From: Octopus sinensis | Taxonomy: Eukaryota | Direction: 5' to 3' | Assembly (NCBI RefSeq): GCF_006345805.1 | Contig: NC_042997.1 | Location: 50,778,001-50,842,000 of the forward strand | Length of the DNA stretch: 64,000 bases | Part shown: positions 1-64,000 of the stretch, piece by piece | How the letters are laid out: the number at the start of each line of letters is the position of its first letter | Numbering within the stretch: the stretch's first letter is position 1 | Translations under genes and position numbers: made by a program | The notes under the pieces: generated by a model | The model's database searches: none | The model's input: the letters and a program-made list of their open reading frames with translations, nothing else | What the model was told of the DNA's origin: nothing

Positions 1-133
1 ACAAAATAGGTTCAATACGCTCCGGAATTGTCAAAGACATGCTCCAATTCTTTCTAAAATTGAATAAAATAAATAATATATTGATGAATACACACGTCCT
101 TGTACATGATGAGCAAAATCAATAACAACAACA

Positions 134-216
134 ATGATGATGACGATGATGATGATGATGATGATGATGATGACGATGATGACGATGATGACGATGATGA
201 CGATGATGATGATGAC

Positions 217-262
<46 letters not shown>

Positions 263-312
263 ATGATGACGATGATGATGATGATGACGATGATGATGAT
301 GATGATGACGAC

Positions 313-344
<32 letters not shown>
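134..344. repeat. (GAT)n microsatellite with GAC variants
   Basis: Direct reading; explains the poly-D, poly-M and poly-I ORFs. Confidence 0.98.
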
Positions 345-347
<3 letters not shown>

Positions 348-412
348 CTTTATTAACCACAAGGGTTTGCATTAACAAAAACATTACGGACAGCACAGGG
401 CGAAACAAAGAA
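345..412 (-). mobile_element. Short Tx1-like LINE 3' tail abutting (ATC)n
   Basis: Minus strand reads ...cccttgtggttaataaagaaatcatcat, resembling the LINE 3' ends at 37160 and 38570 (ccctgtgtggytaataaa). Confidence 0.5.
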
Positions 413-665
413 TGTGTGTGTGCGTGTGTGTGCGTGTGTGTGAGTGTGTGTGCGTGTGTGTGAGTGTGTGTTAATGTGAGGGTTCCTATAATATTAACAT
501 AATATAAATAAAAACGTGAAGTGCTTTGGTTCGTGACTTTTGGCCCACCCTGTATATACGTATGAGCATACACGTGTATGTGTGTGAATAAACGTGTATC
601 TATGCATGTATTCAGAAATATTAAATTTCTAAATCTCTCATAGAGATATGCACGGTGGTGGGGCG

Positions 666-887
666 ATAGAATGGTTGTATATTGTCAATCTAACGTGAAC
701 GTGACAGTAGGGGGTTACACCACCGCTGTTTAGCCCTAGGAAGCATCGACGCATCCTGATGGCTTCGACACAAAAAAAAATGTGTCGAAGCCATCAGGAA
801 GCGTCGATGCTTCCTAGGGCTAAACAGCGGTGGTGTAACCCCCTACTGTCACGTTCACGTTAGATTGACAGTATACAACCATTCTAT
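666..887. repeat. Near-perfect inverted repeat, 107-bp arms, A8 loop
   Basis: 666-772 is the reverse complement of 781-887 with 2 mismatches; 14-bp direct repeat tctatgcatgtatt at 599-612 and 883-896. Confidence 0.95.
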
Positions 888-1286
888 GCATGTATTGATA
901 TACACATATATACACACATGCGTATATAAATACATGAGTGTGTGTGTATGTATATCTTAGAGAGAGAGAAAGGAGGAAGAGAGAGAGAGGGAAGAGATAG
1001 AGGGGGAGAGAGGGAAAGAGAGAGTGTGATAGAGAAGGCGAAGTAGGAAGAGAAGATGAGACATTGACCGTATCATCAATGACAAATCTTTGGAGGAAGG
1101 TGAAGAAATAAGAGGTTAACAAAGGACATTCGTTTGACAGACTTCAACAGAAAAGAGGTGGGATAAGACATAAATACATGCATACATATATGTATATATA
1201 TGTGTGTGTGTATGTGCGTGTGTGTGTGTATGTGTGTGTATATATATACTTATATATATATACATATGTGTGAGTGTATATATATC

Positions 1287-1472
1287 TCTTTTTTCATTTG
1301 GCTGCGGCCATGCTGGAGCACCACCTTTAGTCGAGCAAATCGAGCCCAGGACTTCTTCTTTGTAAGCCTAGTACTTATTCTATCGGTCTCTTTTGCCGAA
1401 CCGCTAAGTTACAGGAGCGTAAACACACCAGCATCGGTTGTCAAGCGATGTTGGAGGGTGGGACAAACACAG

Positions 1473-1511
<39 letters not shown>

Positions 1512-1649
1512 TATATACGACGGGCTTCTTTTCAGTTTCCGTCAACCAAATACACTCACGAGGCTTTGGTCGGCTCGAGGCTATAGTAGAAAACACTTGC
1601 CCAAGGTGCCATGTAGTGGGACTGAACCCGGAAAGCCACTCCTGCGCCT
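1287..1649 (-). mobile_element. tRNA-derived CORE-like SINE (family S1), internal deletion in head
   Basis: Matches copies at 18309, 54700 and 60004; ccttgggcaagtg CORE-like motif; internal (CA)n. Confidence 0.9.
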
Positions 1650-1708
1650 ATGCATAAATACATCCACACGCACACATACACGCACACAAACATATATAGA
1701 TGCATACA

Positions 1709-1740
<32 letters not shown>

Positions 1741-1960
1741 CAGACGGATGTATATGAATATAGATTGAGAAAGTTTAACTTATATATGCATGCATACACA
1801 TGAATATTATGCATACATATGCGTTGCATGCATCCATATGCAAGCATATATTTATGCATATATATACATGCATATGTGTATATATACTGCATACACGCAC
1901 ACACAGAGACATAGTTAGGAAAGGCATAGAGGGACGAGATTGAAGGAAAATTGAAATAGA

Positions 1961-2004
<44 letters not shown>

Positions 2005-2275
2005 TGTGTGTGCGCGTGTGTGTGCGCGGGCGTGTGTGTGTACACATTTGTATTTGTTGCTATGTGCATATCTTTGTACACCTCCGTGTCACAAATTGAA
2101 TGACAGATCGTAACAGACTGAAAATGAACTTAAAATGGAAGACAGCTAAAAGGACATAGCAATATCTAGATTGCTAAACTGAGAGAGGGGGAAGAGAGAG
2201 GTAGGAGGAGAGAGAAATAGAGACACAGAAACAGAGAGAAATGAAATGAGGGAGTATGAGCGATTAAACAGCCAA

Positions 2276-2302
2276 ATAGATAGATAGATAGATAGATAGA
2301 TC

Positions 2303-2364
<62 letters not shown>

Positions 2365-2369
2365 CAGAC

Positions 2370-2426
<57 letters not shown>
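2276..2426. repeat. (GATA)n microsatellite
   Basis: Direct reading. Confidence 0.98.
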
Positions 2427-3016
2427 TTCACACACATACGCGCACACACAAACTCACACATACACATTGGTGAAAGAGAGAGAGAAATAAAGAAGGATAA
2501 AGTGAAAGGACTTTGAAAAGATAGAGGAAAGAAAAAGGATTATTCAATGAATGAATCAATGAATGGAGGAAGGAAGGAAGGAAGGAAGGAAACACAAATG
2601 GAAGAAATCGGGTGGAGAAGAGGCGCGGGAATTTGACAAATGTGTGTCTATGTGTGTGTGTGAGAGAGAGAGAGAGAGGGAGAGAGAGACTACCTTTATG
2701 TGTGTATTTCTGTGAGAGACTGCCAGTGTATGTGTGAACTGTGTGTGTGTGAGCGTGTGCGTGTGAGCGTGTGCATGTGTGCGTGTGTGTGTGTGTTGTG
2801 TGTACAGCTGTTCGATAAGCGGAATGATGAAATAATGTATTTGTTTCAAGGAAAAGAGAGTGAGAGAGTGGAGAGCAAGAAGAGATGGGGATGGCTATTG
2901 AATGGAGAGCTTAACCTGTAAACGAAGCAATAATAAAACAGGCCTACTTGTTGATATGAACAGAGAAATTGTTGAGACGGAGAGAAACTGGTGGCGGTTG
3001 GAGTAACGCTTACGAT

Positions 3017-3090
3017 TCACGTGACGTCAAACTCAACTGATGACATCAGCAAAGTCTTGTGACGTAAACAAACTACTGCACCAATCAGAA
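3017..3090. promoter_or_regulatory. Cluster of E-box, CRE/ATF, forkhead and CCAAT motifs (candidate promoter or enhancer)
   Basis: TCACGTGA 3017-3024 overlapping TGACGTCA 3022-3029, ATGACATCA ~3040, TGACGTAA 3060, GTAAACA 3064, CCAATCAG 3081, in sequence not repeated in this window. Confidence 0.45.
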
Positions 3091-3205
3091 TAGCTACAGC
3101 AATGATTATCCTCCGGTACCTTCCTACTACAACCATAGTGTTGTGTTATTTTTGGAAATTGAATATCTTTTATCTTCAAATTAGGATATATTTGTTGCTG
3201 CTCAG

Positions 3206-3274
3206 GTGCTGCCGCTGACGTTGTTGCTGCAGCTACTGATGCTGTTGCCGCTGTTGCTACTACTGCTACTACTT

Positions 3275-3327
<53 letters not shown>

Positions 3328-3340
3328 ACTACTACTACTT
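3206..3340. repeat. (CTG)n/(CTA)n compound microsatellite
   Basis: Direct reading. Confidence 0.9.
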
Positions 3341-3348
3341 ATGATGAT

Positions 3349-3680
3349 TTCTAATTTAGGCACAAGGCCTACAATTTTGAGGGGAGGGGCAGTAGTCGAT
3401 ACCACCGACTCTAGTGTTTGAGCAGTGGTTTATTTTATTGACTCCAAACGGAGGAAAAGCAAATTGACTTCGGCGGAATTTGAACTCAAAACGTAAAGAT
3501 GCTGAAGAAATGCCACTGGACATTTTGTTCAATGCGCTAACAGTTCTGCCAGCTCGTCACTTAGCCAGTTTCAAAGGGACGGGGTGCGATAGTCGATTAC
3601 ATCAACCCCAGGGCTTAACTTACTTTAACGACCCCCGAAAGGATAAAAGGCGAAATTGATCTCGGCGGAATTTGAACATA
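3349..3680 (-). mobile_element. Meta-domain-like tRNA SINE (family S2): one diverged copy plus adjacent partial copy
   Basis: Similar to 20798-21015 (ttcggcggaatttgaactc B-box region, aggcacaaggcc tail). Confidence 0.8.
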
Positions 3681-3719
3681 ACTAGCAGGAAGAACTACCG
3701 AATATAATCCACTTGGTTT

Positions 3720-4786
3720 CTGTGCATATATTAATTCAAATCTCTCCGTTACCTATTCTTTTACCTGAGTATTAGCTATCTGGTTATTAGATTTCCACTT
3801 ACTCGGACTCAAAATATCCTTACTCTACTCTCTTCTCCAAAATACATGTGCTCCTTCCACTAGTCTTAGAATTCCTCCTCAGAACCACCAGCAACTGTTC
3901 TTGCATCGAGAAAATCTGCTTCTCTTCACCTTTCTTTGAAGTTCTCCACTGTAAATTCAACGCTAAAACTCATTTGGGTACTTGCATTCATCCCATACTG
4001 CTGCCACTGGTGACAGCAGTATCAGATGAGTTGCAATCCTCAGCTCTTTACATCACCTACTCCTATACGCATCCATGACGCCACACAGATCTTTCAAACA
4101 CAGTTGATCTCTTTCTCACTTTCAAATTCAACTCCAGAATTCTCGCTATCTTTGCATCTATCTCGCCGTCCGACCTCTGCTTTATCACCACTATGTACTG
4201 CGCATCCATATACTACACAGCGCTATCCACCTCACGAACTTCAAATCAGCTAACTTGTCAGAGATCTGCCAGTTTTATGCTAAATATCAGCGATTATACT
4301 TTTCACATTGACCTATCAGAAAACACTAAACAGGTGACAGATACAGCATTCTATAGTTATGTCTTCTCATGCATCCCTACAAATCGAATGGCCTTTAGCT
4401 CCAGAAAATTCCTCGTGAAGACTGAAAGAAGCCTCTCACAGCCCGTAATCACTTCCGCTTCCCAAAATGTACTAGATTCTATTGGTCCTTTGCCAAAACA
4501 ATATCTACCAGTTTTCGGAACCCTCCTTTATTCCACTTTCCAACCATGTAAGCGGCATTCACAGAAAAAGTAGAGAAAGCAACACAATACCAATTGATAA
4601 ATGCTGCACATCTGCTGTTCGCTTTGCATCCAACTTCAAAGTAAATTCGTCCAAAACATATTCCTTATCACTCCGGCAAGCTTATCATCGTATGCTCTTA
4701 CATGCCAACTACAAAAGCAGCTTCAGTCGACTCAAACTATTAAGGCTAACGCACTACGTCGAACTTTCCAACCCTCTTTTCCCCCT

Positions 4787-4817
<31 letters not shown>

Positions 4818-6100
4818 CTTTATCTATCTATAGATAAATAGACTAATGTGTATTTATGTGTGTGTGTGTGTTGTGTGTGTGTGTGTGTGTGTGTGTGTTA
4901 CGGAGGCATATTTCCATCTTTGGAACTCTCTGCAGTCTCTTCCATTCTTAAGGACAAACATTCTAACTCTAATTCTATTACCATCATTCCCAATATCTTA
5001 AAAGTGACGGAGGCCATCATGTACGGCAATGAATTTCTCTCGTATCCTTTTCTCTTACGGTTTTCGTAAAGCCATATCTACTAGAGATCTAATATCCTAC
5101 TTGCTACACCAAGAGGCCATCGAGAGATTTGGTGATACCTCTGTTTTGACACTTAATATCAGCAAGACATTCGAACGTGTCTAGCATACGATTTTCTTAA
5201 TATTCTGTTACAACTGCTCTCCTGCAATCTCCACCAGTCTCTATTTTTTCTAGAAAGATAGCTTCCTTTCGGCTCATACCAATGCGATGCGCACTAAAGA
5301 ACTATGATGTGCCATAATGATCGATTTTGTACCCCTAAAACCATCTACATCATTTACCTAGTCACCGTCACCTTCAAAAAGCGCTTAATCTTGCACAGAT
5401 GAACCATCTCTCATTCATCTTAGACTTCCGCACCAGAATGTAATCTATATTTATGTTCATAACAAACCTGTACTGACTATGTGAACAGAGATCTTAAAAA
5501 TATACCACTCCTGTCTATTTCAGCAGCACAAAACTGTAGTCATTACAATCACTACACATATTAAGAAATCATTGAAGCAGCAACCCTTACCAACAGCAGT
5601 ACGGAAAGTAGAATCCACAATCACTACAAATGCAAGGCCTCACCATTCCTGAAGATCTCTCCTGGTGAACACATATCCTCCTCATAACAAAAACTGTTTC
5701 ATAATAATTGGCTTTGTTCTTCAATCCAGAAAATACTTCAAGTCCGAACAACTACTAACCCTCTACGAAGCTGAGGTGAAAACTCAATGTAGATTATTGC
5801 ACCCTTGTCTGGAAAGACACTTGAAGTATTTTCAAGATATCGTCCACCAGTACAGCGTCAGGAGCAGCAATTCCTCACACTGTCTTTTCTTCCACTACTA
5901 CAGTAGCCTCCTGCTCCTCGAATGTGATTCGTCTCTTATTACAACACATACCATTCCCTAGTACCTCCACTGACTAGAATGTTGCACATATTGAATTTTT
6001 TCTTGCTGATATGTTTTTTCCTGCAATCGTCGACTTGCAACTGTTGTCTCAAAGGATCTGACAAAGCCATGGATACATCTTCTTTCAGACCAAATCAATA
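3720..6100 (+). pseudogene. Heavily decayed CR1/L2-group LINE (endonuclease + RT remnants)
   Basis: Residual motifs LNISKTFERV*H (~5155-5190, cf. DISKAFDRVWH) and SRKYFKSEQLLTLYEAEVK (~5720-5785); many stops. Confidence 0.65.
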
Positions 6101-7619
6101 ATTGTAGTTAGAGGGTATTATAATCCTTTTATCTTCTCACTTTCACATGCAAAAAAGCTCTGTAGTTTTGCGTAGATACGTTTTCTACTCGTGTTTAAAA
6201 CTAAATGGCGCGTTCGTTTAATGTGGCGGAGATATTTTTTAAGGGACAAATTATTTAAGTGGTAGACTTTCCGTTCGTAGATTGTTCCAATAGAAAAAAT
6301 CAACTTTTTTTCAATAGGTTTGGCATCTGATTAGTCTTTTCACGATTCGGGAGGAAGACTCGTAAATCAAGTAGACTCCTCTAGATATGAGTCTGCTGAA
6401 GCTCATCCCTGCCTGTTTTACTAGTAAACAAAGAGACATGATATTTGATTATTATTGTCTTTCTCTGTAGTAAATTACACTAAACTATGTAGTCTACATA
6501 ATTCTATTATCCTGGCTATGTCATGGATTTAAGGCATCAGCCAGTCATTTGACTAAATCAGGCGTGCATTCATCAGTGATAAGTTGTATAAGAGTTTCAA
6601 ATGGATGCCAGTCATTATTGAAGATAATGTGAATTCATATTCATCCCTTGTGTTATTTTCTATTTTAATGGTTTATTCAGAGGAGGCTTACTATAATAGT
6701 AAGCAGCAAGTCAAGCTATCGAGTTAACCTCGAATCAAAAGCCTAGCCAGAATCCTTTCAACAGAGTTGACTCCACTAAAGGCACCCAACACCTTGTGGT
6801 TGTGTTAAACTGGGTTGTGTTAGATGGTTATTAGTTTGCGGCAAATACTCATCTAACAGGCTCTTGCCTAGTTGCCTTCTCTGCAATTTCACTCACAATG
6901 TTTCAGTCAGCACGAAATTATGGTTGAAGACACTAACCTAAAATGTCACATAGCTGCATTGAAATTCCAAGATTGTGAAGTGAAATTCTTAGCCATACGG
7001 CCAATCCTGTACGTATCAAGGCGACCGTATTTACGTATAGCGTTGATTAAAATCACAATTTACAAGCCTTTTACTAAAATTATTTCGATAATTTAAGCAG
7101 TCACGTAGTAGATACAAACGTTGAAATCTAGCTTCATAAGGAAAGAAGGTCCTGGGTAAAAACTTGGCGAAAATATATTTATATATGTATTAATCAGGGA
7201 CACGAAGACGATCAGACAATATGCCAACGAATACACACAGCGAAACACAAGAGACTGTGAAAATAGACTGAAAAGTTCATACTTGTTGCTATTTATTTTA
7301 TATATCTTGAATCGATGAAAACTGAAGCCTTACTCGAATGAAGAAATGTCAAATCAAATATTATAAAACTTACAGTCTGGTTGCCATTGCCAACGTCTCT
7401 ATCGGTTAAGTACCATTCACTTCTAGCCTGACATTTTAATAAATGATATATTGCATTTGGCTTCCAGAACCTCAGGCTATTTTCTAATCTAATAGCACTC
7501 ACTTGATTAATGAATGTGTCTGTGTAATTAGTTCCCACAACACATTTAAGCAAGGCGTTGTTGATAAAAAAAATATTACCGAAGGTAGGCAGATAGTCTC
7601 GAATATATTTTTATTAATT

Positions 7620-10470
7620 AGTTGGAGGAGGAGTGGCAGTTTTATGACCTTTACATATCCTCCTAGACTGATAAGATCGATTGATGTTCAGTTTGAACTG
7701 CAATAGGTCGACTCCTATAGAAAAAGAACATGGGGCAGAAGTTCCAGGTGTATGCAATTTAGAAGAATAATTGTGCAAAATGTTTAGTGCAGGGACTGGG
7801 TGGAAGGAAACAGTAGGAATGGTGAGAGGTGAAGTAGTTGCTGTATTTATGAGGAGGTGGTGAGTAGCTCGTTTGTTCAGATCAGTAGATGTCGATGCAG
7901 TAAGGGTAGAAAAAGACAGATACGTCGCATCAGTCAGTGAGTTAGTGGTTGTAGTGCGTTGGTGAATGAGGCTTCCAATCAGATAAACGGATTTTTTAAA
8001 TCTTTATATATAAAAGTGAAGTTGTGTGTCTGTCTCCTACGATTTAGATTCCTAACTACTCCCACATTTTGCGGTGCAGTTTAACCAAAAGCGAGTATCT
8101 TATAGTCGTGATTCATATCGAGCCCTTCTGGGTATTAGCGCGCGTCTACGATGAGTCTACGATTTAAAAAAAAAATTACCATCATTTTTTCCCATTTTTA
8201 ATGCATTTTTTTGCTATTATATAAGGGAAGTAACTCTCTAAAAATGCTTATATATAGAGAATACCAAACGAGTTCCCTATGGATACCGTATTTATTACAC
8301 ACGAATAAACGACCATATTTTATTAACCCAATAACTAAATTCTTCAAGTTTAGTTGTAACTTATGAATGACAAAAGTAGTGCCGTCACCGTGAGCTCGGG
8401 TCATCCCCATGTATTGGCCAATCAGAAGCATCGCTGTCACCGTGACCTCGGGTCATCACCATGGATTGACCAATCAGAAGGAGCGCTCGCAGTACCTGAC
8501 ATATGTTAGATACCAAAAATATCTCAAAGTGTTCTCACTCACATGTGTGTAATAAAGTTATTTCCCTTACAAACCCGAGCAACGCCGGGCGATACTGCTA
8601 GTAATGTATAAAATATTTGAGCATACAACAACAGCACCACCCCAGAAAAGTGAGCCCTACCAATATGAATCGTGTTTCAGCTTTGTAAAGAGTAAGAAAC
8701 TTATCTAGATTTTAGTGTCTTCTGACTCTAAAATGAAAATCTAATAATTTTCTGTATTGCTGTTGTTTTTGCAATGTTGTATATGTGGAGCCGCCATGAA
8801 CGTTAATGAGAGGATGTCAGACTTTGCATTTGTAGCAACTTTCAGGGATTTAATCATATGCTGTGCAGGACTATAGAGGGATTACTAGTGTTTGCTTGAT
8901 AAATATCGTGATGCTAGGTTACCATATCTCCATTGAAGATTATTCTCAAGGACACTGTAGACAGCACAGTCAAGAATGAAATATTTAGGTTGAATGTGGA
9001 TATGTGCAGATTATCAAAGCGGTGCCCTCTGTATAGGAAGATGTGTTGTTAGATGTGATAGCAGGTAAATCATTAATATTCAAAAGGAATGAGATGTAAG
9101 TGAACCTGCGGGTACCCCTGATTTATTAGAGAGAGTGGTATTAGTACAACATACTAAGTGTAAGGGATAAGAATCAGTTAGGTAAATTAGTTTAAACCTA
9201 CAAGTTATCATCTAATATTTCATCTAAAGTTGTGTTTACGTCAAGAGCAATAACATTGCTTTTTCTTAAGATCTAAGAGAGAAATATCGCTGGTAATCGG
9301 TGTATAAGGTCGAATGTTCACTATATTTGGCTGACCAGAAACCAGACAACAGCCAATTAAAGGAGCGATAGATTTAAAGTGTTGAAGGAGTTTGTAGTTT
9401 GTAAACATTTTGACATCTTTGAGATGTCGCAAGTTAAGGTAACAAGGTGACATTTGGCAGCGTCAGTGACTCTGCTTCAGAATAGGACAAAATATCATGT
9501 GATTCCATGCGCTGGAATATCTTGCAGGTGACAAAGAACAAATGAGAACAAGTTCTGAATCACATAGTTTGTTATTACCGGAAAGAGCACTATTAGAAAT
9601 TGCTGTTTTGTTGGGTCGAAGCAGAGATCATTTATGCATCGTGGTGACATAGAATGGAGACGTAGAGTCTGGGAAGAGGTTTTTTTTCTCTTTACTGAGT
9701 TAGAAGCAAAACATTCAGCAACTCTTGCGGTTTTATGAACAAGTCTGATACAGAGCTAGCTTGATTGAATATTGAGGGATGGAAATATTCTTCAAAATTG
9801 GTAAATACTTCTCTTGCAAGAAACCAGGAGCCCTAGTTGCAATTTATTCACAGTATGAAGTCGTCCTTTCCTTTCTTGGTGCTTTTGATGCAGATGTAAT
9901 GGAAGATATACTTTCAACTGGCGACCCTGGCTGATTTTTCATCATGGGATGAAGGTAATTTTCTTCCCATTCACAGCTACATGGCAGTTGCAAGTGAAGC
10001 ACCTAATGGTTCGGAGTTATATAATATGACAGTGTGAAAGATGTGAAGAGAATACCTACGGATAGTATCGATCACCTACTTAGTTGCTTTGTATGGTTCA
10101 GAGATGAGGCATATTTGCTGCTAAAAGTAGTCAGCATAAAACGGGTGAAGTTCCAACCAGTTCCCTATCGCAGAGTTTCAGAATGTGCGGTGGAAGAAAT
10201 TTGTCGTTCATGATGTTAGATGGGTTGTCTTGACGAGACGGCGGGTAAACGATGAATTACGGACAAAGTGGGAAAAACATATCAAGAGTTATTGCGGGGC
10301 GTTAGTGTGTAAGTCAGAGTATGTAAGTTAGAATACTAGCTGGGGCTGATAATTTAGATACAAGGTATGATACGGCCTCCACACCAGCAGGGAGAATTTG
10401 GGAGGAATGCAAGAAGAGGTGCTATGTGTTTTGAAATTCCTGGTGATGGTATCTTCAGACAGTCGTTAAT
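7620..10470 (-). pseudogene. Heavily decayed CR1/L2-group LINE interrupted by a Helitron
   Basis: Minus-strand LDKFLTLYKAETR motif near 8670-8710 resembles the plus-strand copy at 5760; boundaries approximate. Confidence 0.55.
8001..8601 (+). mobile_element. Non-autonomous Helitron
   Basis: Starts TC(tttatatataaaa), ends CTAG preceded by GC-rich hairpin cccgagc-aac-gccggg, inserted between A and T with no TSD. Confidence 0.9.
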
Positions 10471-11330
10471 TTAGAATTACTTACGTGAATGTCTACGACT
10501 GTCACTCGGAATTGAACATTATTTAGCAGCATATACCATGTTTTCTCTAACTATTTTAGTTGTCTATGTCGTAATTACAAGCCGACGTAAATATCCTCTT
10601 CTTCCCTCCCACCCTTAATTCAGCAGAGTATTCAAGATGCTTAAACTGGAGCTAGAAAGGTAAAAAGGGACGCACCAGTGCTCGACTGGTCGTCATTTTT
10701 ACTTAGACCAGAGAAGCGATAAATGTAGTTCCTGGCTTATGGATACAATTAACCAACCAGTACAGGAGTCGGAGCCATGAGCTTAACACCTTAATAATTA
10801 GGGCGAGTGCTTTCACTGCAAGAAGCAGGAATGTACATACATGAATTTTCACAAATTGGAAAAATCGATTAAACAATTACATAACCTCGATGATTGAAAC
10901 TTTTATGTAATAAACCGAAGTTGCCTAGAAAGAGATAAATTACGAGATTCCAGTATATTCCCAGCTGAAAGGTATTGTGATTGCTACACATGTATGGTTT
11001 GTATAATAAAAACAAGAATATAACATGCTTTAAGTATGTTTGTCCTTTTTTTACATGAAAGGTTGATTTGAATCAGCAGGAAATTTATTTGTTTAATGCA
11101 TTGGAAAATAATTACAGTTGACTTCTTCACTTTCAAATGATACATTTAACCGATCTACAATAATTTCTCTTAACGAGAAACAAATAAAACAAATTATTTC
11201 TTACTTACCGGATACAAAGTGGTTCGTTCGTTTATTCAAATATCTTTGTACAAGACTCAACAATGATAAATTAAAAAGACACATTCCTAGTTTGCACTGA
11301 CATTAAAACTTCGAATGTCATTATAACCAT

Positions 11331-11718
11331 AGGTGCAGGAGTGGCTGTGTGGTAAGTAGCTTGCTTACCAACCACATGTTTCCGTGGCATGTTGGGGAAG
11401 TGTCTTCTACTATAGCCTTGGGCCGACCAAAGCCTTGTGAGTGGATTTGGTAAACGGAAACTGAAAAGAAGCTTGTCGTGCATATGTATGTGTGTTTGTG
11501 TGTGTTTGTATGTCTGTGTTTGCCCCTCCCCCCTCAACATCGCTTGACAACCGATGCTGGTGTGTTTACGTCCCCGTAACTTAGCGGTTCGGCAATAGAG
11601 ACTGATAGAATAAGTACTAGGCTTACAAAGAATAAGTCCTGGGGTCGATTTGCTCGACTAAAGGCGGTGCTCCAGCATGTCCGCAGTCAAATGACTGAAA
11701 CGAGTAAAAGAGTAAAAT
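11331..11718 (+). mobile_element. SINE family S1
   Basis: A-box-like gtggctgtgtgg head, S1 body, tail cagtcaaatgactgaaacgagtaaaagag. Confidence 0.92.
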
Positions 11719-11729
11719 AGTATAGTTTC

Positions 11730-13140
11730 CATTGCATAAATAAACGCGTTCCAGCCACGACTGATTCACACAAGTCTGAAGAGCAAAATAGTTGTCAAAA
11801 TTCTCACAGCTGTTTTCTTCTAAGAATCTCACATTTCTCAAAGCTAGTTTAATGTCTGTTGTTGAGACATTGCACTACAACCACAATGCTACCGTTACAT
11901 TTCGTTCATGAACGAAGAAACCAGTTCATACGTTGGGATGTTGTAACAAGCATTCCAGATCATCATTTTAGGTCGCATACACTAGAAGCCGTTCTCTCAG
12001 TATCAACAGGAGTAGACACACATTCTTCAAAAGAGGTTGTATTTACAGTTATGAAACCAGTCATCTGGAAACAGCTGGTAATCGTCGAAGACTTAGGACA
12101 GGACGATAAATTTTCTAAGATGATTAGCTTCCCGTGATTTTGGTTTGGGGAGCAAAGTCATTTGCTTTCATTTCTGGTTGACTTTCATTGTTAAGAATTT
12201 TGCTTTTTATTTTTTCTTACATACAATATCTATATAGTGGTTTCAAAGCTTTTATGATGCTTTGATGACATGGTTGAATCAAAGATTATGTTTGATAGAA
12301 GTGGCATCTATTTACGACTTGTAACTGAAGGGTGAGTGGAACAATTTTTAACAGGCACTACAGAATTTCTTTTCTTCCGGATTATCTCACTGTTGAGTTA
12401 TCTCGGCCATGTAGTAAAAGCTTTCAAGTCATCAGTGGTTCTTGCGGTTTTTATAAGTTCTCCATCAATAATTTTGGTTTTGTCATTTTCTGACGTGCTG
12501 GAAATCCATAACTGTAACTCAAATCTTGCATTTTTTTCTTCCACCTATCTTATCCACTTTGGAGGATTTATCTTGAAAGGTTATACATTTAGAAGTCATA
12601 TGGGTTGTATATCTCTTTAATATCATGTCATGTAAGTTCACTTATCATTTATTCTCACCATCATGCTTCTCAGCAAAGTCATCCATTTATAATAAAGAAT
12701 TCCTTTAAGCCTAAATTTTCTAATTCATATATTACCTTCTGTAACAGCATTGATCCAAATATCGGGATACTTTTAAATTTGCATTGGTAAACTTTTAGTA
12801 TAATGCCCACACCCGTACGCCTTTTCTGCATATTTACCGTTTTACCGTATGGATTGGCATGAGACTAATAAGTTATTGTTATTCTGGTCTTTGAGACCAG
12901 TTTGGATTTGGAGGATTGGAAGTATTCCAATTTCCTCATTAACCAAGTCTAGTACATCTTCTGGTCACATTGAGTAATTGCTTCATACTGATCAACAATG
13001 ACAAGTTGTTTGTTCCCTTTTCGCTTCCATTCTTCTTTCTGTTGTCTTCTCTAAATCTCTCATCTCATAAATATACTTTTCACATCAATCCAAGCATCTT
13101 GTAAGGAACAAAAGATGACACATGAGTTTACTCTTTGCTC
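11730..13140 (-). pseudogene. Possible very old non-LTR retrotransposon remnant (R4/Dong-like)
   Basis: Only weak motifs: AWIDVK near 13080-13097 and SSCPK near 12095-12110; no sustained ORF. Confidence 0.25.
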
Positions 13141-13789
13141 ATTAATATCTAACGTATTATTCTAAGAGACATATTGTATCTTTCAACTGGTCTATTTTTT
13201 ATTAACATGCATCGCTATAACAATAGTTTGCCATATATTTTTAATATTGCTCAGTTTCCTTTGATATTATTCAATTCCCCATGCTTAGTCAGAGTCATAC
13301 GTCCCAACAGTTACTTTTCTACATCTGTAATTACTCAATGTTAATAACTAGAGAGATACGTGTTAAGAAAATCTTTATTGGGTCAATCATGGGTTAATAT
13401 AGTCGATAATGATGACAGCAAAGCGGCCTCTATTCATCACTTGATTTAAGTGATGAATGGATCCAAGCTGTAATTTTTATCTACAACAATGATTTATTTA
13501 TTGAAACATTTTACTACACATTTTATAATTGCATAAAAATACATCGAACTCTGACTTTTGACAGTCTTCAGCATGTTAAAGGGGTAAAACATAATTTGTT
13601 TATATTTGACTCTTTTCACAACAGTTGTTTGTAAACAAAGCGCTGACTGTTGTCATTTTAAATTATGAAACAAGATTCCAAAATCACTCATTACATATCA
13701 AAGTAAAATTTTTCGATTTTGTACTAAATTTCACGAAAATTTGAAGAAAATGATATGCGATTAACAGAAATTTTCTGTATGTTCATACA

Positions 13790-14190
13790 GAAGGAATTGT
13801 GCCAAATTTTGGCATTGAAAGCTACACCAATGCCAGAACGGGACAACACTGCATAGTGCTAAAGATCCCAGCAATGCCATCACGCTTCAGGACCAGTTAC
13901 TGCAACAGCCTGAGTTTCAAGGACCCACAGCTTTTTTTATATTCTCCCAAAGAGTCTGAGGAACTTGCACAAAGTAGATGTAGGGGTTTTTAAATCAAAG
14001 CTGGACCTCTTCTTATCGAGAGTCCCAGATGAACCTACCTCACGACAAGAGATGCAAATGAGGGTAGCTATATCAAACTCCATGCTTCACCAAGTGCCAC
14101 ATATTAGAGGAAGCTCTTAGTAATAACAGTGTAGCAAAACAGCTGTGCATCAGTATGGCCGCAGCTCTGAGCTGAAACTAGAGAGAAAAA
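13790..14190 (+). mobile_element. CR1-group LINE 3' fragment with 3' UTR stem-loop
   Basis: Encodes PNFGI...NSLSFKDPQLF..P and FKSKLDLFLSRVPDEP; ends tggccgcagctctgagctgaaactag. Confidence 0.8.
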
Positions 14191-15114
14191 AATGCAATTA
14201 TCCAGTAAATTTTACATAGATAAAATAATAAGCAGTTCGGAGTATTAACTGAATAATATAAATACCCAGTAATTATTAGCCAAACAGACCTTCAACCTTT
14301 TGGTAATTTTGATATATGAATTATCTCTCATGTCAGAAATTCCTAAATAACTGCACTTCAGAATTCTTGGATGTTGGATGTTGCTATGGTAGACTTTATC
14401 ATTGAGAAATCAGAATTGGTTAAGTTAGGAAACGTTAACAAGCATTGGATGCCATTCGCAACATTAAGAAATCAGGAACAGACAGGTTAGTTAAATATAT
14501 CTGCTTAATTGTGTTCCTTCAAAATTAGAGAAAAACTGATCTAGCACCCTAATTTACTGAAAAAATGCACAATGTAAGGACAGGCCAGAAATTATCTTCT
14601 AATAACTAAACCTAGTAATCAGTAATGCAAAAGAGGCTCAATTACACTGTAGCGTAACTCCTATCCAAATCCAAAATCCAAAACTAGTCCCACCCAGGGC
14701 TATCGTAGGATCATTGTAGGCATGCGAAACAATCTTTGTACGGGGCCTTATAGTACATGTATATATTTACTTAGTAATAGCAAGTCACAACCTACATTGA
14801 TCAGAATTGGGCCCCTAGACCCGCGAGACCCCTGTCAAATTTTCAGTGTACCCAGTACACTTTTGTCACTTCTGTAACAGTTTCATGTGAATTATCTGTA
14901 ACATAAAACACATAGTTGTGTCGATCGATGAATCCTTTCACATGAAATGCTGTTTTATTTGACCAAGTCACACGAACAATGAGATAAAATTTTCTACGAA
15001 AGAACACCATTTTCTCGCAGAATTGTGTTCAACGACAAAAATTGTCTTCAGCTAGTATTTAAAAACCTTAGAACGCGTCACAATGATGTTCTGAGGACTG
15101 GTATTCAAGTTTAA

Positions 15115-15890
15115 ACAATTTTATTCACTTAGTTTTCCGTGTTTACACTTATTTTGCCTTCAAAATATTTTCCATTTGAAGCAATGCATCGGTCGAGACG
15201 CGTTTTCCACTGTTCGAAGCAGTCCTGGAACTCTTGCAAAGTGATGCCTTTTAACGCCTCCGTCGTTTATTTTTTCTTTTTTTTTTTCTTCACCTCTTCC
15301 ACATCTGCAAAACGTTTTCCCTTAAAGACTTTTTTCATTGGGAGGAACAAAAAAAAAGAAGTTGCTGGAAGCAAGATCGGGTGAATACGGAGGTGGGTAA
15401 GGAGGTCATGCCATTTTAGGTCAAAAACTCTCCCACCAAGGCGGTGTGCGCAGGTGCATTGTTGGGATGAAACCACCACTCTCCATTTTGCCACAAGTCG
15501 TGGCGTTTTCGACTCACCGCGTTTCGCAACCGCTTTAGAACCGCCAAGTAAAATGTCTGGTTAACAGTTTGAGGAGGAACAAATTCTTTGTGGACATTTT
15601 CTTTCGCATCGATGAAACCACCTGTTCAGTTGCCATTTTCTCCAGCGGAAAACAGAATTTCAAGGAAGCACATTGTTCCTTCGTTTCAGTCATCGCAAAA
15701 ATCGACGAACAGGATAGAAGCACTGCGAAACAAAGACGCACCATGTGGCAGTAGGACTCCACATGCCGATGCCGGTTGGTAGACTGATACCTGAGGGTCG
15801 CATCAAGTGACTTCTAGCGGTGGAAGTCTAACTTACAACGGGCTTGTTCCACAGAGAACGTTTCCAGTTACTTTTGGGTACCCCCTCGTA
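15115..15890 (-). mobile_element. Decayed mariner element (one TIR retained)
   Basis: TIR ...gttacttttgggtaccccctcgTA; transposase remnants DFFLF-like motif and KGKRFADVEEVK; homologous to 17673 and 21220 copies. Confidence 0.85.
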
Positions 15891-17104
15891 CATATGCGAT
15901 GCCATAGGAAGCTGTCTATAAAGATGGCTAACTGGACATTATTTTCTATCCTGATTTATACCGGACGATCAAAGAAAGCACACCATCAATTAATGCTAAA
16001 CAGGATCTCAACCGTTCTTCTGGTTGGATAACATTAATGAACACTTTCCTCCGTCGACAACGAGTTGAAATCGGATACTAAAAAAGTAAATATTTCTGCA
16101 TAACCGGTTACATGCATAAGTGACTTATTACAGAAATGAAAGTATGTGTATACAAACTTCGTGTATACAGTATCACTTTCAAGTAAATTTGGTCGGCTGT
16201 AACAATTCAACTCAATATATATCTCGTGATATTATTAATAACAATTTATGACATATCCTGTACAATCAATAAGATAAAAAAACGTTACGAAAGAACAACG
16301 TTTTATCGTAGAATTGAGTCCGACGACCAAAAGTCTTCATTTAGTATTTGCACTAGTCTAGGATTAAAGCCATCAATTTAAAACCTTTAGAATACTTCAC
16401 AATAATGTCCGGAGGACTGCTATTCAATTAAGATTAGCCATTCATAAGTTACCCTCTATATTTAGATTTCTAATTGAGTCCATCGTCAGAAATATATAAA
16501 AGGAAGTCATAGCAAATGGAAAATTATAAAAACAATGAAAAAAAATCTAGCATTTGCTGTAACCGAAACAAAATTAACAAGTTGATGACCCAGTTAGAAA
16601 TGTGCTATAATCTTTTTGGCTGAGTTCGTATTCTATCAGGCATCGCTATGTTGTTGGTAGTGGAGGCAGCAGCGGCATCCCAGATCGATTAATTATCTAC
16701 TACTACTAATAAATACCTCTTGAAATAGATTCTACTTTAATTCGTTTCACCGAAAACTGAAAAGTAAGCACTCCTTATTTCTACTTTTTTGTTCTCTTTT
16801 ATTTTTTTGTTTTTTTTTCTTATGTGTTATTGTTATTTGTTTGGTATTTTTTTCTTTTCTCATTGTCTAATATCCTAATTGAAACCATTTCACTTCACTT
16901 GCTATAAAATATTAACGGATGTCGGTTGCTGTCTCAATCAACGTGGCGAGCAGACTGTCCTCACAGTAAAGCAGATTCCATGCTTGTCATAAGAACCTTC
17001 GAGCTAACCCTTCCAAAATAAGTTATCGGCTTCATCAACCATGTTATGGGAGCTCTCTTTAAGTAACTACATGCCATTAGATAAAAATAACCTAGCCCTG
17101 AGAA

Positions 17105-17148
<44 letters not shown>

Positions 17149-17289
17149 TCTGTACACCCCCTCTTTTTTATTATCTCTGAATAAAAATTATCATTAGATT
17201 GACAATTTTTGTTTTCAGTTCCTAGATAGATTTGTTGTGTTCACGGAACTTGTGCAAAAGATACTACATTTGTTATCAACACATGTATA

Positions 17290-17550
17290 GGTAAAAGGTA
17301 AAATTACTTTCTCGGTCATGCCAACTTATAAGGGCCGATTTCCCGTTTTCCATGACTTGTAAATTCCCCACCTGGACGGGACACCGGTCCATCGCAGGAT
17401 TACTCATTTTTGCCAGCTGAGTGGACTGGAGCAACGTGAAATGAAGTCTTTTTGCTCAAGTACACAACACGTCACTCGGTCCAGAAATCGAAACTACAAT
17501 CTTTCGATCATGAGTCCAACACCCTAACCACTAAGCCACGCGCCTCCACT
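17290..17550 (-). mobile_element. tRNA-derived SINE (family S3)
   Basis: Head ggaggcgcgtggcttagtggttaggg, shared body ttcacgttgctccagtccactcagctgg with the 19469 copy. Confidence 0.85.
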
Positions 17551-17672
17551 AACACATGTACATTAAACCATGAAACAATTGTATCATTGAAACTTCCATA
17601 CACCGATTACAGCCACTTTGATCGTTTCGGTAACAGATGTCACTCAGGTGTTTCGGTAAACAAACACTTATT

Positions 17673-18985
17673 ATGAGGGGGTAACGAAAAGTAACTGGAA
17701 ACGTTCTCTGTGGGACAAATCTGTTGTAGTTCAGGCTTCCGCCGCTAGAAACCACTTGATGCGACCCTCAGGCATCTATGTACTGACCGGCGTCCTCGAG
17801 TGTTTTCCTACTGCCATGTGGTGCGTCTTTGCTTTGCAGTGCTTCCCTGTTTGTCGATTTCTTTTTGCGACGGCCGAAATGAAGTAACGGTGTGCTTTAG
17901 TGAAATTCTGCGTTTTTGTTATTTCGTTGTTTTTTTTTTTTGCTGGGGAAAACGGCGGCTGAAGCAGTTATCATGCTTCAAACAGTTTACAAGGGCGCTG
18001 CCATGAGCAAAACACAAGTTTAAGAGTGGTTTTCCCACTCTAACAATGGAAACTTCTTGCCTGAAGACCAACCTCGTTCAGGGCGACCGTCGACATCTCG
18101 AGCGATTAAAAACATCATGTAAATTCATGAACTGATTTTGGAGGACCGTCACCGAACAATTGACGAACTTGTTGATGTGACTGTCGGGTCCTGGAGCCTC
18201 TGCCAACGAATTTTAAACGAAAAATTGCGAATGAAAAGAGTTGCACCAAAATTTGCTCACAGAAGACCAAAAGCATTCACGACTGAATACGTGTCATGAA
18301 CTGAATAAAGGCACAGGAGTGGCTGTGTGGTAAGTAGCTTGCTTACCAACCACATGGTTCCGGGTTCAGTCCCACAGCGTGGAACCTTCGGCAAGTGACT
18401 TCTACTATAGCCTCGGGCCGACCAAAGCCTTGTGAGTAGATTTGGCAGTAGGAAACTGGAAGAAGCCTGTCGTATATATGTATATATGTGTATGTGTGTA
18501 TATGTTTGTGTGTCTGCGTTTGTCCCCGCCCCAACATCGCTTGACAACCGATGGTGGTGTGTTTAATTCTCCGTAACTTAGCGGTTCGGCAAAAGAGATC
18601 GATAGAATAAGTAGTAGGCTTCCAAAGAATAAGTCCTGGGGTCGATTTGCTCGAGTAAAGGCGGTGCTCCAGCATGGCCGCAGTCAAATGACTGAAACAA
18701 GTAAGTAAAGAGTAAGGAGTTGGAAGTTGAACCAGACCTTTTTTCGAAGGTCATCACTGGGGACTAAAGCTGGTGCTACGGAATTTTCAGGTGTGGAAAC
18801 GACGGAGGCGTTAAAAGGCATCACTTCGCAAGAGTTCCATCACTACATCGAACAGTAGAAAACGCATTTCGACTGATGCATTGCATCAAATGGGGAATAC
18901 TTTGAAGGCGATAAAAGTGTAAACATGTAAAACTAACTGAATAAAATATTGCAAACTTCCGGTTTCTTTTGAGTACACCCTTGTA
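17673..18985 (+). mobile_element. Decayed mariner element with both TIRs, interrupted by an S1 SINE
   Basis: TA-gagggggtaacgaaaagtaactggaa ... ttccggtttcttttgagtacacccttg-TA; remnants EDQPRSGRPST and ITGD*SW. Confidence 0.88.
18309..18716 (+). mobile_element. SINE family S1, full length
   Basis: A box gtggctgtgtgg, B box ggttcagtcc, CORE-like motif, CR1-like tail. Confidence 0.95.
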
Positions 18986-19468
18986 CATCGTAGTAGATGC
19001 AGTCTCCCACAATCAACAGCAACATTTTGGAATAATCAATTCGGTTTAACTCCAAACTGAAGTGTGTCATATCTGAGAAGAAAGAACTTTACACCAGAAA
19101 TACCAGAGGTTCATTTTTAACCCATTTCAATTTTCGATCTGCTTTTGCACAAAACACATAAAAAGTAGCATTTTGGACTTTCACTTCCTTTCAGGTCCTT
19201 TCATGAATTTCGGAGTTTTAAAGTAGTTTTCTTAAAATATGTGCGCCTATCTAGAAAGTAAAATTACCCGGTACTTCTAGTGTTAACATGGGTTGATGAA
19301 CTCGGGTAAAGCCGACCGCAGGCACAATATCCTCATGCACGGGTATTGCTGGCGTTTTGCATGGGCAGTAACAGTTAGTGATAGTCTTCTTTGATTACAA
19401 GTGGACATCCATCATCATCATTATTATCATCATCAGATATATTTGTATGTGTGTATGTATGTATGTAT

Positions 19469-19795
19469 GGTGAAGGCGCGTGGCTTAGTGGTTAGGGGCA
19501 TTCGGCTCATGATCGTAAGGTCGTGAGTTCAATTCCCAACGGCGCGTTGTGTCCTTCAGCAAGACACTTTATTTCACGTTGCTCCAGTCCGCTCATCTGG
19601 TAAAAATGAGTAGTACCTGTATTTCAAAGGGGCCAGCCTTGTCACACTCTGTATCACGCTGAATCTCCCCGAGAACTACATTAAGGGCACACGTGGAGTG
19701 CTCAGTCACTTGCACGTCAAATTTCACGAGCAAGCTGTTCCGTTGATCGTATCAGCTAGGACCCTCGTCGTCGCAACCGACGGAGTGCTCTTTTA
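19469..19795 (+). mobile_element. SINE family S3 within (TATG)n
   Basis: tRNA head with A box tggcttagtgg and B box gagttcaattcc; 3' part differs from the 17290 copy. Confidence 0.85.
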
Positions 19796-20367
19796 TGTAT
19801 GTATGTATGTATGTATGTATGTATGAGTTGTGGTTATTTAAAACAAGACCAAACTTGATCGAGCAGACCCATCATGAAAGCGTAATCATCCTTTTACACT
19901 TTTCATAACAATAACAGTATATCCTGTATTACATTATCTGAGGCATCTTTTGTGTTTTTAAGACAGTAAATTCTAACCCAAAAGTGTGAGCTCCTACGCG
20001 GGGGACCTCAACTGATAATGTGGTATAATGGAGTGTGAGCGTAGATCAAACGCTGCTCTATATTTTTTCATTCCATTCTCCAGAAGGAATTCCAGTTAAT
20101 TCTTAACAGAGAGAGACAATAGACCCAGTCATATGAATAATCCACAAAGGCAACCACTGGACTCAGTTTCTAAATGTTTGCTGCTATTCCTCATTGTTGA
20201 ACATCATTAATTTCTGTTTCCTTTAATCTTTCTTGTATTTCTTGCTTCTCCATTTTGGCTTTACTTTCAACTTTCTGCCATTCTTTATGCGGCATTATTT
20301 TTGAAATGCTATAAATTCTCACTAATGATCTTTATATTGAAAGCATGTGTATGCAAAAGAGGATAAA

Positions 20368-20385
20368 TCGATAGATAGATAGATA

Positions 20386-20476
<91 letters not shown>

Positions 20477-20477
20477 T
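20368..20477. repeat. (GATA)n microsatellite
   Basis: Direct reading. Confidence 0.97.
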
Positions 20478-20797
20478 AAGGGGAGAGTGAGAGACAAACA
20501 GACCGAGATATGAAGGACAGTAATCATGACCACATATTTCACACGTTAGCTACACAGAGAGTTATACAAACACACACACACCTATCTACTCGTTCACATA
20601 CATACGTATATACACGCAAATGTATATATATATTTATATATATGTATGTATGTATGTATGCATGTATGTATGTATGCATGTATGTCTGTATGTATGTATG
20701 TATGTATGTATGTATGTATGTATGTATGTATGTATGTATTTATGTACGTGTGTGTACATATATATGTAGATGCACATGAAAGCCAGGCAGTATAATA

Positions 20798-21015
20798 TTC
20801 TTTTCTACTCTAGGCACAAGGCCCGAAATTTTAGGGGAGTGGGGGCCAGTAGATTAGATCGACTCCAGTACGCAACTGGTTCTTAATTTATCGACCCCGG
20901 AAGAATGAAAGGCAAAGTCGACCTCGGCGGAATTTGAACTCAGAACATAAAGACCGACGAAATACTGCTAAACATTTCGCCCGGCGTGCTAACGTTTCTG
21001 CCAGCTTGCCGCCTT
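20798..21015 (-). mobile_element. SINE family S2 (tail type a)
   Basis: Head aggcggcaagctggcagaaacgttagc; Meta-like gcctttcattcttccggggtcgataaattaag; tail gggccttgtgcctagagtagaaaag. Confidence 0.9.
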
Positions 21016-21217
21016 TAGAGAGTGCACAACAGCTCAAGTTGTCGCTATGACTTTATGTCTGTATGAATCAAACAAATGGGAAGCATGAAATTCAAATTTA
21101 CCGCATAAATATAGTACTTCATGAGATATCTAGCTTTTTTTTTTTCACCACGTCAATTACTGTTACACTGAAGACAGCTACTCATTTAACCCCAGAGCAC
21201 ATAGCAACTGTACATAT

Positions 21218-21808
21218 ACTACGGGGTGCCCAAAAGAAACCGGAATGTTGCAGTATTATTTTATTCACTTAATTTTACATGTTTACACTTTTATCGCCTT
21301 CAAAGTATTTTCCATTTGAATGAAACTATGCATCGGTCCAGGTGCGTTTTCTACCGTTCGAAGCAGTGCTGGAACTCTTGCGAAGTGATGCCTTTCAACG
21401 CCTCCGTCCATTTTTTCTTCATCTAGTCCACATCTGCAAATTCCGTAGCACCAGCTTTCGTCACCAGTGATGACCTTCGAAAAAAGGTCCGGATCGATTT
21501 CCAACTGTTCTTTCAGTTCACGACACTCATTCAGTCTTTTGATCTTCTGTGAACAAGTGAAGCAAAAATGTTGCTGCAATTCTTTTCATTCGTAATGGTC
21601 TTCCAAGATCAGTTCACGACTTCTCATGATGTTTTCGTTCGTTCGGGAGGTCGACAGCCGTCCTGAACAGTACGTCTTCACCCGATGACAGGGTGGACAG
21701 ACTGATGCCTGAGGATCGCATCAAATGACTTCTAGCGGCAGAATCCTGAACTACAACGGGCTTGTCCTACAGAAAACCCTTCCAGTTATTTTGAGAACAC
21801 CCTCGTAT
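21218..21808 (-). mobile_element. Internally deleted mariner element
   Basis: Both TIRs recognisable; encodes ELKEQLEIDPDLFSKVITGDESWCYG. Confidence 0.88.
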
Positions 21809-22059
21809 TTACTATTTACCCATAGTATTGGGTGACAATAGTTTAAGACTGATGGCTAGAAATAAGCGTCCGAGTTCCATGAACAGACAAGAATTGCAAA
21901 ATTCCCTCTTCTCTACATTCCTTTTTTCCTTTTCTTTTTTTCTTTTCTTTACTTCTTGTTTTCTTCTCTCCTCTCTTCCTATCTTCATTTACTTTGGTAG
22001 TTGATGTGTTGGACTCCGGCAACGATGGCGTTTTAACGGACATTCTCTATATTTTCAAT

Positions 22060-22395
22060 TAAACGACTGATAGATTGAGAAATGAAAACCATGAATATCA
22101 GAAACAGCTGTAAGTCTATAATGCACAAGTAAACATATTATTTATACCTTCTCTTATATATGTATTTGAGTATTATGTATGTATGTATGTATGTATATAT
22201 ATATAACAAGAATTGTCTTTAATGAAAGTAGCATTAATTGTTTTAAGTTGTTCAATTTTTCGCAACTGATCATTAGACCAATTGAGTGAACCTATCAGTA
22301 ACATGCCTATAATGACTACTGGAAACAGCTGTAAGCCAGATTTGCTCCAATAAAGGAAAAATATGTAACGACCATTATTTATACCTTGTCTTAAA
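22060..22395 (+). mobile_element. Two degenerate Penelope pLTR-like modules with hammerhead 3' halves
   Basis: GAAAC-AGCT-GTA at ~22101 and ~22322, each followed by a ttatttataccttStctt tail and a microsatellite; CTGANGA core not intact. Confidence 0.5.
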
Positions 22396-22411
22396 CACAC
22401 ACACACATATT

Positions 22412-22459
<48 letters not shown>

Positions 22460-23152
22460 AATATATATATATATCTGTAAAATATTTCTTTCTTTTGTTA
22501 TCTTACCGTTTTTACCAATATATATATATATATAATATATATATATATATTCCATTTAGAATATAACCTTTGATTTTAATTCATAAATACCGTACACGGG
22601 TATTGACTGTCAGATACTGTCATCTGGTGAAAACAGGTCGCTTTACTGATAATAAATCTGTTAATCCGTAGTGTTATATAAACATTAACAAGAAGAATGG
22701 AGTGAGCAGTTCGTTTAATTGCATAACTCTACAACTATTTCATCGACGTTTTACCAGAGGTTTAATCCTGGAATACTCTTATATAATATACGAGATAATA
22801 CAGCAACTCGGTGTTATTTCAGCAATACTTCTATCAATTCTTCAGATTTATGTATACATCATTTATGTATACATCATTTATGTATACATCATTTAACCAA
22901 ATGTGACTTTATTTTTGAAATCTTATACCTTCTCAGTAAGGATCTTATACTGAAATTATGTGCATGCAAGCAAGTAAGAGGAGGAGAAAAAAAGACAGAC
23001 AGACAGACGAACAGACCGATGTGTAAGGAAAGAGTAACCATGCTCACATGTATGTCACAGGCTATCTAGATAGGCAGCTGCGCAAACACATACACTTACA
23101 TACAAACAATTTTTCATACATTTATGTCTGTGAGTGTAAGTGCAGGTGGGTA

Positions 23153-23190
<38 letters not shown>

Positions 23191-23194
<4 letters not shown>

Positions 23195-23481
23195 TAAATG
23201 AAAGAATGGAGCCGAACGAAGATGTTAACAAAATTCCTTTACTCTCGACACACGTTTCGAAGACGGTGATAATCATTATCACTGTGGTCACCATGTAGGC
23301 AATCATCAAATTTTTTTGTTCGTCTTGTGGCTGAGTTAGGCTCCTTATCTTTCCTGATTAGAAGATTGCATAATGCACCCTTTATTCCTTCGGAATAAAA
23401 GTATACCGTCTTCGAAACGTGTGTCAAGAGTAAAGGAATTTTGTTAACATCTTCGTTCGGCTCCATTCTTTCATTTATTCA
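23191..23481. mobile_element. Inverted Penelope pLTR-like pair next to (TA)n
   Basis: 77-bp arms 23191-23267 and 23405-23481, one mismatch; each arm carries GAAAC-GTGT-GTC. Confidence 0.75.
23349..23430 (+). ncRNA. Hammerhead ribozyme-like motif with branched stem II (G8U variant)
   Basis: CTGATTA 23354-23360, stem II gaaga/tcttc, GAAAC 23414, GTGT, GTC 23423-23425. Confidence 0.55.
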
Positions 23482-24335
23482 TATATAAAAAACACACAAA
23501 TTTCCACACAAGAACCCGGAGTTTCTACCCTTGACATGTCGCTTCAACCGTGTTTTCTGACGTGAATTTGCTACCCAGGTATCGGTTAAACGAATTTTCC
23601 ATGCTAGGATAATTCATTCACCTACTTAAATATATATATATATATATAAACAAAACAAAAAATGGAACAAGAACGTAACAGGCGACAACAAAACATCCGG
23701 ACGGTTAGACGATACAAACAGGGACGAGTCATTCGGAACTTTCTATCGTCAGTTGAGTTCCCGATCATCTCTGCAGTTTTGGCCGGTTACAGTCGAGACT
23801 GCTCCAATCTGGCCGACCCCAAGAAAATCTAAGAGCACTAGATTCTTTGGAAGAAAGCAAGCGAATGTATACGAAAACAAGGACGAAAAAATGGAGAAAT
23901 GGTACACAATTACAGATAAAAACAATAAGACATTAACAACAGGTGTCTTGCGACTAATACTCTTTAAATATTTACAATAACAGGTTGCCTAGAATGACTT
24001 CCACCTTAATTAAATATTTATAAATAACAACTATACATTCCTGAATAAAACTTTACGTTCTAATTTTCTATTGATTTAATATGAATGGACATAATATTGT
24101 AATAGATGGCATTTATACCAACATATCTGCTTGAGCTTTTCTTTTACTAAATAGCCTAGAAGAATATATTGACTTATTCTTACTTTACAACTCCAATATA
24201 CTCTACCTTCCTCCCCATTCTAAGGTCTATACCCTGTTTTATACTACGTTCTTTATGCATAAACTTTATCAGTTAACTTTTTGCAGCCGTATACTCAACA
24301 TGCAGGAATTAAACAACTATTTTGTATATCTTGGA

Positions 24336-24412
24336 CCACCCCTGACGATATTCAACTTTCAAATAATTTGTAATTTTAATAATTTTCTGAAATTGAGACA
24401 GCTGTAAGTGAT
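24336..24412 (+). ncRNA. Degenerate hammerhead motif
   Basis: CTGACGA at 24342, weak stem II attca/tgaaat with long loop, GAGAC-AGCT-GTA, then AATAAA and a T-rich tail to (TA)n. Confidence 0.45.
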
Positions 24413-24478
24413 GTTTATCAATTTGTTAATTAATAAATAATAATTTATTAATTATCTCTCTATTTTCTTATCTTATTG

Positions 24479-24519
<41 letters not shown>

Positions 24520-24699
24520 ACCACGGTTTATATAGTTGCGTTACAGTTGAATATTAATTGTAATGTTCAACATTCTTTGTATAGGTAAATAACCAGTATT
24601 TTCATAGGGTTTTGCTATCCCTTAATGAGGTTTGTAACCTTTATTTGAACTTTTCAGCACTCCTTCGTATGTATGTATGTATGTATGTATGTATGTATG

Positions 24700-25278
24700 T
24701 CATTATTCAGTTTATTTCAAGATTTCTTGCCAATAGAGAAAGAACCAGTTTCTAACCTAGATCCAAGGCTCCTTCACTGGAATTTCAACAGCAACAACAG
24801 GAAAATTTTGTTTATTTGTATGTATGTATGCATGGATGGATGGATGGATGGATGGATGGATGGACGGACGGACGGACGGATGGATGGATGTGCTGATTTG
24901 TATGTATTCTCATGCATATAGTTACATATCTAGACATACTCATATATATTTAAATGATAAACTTCTGGAAAGTTTTACAGAATTTTACAGTTCCAGTGAT
25001 GGATTAGAACTGTAGTCTTCGAATTAGCTTTTCTCCTTTCTGGTTTTGAGAACCCAAATTTCTCAAGACTGGTATTTAGGCAGTGTGTTACATATCCCAG
25101 GGCCCCAATAATTACAGGTATAAACCTGAACTTGTAATCTGGATAGAGGAACTGCAGATTTCACAATCCTTCAGCATAGGTATTCTCTTTTTCACTGGTC
25201 TTCAGCTTTATGTTAACATCCGCTGGACAGCTAATTTCCACAACTGTGCACAGTTTCTCTTCTCTATCCCAAATCATG
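24700..25278 (-). mobile_element. 5'-truncated RLE-type (R4/Dong/HERO-like) non-LTR retrotransposon in (TACA)n
   Basis: Encodes IWDREEKLCTVVEISCPADVNIKLKTSEKENTY..L..LYPDYKFRFIPVIIGALG, resembling a restriction-like endonuclease C-terminus; both flanks are (TATG)n. Confidence 0.8.
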
Positions 25279-25727
25279 TATGTATGTATGTATGCAGGTA
25301 TGTATGTATGTATGCAGGTATGTATGTATGTATGCAGGTATGTATGTATGTATGCAGGTATGTATGCAGGTATGCATGTATGTATGTATGTATGTATGTA
25401 TGTATGTATATATATGTGTTTATGTATGTATGTATGTATGCATGCATGTATGTATGTATGTATGTATGTATGTATGTATGTATTTATGTATGTATATATG
25501 TATGTATGTCTGTATTTATGTATGTATGTATGTATGTATGTATTTATGTATGTATGCATGCATGTATGTATGTATGCAGGTATGTATGTATGCATGCATG
25601 TATGTATGTATGTATGTATGTATGTATGTATGTATGTATATATGTATGTATGTATGTATATATATGTGTTTATGTATGTATGTATGTATGCATGCATGTA
25701 TGTATGTATGTATGTATGTATGTATGC
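25278..25727. repeat. (TATG)n array with higher-order variant units
   Basis: Direct reading; variants tgcagg and tgcatg recur. Confidence 0.97.
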
Positions 25728-25744
25728 AATTGTGTACTTCCTTG

Positions 25745-25950
25745 TATTCTTTTATTCTTTTACATGCTTCAGTCAACTGACTGTGGCCATGCTGGAGCAC
25801 CACCTTTTAGTCGAGCAAATCGACCCCCAGGATTTATTCTTTGTAAACCTAGTACTTATTCTATCAGTCTTTTTTGCCGAACCGCCAAATGACGGGGACG
25901 TAAACACACCAACATCGCATGTCAAGCGATGTTGGCGAGGACAAACACAG
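25745..25950 (-). mobile_element. SINE family S1, 3' half
   Basis: Similarity to 54700-54900. Confidence 0.9.
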
Positions 25951-26489
25951 GAAATTTTCCAGAAAACATTCAGAAATCCATAGAATTCTTTCTTATTTAA
26001 CATTTTTCATCGCTTGTTTATCTTCACAGTTATTAATTTATAATATCTACTGCTTCAAACGATTGTCGATAACTTTCAACCTTTAAATGTTTACATTTCG
26101 GATCCTTGATTTTTCATCTCTCTCTAAACCTGTCCCCACATTCTCCTACACACATCACTTGACACTTCGTCATACAGTCTAACACTTCTTCCTTTCATTT
26201 TCTCTTCAACACATTCCCATCTGTAATGACCTGCCAATTGATAAGCCAAGCCTAAAACCAATTATAACCATTTCATTACTTGAACTACTCCGGCTGCTAA
26301 CTTGACTTCCCTCTGTCCGATTTAAACCACCAGCTCCGCCGCTATTCTAATAAATTGTAGAATAAGGAAATGAAACAAATTTTGCAAATGTCAATGCTAA
26401 CTGAATGTATGTGGGGTGAATACATACACTTACATATATATGTGCTGTGTGTGTATGCGCGCGTACGTGTGTGCACGTGTGCTTATGCT

Positions 26490-26540
<51 letters not shown>

Positions 26541-26611
26541 AACACATACATATGACTGTACATACATATATACGTATACTCATACATACAAACATACACA
26601 CGTGTACACAT

Positions 26612-26999
26612 TCATAACATACATGCATGCATACATACATACATACATACATACATACATACATACATACATACATAGATACATACATAAATACATAGAT
26701 ACATACATGCATGCATACATACATACATACATACATACATACATGCATGCATACATACATACATACATACATAGATGCATACATGCATACATACATACAT
26801 GCATGCATGCATACATACATACATACATACATGCATGCATACATACATACCTGCATACATACATACATGCATGCATACATACATACCTGCATACATACAT
26901 ACATACATACATACATGCATGCATACATACATACCTGCATACATACATACATGCATGCATACATACATACCTGCATACATACATACATACATACATACA
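26612..26999. repeat. (TACA)n array with variant units
   Basis: Direct reading; inverted relative to 25278-25727. Confidence 0.97.
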
Positions 27000-27145
27000 G
27001 CCGGAAAAGGAAGTGTCACGCGGTAAGACCGCGGTACTAAACAAAAAATAAAACTGCTCTGGATTTAAACAACAGTAACCGTATTAACAACAGCAACTAA
27101 GCAAATGAAGGAAGGCGAAAAACCTGATCGAAGGCCCAACCCTTT

Positions 27146-27523
27146 CGAGTTCTTTTACTGGGTTTAGAAAAACTAAAGGACCGGCGAGCTGGTAGAAACG
27201 TTAGCACGCCGGGCGAAATGCTTAGAGGTATTTTGTCGGCCGTTACGTTCTGAGTTCAAATTTCGCCGAGGTCGACTTAGTCTTTCATCCTTTCGGGGCG
27301 ATTAAATAAGTACCAGTTACGCACTGGGGTCGATATAATCGACTTAATCCGTTTATCTGTCCTTGTTTGTCCCCGCTGTGTTTAGCCCCTTGTGGGCAGT
27401 AAAGAAATAAGTGTGTGAATCTGAGAGGGGAATAAGCTGAATATGTTGAATAAAATCATAATTAACTGATCCCACTGTGTATTTTTTCACCTAAATCCAG
27501 GTTTTTTTTCAGCACTCCTTCGT
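27146..27523 (+). mobile_element. Mariner-type end fragment interrupted by an S2 SINE
   Basis: Reverse complement of 38250-38397; ends ttttcagcactccttcgt, also seen at ~24652. Confidence 0.7.
27180..27412 (+). mobile_element. SINE family S2 (tail type b, Tx1-like)
   Basis: Meta-like ctttcatcctttcgggg..gattaaataagtaccag; tail tgtgtttagccccttgtgggcagtaaagaaata. Confidence 0.92.
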
Positions 27524-28148
27524 TTATCTATGTTCAGATCCATTTTAATTATGTTTTGTCTCTCGCAACAGCCGGTTGCGGATTTCATGAAGCTTGTACT
27601 TCGCATAATAGATATGACAGTATTATACGTAAGTGGTTCTCCATCTTATTGTTTTTGCGATTTACTAGAAATCATATATAAATCCTATTTACTGGTACAC
27701 TTTATACGGAAAGCCAAAAATTTCTAGGACTCGCATGACTTAGATCATAATCGTCGTTCGAAAACCAGTAGGACTGGATAACATGTATGATACTTTTGCA
27801 AATTGTTTTAGGTGCCTAAGTGGTTTGTGTTCAGACCAAGACCCCAGCCTCTCGGTTCTCCAATCTCTTGATCCACTAGAATATTGAGGATGTGACCGGA
27901 GAGGTAGAGGGAGAGAGAAAGAAAGAGAGAGTGAGAGAGAGCTAAACCAGCATTAAACTGGTACTCGTTTATTGCTGAGTAAACCAGTGCAAAGAGAAAA
28001 TGAAGTACCTTGCTCTAGAACATGATGTAGCACCCAGTCCAAGCATCAAATTCATGACCTTACGATCGTGATCCAAAGAATCTAACCCCTAGGCTCTGTG
28101 CCCTCAAATCAACTTCGGCTTGAATGTTTCAAGAAAACATTTAATGAC

Positions 28149-28555
28149 CACTAGCGTAGCTAGAGGGTGTCGGTCCACCTCGAGCGGCACTTTTATGGAA
28201 GCGGTATCACTTCATGGAAGGTGGCTAGCTGGCAGAATTGTGAGCACACCGGGTGAAATGCTTAGCGGTATTTCGTCTGCCGTTACGTTCTGAGCTTAAA
28301 TTCCGCCGAGGTCGACTTTGCCTTTCATCCTTTCGGGGTCGATTAAATAAGTACCAGTTACGCATTGGGGTTGATACAATCGACTTAATACTTTTGTCTG
28401 TCCTTGTTTGTCCTCTCTGTGTTTAGCCCCTTGTGGGTAGTAAAGAAATAGGTATTACTTCATGGTCTGCTGTAGACAATATGTACTTCTTGTGCAGGCC
28501 CGGGGGTGGAAACTTGAAGGGCCACCCCAGGCGACACACTCTAGCTACGCTAGTG
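28149..28555. mobile_element. MITE with ~25-bp TIRs (hAT-like) containing an S2 SINE
   Basis: cactagcgtagctagagggtgtcg ... cgacacactctagctacgctagtg; own TSD not clear. Confidence 0.8.
28218..28450 (+). mobile_element. SINE family S2 (tail type b) with 15-bp TSD
   Basis: TSD ggtatYacttcatgg at 28203-28217 and 28451-28465. Confidence 0.93.
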
Positions 28556-29339
28556 TCGAAGGCTGATGCATTGACAGAATTGTTAGACAAGCTGTTTTAC
28601 AGTCGATATTCTGACTCTTTACGTTCCGAGTTCAAATCTTGCAACAATCAAATTTTGCTTTTTATTCTTGTAAGATCGATAAAATATTTTCTTCTCTCAA
28701 CTTTCTGGTACTTTGCCTCTATGTTAGAAACAATATTAATAATGACCTTTTTGTATACAATGCTCAAGCACAGTAAAAGACGGGATAGAAAGCAACAATA
28801 AGTGAAGTAATGAAAGACAGCAAAGCTAACTAAAAGTACATGCATAGTTCATAGAATAAAGCACAAAAAGCCATAAAGAAGAAAGTATGAATACGCACGT
28901 CAGGAGTAGGATGGTGAATTTCGGAAATCATGGAAATTTCGAAGGATGCAGTTTCCTGACTAACAACCGATGCAGGTATTTCATTTCATGCATCGGCAAC
29001 TCATAGCGTGCAGGCAAAGAATCCTTTCCGACAGTCGTGGGTACTACGCTACTTTCTTTTCTTTTCTTTAATAAGCATATATACCAGTGGAAGAAATCTG
29101 AAATTCAGAAAGCCAACGATGTTGTTAGGAAAACGGTCGATAATCTTATATCATATTAAATTGTATTATATTAATATATTGTGTCATATTATTGCATTAA
29201 ATTATTTTACTATAATTAATTGGGATCTGGTACATCAACTGGTATCAAGGAATCTAGATTTCTTTTTGATTTTGAATAGTGAAATAGTCTTGGATTTTTC
29301 TGCAATATGTTCAACAATGTTTACTTCCCAATATATCAT

Positions 29340-29428
29340 TTATCTTTTACTTGTTTCGGTCGTTGAACTACGGCCAGACTGGAGCACCGCCTTGAAGGGT
29401 TCTAGCCGAAAGAAATCGAACCCAAGAC

Positions 29429-29502
<74 letters not shown>

Positions 29503-29790
29503 GCGTGTTTAAGTCTGGTACTTGTTCTATTGGTCTCTTTCCTGAACCATTATGTTACAGGGACGTAAACAAACCAACACCGGTTATCTAGTGCTGGGGC
29601 GGACAAACACACGCAAAGACAAAGACACACACACATTAGTGGGCTTCCATACAGTTTCCATCAGCTAAATTCATTCCCAAAACATTGGCTGACCTATGAC
29701 TATAGGAGACACTTCCCAAGGCAGCATACTGTGGGGCTGAACTCGAAAACCTCGTAGCTGCAAAACGAGCTTAGTATGGTTACTGCGCTC
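29340..29790 (-). mobile_element. Diverged S1 SINE with internal (GT)n
   Basis: Patchy similarity to S1 (ggagcaccgcc, gggacgtaaac, acttcccaagg). Confidence 0.75.
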
Positions 29791-30044
29791 GCAACCTCAC
29801 TCTATAGCTTCACAATTTTATTCATCTTGGGTTTAAATAGTAATTACAACTCATGCTAGTTGTTTCTAATACATCAGAGTAACCATTCTGATAAATTAAA
29901 AAGGAAAAGAAAACCAAGCAGTGGTACTCGGGGAGAACTTATGTTCAATCTTTGGCCAGTTTTTACAAAAAAGCAAGACATATTAGGTTATTTTATGCTT
30001 CGTGTGTATTCGTGATCACAAGAACATTTACAGATTTCCAAATA

Positions 30045-30525
30045 GTTTCTTTTATCCTTTACATGTTTCCTTTATGAGACAACGGCCATGCTGAGGCACC
30101 GCTTTGAAGAATTCTTAGTTAAATTAATCAACCCCAGCAGTAATCTTTTTTAAAACCTGGTATTTATTCTATAGGTCCCTTTTACTGAACCGCTAAGTTG
30201 CAAGGGCGTAAACATACATATATACGTACATATACATACATACATACATACATACATACATACAGACATACAGACATACATATATACATACATACATACA
30301 TACAGACAGACAGACATACATACATACATACATACATACATACATACATACATACATACATACATACATACATGCATGCATGCATACATACGACGGGCTT
30401 CTTTCAGTGGTAAATCTACCAAATCTATAGTAGAAAACATTTACCCAAGGTACCACGCAGTGGAACTGAGCTTGAAACCTTGTGTTTGGAAGGCAAGCTT
30501 CTTACCACACAGCCACGCTTGCGTA
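30045..30525 (-). mobile_element. Diverged S1 SINE with internal (TACA)n
   Basis: gaaccgctaagtt, cgacgggcttctttcagt, cttaccacacagccac. Confidence 0.85.
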
Positions 30526-30879
30526 TTATATATATGTATATCAAGTTAGATGATAAGTTGTGTGAAACACTTGGCTTCTAAAATGGAACAAGATGACATG
30601 ATATGATAAAGGAAATTAGGGAGAAGGAATAAAAGAAAAATAGGGGAGAAACAAGAGAAAGCGATAATGTTGGTGTTGGTGGAGGGAGGTGATAGTGGTG
30701 TTGCTAATTTTGATGGCAGTGATGAATTTGGTGATTTGGTGATTTAATGAAGAGGGAGAAGAATAAAGGCAAGGAAAGAGACAAAGCAAAGCAATATATG
30801 GCAAAACGGGCAAATTAATGCAAGTAAAGAAAGCTAGCACATCTGATAACCAGAACATCATGGTTATATCAATACATAA

Positions 30880-32326
30880 GGAATGTGAAGGAAGTCGATT
30901 CCCAACATATAATTTCGGACATAACCTTTACTGCTTCAGACATCATAGAAGCAATAAATGAGATCAAATACTATTCTGCTGTAGGCCCTGATAGATTCTC
31001 CGGTACTCTCCTGAAGGAAAATAGACATCAATTTGCAGTCCTTCCAACCAACCTGTGGAGAAATTCTTTAGACTCAGGTAATAATCGAAACAGCTCTTAT
31101 CCCAGTCTGCCATCCTGGTTTTCAAACAGGGAAACAAATCCCATGCAGTCAACTATCTCCCTATCTCACTCACCTCCCATATCATTAAAGTGTTTGAAAG
31201 GGTGATTAGATCAAGGATAGCTGGCTTCTTGGGGAGCCACAACCTCCTAAATTCAAGCTAGCATGACTTTCGCTGCAGTATGGATCAGGTTCGAACTCTG
31301 ATGACATATATCTTGACTTCAGTAGGGTGTTCGACAGTAGATCATGTGTTGGAATCCGTGGAAAACTACTACACTGCACTGAGTATTTCCTGGAGAACAG
31401 AACACATGTTGTGATCGGTGGAATCCACTCAAGCCCAGCAAGAGTCACCAGTGGTGTCCCTCAGGGGGACTGTCTTGGGCCCGTTTCTCTTTATAATCTA
31501 TATAAACGATCTTTCCAGCGTCAAAAAACACAGTAAAGTGAAAATATCCGCTGATGACTCTAAGCTCCAGAAAACTATCAGTGAAGACGACCGAACTGAA
31601 CTCCAGTCTGATCTCCATGCTGTGAGTCAATGGGCAGACAAAAACAAAATGCAACTAAACGAGGGAAAATTTGAGCTGATGCATTTTGGAAGAAAGACTT
31701 TACTAAAACGGCCATACTCTCTTTCTTCAGGGGAACCACTCACAGCATCTAATAATATCAGAGACCAGAAGTAATTGTTGAGTAATCTCAACTTGAGTGT
31801 CCACATCAACAATAAGGTTGACGTAGCTCATAAGATGAGCTCCTGGGTCCTAAGAACATTCCGTTCTAGAGAACAAGATGTCATCATTCCTCTTTTCTCC
31901 TCCTTCGTACGGCCACACCTCCAGTACTGCTTTCGAAAACTGAATCAACCCAAAAGTCATCCACTACACGAATCAAGGGCATGACTGACTTCGATTACTG
32001 GGACTACCTTAAAGCATTGAAACTCTACTCTCTCCAGCGCCACCGCGAGCGATACATCATTTGCACGATGCGGAGAATATACTGCCAGCATTGCCCAAAC
32101 GACCTCAACATTAGCTTCAAAATTCATCCAAGGCTGGGACCACAGGCTATACGTCCCCTACCCAATTCAGGATCACAGCGCATAAATACACTGCAACAAC
32201 TTTTTTTCCCTCAACAGTCCCTGCCCTAATTAACATTGTCCCAAAATAGATCAAAGAGGAAAAAGATACCATCTCCTTTAAACGAAATCTGGACAAATTT
32301 CTTGAAGGAATAACAGATAAGCCACC
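30880..32326 (+). pseudogene. CR1-group LINE RT fragment, multiply frameshifted
   Basis: SGVPQG, TVLGPFLFIIYINDL, SADDSK, SFVRPHLQYC, LKLYSLQRHRERY motifs across ORFs 30885-32229. Confidence 0.9.
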
Positions 32327-32327
32327 T

Positions 32328-32362
32328 TATCGGTTGTTAAACACAGACACACAAACACACAC

Positions 32363-32436
<74 letters not shown>

Positions 32437-32588
32437 CTTCTTTCAGTTTCCGTCTACCAAATCCACTCACTTTGGTCAGCCTGAAACTATAGTAGGAGAC
32501 ACTTGCCCAAGGTGCCACGCAGTAGGACTGAACCCGGAACCATGTGGCTGGTAAGCAAGCTACTTACCACACAGCCACTCCTGCACCT
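32328..32588 (-). mobile_element. SINE family S1, 5' half
   Basis: Similarity to S1 head. Confidence 0.88.
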
Positions 32589-32994
32589 ATGTGGTATTTA
32601 TATAATTGCGCCTATATATATATGTGTGTGTGTGTGTATACATGTATGTGCATGTATATGTCAGTACATGTATGTGCATGCATATGTCAGTAGTTGGAGC
32701 TTCGTTTATTTCCTGTAGCCTGCGGTTCGACAAAGGCAACGATAAAACGAAAAGCAAGCGTAAAGATAAGTACTGAGGTCCATACGGTGGATTAAAACCT
32801 TGAAGATGGTGTTCGAGTCTAGCTGTGGTTTAAGGACATATGCACTCTCACATACACACACACTCACACTCATACATTTATATATGTACATATACATCTA
32901 TGTATGTATATACAGAGAGATAGAGAGAGTGAGAGAGAGGGGGGAGGAGAAAGAAAGGCATAAACAGACAGACATAGTGACACCGATTATGAAT

Positions 32995-33238
32995 ACAGAG
33001 TCCACCACAACCTCAAGACGGCTTCGGAAAATGGCATATACGTTCCTCACTATAATCCTGGGAAGATCTTCAAACACCGCCTTGATCTTGGCCACTAGCT
33101 CAAACTTGGTGTTGCAGGCAGAGCAGTTAGTGTCTTTTTCAATCACACCCCTATATATAGCATTCCATGGCTTTTCGATCGGGAGAATCAAGAGGCCGGA
33201 AATTGGGGCTGGTGAAGTCGTGGATATTCTCCGACAAT
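32995..33238 (-). pseudogene. Tc1/mariner (maT/DD37D-like) transposase, C-terminal remnant
   Basis: DSPDRKAMECYI (cf. SPDLNPMDY), GVIEKDTNCSACNTKFELVAKIKAVFEDL..FRSRLEVVV. Confidence 0.8.
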
Positions 33239-36008
33239 CAAGACCGGATTTAAACCATGGTGGGGCTCGGGACACTTCAAATTCGGTGGGGCCTCTCATA
33301 CACAAGAATTAAAATATTGGAAAATTAGTCAGTTATAATCTCAAAAATCCTCCGTATTGCATGTCATGAATTTGACGTTTTAGAAGAGAAAGTTGAACTA
33401 AACAACTGAAAATGTCGCTTCATATATTTTTCAAAACACATTTTTTTGTCTCTCACACATCCACTTGCAGCGTTTGACTTTTGCTTCATTGTGAAAAATA
33501 CAATGAAGGAGTTACAAATGCGAGTTACAAACGTTTCAGAATGTATAATATGATAAAATGACAGAAAAATTACGAAAAAGAAAAATATACCATTTTAGTG
33601 GTTGTTGCTGTTTGAAAGGCACAATAAGTGTCTGTGTGTATGTGGGGCTGGAGGGTGAGAAACTTTTAAAAGACATGGATTTTTAAAATATTCGTTTTAA
33701 AAAAGCTTCTCTTCATTGTTTTGTAATGCGTGAAAGGAGAAAATCCTAGCATAAACAGGGATATTCCAACATTTATGACAGCTTTTCCAAAAGTCTACTT
33801 TTCCAGTTTCCTGTAAGGAGAGGTGAGGCACAATGAGTAAATATTTACTGCATTTATGACTTAGACAAAAAACATATATATTCTTATAAATGTTCACTAC
33901 CGAACAAAAACTACATCAGCTGAGTAAATGATCTTCTCCAAATGCATTAAAAGCACTATAACATATTCAGAACACTATTTCAGAAAATTATTTCCGTTCT
34001 CTGAGCATATAAAAGACAAATTTAGATGGGGAAAAACGAGTAAGACAAGATAAAGTAAATACCCCGTCAATTCTCCAGAATTGCATAAGAAAAAAATACT
34101 CATACATGTCCATATCGATTAATAGACACCAGAAAGATCAGAAATTCAACAAAAGTTTTAAATACCTAGATCAAATGAAAGAGAATCATGGAAAACTGAC
34201 ACGATACGAAATTAACGAAACGGCAAAATCAAAAAATATCGACGTAAAATATTCTCTATAGTTTCTTCACAATCTGCAGAAGTGACTCTCGGCAGAATTC
34301 TGGTTTAAGCTTTCTATGCATCCTCTTATAACCTGTTTGTATTTTTTGAAATTTTCAGAAATTTTTTTGCGAATTTGTGCAAAAGGGAATTCATACGACT
34401 ATGAAAAAGAATTTTTTTTTAATTTTTCGAAATTTAAAACAAAATATTTTTTTTATTTTTCAAATTAAAAAAAAAAAATCAGTTAAAGATAGTGACAGTC
34501 CGATTTTTTTGGCTTAAATCACAGCAATTCAATGTGTATATGGGAAGAAAGATATTTAAAAGTTCAATACGTCAGAGGGACAAAGAAACAAGGAGGGTAG
34601 CAGGTGACTGTGAGATATGTTAGAAATAACAGTTGAATAGCCCTTAAATCATGCACAAAAGATGTTTTATGACTTCTTCATGGTCGTATGTGTAGGATAC
34701 GAATTCGCAAAAATTCCACCTGGTTCTCTTCCTTATATATGTGTACACCATGGCACTAAAGAGAAGGAATTATTAAAATTAGTCATTACTAATTTTGCTC
34801 CAATTTAGACATTTTTTTTTAAATTGAAAATTTTCAAATTGGACATTGATGTGGGGGAAAACTGATATGCAATCCAACAGAAAAAAATAATATTGCTTGT
34901 TAAACACCAACGATTATCTAAATATTTTATTAGTAACTTCAATTGCAATTGGGTCAAAGTTGAAAAATCATTTCTTGAAAAAAAATACCTGTTACCTATG
35001 TTTTAAACACTTTCGACTGCAACAGCTTCTATGGTGACCAATGTTTACTCCCAAAGATGATGCAACAGTACAAAATGGGGATGCAATACTTACAATGTAA
35101 TAGCTTCGAACAAGCAATAAGAAATTATCAAGGAATTGGTAATTACTCATTTTGCCCCACTTATCAATTCTACCCCGGCGAAAAATATTGAAAAAGAGAG
35201 GAAGGTAAAGATTCCATTTAATGAAAAACATGTGAACGTAAATGCAATAACTCTAAAGCTGAAAAGAATTCTTTGAGATGTTGAGAGACGCAATTTCATA
35301 ATTAAAAAAAGAATTCAAAATTTAAATTTTGGAAGATTCCTTACTTGCTCTTTCCCAAAATAAGATCAGTTTTCAATGCGCCAATGAAATAATGAAATTT
35401 ACAGGTAGTAATTTATGTGTGAGCGTGCGTGTGTGTGTGTGCGTGTGAGTGTGTCTGTGTGTGTGTGTATGCGCGCGCCTTTCTCTGTCATCAGTTATTC
35501 AAAGGTCACTGTTCAATCATGCGTTGAAGCAGGGAATTTGAATTACAATTTAACGTCTTTCTCTCAATCTATTTCTTTATCTCTGTATATATTCAGACAC
35601 ACACACACATTCACACATACACACATGTACACACACACTCATATACACGCATTCACATACATACATACCTTTTCAGGAGTAGTAGTTTTTTTTGTTTTTT
35701 TTTTGTTTTTCTTTGTCATAGAGGAAATTGTATGAGGACTGATGTTCCTAAAGTAGATAAAAATCTATAGCTACTTTGGGACTGGTAGCAAATTGATTTT
35801 AATCGCTATCATTAAAGTGGAAACATTATCATTAAAGAGATTCTATTACATTTTTTAAGAAGTAAGACGCTTGTAATTTGAAAACAATCTCTTCATTCAA
35901 GAATGCTGGAAAGTGGAAGGGCCTTTTTGTATTGAGTAGAAACGGTACCCATTGTCGAGGACCACCCAGAGCAATTGCACCCTTGGCACCCCTATAAATC
36001 CGGCCCTG
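33239..36008. mobile_element. Non-autonomous hAT-like element inserted in the maT transposase
   Basis: TIRs caagaccggattta / taaatccggccctg; 8-bp flanks ccgacaat / atgacaat; host reading frame resumes on both sides. Confidence 0.75.
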
Positions 36009-36490
36009 ATGACAATCACTTCAGGTTTTTTCAGGAGATATGGCAAAAAGCCGAATCTTGCCGCTATGCATATGGCCTTCCAGCAGCAACCCTCTCCAGT
36101 AGCCGTCTGAACTAAGCCTAAGACCCTGTTCTAAGATGTGGGAATGTGACGCAGTCAGAACGCCTACTTTGTCTCTTCTTGCTGGCCACCGATTCGTAGT
36201 CTCTATTTGCAGCTGTGTCACATCTTGCAACATTTACAGCATTCACAGAGCATTGAGAAATAGGCATGATGTCGGCATTTTAATATCCGACGCGAATGAT
36301 CATCGTACAGATAACTCTTTCCCAATATGCAGACGGCTTCCAATCCTCCATGCCAGCTAACCTTTTTTTTGTCACAAATACAACTCTAATCTTTATGCTT
36401 TGCAACACTGCTGACCATTCACCAATACGTCAAGCTGTCCCTGAAAAAAGAAACGGAAAATTCGTCAGATTTAACCCAAACACTGTATAA
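36009..36490 (-). pseudogene. Tc1/mariner (maT/DD37D-like) transposase, central remnant
   Basis: QGLRLSSDGY..ERVAAGRPYA*RQDSAFCH (cf. QQDSAPCH); upstream limit approximate. Confidence 0.7.
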
Positions 36491-36914
36491 TATGAAATTG
36501 AAAGAAAATATCTCAGCTGGGTGTTCCACATACTGAATCCAAATACAGCAAGGTCTGACATATTCATACATTGAGATGAAAAATTCCATTATCACCGATT
36601 GTCCATGAGAGTGGGCGCTAACATACTTAATGTACTGAGCCAAGAATTTTTAATTAATTTCGAGATTTTCTCACCTGCCTTACGTGAACGGATTTGGTAA
36701 TTAAGATATTGATTGGCTCTTCTCACTATGGATGTAATTTAAATTAATCAAAATGTCTTTGCTCAATACCTTAAGTAAATTAGCGCCCTCTTTGCTAATT
36801 ATTTTCCATGATGCGGTTGAATTTGGTTATTTTCTCTCTGTCTTTATGTATATGTATATGCACGTGCGTATGAGTAGTGTATATGTACGTATGTATGTGT
36901 GAGTGTGTTTGTGT

Positions 36915-36965
<51 letters not shown>

Positions 36966-37159
36966 CACAGACAGACACATGCGCACACAGCTGCAAAGAC
37001 ACAGAGAAAAGAGGGAGGTACAGACAGAGAGAGACCCTATACATACCGTGTACGCATGTATGTATGTATGTGCATATATATCACTTACTCTCTATATAAG
37101 TGATTCTGTTTATCGATCTGTGCGTTTGCGAGTAGATAGAAAGAAAGAAATGTAGATAG

Positions 37160-37497
37160 ATTTATTAACCACACAGGGCTGAACACAGACGGGACAAATT
37201 ACAAGGCAAATTCTTTTTGGGGAGAAAAAAAGCGGGATAGGTTTTCGATCAAAAGGGATCGTAAAAAGGAAAGAAAAGAAAAAAAACGATTAATAAGGAT
37301 CGTGTATCACAGAAATGTCATGATATAGAGTGTAAAGGGGGAAACAGATAAGGTTTATCCGTGGAAAGAAAAGCCCACGGAAAAGACCACGGTAACCTCG
37401 CTTAATAATGTCACATGTTAACACATTTATTTGCAAGTAAGTAACTCTCTGTTTTAAATTTTTCCGGGTTCATAGGATCATGCTGAAGGGGGTTTCA
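37160..37497 (-). mobile_element. 5'-truncated Tx1-like LINE 3' end flanked by GATA units
   Basis: Homologous to 38569-38905 (ccgtggaaagaaaagcc..cggaaaagaccacggtaacctcg; cgatcaaaagggatcg). Confidence 0.9.
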
Positions 37498-38092
37498 GAT
37501 AGATAGAGACTGACAGACAGTCATACATAAATACATACATATATATATATACATTCATATATAAGCACACATGCATCATACTTGTATATATTTATATATA
37601 AACATACATATACATGCATATATGTGTATATGTATATATGTGTGTGTGTGTATACGCACAAGCGCACGCACATACAGACACACACACACACACATACAGA
37701 CACACACACACATACAGACACACACACACACACGCATTCATGCATTATGTTCTTTAGAAATATATTTCAATATACACTGAAAAAGTGTGTTCAGTATTGG
37801 CCCATCTAAGTTGCTTAGACTGTATTACATGCCGATTGTGTATATATACACAAGACACACATGCAGTACACATATCAAAATGTAGATACTTTATCTCCTT
37901 GTATCATGTGATCTCGGGTTTCGTACAAGCCAACACTCGTTAGCGAAACTTTGGCAATGTAGATGGTAAGCAAGTCTATTGTTTTTGGTTGGAAGGCTCT
38001 ATGTCACATAATTACCGTGCAGTCAGATTAAAATTCCCCACCTAGAGAAAGACTATTAACAATAGAATTCAGTGACCGATAATTTTTTTTTA

Positions 38093-38237
38093 TACTCTAG
38101 GCACAAGGCCCGAAATTTGGGGGAGGGGGCCAGTCGATTATATCGACAGCCGTATGCAAGTGGTACTTAATTTATCGACCCCGAAAGGAGGAAAGGCAAA
38201 GTCGGCCTCGGCAGAATTTGAACACAGAGCGTAAGAC
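38093..38237 (-). mobile_element. SINE family S2 (tail type a), partial
   Basis: Similarity to 20798-20950. Confidence 0.85.
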
Positions 38238-38249
38238 ATGTGTATGCAA

Positions 38250-38397
38250 ATGAGGGGTGCTGAAAAATTTGTGGCTTTGGGTAAAAGAAAGTACAGGAGG
38301 ATCAGTTAATTATGATTTTATTCAACATATTCTCGTCACAGATTCACACACTTATTGAGGCAGTCCTTCAGTTTTTCTAACCCCTGTAAAAGAACGG
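38250..38397 (-). mobile_element. Mariner-type end fragment
   Basis: gaggggtgctgaaaa TIR-like start; matches 27146-27523 in reverse. Confidence 0.65.
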
Positions 38398-38439
38398 ATA
38401 GATAGGTAGATAGATAGATAGATAGATAGATAGAGATAT

Positions 38440-38500
38440 ATATTTCTTTACTACCCACAAGGGGCTAAACACAGAGGGGACAAAGAAGGACAGACAAAGC
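38440..38500 (-). mobile_element. Isolated S2 type-b / Tx1-like 3' tail inside (GATA)n
   Basis: Near-identical to the reverse complement of 28391-28450. Confidence 0.85.
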
Positions 38501-38511
38501 GATAGATAGAG

Positions 38512-38568
<57 letters not shown>

Positions 38569-38879
38569 TGTTTCTTTATTAGCCACACAGGGATGCACAC
38601 AGATAGAACAAATTACAAGGTAGAGCTTTTCTTTTGGGGGTAAAAAAAGGGGGGGTTCGATCAAAAGGGATCGTAAAAGGAAAGAAAGAGGACAAAAAAA
38701 GGGGGGTTAAAAAAAGGAGGGGGGAATTGTCAATATGAAGTGTAAAGGGGAGGACAGGTGAGGTTTACCCGTGGAAAGAAAAGCCTACGGAAAAGACCAC
38801 GGTAACCTCGGTCAATGAAGTCACATGTTATATTTCTTTTTTTTTTGCAAATAAGCAACTCTGTATTAATTTTTACGGT

Positions 38880-41800
38880 TCATAGAATCATAGTCAAGGT
38901 GGCTTCGTCATTCATACGTGCCATCCTTGTTACATTCACCCATCTTTTTTTAAAACATTCACTAGACAAAACTTGCCTCTCTACTCTCACTTTCCTCTTC
39001 AAGTGATACTTGAAGAAGTTGATGAGAGATTGACCAGAGAGGAAAGTGTTTGTCTCCTTTCAGGCGCGTCCACCAGATACATTCTTTCGCTTATCCCGAA
39101 CGGGTAGCGCTTCTCGGTAGCACCACCAGGCCAGGGATCTCTGGAAGTTATCCATAGGTCCCGGGCCGAAAGTCGTTTGAAACAGGCGGGTCAGGTATTC
39201 CTCGTCGACGCCCAGGTTTGCCCCAAGATCGTCGTCGTACTTCCCCTCCACTAATCCCCTATAGAATGCTTTGGTTGTGTTGAAGTCACTCAAGGTCGAC
39301 CAGGGACGGCAAAGTTGCTTGAGAGCAACGCGACACTCGCGGTGCCATTCGCCCTTCCTCGGCCTCTTTTTGATCCACGACTGCAGTTCGGTCATGGAGA
39401 CGAGCTGCGGGAAAGCGTGCCTCACAAACGGCGACCACACCTGTTCACTGTCGTCTACATAGAGCCAGAGATGTCGCAGTCTCAGCGCGTGTCTGCGCAT
39501 CATCAACCACGGCATGCCCAGCCCTCCTTTTAACGGGTGTTGACAGCAAATGGATCGCCTGACCATCGGCACACATCCTTTCCACAAGAAGCGGAAGAGA
39601 ATGCGTTCTAGTTTGGTGATGGTAGGGTCGGGACAAGGTATGACGGTCAGGCGGTAGTAGATGATGGACGCGATGTACGCGTTCGCCACCTCCGCCCAAC
39701 CATTTAGGGACAGTTTCCTCTCGGCCCATTGCTGGGCGAGAGTGACCACCCTACTCGTTATCTCGTTCCAGTTCTTCTCCATTTGGAGGTCCGGACCGAA
39801 CCAGACCCCGAGCAACTTAACCGGGCCGTCTGTCCAGCGTCCCACGACGGAGGTACTGGTGGACGGCATGGGCTTGCTTCTCCAGGTGCCGACCCGCAAG
39901 CCCACTGACTTTTCCCGGTTGATTTTTGCTCCTGTCACCGCTTCGTAGTCTTTCAGTGTCTCACCGACCCGCTCGATGTGCTCGTGGCTTGACACTATGA
40001 CGGTGACGTCGTCCGCGTATGCAGACACGTTCGTCCCGCATCCCAATTCTCGCGGAATGCCCCTGAGAGTCGCCAGCTTCCGCAGTAGTGGCTCAAGAGT
40101 CAATACGTATAGAAGCGCCGAGAGGGGGCATCCCTGACGGACCGAACGTGCGATGTTGAAAGGTCTCGATAGATGTCCATTTACGCGAATTACCGAACGG
40201 ATGCCTCTGTACAAGGCAGCTATCCAGCCGCGGAAGACGGGACCGAAACCAGCCGCTCTCAGGACTGCCTCCAAGTATCGATGGTCTACCCTATCGAAGG
40301 CTTTCGATTGATCCAAGTTGATCAGGGCCCCACCCATGCCAGGTTCGTTAACTACCCTGTCTATGATGTAGCGCATCAGATGGAGGTTGTCATGGATGCT
40401 CCGGCCCGGCACAGCACACGTTTGTGCGTTGTCGACCAGTTTCTCGATGACAAGCGCCAACCTCTTGGTTAACACCTTTGTCAAAATGTTCAGGTCTGCA
40501 TTGAGCAGAGTAATTGGTCTAAAGTTATCTATAATGTTCCCCTTGTTTGGATCTTTCTTCAGCAGAGTTACAGCTCCTCGACTCACAAAACCGGGTATGC
40601 TCCCGTTTTGCTGCCAGTTGCAGTATACCGCTGCCAAGACGTCTCCAAACAAGTCTGGCATACAATTGTAAAACTCGTAGAGCAGACCATCCAAACCCGG
40701 CGATTTGTCTCTCGAGCATTCTGCCATCAGGTCCCGCACATCCACCGCCGTGATGGCACCTTCGCAGCACTCTGCCTCTCTTGCCGAGAGTCGTGGTAGG
40801 CTGTGCAGGTAGGCACTGAAGTCCACCCTGCGTTCACGCTCACCACTCGTCCCGTACAGTCGGGCAAAGTGCCGCTGAAATGTCTCGCACATCTTGCTGG
40901 GCTCGAGTAATTCGCGCCCCTGTTCATCTACCAGAGACCGAATGGTGGCTTTGTTGCCCTGCTGCGCCTCCGCCACCCGGGCCTCCCTCGCGGCTCCAAC
41001 AACTTCCATCCTTAGAGCACGCATCCTAGCCCTGACAGCACACCCTTCGTGTTTGGCGTTGAAGTGTTGTTCAAGGGCCAACCTCGCCGCTTAAACGTCG
41101 GATGTGATGCCACTTCTTATTGCCTCTTCTAACTTCTTAACTAACTCACCCTCTACTCTGTTTCTATCTACGGCTAGTGCCTTGCTATATCTAATTGCTT
41201 CCGCTTTTACTGCTCTCTTGAGGGCGAACCACCATTTGTTGTTGACAATGGCTCCCGTTAAAGCCCTCTTTACTAACGTGTTGATTCTGTCTCTGAAAAC
41301 TTGTCTGGACGGGAATGATGCGTTCAGTTTCCAGTACCCAGGACCCTGTCTATGTGCCTTATCTAAGTCTAGCGTACACGTCACGAATTTGTGATCCGTG
41401 TAGCTGACTGTATGGAATTGTGGACATCCTAAGTTATCCTTGTCTACTGTCCTACACAGTATCCTATCTAGATACGATCTCGACGACCCACTGCGGTTGC
41501 TCCATGTCCACGTTGGTGCATTTGGGTGGTCGAGTCGGTACCTGTCAGACAGTTGGAATCGTCTGAGCAGGTCTCTGAGGCATTTGCATCCCCTTCTGTT
41601 TTTGTCTCTCCCCACATAGTCTAGATGTGTGTCCAAGGTAGCATTCCAATCCCCCACTAAAAGTAAAGGACGAGACGTTCCCAGGAATACTTCTAGACGT
41701 CGAAATAAATCCGGCCGACCTGTTAAAGGCGGTGCGTAGACTGATACGAGTCGAAAAGCGCACCCATTGCTGCCGTCGACATCCAGAACGATCAGTCTAC

Positions 41801-42070
41801 TCTTCGGGTCTACGAATATCGTCTTGACTTCGAGATCCAGGCTCTTGTGAAAAAGTACCGCGGTGCCACTACCGCCCATCCTCGGCAGACAGGGAGCAAA
41901 ATAAATGTTAAACTGTCCGCCAACATGGACTTTAGGGCCCGTGGCTCGTGGAGTCTGGTCTCACTTATGGCTATGATTCCCAAATCATGTGACTTGATGT
42001 CATTTAGGAGGTATCCTTGTTTCCAAGGAGTCCCCAAGCCACGCGCATTCACACAACCAATCTTGACCAT
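38880..42070 (-). pseudogene. Copy B ORF2: APE endonuclease + reverse transcriptase
   Basis: NARGL, ISET, GDWN, YLDR, TDHK, KSPGLDG, FRPITLLN, DQSKAFDRV, VRQGCPLS, YADD; frameshift ~41890, stop at 41091, zinc-finger region apparently deleted after LPVRDK (~39090). Confidence 0.93.
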
Positions 42071-42120
42071 GATTCTATTGAGGTGTGTGCTTTAAAACAC
42101 AAAAAGGAAAGTACAGAGAG

Positions 42121-43833
42121 TTACTTACTTGTGTCGAAAGTTTTGGCTTCCTCGTTCTTTGATGTGTCTTCGAGGAGGTTTTTATAAAGTTTTTGGGAGA
42201 GATATTTTTGGAAACCCCCTACAGCATTTGGGAAGAGGGCTTTGAGTTTGTGGTGTTGTGTTTGTGTGATGTGTAGTATTTTGATGTGTTTGGGTGGTGT
42301 AGTGCGTGGATGATTGCTATTTTTAAAGTCATCTTCACAAATGTTTGTGTGGCCTGTGATGTACTCCATTAGTTTGGAGTCTTTGGTGTCTATCGCTGAT
42401 AGCATTGTTTTTGTGGTGTTGGTGCTTGTTTTGTTGTGTATGGAGTTTTCAGGGTTCAGGTATCTCCCTGCTTTGGTTGCGATTTCTTGTTTGTTTTTTT
42501 TTATCTTTTTCTTTTACCCCCTGTGGCTATTTGCCATTCTGTCGAACTTTCATCGTTAGATGAAAAGTCTGACGAATCAGCAGGGGGAAAGGGTAAAGCG
42601 TCTGGGTCTGTTTGTGCGGTTGTAGATATTGTTGTGGTGCGCGGGGAGGGTGTTGTTGGGGGGTTTGTTGTGGTTATTGTCTCTCCTACATCCTTGGTGC
42701 TTGTCTTCTTCGTTGTTATTCTCGGTGTTGGAATTGGTTTAGTTGTTGTTGGTGGTGATGATTCTGTTCTTGGCGCTGGTGTTGGTGTTGTTTGGTTGGG
42801 TTGGCTTGTTCTTTGTTGTTTTTCATGCATTTCTGCATACAGCTTCTTGATTAGCCGTCCATATTGTGGTGTGGGCAATAATTCTGGCTTTTGTGGTTTT
42901 TCCTGTGGCTGTTGTTGTTGTTGTAATTTAGCGGCAGATTTGCACTCCTTTTTGAGGTGTGCCTCACTGCCACATGTATAGCATCGTGGCCCTCTGCCCT
43001 CGACTACTACGTACAACTTGCGGCCATCCGCAAGATGTACGTGGGTGGGAATTTTGTTAATGTCGTCTTGACTTATGTGGAAGAGGAACTCCATTCTCTT
43101 TCCCAGCCAGTCCTTGTTTTTCGAAACAGCGACATCCAGGATGTTTAAGTCCTCCATTTCGGATGTTATGGCGGATGTTATCCATAGTGTGGTTGTTACT
43201 TGGGGGACATTATTGATAATGACCTTCGTCACCTTCTGGCCAAGGTAACTCGCTGTCATCGTTAGTTCATCAGAATGAAGGGTTATCGTTGAGAATTTCT
43301 TCGCCAACTCTTCATTCTGAAAAACCACCTGTACGTGGGCGAACTTGTTCGCCCAAGTCACATAATCCTTGTATCCCCAGATGGGGCGTAGGCACTTTTC
43401 TATTTTGTCCGTGCTTGCCTTTTCTGGACTTTTAGTTGTTTTATTTGTTATTTTATAAACAATGGTTTTCTTTTTTTCCTCATTCAGTATGTGTTGTGGT
43501 ATGTGTAAGAGTATTTTGCCATTTTCATTGGTGATAAGGTTTCTGCAATATTTTATTTGTTGTGCAGTAAACGATACTCTTGTTACTTTTTCTTTTATCG
43601 CCTCGGCGAAGTTTGTTGTTGTTTTGTTATTGTTGTTACTGCCGGTGGTGTTGGTGTTGATGGCAGGGGTGTGGGTTGTAGGTTTGTGGTTGCTGATTAT
43701 GCAACTAGCAAGGGGTGGAAAATTGTCTGCGTAATTTGGTCCTGCATTAGCGCAAATTTCGGCATTTCGTTTGCTTGTCGTCGTTGTTATTTTTTCACTT
43801 GTTGGTGATGGAGTGAGCAGTGGTTGAAGGGAA

Positions 43834-43877
<44 letters not shown>

Positions 43878-44359
43878 ATTGTCGTTCTTGGTGACGGCGG
43901 TGGTGTTAGTGGTATTAGTAGCATTGACGGCACGGTCTTTGGTGGCGGTGATGGTGATGTTGGTATTGTTATTGGTGGCGATGTCTTTAGCAGGGATAGC
44001 AGTTTTAGTAGCAGATGCTGCCATGGTGTTGTTGTCGGTGTTGGTGATGGACTCACTGGTGGTGTTGACGGTGCATGGCCTTGCGACCTTTGTTTTGTAT
44101 TTGTTGCTGTTGTCAATGTTGATGGTGGTGGTGGTGGTGGTGGTGGTGGTGGTAACAGTAGTAGTCTCTTTGTTGTTCTTGTTAGTGGTGGTGGTGGTGA
44201 CAGGGCTGTTACTACAAGTGGTTGCAGCGTTTATTCCTAAATTATTTATGTTTGCACTTTGCGTGCATAAGTTCTTTTTTTCTCCTAGCGTTTCCAGACT
44301 AGGAAAATGATGGTCGATAGAGGAACGGGACCATCGTTCTACAATACAATTTCTCGACA
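42121..44359 (-). pseudogene. Copy B ORF1 (T/N-rich N-terminus, CCHC zinc knuckle)
   Basis: CYTCGSEAHLKKEC; C-terminal part 42121-42405 out of frame after an A-run near 42500. Confidence 0.88.
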
Positions 44360-44660
44360 TTTTGAAAATGTCGAAAAGGAAATTACACAAATTAAATAGG
44401 GTTGAAACTGCCCCTAGAGGCGAATTCCTCCCCTCCACTAATCCTCTATAGAATGCCTTTGTTGTGATGGAGTCGCACAAGTTCGATCCCGGACGGCAGA
44501 GTTGCTTGAGAGCAACGCGACACTCGCGGTGCCATTCGCCTAGCCTCGGTCTCTGCTTGATCCATGACTGTAGTTCGTCCAAGGAGACGAGCTGCGGGAA
44601 AGCGCGCCGCACAAAAGGCGACCACACCTGTTCACCGTTGTCTATGAAGCGCCGGAGATG

Positions 44661-47249
44661 TCACAGTCTCAGCGCATGTCTGCGCATCATTAACCACGGC
44701 ATGCCCAGCCCTCCATTTAGCGGGTGTTGACAGCAAATGGATCGCCTAACCATCGGAACGTTTCCCTTCCACAAGAAGCGGAAGAGTATACGTTCCAGTT
44801 TGGTGATGGTAGGGTCGGGACAAGGCACGACAGTCAGACGATACTCGATGACGGATGCGATGTACGCGTTCGCCACCTCCGCCGACCTTTTAGGGATAGC
44901 TTTCTCTTTCTGGGTGAGAGTAGCCACCCTAGTCGTTATCTCGCCCCAGTTCTTCTCCATTTGGAGGTCCGGACCGAACCAGACCCCGAGCAATTTAACC
45001 GGTCCGTCCGTCCAGCGTCCCACGATGGAGACGCTGTTGGACGGCATGGGCCTGCTTCTCCAGGTGCCGAGCCGCAAGCCCACTGACTTTACCCGGTTAA
45101 TTTTTGCTCCCGTTACCGCTTCGTATTCTTTTAGTGTCTCGCCGACCAGCTCGATGTGCTCGTAGCTCGACACTATGACGGTGACGTCATCCGCGTATGC
45201 AGACACGCTCCTCCCGCATCCCAGCTCTCGTTGGATGCCCCTCAGCGTCGCCAGTTTCCGCAGTAGTGGCTCAAGAGTCAATACATACAGCAGCGCCGAG
45301 AGGGAGCATCCCTGACGAACCGAACGCATGATGTTAAAAGGTCTGGATAGATGACCATTTACGCGAACTACTGAGCGGATGCCGCTGTATAAGGCAGCGA
45401 TCCAACCGCGGAAAACTGGACCGAAACCAGCCGCTTTAAGGACAGCCTCCAAGTAGTGATGGTCTACCCTATCGAAGGCTTTTGATTGGTCCAAATTGAT
45501 CAGCGCCCCACCCATGCCAGGATTCTTAACTACCCTGTCTATGATGTAGCGCATCAGATGGAGGTTGTCATGAATACTTCTACCCGGCACGGCGCATGTT
45601 TGTGCCTTGTCGATTAGTTTCTTGATGACAAGCGCCAACCTCTCGGCTAGCACATTGGCCAAAATTTTCAAATCTGCGTTGAGCAGAGTGATGGGCCTGA
45701 AATTATCTATAACGTCCCCCTTTTTTGGGTCTTTCTTAATCAGTGCCACTGCTCCTCGCTTTACAAAAGCAGGAATACTCCCGTTTTGCTGCCAGTTGCA
45801 GTAGACAGCTGCCAAGACGCCTCCAAACAAGTCTGGCATATGAAAATAAAGTTCGTAGGGCAGACCATCCAAGCCTGGTGACTTGTCTCTCGCGCAGCCT
45901 ACCATCGCATCCTGTACGTCCGCAGCTGTGATAGGCCTTTCACAAGACTCCACCTCTCTTGCTGAGAGTCGTGGCAAGGCATGCAGGTAGGCACTAAAGT
46001 CCACTCTGCGTTCTGACCCACCACTTGTCCCAAACAGTTGGGTGAAGTGTTGTTGAAAAGCCCCACACATACTTTTAGGCTCGAGCAATTCGCACCTCTG
46101 TTCATCTATAAGAGACTTGATGGTGGTTCTGTTGCCTCGTTGCGTCTCCACCACTCGGGCCTCTTGGGCGGCTCCAACTCCTTCGTTCCTCAGAGCACGC
46201 ATCCTAGCTCTGACAACGCATCCCTCGTGTTTGGCGTTGAGGTGTTGGTCGAGGGCCAATCTCGCCGCCAGGACGTTGGACGCGATGCCAGTTCTAAGTG
46301 CCTCTTCTAAAACCTTAACTAATTCTCCCTCTATTCTATTTCGGTCTAATGCTAGGGCTTTACTGTATCTGACTGATTCTGCTTTAATTGCTTTTTTTAG
46401 GGCATACCACCATCTGTTGTTGATGATGGTACCCGTCAAAGCTCTCTTAACTAATGTGCTGATCCGGTCCCTGTAAACCTGTCGTGCTGTAAAAGACGCG
46501 TTCAGTTTCCAGTAACCAGGACCCTGCCTATGTGTCTTATCTAAGTCAAGTGTACAAGTCACAAACTTGTGATCTGTGTAACTGACTATATGAAATTGTG
46601 GACAACCTACACTATTTTTATCTATTGTCCTACAGAATACTCTATCTAAGTATGATCTGGACGACCCGATGCGGTTACTCCATGTCCACATTGGCACATT
46701 CGGGTGGTCCAGTCGGTACCTGTCAGACAGTTGGAAACGTCTGAGCAGGTCTTTGAGGCATTTGCATCCCCTTCTATTGCTATCTCTGCCCACGTAGTCT
46801 AGATGCGTGTCCAGGGTGGCATTCCAATCCCCCACTAAAAGTAAAGGACGAGACGTTCCCATGAAAGACTCTAGACGTCGAAAGAAATCTGGTCGGCATG
46901 TTAAGGACGGAGCATAAACTGCTATCAGTCGAAAAGCACACTCATTGCTGCCATCGACATCCAAAACGACCAGCCTACCCTCCGGGTCTAGGAAATTTGC
47001 TCTTACTTTGAGATCCAGACTCTTCCGGAGAAGCACCGCGTTGCCACCTCCGCCCATTCTCGGTAGACACGGAGAAAAATAAATGTTGAAATGTGTACCG
47101 AAACTGTGCTGGAGTGCCCGCAAGCTGTGGAGTCTGGTCTCACTGATGGCTATGATATTCAGATTTAGTGATTTGATGTCATTTAACAGGTAGCCTTGTT
47201 TCCAAGGCGATCCCAAGCCACGTACATTTATACTGCCTATTCTGAGCAT
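44661..47249 (-). CDS. Copy A ORF2: APE endonuclease + reverse transcriptase, 862 aa, truncated
   Basis: EN and RT motifs in one frame; short compensating frameshift near 44890-44915; TGA where copy B has CGA. Confidence 0.92.
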   Translation of the reverse strand: MLRIGSINVRGLGSPWKQGYLLNDIKSLNLNIIAISETRLHSLRALQHSFGTHFNIYFSPCLPRMGGGGNAVLLRKSLDLKVRANFLDPEGRLVVLDVDGSNECAFRLIAVYAPSLTCRPDFFRRLESFMGTSRPLLLVGDWNATLDTHLDYVGRDSNRRGCKCLKDLLRRFQLSDRYRLDHPNVPMWTWSNRIGSSRSYLDRVFCRTIDKNSVGCPQFHIVSYTDHKFVTCTLDLDKTHRQGPGYWKLNASFTARQVYRDRISTLVKRALTGTIINNRWWYALKKAIKAESVRYSKALALDRNRIEGELVKVLEEALRTGIASNVLAARLALDQHLNAKHEGCVVRARMRALRNEGVGAAQEARVVETQRGNRTTIKSLIDEQRCELLEPKSMCGAFQQHFTQLFGTSGGSERRVDFSAYLHALPRLSAREVESCERPITAADVQDAMVGCARDKSPGLDGLPYELYFHMPDLFGGVLAAVYCNWQQNGSIPAFVKRGAVALIKKDPKKGDVIDNFRPITLLNADLKILANVLAERLALVIKKLIDKAQTCAVPGRSIHDNLHLMRYIIDRVVKNPGMGGALINLDQSKAFDRVDHHYLEAVLKAAGFGPVFRGWIAALYSGIRSVVRVNGHLSRPFNIMRSVRQGCSLSALLYVLTLEPLLRKLATLRGIQRELGCGRSVSAYADDVTVIVSSYEHIELVGETLKEYEAVTGAKINRVKSVGLRLGTWRSRPMPSNSVSIVGRWTDGPVKLLGVWFGPDLQMEKNWGEITTRVATLTQKEKAIPKRSAEVANAYIASVIEYRLTVVPCPDPTITKLERILFRFLWKGNVPMVRRSICCQHPLNGGLGMPWLMMRRHALRL

Positions 47250-47315
47250 GTTCCGATAAAATTATGTTTTACACACGAAAAGAAAGTGCAAAAAAGGAAA
47301 GAGAGAGAGAAAAGG

Positions 47316-49533
47316 TTACTTGTTGTTCGAAAGTCCTTTGTTTTTCACCTCACAGTCTTCTTCCATGAGGCTTTTGTATAGTTTCTTTGATGAGTACTTT
47401 TGAAATCTCTCTACAGCATCAAGGTAAAGAGATTTCAGGGTGCTGTATGTGTTCTGTGTTACGTGTATTATTTTAATGTGTTGTGGTGGTGTTGTGCGTG
47501 GGTGGTTACTGGTTTTTATGTCGTTTTCAGTTATGTTGGTGTTTGACCTAATGTGTTCCATTAGGTCGTGGTTGTTTGTGTTTATGGCTGTCAACATTGT
47601 TGGGGGGCTTGATGATGGTGTGTTTGTGTTGATGTGTTTGTTTTCTGTGGATGTTTTTGTTTCGGGAGTGGTGAATCTTCCTGCTTTGTTTGTTATCTTT
47701 TCTTTTCTTTTTTTCCCCTTTTCTTCTCCCCCCTGTGGCTATTTGCCAATCTTCTGTGTCTTCTTCGTCTAATGACAAATCAGAAGAATCAGAGCTTGGA
47801 AGAGGGAAAATATTGGGGTCTATTGTAGACTGTGTTGATTTTGTTGTTGTTGTTGGTTGGTGAGCGTTAGGTTGTGGTGTATGCGGTTTTGGAGGTGGGG
47901 TGTGGGTATTTTGTGTTTGAGTGATTGTAGGTATTGTTGTGTTGTTTGGGGTGTCAATTTTGTGGGGATTTAGAGTAGTAATTGTTTCTTCACTTTCGAT
48001 GAGTGTCTTTTTGGCAGATGTCCTTGGTTTGGGAGTTGGTTTATTCTTGGTTGTTGTTGTTGGTGGTGTTGCTTCTGTTCTTTGTGCATTTGGTGTGGTT
48101 GTTTGGTTGGTGAGGTTTGTTTTTTGTTGATTTTCTGTGATTAGTCCTGTTCGTGCAAAACGTGGTGTGGGTAGAAAAGCTGGTTTATTTGTTTTTTCCG
48201 GCTGCTGTTGTTGTTGCTGTTGTTTTCTTGCGACAGATTTGCAGTCTTTTTTTAGGTGTTGCTCACTGCCGCATATGTAGCAACGTGGTCTTCTGCCATC
48301 GACGACCACATACAACTTGTGGTTTTCTGATACACATATCTGGGTGGGTATTTTCTTTATGTCCTCTTGGTTTATATGTAGTAGAAATTCTACTTTTTTT
48401 CCCACCCAGTTTTTGTGCTCCGTGACCGTGGTTTCTAAAATTGTGAAATCTTTCATTTTCACACATAAGGCCTTTACTAGCCAGAGATTGTTATCTATTT
48501 TTGGGACATTGTTTAAAGTGATCTTAGTCACTTTCTGTCCACAATAGCTTGGTGTTAGTTGAAGTTCATCTGAATGAAGAGTTAGCGTTGAGAAACGTCT
48601 TGCTAACTCTTCAGTGTGGAAGACCACTTGTATGTGTGCGAACTTGTTCCACCAGGTCACATAGTCTTTGTAGTTCCAGATGGGTTTCAAGCATTTTTCT
48701 ATTTTGCTTGTGTTAGCCTTCTCTGGACTTTTTGTTTTCTTATTAATTATTTTATAAATAATTGTTCTTTTTTTTTTCATCTTATAATATTTCTTCTGGT
48801 ATGTTTATTTTTACTATACCATCTACTTCCGTTATTGTAATGTTCGTGTCTTTTATTTGTTGTGCAGTAAAATATACTGTTGTCTTTTTTTCTTTAATCG
48901 CCTCGGCGAAATTAGTTGTTGTTTTGTTATTGTTGTTACTGGTGGTGATGTTGTTGTTGGCTGCAGTTGGTAAAATCGGTGTATTTGGTTTGATTGTGCA
49001 AGTAGGAAGGGGTGGAAAATTACTTGCATAATTTATCTCTGTATTCGAGCAGCTTTTGTCAATTTGTTTGGTGGTCACAGTCTTTTGTTTATTCCCTTCA
49101 GTTCTTGTTGTTGGAGTAAAACAGGTCTGAACGGAATTGTTGTTGTTGTTATTGTTGTTTTTGTTGTTAGTGATGGTGTCAGTGGCAGAAGAGACAGCCG
49201 TGGCAGCAGATGTCGAAATGGTGGCGCAATTTTTATTTTTGTTGTCATTGTTATTGTTGTTGTTGTTGGTAGTTGAGGTAGTGGAGGAGGTGGCGGTGGT
49301 GGTGGTGGTGGTGGAGGCGGTGGTGGTAACAGTAGTAGTCTCTATGTTGTTCTTGCTAGTGGTGGTGTTGGTGACAGGGCTGTTACTACAAGTGGTTGCA
49401 GCGTTCATTGCAAAGTCATTGATGATTTTACTTTGCGCGCATAAATTCGTTTTTTCTCCTAGCGTCTCCAGACTAGGAGAAAGCTGGTCGATAAAGGAAC
49501 GCGACCAGCGTTCTACAATACAATTTCTCGACA
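47316..49533 (-). pseudogene. Copy A ORF1, broken by two homopolymer frameshifts
   Basis: ORFs 48782-49618, 47548-48780 and 47316-47597 align in order to copy B ORF1; CYICGSEQHLKKDC. Confidence 0.88.
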
Positions 49534-49739
49534 TTTTGAAAATGTCGAGAAAGAAATTACAAAAATGAAATAGGGTTGAAACTGCCCCTAGGGGCGAATT
49601 CCTCCCTTGGAAAAGCACTCAAACGAAAGTTGGGTGCCTTACACACCTTATTTACAAAAATGTACACAAAATATGGGCTATAAATAGTCAAAATAAACGA
49701 TTACCTTCGGAGCCGAAGTGACAGCACGTCCATAGACAG

Positions 49740-49860
<121 letters not shown>

Positions 49861-50834
49861 TTGTACATGACATTGCGTGAATCAAGAAGTACTGAAATAA
49901 ATTTAAATATTGAAAGGTTTTGTGTGTGTGTGTATGTATGTGTGTACACAAATGTGTGTGAGGCTTTAGCCGCCATAATTAAAATGGACTAAACAGCATA
50001 GGTGTGTATTCTCTTGTGGTTTTATTGTACCATGTATATACTTGTATCTACTTAGATATATAGAATGCATGTTTGTTTGTTTGTTTGTGTATACATATGA
50101 TGCACATATATATATAACGTCTGTACGTATAAATATATATCTATGTGTCTGCGTTTGCGTATGTGTCTATGTGTAAATATGTATTTTGGTGATATGAATA
50201 TATGTATGCACATAGATGAGGACTTGTATATATGTGTATATATATGTAACTGAGTGCGTGAGTATGTGTATGTTGTGTGCTTATATGTGTGTGTTATATG
50301 GATATGCGTATGTGCTTGTATGAGTGTGTGTGTGGAACTACACATAAATAAACAAACAAACCCAAATATCAAGAATTCCTTGAAATTTGAATCATTTCCA
50401 AAGCCATGCCTCGTGACAGACTGACTTCTTCAGGCTGACTCTTCCAGCAACCTTTTCTTTGTAACTCACTCTTCCTGCTCTAAATCACCGGTTTCTCTTG
50501 TTAACCCATAATATATTGAAATACTATCCCCCCACTCCTTTTTATATTGACTCCCTACACACATGCACATACCTATATACCTACACAGACACACACATAT
50601 ACACATACACACACATATACACACATGCACACTCACACACATAACTAAACCTTTTGAAACATAAGTAGATCTCATTTTTGCTAGCTATGTTCATTGGAGC
50701 ATCATGGAATAAAGAAACTTGCCCAACGGAATCGAACTCAGGACCTTACGATCGTGAACTGAGCACTAAACCGTGTGCCTTCATATACATACATACACAC
50801 ACACACACATACATGCACACACATATAGACACAT

Positions 50835-50914
<80 letters not shown>

Positions 50915-50919
<5 letters not shown>

Positions 50920-51847
50920 CATAAAAATACATACAGAACTCCACAGTGACAACAGACATATTTTACAAAAAAACTGACACACACCAATATTTAAAGTTCT
51001 ACTCTTGCCATCCATCACACATCAAAAGAAACATCCCATACAGCATGGCAAGATGCATCTGTGCTATAGTGGCTGATCCCAAAATACGTGAAATCTTACT
51101 CAACGAACTCAAAGGCTTCCTCACGATGCAGAAATACCCCTTAGAATTAATTAATGAGGGAGCTAAAAAGGCGATGAAACTGAACATCACCCAACTACGG
51201 GCATCTAAGGAAAAAGTTAATGAAAACACGAGTCCGTTCATTAACAGACACAGTCCTGGAATAACCAACATCTTTCACGCCATAAAATCAAACTTACCTA
51301 TACTCCTACAAAGCCCCAAAATGAAAACTTTGATTGAAAAGACCACCTTACGGAATAGCAGACGCTAACCAAAAACGCTTAAAAACGCTTAAAATTCACA
51401 AGGGTAGAATTCAAATCAGAGAATGAATCAGAATTCTTAGAAAACGAATGGGGAGATAAGAGATGTGGAACATGCAACAATATCAACAACTTCAAATACT
51501 TGAAAAGTGGTTCCCACATAAAATTCAAGAGCGGATCCCTTTTCAAAATTAATGCAGTTATGAACTGCAAAACGCAAAACCTCATGTACTGCATTACCTG
51601 CCCAAACTGCAAAGGAAATTACATTGGCGAAGCAAATAATTCCCTCTGCCAACGTGCAAGAATCCACAGGCAACATATCCGACAAGAAGAATTACGCAAG
51701 ATTCCATTAAGTAAGCATCTGGAAATATGCGGCGACGGAAAATTCAAAATTTTTCCCTTTTGCAAATATGCACGGGACGATCTGCAATATCAAAAAGTAA
51801 TGGAACTACATTTCATCAAAAAATTCTCTCCAAAATTGAAGGTTTGA
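50915..51847 (+). pseudogene. 5'-truncated Penelope-like element (RT thumb + GIY-YIG, Neptune/Naiad type)
   Basis: TDIFYKKTDTHQYLKFYSCHP, RCGTC linker, NLMYCITCPNCKGNYIGE..RARIH..SKHL..E..FI; starts directly after (TA)n; stop and frameshift ~51370. Confidence 0.92.
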
Positions 51848-52177
51848 AAGAAAAGCAGACACAGTACATTTTGTAAGCTATATACTAATGTTCTCTGACG
51901 CAAATTCATGGAATTGAAAGAGGCGTGATCGAAGTTACACAGTATAAACACGGACATGATTCAGAGTATAAACATGGACATGCTTGACTTTTTGCCAGCA
52001 AACACACAAACACACACACACACACACAGACACACACACACTTCATCAAGGGATGCTCCCTAAAATTGAATGTATTGAAGGTAAAGTGGAGAATTTGAAT
52101 TTTTTTATTCCAAATGTGGCTGATCTCTACAAATGTTCAGATTTGTATGTGTAGCATTGGGATGTTCTAGCTTTACG

Positions 52178-52239
<62 letters not shown>

Positions 52240-52339
52240 TGTGTGTGTGTATGTGTGTGTGTGCATGTCTCCATGTGTATATGTATATACATTGTGCATA
52301 TATATGTGTGTATATATATATGTGTGTGAGTGTGTGTGT

Positions 52340-52423
<84 letters not shown>

Positions 52424-53441
52424 TCGTTTTATTTTATTTACTGACTGATTTTTCAAATTGTGAATTTGCAAATATTATACTAATGTATTTTCATGCTGAA
52501 CTGCACTTTATCAAAATATTCCCTCCAAAAATGATGTTTGGAAGGGGTATATTCTAAATATAACTCAAAGAGGAGAAAAAGAAAGAAAGGAGGAAAAGAA
52601 AAGAAGAAGGAAAAAAGAAAAAGGATGAGGAAAAGAGAAAAAAAGGAAGAAAAGAGAAAGGGGGAGAAGGGGAGGGAAAAAAGGGAGAAGGGAGAAAAAA
52701 GCAAAATGATGACCAAAGTGCACTTGTTTTTTTTTTCTTTGAGGAGGTCATCATCCATAAACCCATTCCAGTACAATGTTAAAGGACTAAATAAATAAAT
52801 GAATGGTGAATAGGAAGGTGGATACCCCTTCTCTCTCTCTTTCTCTCTACCCAGCTGTCTATCTGTCTGATTATCTATCTATCTATATATCTATTAGCCT
52901 ATGTTCCTACCTATATTTCTATTTATCCGTCTCCATTGTCATGGAACCTCACGCAAGAAAAAGCAAAAACAATGTTCTCTTCTAAACAACCCCCGCCTCA
53001 CAAAAAAAACATCTGTTTTATGTAAATGAACAAGCTGTTTGTACATTCACAAAATATTATTTGTCAACGAAAGCACTAATAATAATAAAGAAATAAAAGG
53101 GTTTTTTCTAAAATTCTGACTACATTTTTTCTCAATACATATATATATATACTCATATATATGAATACATATTCATATATATAAATGATATATGTATGCA
53201 TATATATACAATATATACATACATACATATATACATACATATATATATATAGAAGACGTCCAGTCCTTAGAACGTGCAAGAAAAGAAAGATGGTCACACG
53301 AGGAAAAGAAAGATGGACGATGGGCACGCGTGAACAACGAGAGAGAAAACGAGAACTAACATACATATATATATATATATATATATACACATATGTACAT
53401 ATATATATATACATACACACACATATATATATATATACATA

Positions 53442-53491
<50 letters not shown>

Positions 53492-53827
53492 CATACGTAC
53501 ATATATATATATACATGGCATGTATGTGTATGTGTATTTGTATATATATGTGTATGTATATATATGTGTGTGCGTATGTATGTGTATGTGTGTGTATGTA
53601 TGTGTATGTATGTGTGTGTATGTATGTGTATAAGCGATAGTCTTCTTATTTACCTAAAACTCTATTCAATTATTCTATTTATTCTTTTAATTACTTTATC
53701 ACTGATTCTTTTGACCACTCCCCTAAGAAAGACAGTTTGCGCCCTGCTTACCCAAAAAATGTCCCCCACCACCACCCCATTAAACCTGCCTAAATGTATA
53801 AATGCCAAAACTTATCTTGACAGCAAA

Positions 53828-53874
53828 CTTCCTGATGATTTCATTTGAATGAAACAGTTCTAGTCCTGTAGAAG
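53828..53874 (+). ncRNA. Type I hammerhead ribozyme motif
   Basis: Stem I cttc/gaag, CTGATGA, short stem II ttc/gaa, GAAA, stem III acag/ctgt, GTA cleavage triplet. Confidence 0.75.
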
Positions 53875-54489
53875 CTGCTTCTATAAAATAAATATATATC
53901 TATTTGCGATGTCTGTTGTTTTATTGCATTGTTTCATTCATAATTTTTAAGTAGTGTTCGTTTTACCAAGTGAATATAATTTTTAATTCCATTTATTCTA
54001 TTTCTCCGTTCATAGTTTTGAGTGATGTCCGTTTTCTAGAGCGTGAATGTGGGTTGTATGTGTGTGTGTGTGGGAGTATGAATAAGTATTATGTTGAAGT
54101 ATTTAGCTATTTTATTTATTTATAGTTGCCTAGACATTTTTATGTGTATGTATAGGGATATATATATAGGTGTGTGATTTAGTGTATGTAGTTAGATATG
54201 GTTATATATAATTAGGTATATGCGTATGGGTGTATATATAGTTTATTATTATATTATTATTATTTTTTTTTGTTTTGTTTTATATTTTATATTTTATATT
54301 TTATATTTTATATTTTATATTTAATTGTTGATAGGTTTTTTTAGTTTATATATTGTTTATATATTGATTATATATGGATTATAGATAGGTTATATATGGA
54401 TTATATACTTATATTTTTTCATTCATACTTTAATTATTTTAAAATTATTATTTTTATATTTTAAAATATTGATTTTTTAGATTGGAAGT

Positions 54490-54532
54490 CCACCTGAAGA
54501 TTGTCGATCAAGATAAGAAACGATTGTAGTGG
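54490..54532 (+). ncRNA. Minimal type I hammerhead ribozyme motif
   Basis: Stem I ccac/gtgg, CTGAAGA, stem II ttgtc/gataa, GAAAC-gatt-GTA. Confidence 0.82.
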
Positions 54533-54618
54533 CGGTTTTTTTTGACTATTATTAAAATTTTATGTATTGATTAAGTCTTTCCTTGTTTGTTTTGCAAAAT
54601 AGTGTTTTGTCTCGAATA

Positions 54619-54688
<70 letters not shown>

Positions 54689-54699
54689 CTGTTTACTGT

Positions 54700-55105
54700 T
54701 CTACTGTTTTACTTGTTTCAGTCATTTGAATGCGGCCATGCTGGAGCACCGCCTTTAGTCGAGCAAATCGACCCCGGGACTTATTCTTTGTAAGCCCAGT
54801 ACTTATTCTATCGGTCTCTTTTGCCGAACCGCTAAGTGACGGGGACGTAAACACACCAGCATCGGTTGTCAAGCAATGCTAGGGGGACAAACACAGACAC
54901 ACAAACATATACACACACACTTATATATATATACATATATACGACAGGCTTCTTTCAGTTTCCGTCTACCAAATCCACTTACAAGGCATTGGTCGGCCCG
55001 GGGCTATAGCAGAAGACACTTGCTCAAGATGCCACGCAGTGGGACTGAACCCGGAACCATGTGGTTGGTTAGCAAGCTACTTACTACACAGCCACTCCTG
55101 CGCCT
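54700..55105 (-). mobile_element. SINE family S1, full length
   Basis: Near-consensus copy flanked by (TA)n. Confidence 0.95.
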
Positions 55106-55106
55106 A

Positions 55107-55138
<32 letters not shown>

Positions 55139-55349
55139 AAATTTCGAAATGTACGTCCGTAGGTGACTTAATATAGAATGATTGTCGTCATTTCTTTCTC
55201 TTTTGCCTGCGTTGTTTGCCTTTTAAGTGCTGGGTTTTTACTGGGATCTCCCTTTTAAGTAGAAAGAATAGCCATAACTCTTTGGCTGCTATTTCTAAAT
55301 TCGGTGTGTGGTGAGGCAAATCGTTGCTAAACCCTTAATTACTTAGTAT

Positions 55350-55423
<74 letters not shown>

Positions 55424-55442
55424 CATACATATATATATACAT

Positions 55443-55475
<33 letters not shown>

Positions 55476-55493
55476 ATATATATATATATATAT

Positions 55494-55860
55494 GATGGCC
55501 GTCCATTCGTGACCGAGAGTGACCATTGCTGACCTTTAGGAATATTGTGCACTCTAGGACTAACTTATATTTTGCATTTGCAGCTCCGTTGGGGGCTAAT
55601 GAGCCCTGCTCTTCTCTAGCATACACGACTACAAACATTGCAAACCAAGCAGTCCCCATTCACTACACCAGCAGTGCGCTTTCAAGCAGCACCATTAAGT
55701 TCTTCATCCAAAGCACGTTCTCTCTGAAAAATGTCGACCTCTTCCTTAACCTGATTCTTCCACTGTGACGATGACAAGCATTGCTCTCCCAATCAGTCTC
55801 CTGCATTTCACAGGCCTTTAATGAGGACTTGACACAGTCCTTAAATCGCAGTCTTTCAAT
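55494..55860 (-). pseudogene. RTE-clade LINE 3' fragment
   Basis: KRLRFKDCVKSSLKACEMQETDWESNA resembles an RTE/BovB C-terminus. Confidence 0.65.
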
Positions 55861-56381
55861 TCACATGTTTAATCATGGAGCAGTTACATGTTTAGTCATG
55901 GAGCCATGCAATCAATGTTGCTCGTTCGAAAGGATTTTGTGGTGTGAATGAAAATTTGAGAATCTATTGGTAGTATTTGTGGATAGATAGGGTGGGGGGA
56001 AAGATGGGTATGATTAGAATGGGGAGACAGGTCAAAATGAAAACAGGAAGAGAAAATGAGAAGAAGAAATAAAAAAGAAAAAAGAAAAAAGAGAGAGAGA
56101 AAAAACAAAGAGTGAAAAAGTAAAGAAAGAGTGAAAGAAGTGAGGGAGTGAGTGTTAATTGGTGGTCAAGATAATGTGGTGGGAGGATGGGATAGGTGCA
56201 GGGGAGGGGTAGGAAGAGATGAGAAGGTAAGGAGTAAAAGAATGTGAGATATGTGAGTAGGGGTGATATGACAGAGCTGCATTAAGGGGTGGGTAGAGAA
56301 AAGATATGGGTGGGGTAAAAGTAGAGGAAACGTGTAGAAAAGGTAGAGAAAATAATTCGAACTTAGATATTTTCTCAAACC

Positions 56382-56429
56382 GTCTCTGATGAAGGGATAT
56401 CCATAATATCCCAGAAACAGCTGTAAGGC
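56382..56429 (+). ncRNA. Minimal type I hammerhead ribozyme motif
   Basis: Stem I gtct/aggc, CTGATGA, 7-bp stem II gggatat/atatccc, GAAAC-AGCT-GTA with palindromic loop III. Confidence 0.85.
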
Positions 56430-56512
56430 TATTTCATTATAAATGTCCTGAAAAGTCCTCACAGCCTTGGATTTGTTATCTCATTCTGTCTGTCTGTCTC
56501 TCTCTCTCCCCC

Positions 56513-56543
<31 letters not shown>

Positions 56544-56975
56544 ACTATATATATATATATATATACGCACACACATATATACGTGTGTGTGTGTACACGC
56601 GCATGCACACACATACACACGCACGTTGATTTAAAATTCATTTCCTGCTGAGTTGAACACCCTAGAGGTTTTACACACAACCAACAACAAAACAGAATAT
56701 TAGGTCAACATTTATTGCATTTGCTCTGTTCCATGGTGACATACTTCCTATATAATTAATTGATTGATTCTTGTTCTATTCTTCTAAACAACATACAAAA
56801 ACAAGCTGTCTGCAAATATAGAACAAATATGAAATATTAAATGTACAAACAATATATTGTTTGTTTCGAGTTACTTGCTGTTGATGTTGCGATTTTTGGA
56901 AACAATGATTTTTTCATGCTTTCCGCTTTTAAACGATAAATGGATGAACTAATAATTAAACGGTGTGTGTGCGTG

Positions 56976-57064
<89 letters not shown>

Positions 57065-57394
57065 GTGTATTCCTCAGAGAAAATTGCTACATTTTGGAAT
57101 AATTTTCCTCGAATTAGTTTTTTTGACTACTTTATGTTGTTTTTTTTTCATTCTTGCTCTCTGAGTGAATCAAGTGTTTATCAGAAATGCATAGGTCACC
57201 TAAAAGACAAATTATAGGTTCGGAACTTGCATGTCTTCACAGACTCCAGCCCACCACGTTACCGAACGCTTTACGCTCATGACCAGCACATCACCATATT
57301 GTAAACTAGCGAAGGGTGAACGTAACAACCCAACGTCTTTGACTGTGTATTTCCTCCCGTGCCATATACGTAAACTGTTATCTCACAACCATAA

Positions 57395-58157
<763 letters not shown>

Positions 58158-58198
58158 CATATATATATACATATATATATACATATATATATATATAT

Positions 58199-58311
58199 AA
58201 CGGGAAGCTTTATGAAAATAAACAAAAGACGAAGGCAGGTGGAAGACAAACGAACAATTGTATTAGTATGGCGCTCAGGAAATATAAATAAAACAAGTCT
58301 TTAACGTTTCG
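58199..58311 (-). mobile_element. pLTR-like module with hammerhead 3' half inside (TA)n
   Basis: Minus strand cGAAACGTTA followed by ~100 nt T-rich tail into (TA)n. Confidence 0.5.
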
Positions 58312-58353
58312 ATATATATATATATATATAGTATATATATATATTATATAATA

Positions 58354-58411
<58 letters not shown>

Positions 58412-58451
58412 ATATATATATAATATATATACATATATATATACATATATA

Positions 58452-58543
58452 TGACGGGCTTCTTTTCAGTTTCCGTCTACCAAATCCACTCACAAGGCTT
58501 GTGGCTGGTAAGCAAGCTACTTACCACACCCACTCCTACGCCT
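58452..58543 (-). mobile_element. Internally deleted S1 SINE head
   Basis: acaaggctt joined directly to gtggctggtaagcaagc. Confidence 0.85.
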
Positions 58544-59328
58544 ATGAACTGGTAAATATTCTTTTCCTTTTATACAAACTGTCAAACTGAACACCTCGTA
58601 TTATACAAACTGAACACCTTGTATTATGGAGCCCAGACCGCCCCCCCCCCATTAAGTCCCGCTGTCATCTCAGCTTGTCACACCATGTCATCCTTCTTAA
58701 AGACCAGAGCATACGCTCCAATATTCTCTTCTCCGGTTAGTGGAGCGCATCTCGGTCAGGGTTTCCGATGTGTATCAGTGTCTTCTCCATTTTGAATATC
58801 AATTACATGTTACTCTCTTTTTGCCTGTTTCCCAATGATTTTCTCGGGCATAGAAGACAAGTGTCTTTCGTAATATGCATCACGCTAGTTTTTTTTTTTT
58901 TTTTTTTATGAGAGCCTCTGTATATAGAAAGTTTTCCTCTGATTAGCTACGGTGTCAAAATTGCTACATATTTTGCTGTTACTCTTAACTTAACGGTATT
59001 AGAAATATCATTATTTTATTTATTTCATTAAGTTTAAATGTCTTCCGTTCTACTTGTTCCGTTACATTGATTTTCTCCTTTTCATTTATTAAACGTTATG
59101 TTGCTGTTTTCAAATTATTTCTTTGTTTATTGCTACAACTATCTGTGATGAAAAAACATCAATGAAAACATGTGAGCCATAACAGGGCTCTTAACGATGT
59201 TCACAGTCCAAATGAAGGCTCTTTTAAACATTGCCACATCACATGCAAGATACTTTTACTGATGAGCACACAACATATATGTATACCCGATACAATAACC
59301 ATCAAATCTAATGACACATACTCTATAG

Positions 59329-59704
59329 TAGGGGTTCTCAACCATTGTTTACCTAAGGACCCCTTTGATTCCTATTTTATTCTGGTGGATCCCATCGCAA
59401 AGGCATTCGATGTCTAAAACTTAGCTTTATAGAAACTACTTACAAAATTTTCATTTTGTTTTTCACACATTCTCTTGTGTATGTTGAACTATGTAAAATG
59501 TTAGAGAAAGAAACCGAGCTATTTCTTGCAATACATACCAATACATGCATCAAAAGCAAAGTTTTTTCAGGGGCCCTTAAAGTACTATTGTGGATCCCCA
59601 ATTTACTATTTTGTTGCGTAGACCCCCCCAGCCCCCCAGCCCCCCAGCCCCCCAATCTTACATATGCCCTCAAGGGCCATTTGGTATACGGTTGAGAACC
59701 AGTG
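59329..59704. mobile_element. hAT (Charlie-like) MITE
   Basis: TIRs taggggttctcaacc / ggttgagaaccagtg; perfect 8-bp TSD ctctatag. Confidence 0.92.
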
Positions 59705-59727
59705 CTCTATAGAGTCACTACAAAATA

Positions 59728-59932
59728 AACCTTTCTATTATAGGTCCAAGTCCCGAAATTTGTGGGAAGGAATAATTCGATCACACCAACCCCAAGGTTT
59801 GACTGGTACTTACTTTATGGAACTCAAAAGGATGAAAGGCTAAGTCGACATCGGTGGCATTTGAACTCAGAACGTAAAGATGGACGAAATGCCACTAAGC
59901 ATTTTGTCCGGTGTGCTAACAATTCCGCCAGG
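59728..59932 (-). mobile_element. Diverged S2 SINE (tail type a)
   Basis: atttgaactcagaacgtaaag, gtgctaacaattccgccag. Confidence 0.8.
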
Positions 59933-60003
59933 TTACAAAATAATATAACATCACACATACACTTCCCAATCACCGCCTAACACTTATCTCTACATAATCT
60001 CAA

Positions 60004-60410
60004 AAGTGGCTGTGTGGTAAGTAGCTTGCTTACCAACCACATGGTCATGGGTTCAGTCCCACTGCGTGGTACCTTGGGCAAGTGTCTTCTACTATAGCAT
60101 CGGCCAACCAAAGCCTTGTGAGTGGATTTGGTAGACGGAAACTGGAAGAAGCCTGTCGTATATGTATGTGTATGTGTGTGTGTATGTGTGTATGTGTGTA
60201 TGTTTGTGTACGTGTGTTTGACCCCCCAACATCGCTTGACAACCGATGCTGGTGTGTTTATGTCCCCGTAACCTAGCGGTTCGGCAAAGAGACCGATAGA
60301 ATAAGTACTAGGCTTACAAAGAATAAGCTCTGGGTTCGATTTGCTCGACTAAAGGCGGTGCTCCAGCATGGCTGCAGTCAAATGACTGAAACAAGTAAAG
60401 AATAAAAAGA
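60004..60410 (+). mobile_element. SINE family S1
   Basis: Near-consensus copy. Confidence 0.94.
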
Positions 60411-60468
60411 ATATATAGCGCCAACACCTCATGCAAACTCACTTCCTTTTTAATTGCCTCCCACAAAT

Positions 60469-60528
60469 ATACCACACAGCTCATACCACACAGCTCATAC
60501 CACACAGCTCATACCACACAGCTCATAC
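60469..60528. repeat. 14-bp tandem repeat (ataccacacagctc) x4
   Basis: Direct reading. Confidence 0.95.
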
Positions 60529-60762
60529 GCCATCATTGTCCAACACTAAAACAGCTAAAACCAACAAACAGAGAATACCAAGTTACAAACACCAAGCAAC
60601 AAAATAATAAAAAATCATTCATATCCTATACAACAGTCAAAACGCTAAAATAATACCAGAAACAACAAACCTGCTCCCACAACAAAGTAAAACAGATGTT
60701 CTGTACAAATACAATCCTACATTCCTAAAAGTCAGTACTGAACGCACCTTTGGAGGACGGAG

Positions 60763-60822
<60 letters not shown>

Positions 60823-61513
60823 GTTAGTGAAACAGATACGGATATAAAACTGTTGTAACATCATTATGGGAACAAGAATCAAACGCGCTCATGCTCACCT
60901 TAAGTGCATGACATGTACTAATTATTTTCCGATTATCATAAACTGCAAAGCACGATTTTAATTTAGATCATCAGATTCAGAATTTAATAGTATTATGTAC
61001 CAACGGCGCTGGAATTGCATCATGATCATCATCATCATCTTCATCATCATCATCAGCAGCAGCAGCAGCATCACCACCACATCATCATCATTTTCACCAC
61101 CATCACTACCACCACCACCACCATCCTCATCACCATCATCAACATCACTATCGCAACAACAGCATCAATTAGTACTGTATTAAGGAAAGCTTTAAAAGTC
61201 TAAAGGAAACAGCAGAGCTGTATTTAATCCGATATAAAAGTAAAGAAATGCAGTGGTATTAATCAGAAACTTTACCAATATCTTGGAGCTTACTGTGAGT
61301 TATATAGTCTCTGTTACTGGCTTCGGTCATTGGACTGCAGCCATTCGGAATCGCCGCTTTCCAACGTGAATTTATAATATCGGCCTCAGTAATAAATTCA
61401 TTACCCGGAATTTGTCGAACTATTAAGCTATGAGACAGAGATAACAACACTGGTTTTAAAATTATATAAACGTAAACACAGAGACAGACAGGCACACAGA
61501 AACACACGCTCAC

Positions 61514-61577
<64 letters not shown>

Positions 61578-61686
61578 ACATATATATATATATATGTATA
61601 AGGGTGGAAAGGAACACACGAGTTGATATATATGAAAAAACAAGTCAAAAATAGAAAATGCTAAGATAATTTTATAGTGAATCTTT

Positions 61687-61724
61687 CAGTACCGGTTTCG
61701 GTCATTTTGAGACCTTTTCAACTG
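61687..61724 (-). ncRNA. Minimal hammerhead ribozyme, U3-A8 variant
   Basis: cag TTGAAAA ggtc-tcaaaat-gacc GAAAC cg GTA ctg; lies 3' of the Penelope ORF on the same strand. Confidence 0.8.
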
Positions 61725-62172
61725 TAACGATTAAATAATTAAATTTAGAAAAATTAGAAGAAAAGTTTTTTTAAAAGAATATTTCTGTAGTAGTGTTCAG
61801 ATATAAGTAGCATTCTGCCTTTCTCTGACTCCCTTGTTTGCACTTGTGTGTTCGAGGTCGTTTTGAGTTCTTGGTAGGATAGGTGAAGAATAAGGAGGCT
61901 GATGTGGAGAGGGGGTGGGGAAATCGGGAATGCCTTAATGGTCGTATTTTGAATGGTCAGTGGCTGACAGTAGTCGCAGTTCAATTCAGGAATTGTTTAT
62001 GAAATTTGCGTAGGCGTTATACTGAAAGACATTAGTGACAAGGTTAAGGGGTGGAAGGTGGAGAAGTAGAAGAAGAAGAAGATGACGATGTTGATGATGA
62101 TGATGATGAAGAAGAAGAAGAAGAAGGAGAAGAAGAAGAAGGAGAAGGAGAAGATGGTGGTGATGATGGTGG

Positions 62173-62207
<35 letters not shown>

Positions 62208-62367
62208 ATGATGATGAAGAAGAAGAGGAGAAGAAGAAGAAAAAAACAGAGAAGGGAGAATATGAATGGGTGAAAGTATAGCTGTGATGGGGCTGATTAG
62301 TAATGGATTCTATGGAGTGTAATATTTGTGTGTGTATATATTTCTTTTATTCTAAAGTTGAGGTATA

Positions 62368-64000
62368 TTAATTGTTTGTCGTAGACCCGTTAAGAAGTGG
62401 CTTGTATTTTGTAATAAAGAGATTTTCTTTACTTATTCGTTGTCTCGAGGTTGTATCGTCCCTAAATTGGTAGAGGGGGAAAATCCTGAAGTTTGGTGTT
62501 TTTTTGTTGGCGCAAGTATCTATGTGTTGGCTAAAAGCTATTTTTCTGTTTTGGGGAATTTTTATCTGGGATCTGTGCAGGGCCATTCGTTTACGCAAAC
62601 CATTTTTTGTTTGGCCTATGTACTGCTCTTGACACCCGGAGCAGGTTAGTGAGTATATTAGGTTCTCCGAAGCACATGTGAAGTTGCTTTTCACTGTAAA
62701 CCGTTGTCCCTGTTTGAAGGAGAACTCTGATCCCTCAATTAGATAGTCGCATATCCCGCAATTGGGTCTTCCACATTTTTTTACTGTCGGCTTCTGTGTT
62801 GAAGAGTGAATTCGGGCTTGTGTTAGGAGACTTTTCATGGATCTAGGCTGTCTTTTGCTTTTTATGATCGTGTGTGTTTGGAGGATTGTGTTCATTCTGT
62901 GGTCTTTTTTTAGGAGGGGTATGTTGTGAGGATGGTGTCGAAGGCTTCGTTATTGAGAGGGTTGTGTGTGGAGATGTATGGTAAGGCTTTTGGTTGTAAG
63001 TTTTTCTTTGATTTGGGATGTCTCAGTTCCTTGATGTTAAGTTGAAGGGCACGTTGAATGCACTTGTCAATAAGTGAAGGTGGATAGTTCCTGGTGATAA
63101 GGGTATCTTTTAGTTCTTGTAGTCGTGTGTCTCTGGTGTTTGCGTTAGAGACTATAGTGCATATCCTTTTTGCTAGATTGAAGGGGATATTCATCCTGGT
63201 GTGTCTGGGGTGGCATGAATTGAATGGAAGATATTGCTTAGAGTCTGTAGGCTTATAGTATATGTCTGTTTCTATTATATTATTAGCTTTCTTAATGAGG
63301 ATATCGAGGAAGGGGAGTTGTTGCTGGCTATATTCCATCGTGAATTGGATGTTTACGTCCAGTCCGTTTAAAATTTCCTGGAATTCTATGAGTTTTTCTA
63401 TATTTTTATGCCAAAGGATGAAACAGTCATCTAGATATCTCTTCCAGTTGTTTTCTATGTAGATGGAGAAAGGGCTGCCATATCTTTCTAGAACCTTACG
63501 ATACAGACTGATCTCTAGGTATCCTATGACTAGGTTGGCAAAGGAGGGGGCCATTCGTGTACCCATCGCAGTCCCCGATTTTTGTCGGTAGAAGTTGTCA
63601 TTGAAGGCGAAGAAGTTATTTTCCAGGATGAATTTAACCCCTTCTATCACAAATTCTTTTTTGATGCGGTGTGGTAGTTCGTTGGCGTGATTCTCTAGCC
63701 AGAATTGGATTGCCTCTAGTCCTAGGTTGTGGGGGATATTGGAGTAGAGGTTGACTACATCGAAGGATACCAGTATGGTGTTTTTGTTTATAGTATTCGG
63801 TAGGTGATTGAGCATATCTAAGTCGTCCCTTATATAGCTTTTGACATGTTTGAGGAGTGGTTTTAACAGGGTGTCTAAAAAGTTACTGAGGCGGTGGGTT
63901 TCGCATGCGGGACCTGCTATTATGGGTCTCAATTTGAGGTCATTAGGATTAGGGACTTTAATTATTTGTCTGTAGCTATCTTGCATGCGTTGCTTATTTT
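62368..64000 (-). pseudogene. Penelope-like RT and GIY-YIG endonuclease ORF, frameshifted near 62905
   Basis: LRPIIAGP, SFDVVNLY, GTAMGT, RYLDD, LPFLD, SCHP; CGRPNCGIC linker; IYSLTCSGCQEQYIG. Confidence 0.95.

Follow-up and report, generated by a model that had tools for sequence, protein, structure and literature searches.

The leader of an L1/Tx1-type LINE in octopus, together with the first 27 codons of its ORF1, forms a module that is exchanged between ORF1 lineages. Judging from sequence, we read this module, with a probability of roughly 0.6, as a likely internal promoter for Pol II that contains DNA palindromes; downstream of it lie an AUG under a predicted stem and a conserved N-terminal peptide. 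An earlier note had described the region as a four-hairpin structured RNA with strand-specific compensatory changes. Although the stems are real, a four-hairpin RNA with compensatory changes is not supported. The window analyzed is a stretch of 64,000 nucleotides from Octopus sinensis (contig NC_042997.1), and all positions given below refer to it.

Anatomy of the two LINE copies

Two copies of the element, A and B, lie in tandem on the minus strand, and both are broken (Table 1). Copy B is without its first ~133 nt. A 4-nt microhomology joins its leader and ORF1 in frame to ORF2 of copy A, giving a 719-codon open frame. In both copies ORF2 encodes an APE-type endonuclease (PF03372) followed by a reverse transcriptase (PF00078), as identified using Pfam. 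Among solved structures, the best PDB match to ORF2 is human L1 ORF2p (residues 1-847, E 4.7e-52). Among named sequences, the ORF2 homolog closest to it comes from Argonauta hians; other nearest homologs are unnamed or annotated as "hypothetical". ORF1 is separate from and upstream of ORF2 (619 aa in copy B) and has a zinc knuckle in both copies. In copy B this domain falls just below the Pfam cut-off, and its CCHC residues are invariant in the ORF1 alignment. A word-based search for homologs of the ORF1 core returned none at E 1e-5. With an endonuclease-RT ORF2 and a separate ORF1 bearing a nucleic acid-binding motif, the element is a non-LTR retrotransposon of the L1 group. We refer to it as L1/Tx1-type; a Tx1 affiliation is suggested by the occurrence of more than 20% of flanks in one repeat type.

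At least three TATC units lie directly upstream in 119/146 genome copies, equivalent to 119 of the 126 in which the 5' motif was located. The genome copies start at the (TATC)n junction and share a 5' boundary. Copy A begins at 49739 beside its array, 135 nt upstream of the stems, so the stems do not mark the 5' end of the LINE.

The 3' UTR of copy B (38569-38860, minus strand) contains pyrimidine runs, with AATAAA 8 bases before the TATC repeat and without poly(A). The same 3' end precedes the arrays of several other copies, suggesting that elements stack in tandem. An unrelated repeat that looks SINE-like is also present in the window (57399-57861), as two units of 248 nt in tandem.

Table 1. 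Features of the two LINE copies and of the leader region, in window coordinates.
Feature	Position	Strand	Remarks
(TATC)n target array directly 5' of copy A	49740..49860	-	repeat adjoining the element start
Copy A, L1/Tx1-type LINE	44433..49739	-	5' end intact, ORF1 broken; ORF2 (endonuclease + RT) ends at copy B junction
5' UTR of copy A, leader type F1	49535..49739	-	~205 nt; 5' boundary common to genome copies; likely internal promoter (inferred role)
Splice-donor-like motif	49699..49704	-	GTAATC in copy A; F2 and F3 have GTAAGT; median distance to the repeat 32-37 nt in every leader type
H0 inverted repeat	49615..49637	-	overlooked in the earlier note; in F1, twice in F3, not in F2; fixed C.A mismatch in F1
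H1	49578..49602	-	perfect palindrome of 12 bp in the DNA (core 49584-49595) plus flanks; no other feature is as well conserved, and this extends to the loop
H2, stem over ORF1 start codon	49524..49552	-	ATG 49534-49532
ORF1 codons 1-22	49469..49534	-	conserved peptide MSRN.I.E..S.......(F)PxL; copy A has degenerate SPSL at 49469-49480
H3, lineage-limited stem	49483..49509	-	codons 9-17; overlaps alternative stem 49497-49513
H4, lineage-limited stem	49453..49482	-	codons 18-27; 5' arm encodes (F/S)PSL
Second FPPL motif of copy A	49007..49018	-	low-complexity N-terminal arm of ORF1p
Microhomology, 4 nt	44429..44432	-	links copy A ORF2 to copy B leader
Copy B LINE	38569..44432	-	5'-truncated, 3'-complete; ORF2 interrupted
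Start codon and motifs of copy B		-	ATG 44360-44358; FPSL 44295-44306; FPPL 43710-43721
(TATC)n array directly after copy B 3' end	38501..38568	-	3' end bears AATAAA, without poly(A)

Leader types and module exchange

The copies collected are samples rather than a census, as the DNA and protein searches scored the best 40 or 150 candidates only. After removal of duplicates and start-less loci, 146 copies were kept: 52 F1ab (the window type), 24 F1c, 43 F2 and 27 F3. Their leaders are of three types, F1, F2 and F3. In F2, a distinct leader and N-terminus are joined to a B-type ORF1 body. This family (L141-L170) is very young, with leaders 97-100% identical and 719 first-look candidates. The F3 leader contains the unit of H0, H1 and ATG twice, the two being 67-78% identical. 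In F3 leaders (L093, L096, L097, L112-L138) a short upstream ORF closes the first monomer, ~170-200 nt before the ORF1 ATG; it comprises 7 codons plus a stop in 15/20 copies where it was found (e.g., MSPKRSS and stop). Tandem arrays of partial ORF1 segments of the same LINE family were identified at G000:C19:42593733-42600545 (L122, L129, L130) and C27:6333437-6342435.

The region had been thought more conserved than the downstream ORF1. This is correct as an observation: copies A and B are identical in 270/299 columns over the first 300, compared to ~60-76% in most of ORF1 and 75-92% in ORF2. The cause, however, is that the 5' module has been swapped. Between lineages with ORF1 cores 39-63% identical (core compared to copy B), the F1 leaders are 86-96% identical, and the F1 leader needs 4 changes on an ORF1 tree of 118 rows (F1c left out; deep F3 branches, possibly misregistered, left uninterpreted). 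The F2 column, an artefact of the alignment, was left out of the identity comparison for the first 22 codons. These values, together with the F2 leader on a B-type body, indicate that the 5' module is exchanged between ORF1 lineages. The 5' UTRs of L1 elements are likewise exchanged (PMC5381506, in part).

Hairpins, folding and covariation

All four stems were confirmed on the minus strand, with the ATG of MSRNC inside stem 2, and the stem differences between copies A and B are as described previously. The alternative GAACG/CGUUC stem and the UGGUC/GACCA pairing are present in both. The stem region corresponds to the 3' half of the 5' UTR and ORF1 codons 1-27, and it folds better than shuffled sequence (z -6.5 in copy A, -3.5 in copy B; 0/200 shuffles as good). 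Because 8 of the 44 120-nt windows along copy A reach z <= -3.5, the folding score is not peculiar to the leader region. Minus-strand windows of 120 nt at 48419, 47819, 47579, 45059 and 39200 have folding z values of -4.4 to -5.8; several of these are sense-biased, including the ORF1/ORF2 spacer region.

In the H3/H4 region no other of the 76 F1 copies is as stable as copy A (-29.0 kcal/mol; medians -20.4 and -15), and its extra stability is owed to rare variants. All 300 of its synonymous recodings fold less well; for other F1 copies, between 5 and 88 of the 300 recodings do as well, and several of these copies fall in the best 2-7%. In representatives of the leader types, z <= -2 is reached by this region in 8/8 F1, 0/5 F2 and 3/13 F3. 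All 8 pairs of H3 occur in 11/52 F1ab and 2/24 F1c copies and in none of F2 or F3. Pairs are lost in both H3 and H4 in F1c, where FPSL is kept in 22/24. Thus a four-stem cis-regulatory RNA is not kept across the family, as H3 and H4 decay in F1c and are absent from the other leader types. Conservation of the coding half follows the peptide.

The double change reported as compensatory, at 49508/49484, involves the third positions of codons 9 and 17. The two positions can pair in 14/50 F1ab copies with letters at both; the states in the 52 copies are A.G 29, A-U 10, C.A 5, C-G 3, A.C 2, U-G 1 and gap 2. Three changes from C-G to U-G had also been noted. Those in stems 2 and 4 are lineage-level (19/52 and 14/52), a point in favor of the earlier note, but the one in the palindrome (49592/49587) occurs in 1/52 and is private to copy B. 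Pair-breaking changes are equally widespread: codon 2 is TCG, TCA or TCT by lineage (synonymous Ser codons), leaving the middle pair of H2 (49547/49529) as C-G in only 23/52 F1ab and 9/24 F1c. With four 5'-truncated copies left out, shared variants were found at 6/46 paired and 5/35 unpaired sites in codons 1-27, and at 4/51 paired and 17/137 unpaired sites in the UTR.

RNAalifold applied to 34 chosen F1 and F3 representatives kept 8 pairs, all in H1, with a covariation term of -0.04. In the same alignment, two-sided changes were found in 13 pairs, compared to 10.0 in shuffled alignments (36/500), with zero such pairs in H0 and H1. The percentage paired and the covariation score lie above all 500 shuffles, which take no account of relatedness between copies. 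In 7/8 F1 and 5/5 F2 representatives the antisense strand folds at least as stably as the sense strand, and the sense strand folds better in 11/13 F3 representatives; within F1, the family of the window, the sense strand has no advantage. No convincing covariation appears in the larger alignments. Together with the lack of a sense advantage in F1 and a coding half whose conservation follows the peptide, this is largely the outcome that the earlier note had named as counting against its proposal.

The Rfam scan that had been suggested returned no known ribozyme or cis-element family from window positions 38000-51000 (21 weak matches) or from 8 loci (34 matches). All matches were below the gathering score and we discarded them as repeat-driven miRNA/snoRNA noise. 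Self-cleavage or 5' processing, also proposed, is hard to reconcile with a position 135-285 nt into the element, since the copies begin at the repeat junction. R2, RTE and L1Tc elements carry 5' self-cleaving HDV-like ribozymes. The octopus leader resembles these in that a non-LTR element has RNA structure close to its 5' end, but it is off the 5' boundary, lacks an Rfam match and its stems are not conserved.

The 5' UTR and the ORF1 start

H1 has the form GCCC-N4/5-GGGC (GCCC-N5-GGGC in F2), and all 10 of its pairs are kept in 44/52 F1ab and 22/24 F1c copies. It is near-invariant in non-coding DNA across leaders with an identity of only 71-75%, and the two F3 monomers both keep it. From 112 to 39 nt upstream of the ATG, conservation is no different in stems, loops and linkers, as expected for primary-sequence sites. 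In F2 the spacer of H1 is 5 nt long and the palindrome is extended by a long perfect stretch; an RNA hairpin would explain this better than a site for a dimeric factor, which counts against the promoter reading. H0 is limited to F1 and F3, and mismatches in it are tolerated.

At the repeat junction of F3 (L114, L116-L118) we identified TATCGATA, and GGACG/AGACG units occur in the first 15 nt of F1 and F2; we take both to resemble insect core-promoter motifs. Upstream motifs may be DPE-, DRE-, E2F-, AP-2- or EBF-like, labels that carry no weight as evidence. No recurring spliced copies from the donor-like motif were found, and two predicted junctions had 0 matches in the genome. One leader (L012, G000:C6:59401233) has a 67-nt deletion with GT/AG ends that starts from the donor-like motif. 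We do not take it for a spliced copy, as the junction occurs once in the genome and there is short microhomology at both ends. Contigs of 4 + 4 sequencing runs contained no splice joint, although contigs would hardly reveal one, and had one replaced segment (X14). In human L1, a 5' UTR donor site is kept because it lies within a RUNX3 site (PMC5860796, in part), and the rodent L1 promoter consists of tandem monomers (PMC5381506, in part).

The MSRN ATG is supported as the real ORF1 start by peptide homology. A stem over this codon, defined as at least 5 expected pairs across the AUG, was found in 116/122 copies from three families, and in F2 it is rebuilt from different arms and sequence. Among the remaining 46-nt windows of these elements, 3-41% are no less stably folded than the one at the AUG. 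On the basis of the folding model, the stem may damp ORF1 translation.

The ORF1 N-terminal peptide and the FPxL motif

The N-terminal FPxL motif is present in 19/27 F3, 22/24 F1c, 11/52 F1ab and 0/43 F2 copies. The first motif is SPxL in the copy A lineage. A second FPxL motif was found in 44/52 F1ab, 41/43 F2 and 10/27 F3. In F3 and F1c the F, P and L are kept, x is free and synonymous codons vary. From 150 matches listed for distant ORF1 relatives, 28 with an N-terminal extension were chosen; FPxL occurs in 4 of the 22 that have at least 30 residues, compared to 0.28 expected. FPxL binds RACK1 in ZAK and SERBP1, and as a RACK1-interacting motif it also occurs in LARP4 and RNF10 (PMC12823453 and bioRxiv 10.64898/2026.08.26.747346, both in part). 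The ORF1p motif is similar in its location in a low-complexity arm and in having F, P and L fixed and x free. It differs in that the carrier is a retrotransposon ORF1p with putative binding, and in that the first motif is degenerate in the A lineage and absent in F2. By analogy, the motif might grip the ribosome via RACK1 (blades 2-3), and a motif of four residues may serve another partner. The host RACK1 gene was identified from an exon (L183, G000:C21:24617337) over which the full protein (P0077) is identical. An alignment-free complex prediction of this protein with the 36-residue ORF1p N-terminus of copy B gave no verdict either way (score 0.00).

Alternative explanations

If the module is a promoter and start region, the 5' UTR (49535-49739) would act as an internal Pol II promoter, in which H0, H1 and the donor-like motif would be read as DNA by transcription factors. 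The AUG stem would lower ORF1 initiation somewhat. H3, H4 and the perfection of stem 2 would be incidental, arising from codon choice and from template switching at inverted repeats. Besides the F2 form of H1, several results count against this reading: the AUG stem rebuilt in F2, the better folding of the sense strand in F3, the pairing and covariation scores above all shuffles, and the standing of copy A and several other F1 copies relative to their synonymous recodings. Somewhat unlikely, in our judgment, is a reduced cis-acting RNA, in which H1 and the AUG stem (not H3 and H4) fold in the transcript, set ORF1 translation or RNP loading and are the main reason for conservation. The near-ubiquity of the AUG stem, with other arms in F2, the lineage-level G-U states in H0, the H1 flanks and H2, the H1 spacer of 4 or 5 nt and the favored sense strand in F3 are consistent with it. 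However, the middle pair of H2 is broken in three lineages without repair, 3-41% of other 46-nt windows fold as well, F2 is the one independent sequence replacement, and neither F1 nor F2 has a strand advantage. The tentative idea of an exchangeable 5' translation module, in which the stem gates the ORF1 AUG and one or two FPxL motifs dock new ORF1p on the RACK1 of the ribosome that made it, is unlikely to be correct.

Template switching bears on the view that these are neutral inverted repeats, made and re-perfected during reverse transcription or replication and conserved by the peptide and recent descent only. In one leader (L026) stem 2 has gained 13 perfect pairs, for which the 5' arm was the template, and the H0 loop of another (L114) is inverted. 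Both carry the signature of a described template-switch mutation type (PMC3820800, in part), indicating that perfect stems can arise without selection. The equally unusual folding of 8/44 copy A windows and the rare variants behind the stability of copy A point in the same direction. Purely neutral repeats are nevertheless improbable given the near-invariance of H1 in non-coding DNA of otherwise diverged leaders and in both F3 monomers, and a donor-like motif whose spacing from the repeat is preserved in each of the three leader types. More improbable again is the full model of the earlier note, four hairpins in which GAACG/CGUUC and UGGUC/GACCA form a pseudoknot or switch; such an RNA might serve as a -1 frameshift signal or cleave itself. 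Geometrically the pseudoknot is plausible. Sites 49508 and 49484, which vary, are unpaired in it, and both of its stems are intact in 38/52 F1ab copies. Its second stem is intact in only 10/24 F1c, neither stem occurs in the 27 F3 copies, and it has no two-sided change. A slippery-type heptamer lies 6 nt upstream in 22/24 F1c copies but is absent from all 52 F1ab copies. The far position from the element end and the lack of an Rfam ribozyme or cis-element match also argue against the full model. From the proposal of an uncharacterised cis-acting RNA, what stands is the real start ATG, which three leader families place within or beside a stem, together with the strongly conserved H1; the four-stem structure, covariation and processing do not. 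Based on the conserved GCCC/GGGC palindrome and the stem at the AUG, a smaller cis-acting element (DNA or RNA) is likely.

Relation to known elements and significance

Tx1 families that target microsatellites include Kibi and Koshi of fish and crocodilian (TTCC)n/(TTTC)n families, defined with a criterion of more than 20% of flanks (PMC4494074, in part). The octopus LINE is similar in combining an APE endonuclease and RT with a simple repeat, and its flanks are far above 20%. Its (TATC)n target and cephalopod-like host differ. With mammalian L1 it shares an ORF2 whose best match among solved structures is the human L1 protein, repeated exchange of the 5' end, tandem monomers and a conserved donor-like site (PMC5381506 and PMC5860796, both in part). 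It differs in its short AT-rich leader, in an exchanged unit that includes the first ORF1 codons, and in an ORF1p with a zinc knuckle and a Thr/Asn-rich arm. Recent L1-Tx1 insertions have been counted in Octopus vulgaris (PMC13282606, in part). Our search of literature listings, outside Repbase, Dfam and subscription journals, returned no report of a TATC/GATA-targeting Tx1, a structured Tx1 leader or a link between ORF1p and RACK1.

For RNA structure prediction the locus is a cautionary case, in which covariation mimicked by two dead copies was removed by 76 copies. The element itself is still useful: the LINE family is young and abundant, targets (TATC)n, carries leaders of three exchangeable types and conserves FPxL in ORF1p, and its very young F2 family is the best material for expression work. 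If the translation module were real, cis preference would have a physical basis, or ORF1p could compete with factors of ribosome quality control. Should FPxL bind RACK1, the long-standing question of how LINE proteins remain with the mRNA that encodes them would gain a mechanism open to direct testing.

What the first reader, a model, noticed from the sequence alone, without database searches (positions are those of the whole stretch)
53630..54625. Two different hammerheads in tandem, 660 nt apart, in a coding-free unit between (TA)n arrays
Seen: motifs at 53828 and 54490 on the same strand with unrelated stems, each followed by AATAAA/ATTAAA and a T-rich tail. Established: paired hammerheads in retrozymes and Penelope pLTRs release monomer RNAs that can circularise. 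Inference: either two stacked pLTR ends or a non-autonomous retrozyme-like unit releasing a ~658-nt RNA (53871-54528). The first motif has a competing tttcatt/aatgaaa hairpin that would mask GAAA.
Basis: partly seen in the sequence, partly recalled or inferred. Interest (0 to 1): 0.75.

Follow-up and report, generated by a model that had tools for sequence, protein, structure and literature searches.

The report
Two stacked Penelope-element tails with hammerheads
Two broken tail ends of two different Penelope-like jumping genes lie head to tail in a TA repeat, each carrying its family's hammerhead ribozyme motif, which is predicted but not shown to cut RNA; this arrangement is ordinary and already described.

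Summary
Both motifs are at the stated places and are more than chance. A hammerhead descriptor finds 3 sites in the window, against 0.03-0.16 in 300 shuffles.

The "unit" is two unrelated repeat fragments that abut at about 53891:
- **Family A**, 53630-53893.
- **Family B**, 53891-54625.

Each is a 5'-truncated 3' tail of a high-copy retroelement. Other copies share the 3' end at a microsatellite, have variable 5' ends and form inverted head-to-head pairs.

Family B is a Penelope-like element (PLE). [quoted passage not shown] Family A has remnants of a related ORF upstream in 2 of 3 loci.

Motif 2 is a good minimal hammerhead that is predicted to fold as a dimer, and a subfamily carries a compensatory change in helix II. 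Motif 1 has the full core and helices I and III, but only a 3-bp helix II with a competing hairpin.

The two motif types share none of 88 sampled loci, so the retrozyme reading fails and "two stacked pLTR ends" holds. Cleavage is untested. This is a known kind of element. Earlier notes of this scan describe the same on other genomes.

The parts
53360..53629 (.). (TA)n/(TG)n microsatellite, left flank and presumed target
   Evidence: Sequence. In Rfam's E-value mode the only matches over this array are microsatellite-like microRNA models.
53630..53893 (+). Family A: a 5'-truncated, roughly 264-nt 3'-terminal tail fragment of a Penelope-like retroelement family
   Evidence: There are 1184 or more first-look candidates; the 40 scored are 93-97% identical and end at query position 262-266. 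Other copies extend 1.4 kb or more upstream, with variable 5' ends and one shared 3' end. ORF remnants related to the family-B protein lie upstream on the same strand in 2 of 3 loci.
53828..53874 (+). Hammerhead motif 1 (A-type): helix I CUUC/GAAG, CUGAUGA, a 3-bp helix II UUC/GAA, GAAA, helix III ACAG/CUGU with loop UUCUAGUC. The predicted cut is after A53870.
   Evidence: In other copies helix I is AGCUUC/GAAGCU, 6-9 bp; the window copy has a G>A change that gives an A.C mismatch. The active fold lies 2.1 kcal/mol above the minimum-free-energy fold in this subfamily and 0.3 kcal/mol above it in two others.
53891..54479 (+). Family B, part 1: the last ~589 nt of the element's 1,819-nt GT-AG intron. 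The 3' splice site TTTTTTAG lies at 54472-54479.
   Evidence: The window copy starts at L003-equivalent 1501. The intron spans L003 271-2089, AATT|GTAAGT ... TTTTTTAG|ATTGG. Many genomic copies lack exactly this stretch.
54480..54625 (+). Family B, part 2: the terminal 146-nt exon segment of the tail (pLTR end), which carries the hammerhead
   Evidence: Its 3' end is shared by 19 of 19 family-B loci. In full-length copies the same segment lies just upstream of the ORF, for example L033 3827-4141 with the ATG near 4281.
54490..54532 (+). Hammerhead motif 2 (B-type): helix I CCAC/GUGG, CUGAAGA, helix II UUGUC/GAUAA (GACAA in 20 of 21 aligned copies), GAAA, and a quasi-palindromic helix III ACGAUUGU. 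The predicted cut is after A54528.
   Evidence: The minimum-free-energy fold of the dimer is a double hammerhead with every core base unpaired. A subfamily has AUGUC/GACAU and CUGACGA.
54626..54686 (.). (TA)n microsatellite, right flank and presumed target
   Evidence: Sequence. Family-B copies in other loci also end at (TA)n.
56351..56491 (+). Family C terminal segment with a third hammerhead motif (56382-56429): GUCU, CUGAUGA, A, GGGAUAU/AUAUCCC, A, GAAA, palindromic ACAGCUGU, A, AGGC. (CT)n/(TA)n follows.
   Evidence: Across 37 distinct copies helix II is 87% paired, against 29-58% with shifted partners. No ORF was linked to this family.

Best explanation
The 1-kb unit is two separate 5'-truncated tail fragments of two different Penelope-like retroelement (PLE) families lying head to tail in a (TA)n microsatellite, each keeping the hammerhead motif that its family carries near its 3' end; the motifs are predicted, not shown, to self-cleave.

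Shown here:
- Family A (53630-53893) and family B (53891-54625) are independent high-copy repeats that are not found together in any other sampled locus.
- Both families have one shared 3' end at a microsatellite, variable 5' truncation and head-to-head inverted partners.
[quoted passage not shown] Its full-length copies have a tail fragment with the hammerhead just upstream of the ORF, which is the pLTR-ORF-pLTR layout.
- The window's family-B fragment is the end of an 1,819-nt intron plus the 146-nt terminal exon, so it was copied from unspliced RNA.

Inferred:
- Both fragments arose by target-primed reverse transcription that began at the element's 3' end and stopped early. This happened either as two successive insertions into the same TA repeat or as one event with a template switch.
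- In an active element the hammerhead in the upstream repeat would cut the leader RNA about 230 nt before the start codon. B-type would act as a dimer through its quasi-palindromic helix III. A-type would act as a monomer whose helix II competes with a hairpin that hides G12-A14.
- In this window the two fragments are dead relics. A 658-nt RNA would be released only if a read-through transcript were made and both weak ribozymes cut it.
For: Repeat anatomy.
- B: 3548 first-look candidates, 40 scored, all 95-99% identical over query 262-996.
- A: 1184 candidates, 40 scored, 93-97% identical.
- 5' ends vary and the 3' end is shared. Inverted partners occur.

PLE identity of B.
- The longest open frame is 859 aa (L045), with YRDD and VVYKC...AVYIGSTS...RIAQH.
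- It aligns end to end at 29% identity with P0124, whose residues 685-730 match Pfam GIY-YIG at E 2.5e-4.
- The nearest named ESM Atlas clusters carry GIY-YIG, RVT_1 and HTH_animal.
- A tail fragment lies upstream of the ORF in L031, L033, L034, L038, L043 and L044.

Link of A to a PLE. tblastn of the B protein hits upstream of the A tail in 2 of 3 loci, at E 4.8e-17 and 6.9e-16.

Motifs.
- 3 descriptor hits against 0.03-0.16 expected, each near the 3' end of a different repeat family and on the family's sense strand.
- B-type subfamily 2 changes pair 10.1-11.1 from U-A to A-U, N7 from A to C, and loop 2, while keeping the core. Subfamily 3 lengthens helix I to 6 bp.
- A-type subfamilies differ only at two loop bases of helix II and keep a 6-9 bp helix I in 10 of 12 distinct copies.
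- The dimer fold of B is a double hammerhead, at -23.4 kcal/mol against 2 x -7.5 for monomers.

No co-occurrence of the two motif types: 0 of 88 loci.

Literature.
- Minimal hammerheads sit in both flanking repeats of PLEs, with helix I of 4-5 bp and a palindromic helix III, are thought to act as dimers, and in D. virilis an intron ends at helix I (PMC4209133; text parts 1-2 read).
- Hammerheads lie near the 3' ends, (TA)n is a preferred target, and inverted 5'-truncated copies are common (PMC8557442; passages read).
Against: - No Rfam hammerhead model matches, even at E <= 10.
- Pfam recognises neither the RT nor the endonuclease in the element's own protein. The GIY-YIG call rests on a homologue just under Pfam's cut-off (21.7 against 22.6 bits) and on motifs read by eye.
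- Motif 1 has only a 3-bp helix II flanked by U.U. In the window's subfamily the minimum-free-energy fold pairs G12-A14, whose probability of being unpaired is 0.27-0.36.
- Motif 2 lacks the G10.1-C11.1 pair and the bulged base that Cervera and de la Pena list as typical.
- The genome-wide excess of the motifs (3822 against 8, and 2278 against 3 reversed-pattern controls) only shows that they ride in high-copy repeats. It does not show that they are selected.
- Variation within families is mostly decay, with few compensatory changes.
- There is no footprint of cleavage. 0 of 29 family-B copies sampled by their last 97 nt begin at the predicted cut site.
- No ORF was found upstream of the family-A tail in 1 of 3 loci.
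Confidence: 0.87

Rival explanations
1. A non-autonomous retrozyme-like element. The two hammerheads would bound one mobile unit whose 658-nt RNA (53871-54528) is cut out, may circularise, and is copied back into DNA.
For: Two same-strand hammerhead motifs lie 658 nt apart with no ORF between them. A 2026 preprint argues that animal retrozymes derive from PLE terminal repeats (10.64898/2026.07.22.740005; abstract only seen).
Against: The two halves belong to different repeat families whose boundary lies between the motifs. 0 of 19 B loci hold A, 0 of 9 A loci hold B, and 0 of 88 loci hold both motif types. The two ribozymes differ, and their helix III sequences cannot pair with each other to form a dimer. 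No tandem array of the unit exists here.
Confidence: 0.03
2. One chimeric insertion rather than two. Reverse transcription would have started on a family-B RNA, stopped inside its intron, and jumped to the 3' end of a family-A RNA. That would make the A-B junction in a single event.
For: Only a few TA bases (roughly 53894-53899) separate the end of A from the start of B, and these could serve as microhomology. Both fragments have the same orientation. PLE copies in this genome show frequent template switching, seen as head-to-head pairs in about half of the first 100 B-type places listed, by my count.
Against: The composite is unique among the sampled loci. Both families target TA repeats, so two hits in one repeat are expected anyway. 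Nothing in the sequence tells the two histories apart.
Confidence: 0.15
3. Motif 1 is not a working ribozyme. It would be a decayed or re-purposed relative of a hammerhead, kept as a structure recognised during reverse transcription or carried along by chance.
For: Helix II has only 3 bp plus a U.U. The competing hairpin UUCAU/AUGAA is the minimum-free-energy fold in the window's subfamily. Published PLE hammerheads cut poorly in vitro (PMC4209133), and catalytic mutants did not affect insertion in vitro for the anole element (PMC11167929; passages read).
Against: Core bases CUGAUGA, GAAA and the GUA cut site are intact in all 13 aligned sequences (the window and 12 copies) and in three subfamilies. 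Helices I and III are kept. The active fold lies only 0.3-2.1 kcal/mol above the minimum. The A-type motif shares its GAAACAG...CUGUA module with the C-type motif, which has a 7-bp helix II.
Confidence: 0.3

Closest known systems
Minimal hammerheads (min-HHR) in the terminal repeats of metazoan Penelope-like elements (Cervera and de la Pena 2014, PMC4209133)
   Same: The motifs are type-I, with a 4-6 bp helix I and a complete CUGANGA/GAAA/UH core. Helix III is short or absent and (quasi-)palindromic, which implies dimers. They sit in both flanking repeats of an RT plus GIY-YIG element, occur in thousands of mostly solitary truncated copies, and are often paired on opposite strands.
   Different: B-type has U-A or A-U instead of G10.1-C11.1, no bulged base after A9, and a 5-bp rather than a 6-8 bp helix II. 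A-type has a stable 4-bp helix III with an 8-nt loop (monomer-like) but only a 3-bp helix II. C-type has an extra base on both sides of helix II.
Penelope of Drosophila virilis: an intron in the terminal repeat that ends at the hammerhead (described in PMC4209133, citing Arkhipova et al. 2003)
   Same: Family B has a GT-AG intron in the repeat whose 3' splice site lies 10 nt before helix I. The genome holds both intron-containing and precisely intron-less copies.
   Different: The intron here is 1,819 nt. That the fly intron is far shorter is recalled and comes from no call. Here helix I is the same in spliced and unspliced forms, whereas in the fly the splice changes the ribozyme.
Poseidon PAc of the green anole (Frangieh et al. 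2024, PMC11167929)
   Same: The hammerhead lies at the junction of the terminal repeat and the ORF. That study found no reads ending at the cut site, and unprocessed RNA was the substrate in vitro. This matches 0 of 29 family-B copies starting at the cut site here.
   Different: In PAc the ORF starts inside the ribozyme. Here the start codon lies about 230 nt downstream of the cut site. No biochemistry was done here.
Metazoan non-LTR retrozymes (Cervera and de la Pena 2020, PMC7229834, search listing and start of the abstract only; Li et al. 2026 preprint, abstract only)
   Same: They are short, ORF-free repeats bounded by type-I hammerheads, and are proposed derivatives of PLE terminal repeats.
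   Different: Retrozymes are tandem repeats of one unit with the same ribozyme at each boundary. Here two unrelated fragments with different ribozymes meet at a single sampled locus.

Membership tests
Hammerhead ribozyme (type I / PLE min-HHR) | Catalytic core C3-U4-G5-A6-N7-G8-A9, G12-A13-A14, the A15.1-U16.1 pair, and H17 not G | tested here: met
   Motif 1 has CUGAUGA...GAAA...U-A and motif 2 has CUGAAGA...GAAA...U-A. The core is kept in all 13 aligned A sequences and all 21 aligned B sequences, the window's own included.
Hammerhead ribozyme (type I / PLE min-HHR) | Helix I formed by the bases just 5' of the core and just 3' of the cut site | tested here: met
   Motif 1 has 4 bp in the window and 6-9 bp in 10 of 12 distinct family copies. 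Motif 2 has CCAC/GUGG, 4 bp, in 40 of 44 instances and 6 bp in subfamily 3.
Hammerhead ribozyme (type I / PLE min-HHR) | Helix II between A9 and G12. In PLE min-HHRs it is 6-8 bp with G10.1-C11.1 and a bulged base after A9. | tested here: inconclusive
   Motif 2 has 5 bp with one compensatory U-A to A-U change between subfamilies, but no G-C at 10.1-11.1 and no bulge. Motif 1 has only 3 bp (UUC/GAA) flanked by U.U, and a rival hairpin competes with it.
Hammerhead ribozyme (type I / PLE min-HHR) | Helix III that is a hairpin or is palindromic, so that two copies pair | tested here: met
   Motif 1 has ACAG/CUGU with a loop that contains the palindrome CUAG. In motif 2, ACGAUUGU pairs with itself over 8 bp including 2 G.U pairs. 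The dimer's minimum-free-energy fold is a double hammerhead.
Hammerhead ribozyme (type I / PLE min-HHR) | A match to a curated covariance model (the Rfam hammerhead families) | tested here: not met
   There is no hammerhead match at gathering score or at E <= 10 on 53000-55400. PMC4209133 reports that such minimal forms needed a relaxed descriptor, and some escaped even that.
Hammerhead ribozyme (type I / PLE min-HHR) | Site-specific self-cleavage | not testable with these tools
   No run on record as RNA and no raw reads were on offer. Laid contigs cannot show RNA ends. The indirect genomic test was negative: 0 of 29 copies start at the cut site.
Penelope-like element (canonical, C-terminal endonuclease) | A single ORF with a reverse transcriptase followed by a GIY-YIG endonuclease | tested here: met
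   For family B: an 859-aa frame with YRDD and a GIY-YIG-like C-terminus, an end-to-end alignment to P0124 whose aligned stretch matches Pfam GIY-YIG at E 2.5e-4, just under the cut-off, and ESM Atlas neighbours that carry GIY-YIG and RVT_1. Pfam finds nothing on the element's own protein. For family A there are only remnants, 27-40% identical to B's RT and endonuclease, in 2 of 3 loci.
Penelope-like element (canonical, C-terminal endonuclease) | Pseudo-LTRs: part of the tail repeated upstream of the ORF | tested here: met
   For family B, tail fragments that end about 140 nt before the ATG occur in L031, L033, L034, L038, L043 and L044. This was not examined for family A.
Penelope-like element (canonical, C-terminal endonuclease) | 5'-truncated copies with a shared 3' end, inverted head-to-head partners, and insertion into microsatellites | tested here: met
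   Both fragments in the window are flanked by (TA)n. PMC8557442 (passages read) names these as PLE traits.
Retrozyme (non-autonomous, hammerhead-bounded repeat) | The same unit, bounded by the same ribozyme, repeated in tandem or dispersed as a unit | tested here: not met
   The two halves are different families. 0 of 88 loci hold both motif types.

The most novel reading that the evidence does not exclude
In family B the hammerhead sits 10 nt after the 3' splice site of an 1.8-kb intron, and 40 of 41 spliced genomic copies reach only 12-23 nt into the upstream exon. The boldest reading still open is this: the terminal repeat fires its own promoter, and the roughly 170-nt spliced, hammerhead-bearing leader RNA is itself the most often reverse-transcribed product of the element. 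That leader would be a retrozyme-like passenger made by the autonomous element. In that reading the close placing of splice site and ribozyme, also seen in fly Penelope, is a conserved functional coupling rather than an accident.
Probability: 0.2. Interest if true: 0.55.

Novelty: new member of a known kind. Interest (0 to 1): 0.25.

Why it matters
The finding resolves into textbook PLE anatomy, so it does not open a new class.

Its use is as a worked example:
- A pair of different hammerheads a few hundred bases apart in a TA-rich animal genome should first be read as stacked tail fragments, not as a retrozyme.
- The genome holds thousands of copies of three hammerhead variants. Spliced and unspliced forms exist side by side, and there is no genomic footprint of cleavage.
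- That makes it a convenient natural data set for the open question of what PLE hammerheads are for.

Tried and rejected
- **Rfam.** Gathering score on the whole window and on 8 related loci, and E <= 10 on 53000-55400. No hammerhead family matched. The hits were microsatellite-like microRNA models, a few other weak chance matches, and one tRNA-like hit in L033.
- **Pfam.** Searches on the element's ORF pieces and on seven homologues gave nothing relevant. One search gave one near-threshold GIY-YIG match, in P0124.
- **Profile of 8 homologues against PDB sequences.** Only a chance hit, at E 0.27.
- **RNA evidence.** No RNA holder was listed; all 21 runs are kept as contigs and their kind is a guess.
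- **Second read laying, beside that stretch.** It gave short contigs that bridge the cut site in runs of guessed kind. This says nothing about cleavage.
- **ORF search for family C.** 10 kb upstream of four copies held no match to the family-B protein, and the copies share only about 1.2 kb. Family C is therefore not shown to be a PLE.
- **Earlier notes of this scan.** None exist for this genome.
- **Within-family covariation as a test of structure.** Most variation is single-sided decay in dead copies, so I did not lean on it.
- **AATAAA and ATTAAA as polyadenylation signals.** The sequence is AT-rich, and family A ends 1-3 nt after its AATAAA. I give them no weight.
- **Lunse et al. 2017 on dimeric PLE hammerheads.** This is recalled only. 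One search did not list it as held, so nothing is taken from it.
Full report
**Observation.**
- Motif 1 runs from 53828 to 53874: CTTC, CTGATGA, twelve bases, GAAA, ACAG-TTCTAGTC-CTGT, A, GAAG.
- Motif 2 runs from 54490 to 54532: CCAC, CTGAAGA, TTGTC-GATCAA-GATAA, GAAA, CGATTGT, A, GTGG.
- The predicted cut sites are 53870/53871 and 54528/54529, 658 nt apart.
- AATAAA (53887-92) and ATTAAA (54551-56) follow the motifs.
- Microsatellites flank the unit, and no stop-to-stop frame longer than 56 aa lies wholly inside it.

The motifs are more than chance.
- The bare core occurs 11 times in the window, against 4.2 +/- 2.1 in shuffles.
- A descriptor that also asks for helix I of at least 4 bp and helix III of 2-4 pairs ending in U-H finds three sites. 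All are on the + strand: the two reported and one at 56386.
- The expectation is 0.16, 0.06 or 0.03, and 0 of 300 dinucleotide shuffles reach three.
- Rfam finds no hammerhead, at gathering score on the window or at E <= 10 on 53000-55400.

**The unit is two repeats, not one.** A search of the window's own genome (2.72 Gb, unnamed) with 53630-54625 matched only query positions 262-996. The 40 scored places were 95-99% identical, out of 3548 first-look candidates. A search with 53630-53895 matched a different set of places. The 40 scored were 93-97% identical, out of 1184 candidates, and they end at query position 262-266. So family A (53630-53893) and family B (53891-54625) abut between the two motifs.

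In other loci both families run further upstream, to different points, and share one 3' end.
- Family-B copies begin at L003-equivalent positions 14 to 1501 and all end at a (TA)n.
- Family-A copies begin at L025-equivalent 337 to 1442 and end at 1764-1767.
- Both families show partial copies in inverted, head-to-head order next to one another.

**Family B is a Penelope-like element (PLE).**
- Two loci share 6.1 kb upstream of the tail at 96% identity.
- That stretch holds a + strand ORF broken into three frames in L033 and open for 859 aa in L045. It carries GLYRDD and, near the C-terminus, VVYKC...AVYIGSTS...RIAQH.
- The genome holds at least 13257 first-look candidates for its RT part, of which 131 were scored.
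- Pfam finds nothing in this N-rich protein.
- Homologues exist at 32-38% identity.
- One homologue, P0124, aligns end to end at 29% identity (E 1e-103). Over the stretch that aligns to the element's GIY-YIG-like block, P0124 matches Pfam GIY-YIG at E 2.5e-4 (21.7 bits; the cut-off is 22.6).
- The nearest named ESM Atlas clusters (score 0.95-0.98) carry HTH_animal, DUF8422, GIY-YIG and RVT_1.
- In full-length copies a fragment of the tail, hammerhead included, lies just before the ORF. In L033 it is at 3827-4141, with the ATG near 4281. L031, L034, L038, L043 and L044 show the same. This is the pLTR-ORF-pLTR layout of PLEs.

**Family A is linked to a PLE less firmly.** On the same strand, 1.7-2.4 kb upstream of the A tail, 2 of 3 loci hold remnants that are 27-40% identical to B's RT and endonuclease (E 4.8e-17 and 6.9e-16). 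The third locus has none.

**Motif 2 (B-type).**
- In 20 of 21 aligned copies helix II is UUGUC/GACAA. The window copy has a C-to-T change that leaves a G.U pair.
- Helix III, ACGAUUGU, pairs with itself over 8 bp including two G.U pairs.
- The minimum-free-energy fold of two copies is a double hammerhead with every core base unpaired. Its energy is -23.4 kcal/mol, against 2 x -7.5 for monomers; for the window's own copy it is -19.6 against 2 x -7.1.
- Genome-wide, CTGANGA-N10-22-GAAACGATTGTA occurs 1136 + 1142 times, against 0 + 3 for the reversed pattern. This shows copy number, not selection.
- The subfamilies are more telling. One has CUGACGA, AUGUC-AUUGAA-GACAU. Its pair 10.1-11.1 has changed on both sides (U-A to A-U), the free core position N7 and loop 2 have changed, and the core is kept. 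Another has helix I lengthened to AACCAC/GUGGUU in an otherwise divergent tail.
- B-type lacks the G10.1-C11.1 pair and the bulged base that Cervera and de la Pena list as usual for PLE hammerheads (PMC4209133; text parts 1-2 read).

**Motif 1 (A-type).**
- In the other copies helix I is AGCUUC/GAAGCU, extended to 8-9 bp in some. It is 6-9 bp in 10 of 12 distinct copies. The window copy has a G-to-A change that leaves 4 bp.
- Helix III (ACAG/CUGU) and the whole core are kept.
- The stretch between A9 and G12 is UUUC-NN-UUGAAU. That allows only UUC/GAA, 3 bp, flanked by U.U.
- The three subfamilies differ only at the two loop bases.
- The same UUC can instead pair with G12-A14. In the window's subfamily that rival hairpin is the minimum-free-energy fold. 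The active fold lies 2.1 kcal/mol higher, and G12-A14 are unpaired with probability 0.27-0.36.
- In the other two subfamilies the gap is 0.3 kcal/mol and the probability 0.61-0.69.
- A-type shares its GAAACAG...CUGUA module with the third motif, described next.

**The third motif (C-type, 56382-56429).** It has a 7-bp helix II (GGGAUAU/AUAUCCC) and a perfectly palindromic ACAGCUGU.
- It lies in the last 141 nt of a third repeat family, next to (CT)n/(TA)n.
- A-type and C-type together match CTGATGA-N8-24-GAAACAG-N0-10-CTGTA 1946 + 1876 times, against 3 + 5 for the control. By eye, the first 100 listed are about half of each type.
- Over 37 distinct C-type copies helix II is 87% paired (225 of 259 cells), against 29-58% with shifted partners. 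The variation is mostly one-sided decay.
- No ORF was found within 10 kb upstream of four C copies, which share only about 1.2 kb. Family C's nature is therefore open.

**The retrozyme reading fails.**
- 0 of 19 family-B loci hold family A within 1.5-kb flanks, and 0 of 9 family-A loci hold family B.
- 0 of 88 loci hold both motif types. These were 30 loci picked by the A/C pattern, 30 by the B pattern, 19 by the B tail and 9 by the A tail; some overlap.
- The two ribozymes differ, and their helix III sequences cannot pair with each other.
- The pairing in the window is therefore an accident of two insertions into one TA repeat, or of one insertion with a template switch. The sequence cannot tell these apart. 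Only a few TA bases lie between the end of A and the start of B.

**An intron next to the hammerhead.** Sampling family B by its last 97 nt showed that in most copies homology to the long tail starts exactly at window-equivalent 54480, preceded by a different conserved sequence.
- That sequence lies 1.8 kb upstream in the long tail and is followed there by GTAAGT. The window has TTTTTTAG just before 54480.
- So the tail holds a GT-AG intron of 1,819 nt (L003 271-2089). Its 3' splice site lies 10 nt before helix I.
- The window's family-B fragment is the last ~589 nt of the intron plus the 146-nt terminal exon, so it was copied from unspliced RNA.
- Precisely intron-less copies are common. They are 22 of 32 distinct instances in loci picked by the tail, and 10 of 30 in loci picked by the hammerhead pattern. 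Among those 30, 10 more are unspliced and 10 are 'other'. By eye, the 'other' class is 2 unspliced copies with a 1-nt deletion, 4 spliced copies with a mutated or shortened leader, and 4 copies of other subfamilies.
- Of 41 spliced copies (overlapping loci not de-duplicated), 40 reach only 12-23 nt into the upstream exon, eight of them exactly 23 nt, and one reaches 132 nt.
- This fits a main RNA 5' end 23 nt before the 5' splice site. That is an inference.
- About half of the first 100 B-type places listed are tight inverted pairs (24 pairs by my count) whose arms meet within those 23 nt.
- A-type pairs meet inside the palindrome GAAGCTTC, at helix I.
- Introns in PLE repeats, one that ends at the hammerhead in D. 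virilis, and inverted truncated partners are all in print (PMC4209133, parts 1-2; PMC8557442, passages).

**Is the RNA cut?** Nothing here shows it.
- If cleaved leader RNA were a common template, copies would begin at the cut site. 0 of 29 copies sampled by the tail do.
- No run on record as RNA, and no raw reads, were available.
- For the anole element, catalytic mutants did not affect insertion in vitro, and no reads ended at the cut site (PMC11167929; passages read). Schistosome and fly motifs cut poorly in vitro (PMC4209133).
- The most likely mechanism, as proposed in those papers, remains self-scission of the leader or of tandem transcripts, at low efficiency or with help from other factors.
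- I put the chance that motif 1 in particular is not a working ribozyme at about 0.3.

**Verdict.** The stretch is an ordinary product of PLE biology: two dead tail fragments of two families in a TA repeat. Earlier notes of this scan on other genomes reached the same kind of conclusion. The families and their three hammerhead variants appear to be new members of a known kind. The intron placed beside the ribozyme and the stump-sized spliced copies are the only points of wider interest.

Noticed in passing
window 56351-56491 (+): A third hammerhead motif (56382-56429) has a 7-bp helix II, a perfectly palindromic helix III (ACAGCUGU) and an extra base on each side of helix II. It lies in the end of a third repeat family next to (CT)n/(TA)n. 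No ORF was found upstream of four copies, which share only about 1.2 kb, so this may be a short non-autonomous element.
   Followed up: partly
L003 271-2089; window 53891-54479: The tail of family B holds an 1,819-nt GT-AG intron that ends 10 nt before the hammerhead. Roughly a third to two thirds of sampled copies are precisely spliced. Of 41 spliced copies, 40 reach only 12-23 nt into the upstream exon, which suggests an RNA start 23 nt before the 5' splice site.
   Followed up: partly
many loci, e.g. L149, L154, L163 (B-type); L065, L067 (A-type): Stump-sized copies form head-to-head inverted pairs. B-type arms meet within the 23-nt upstream exon, and their centres differ between copies. 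A-type arms meet inside the palindrome GAAGCTTC, at helix I. About half of the first 100 B-type places listed are such pairs.
   Followed up: partly
family-A copies, e.g. L065, L067, L079, L091: After ...CTATAAAATAAAT, family-A copies continue either into (TA)n or into a shared TAATTTACTCTGCTATG... extension. This may be the optional 'tail' extension described for PLEs, or the start of a downstream tandem copy.
   Followed up: no
window 54692-55136 and 57397-57500: Another dispersed repeat follows the right-hand (TA)n array. It recurs at 76-95% identity in several of the fetched loci (L005, L008, L009, L011, L012, L020).
   Followed up: no
L031/L033 about 8000-10000: The 3' region of family B holds tandem repeats of about 1 kb at 91-93% identity, as well as shorter internal repeats (L003 579-964 resembles 1240-1653).
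   Followed up: no
L045 544-3123 (-), residues about 465-560 of P0001: The family-B protein has a long asparagine-rich, low-complexity linker between the RT and the endonuclease. This may be why Pfam fails on it.
   Followed up: no
L033 1176-1247 (-): A tRNA-like match (32.6 bits; gathering score 29) lies upstream of a full-length family-B copy.
   Followed up: no
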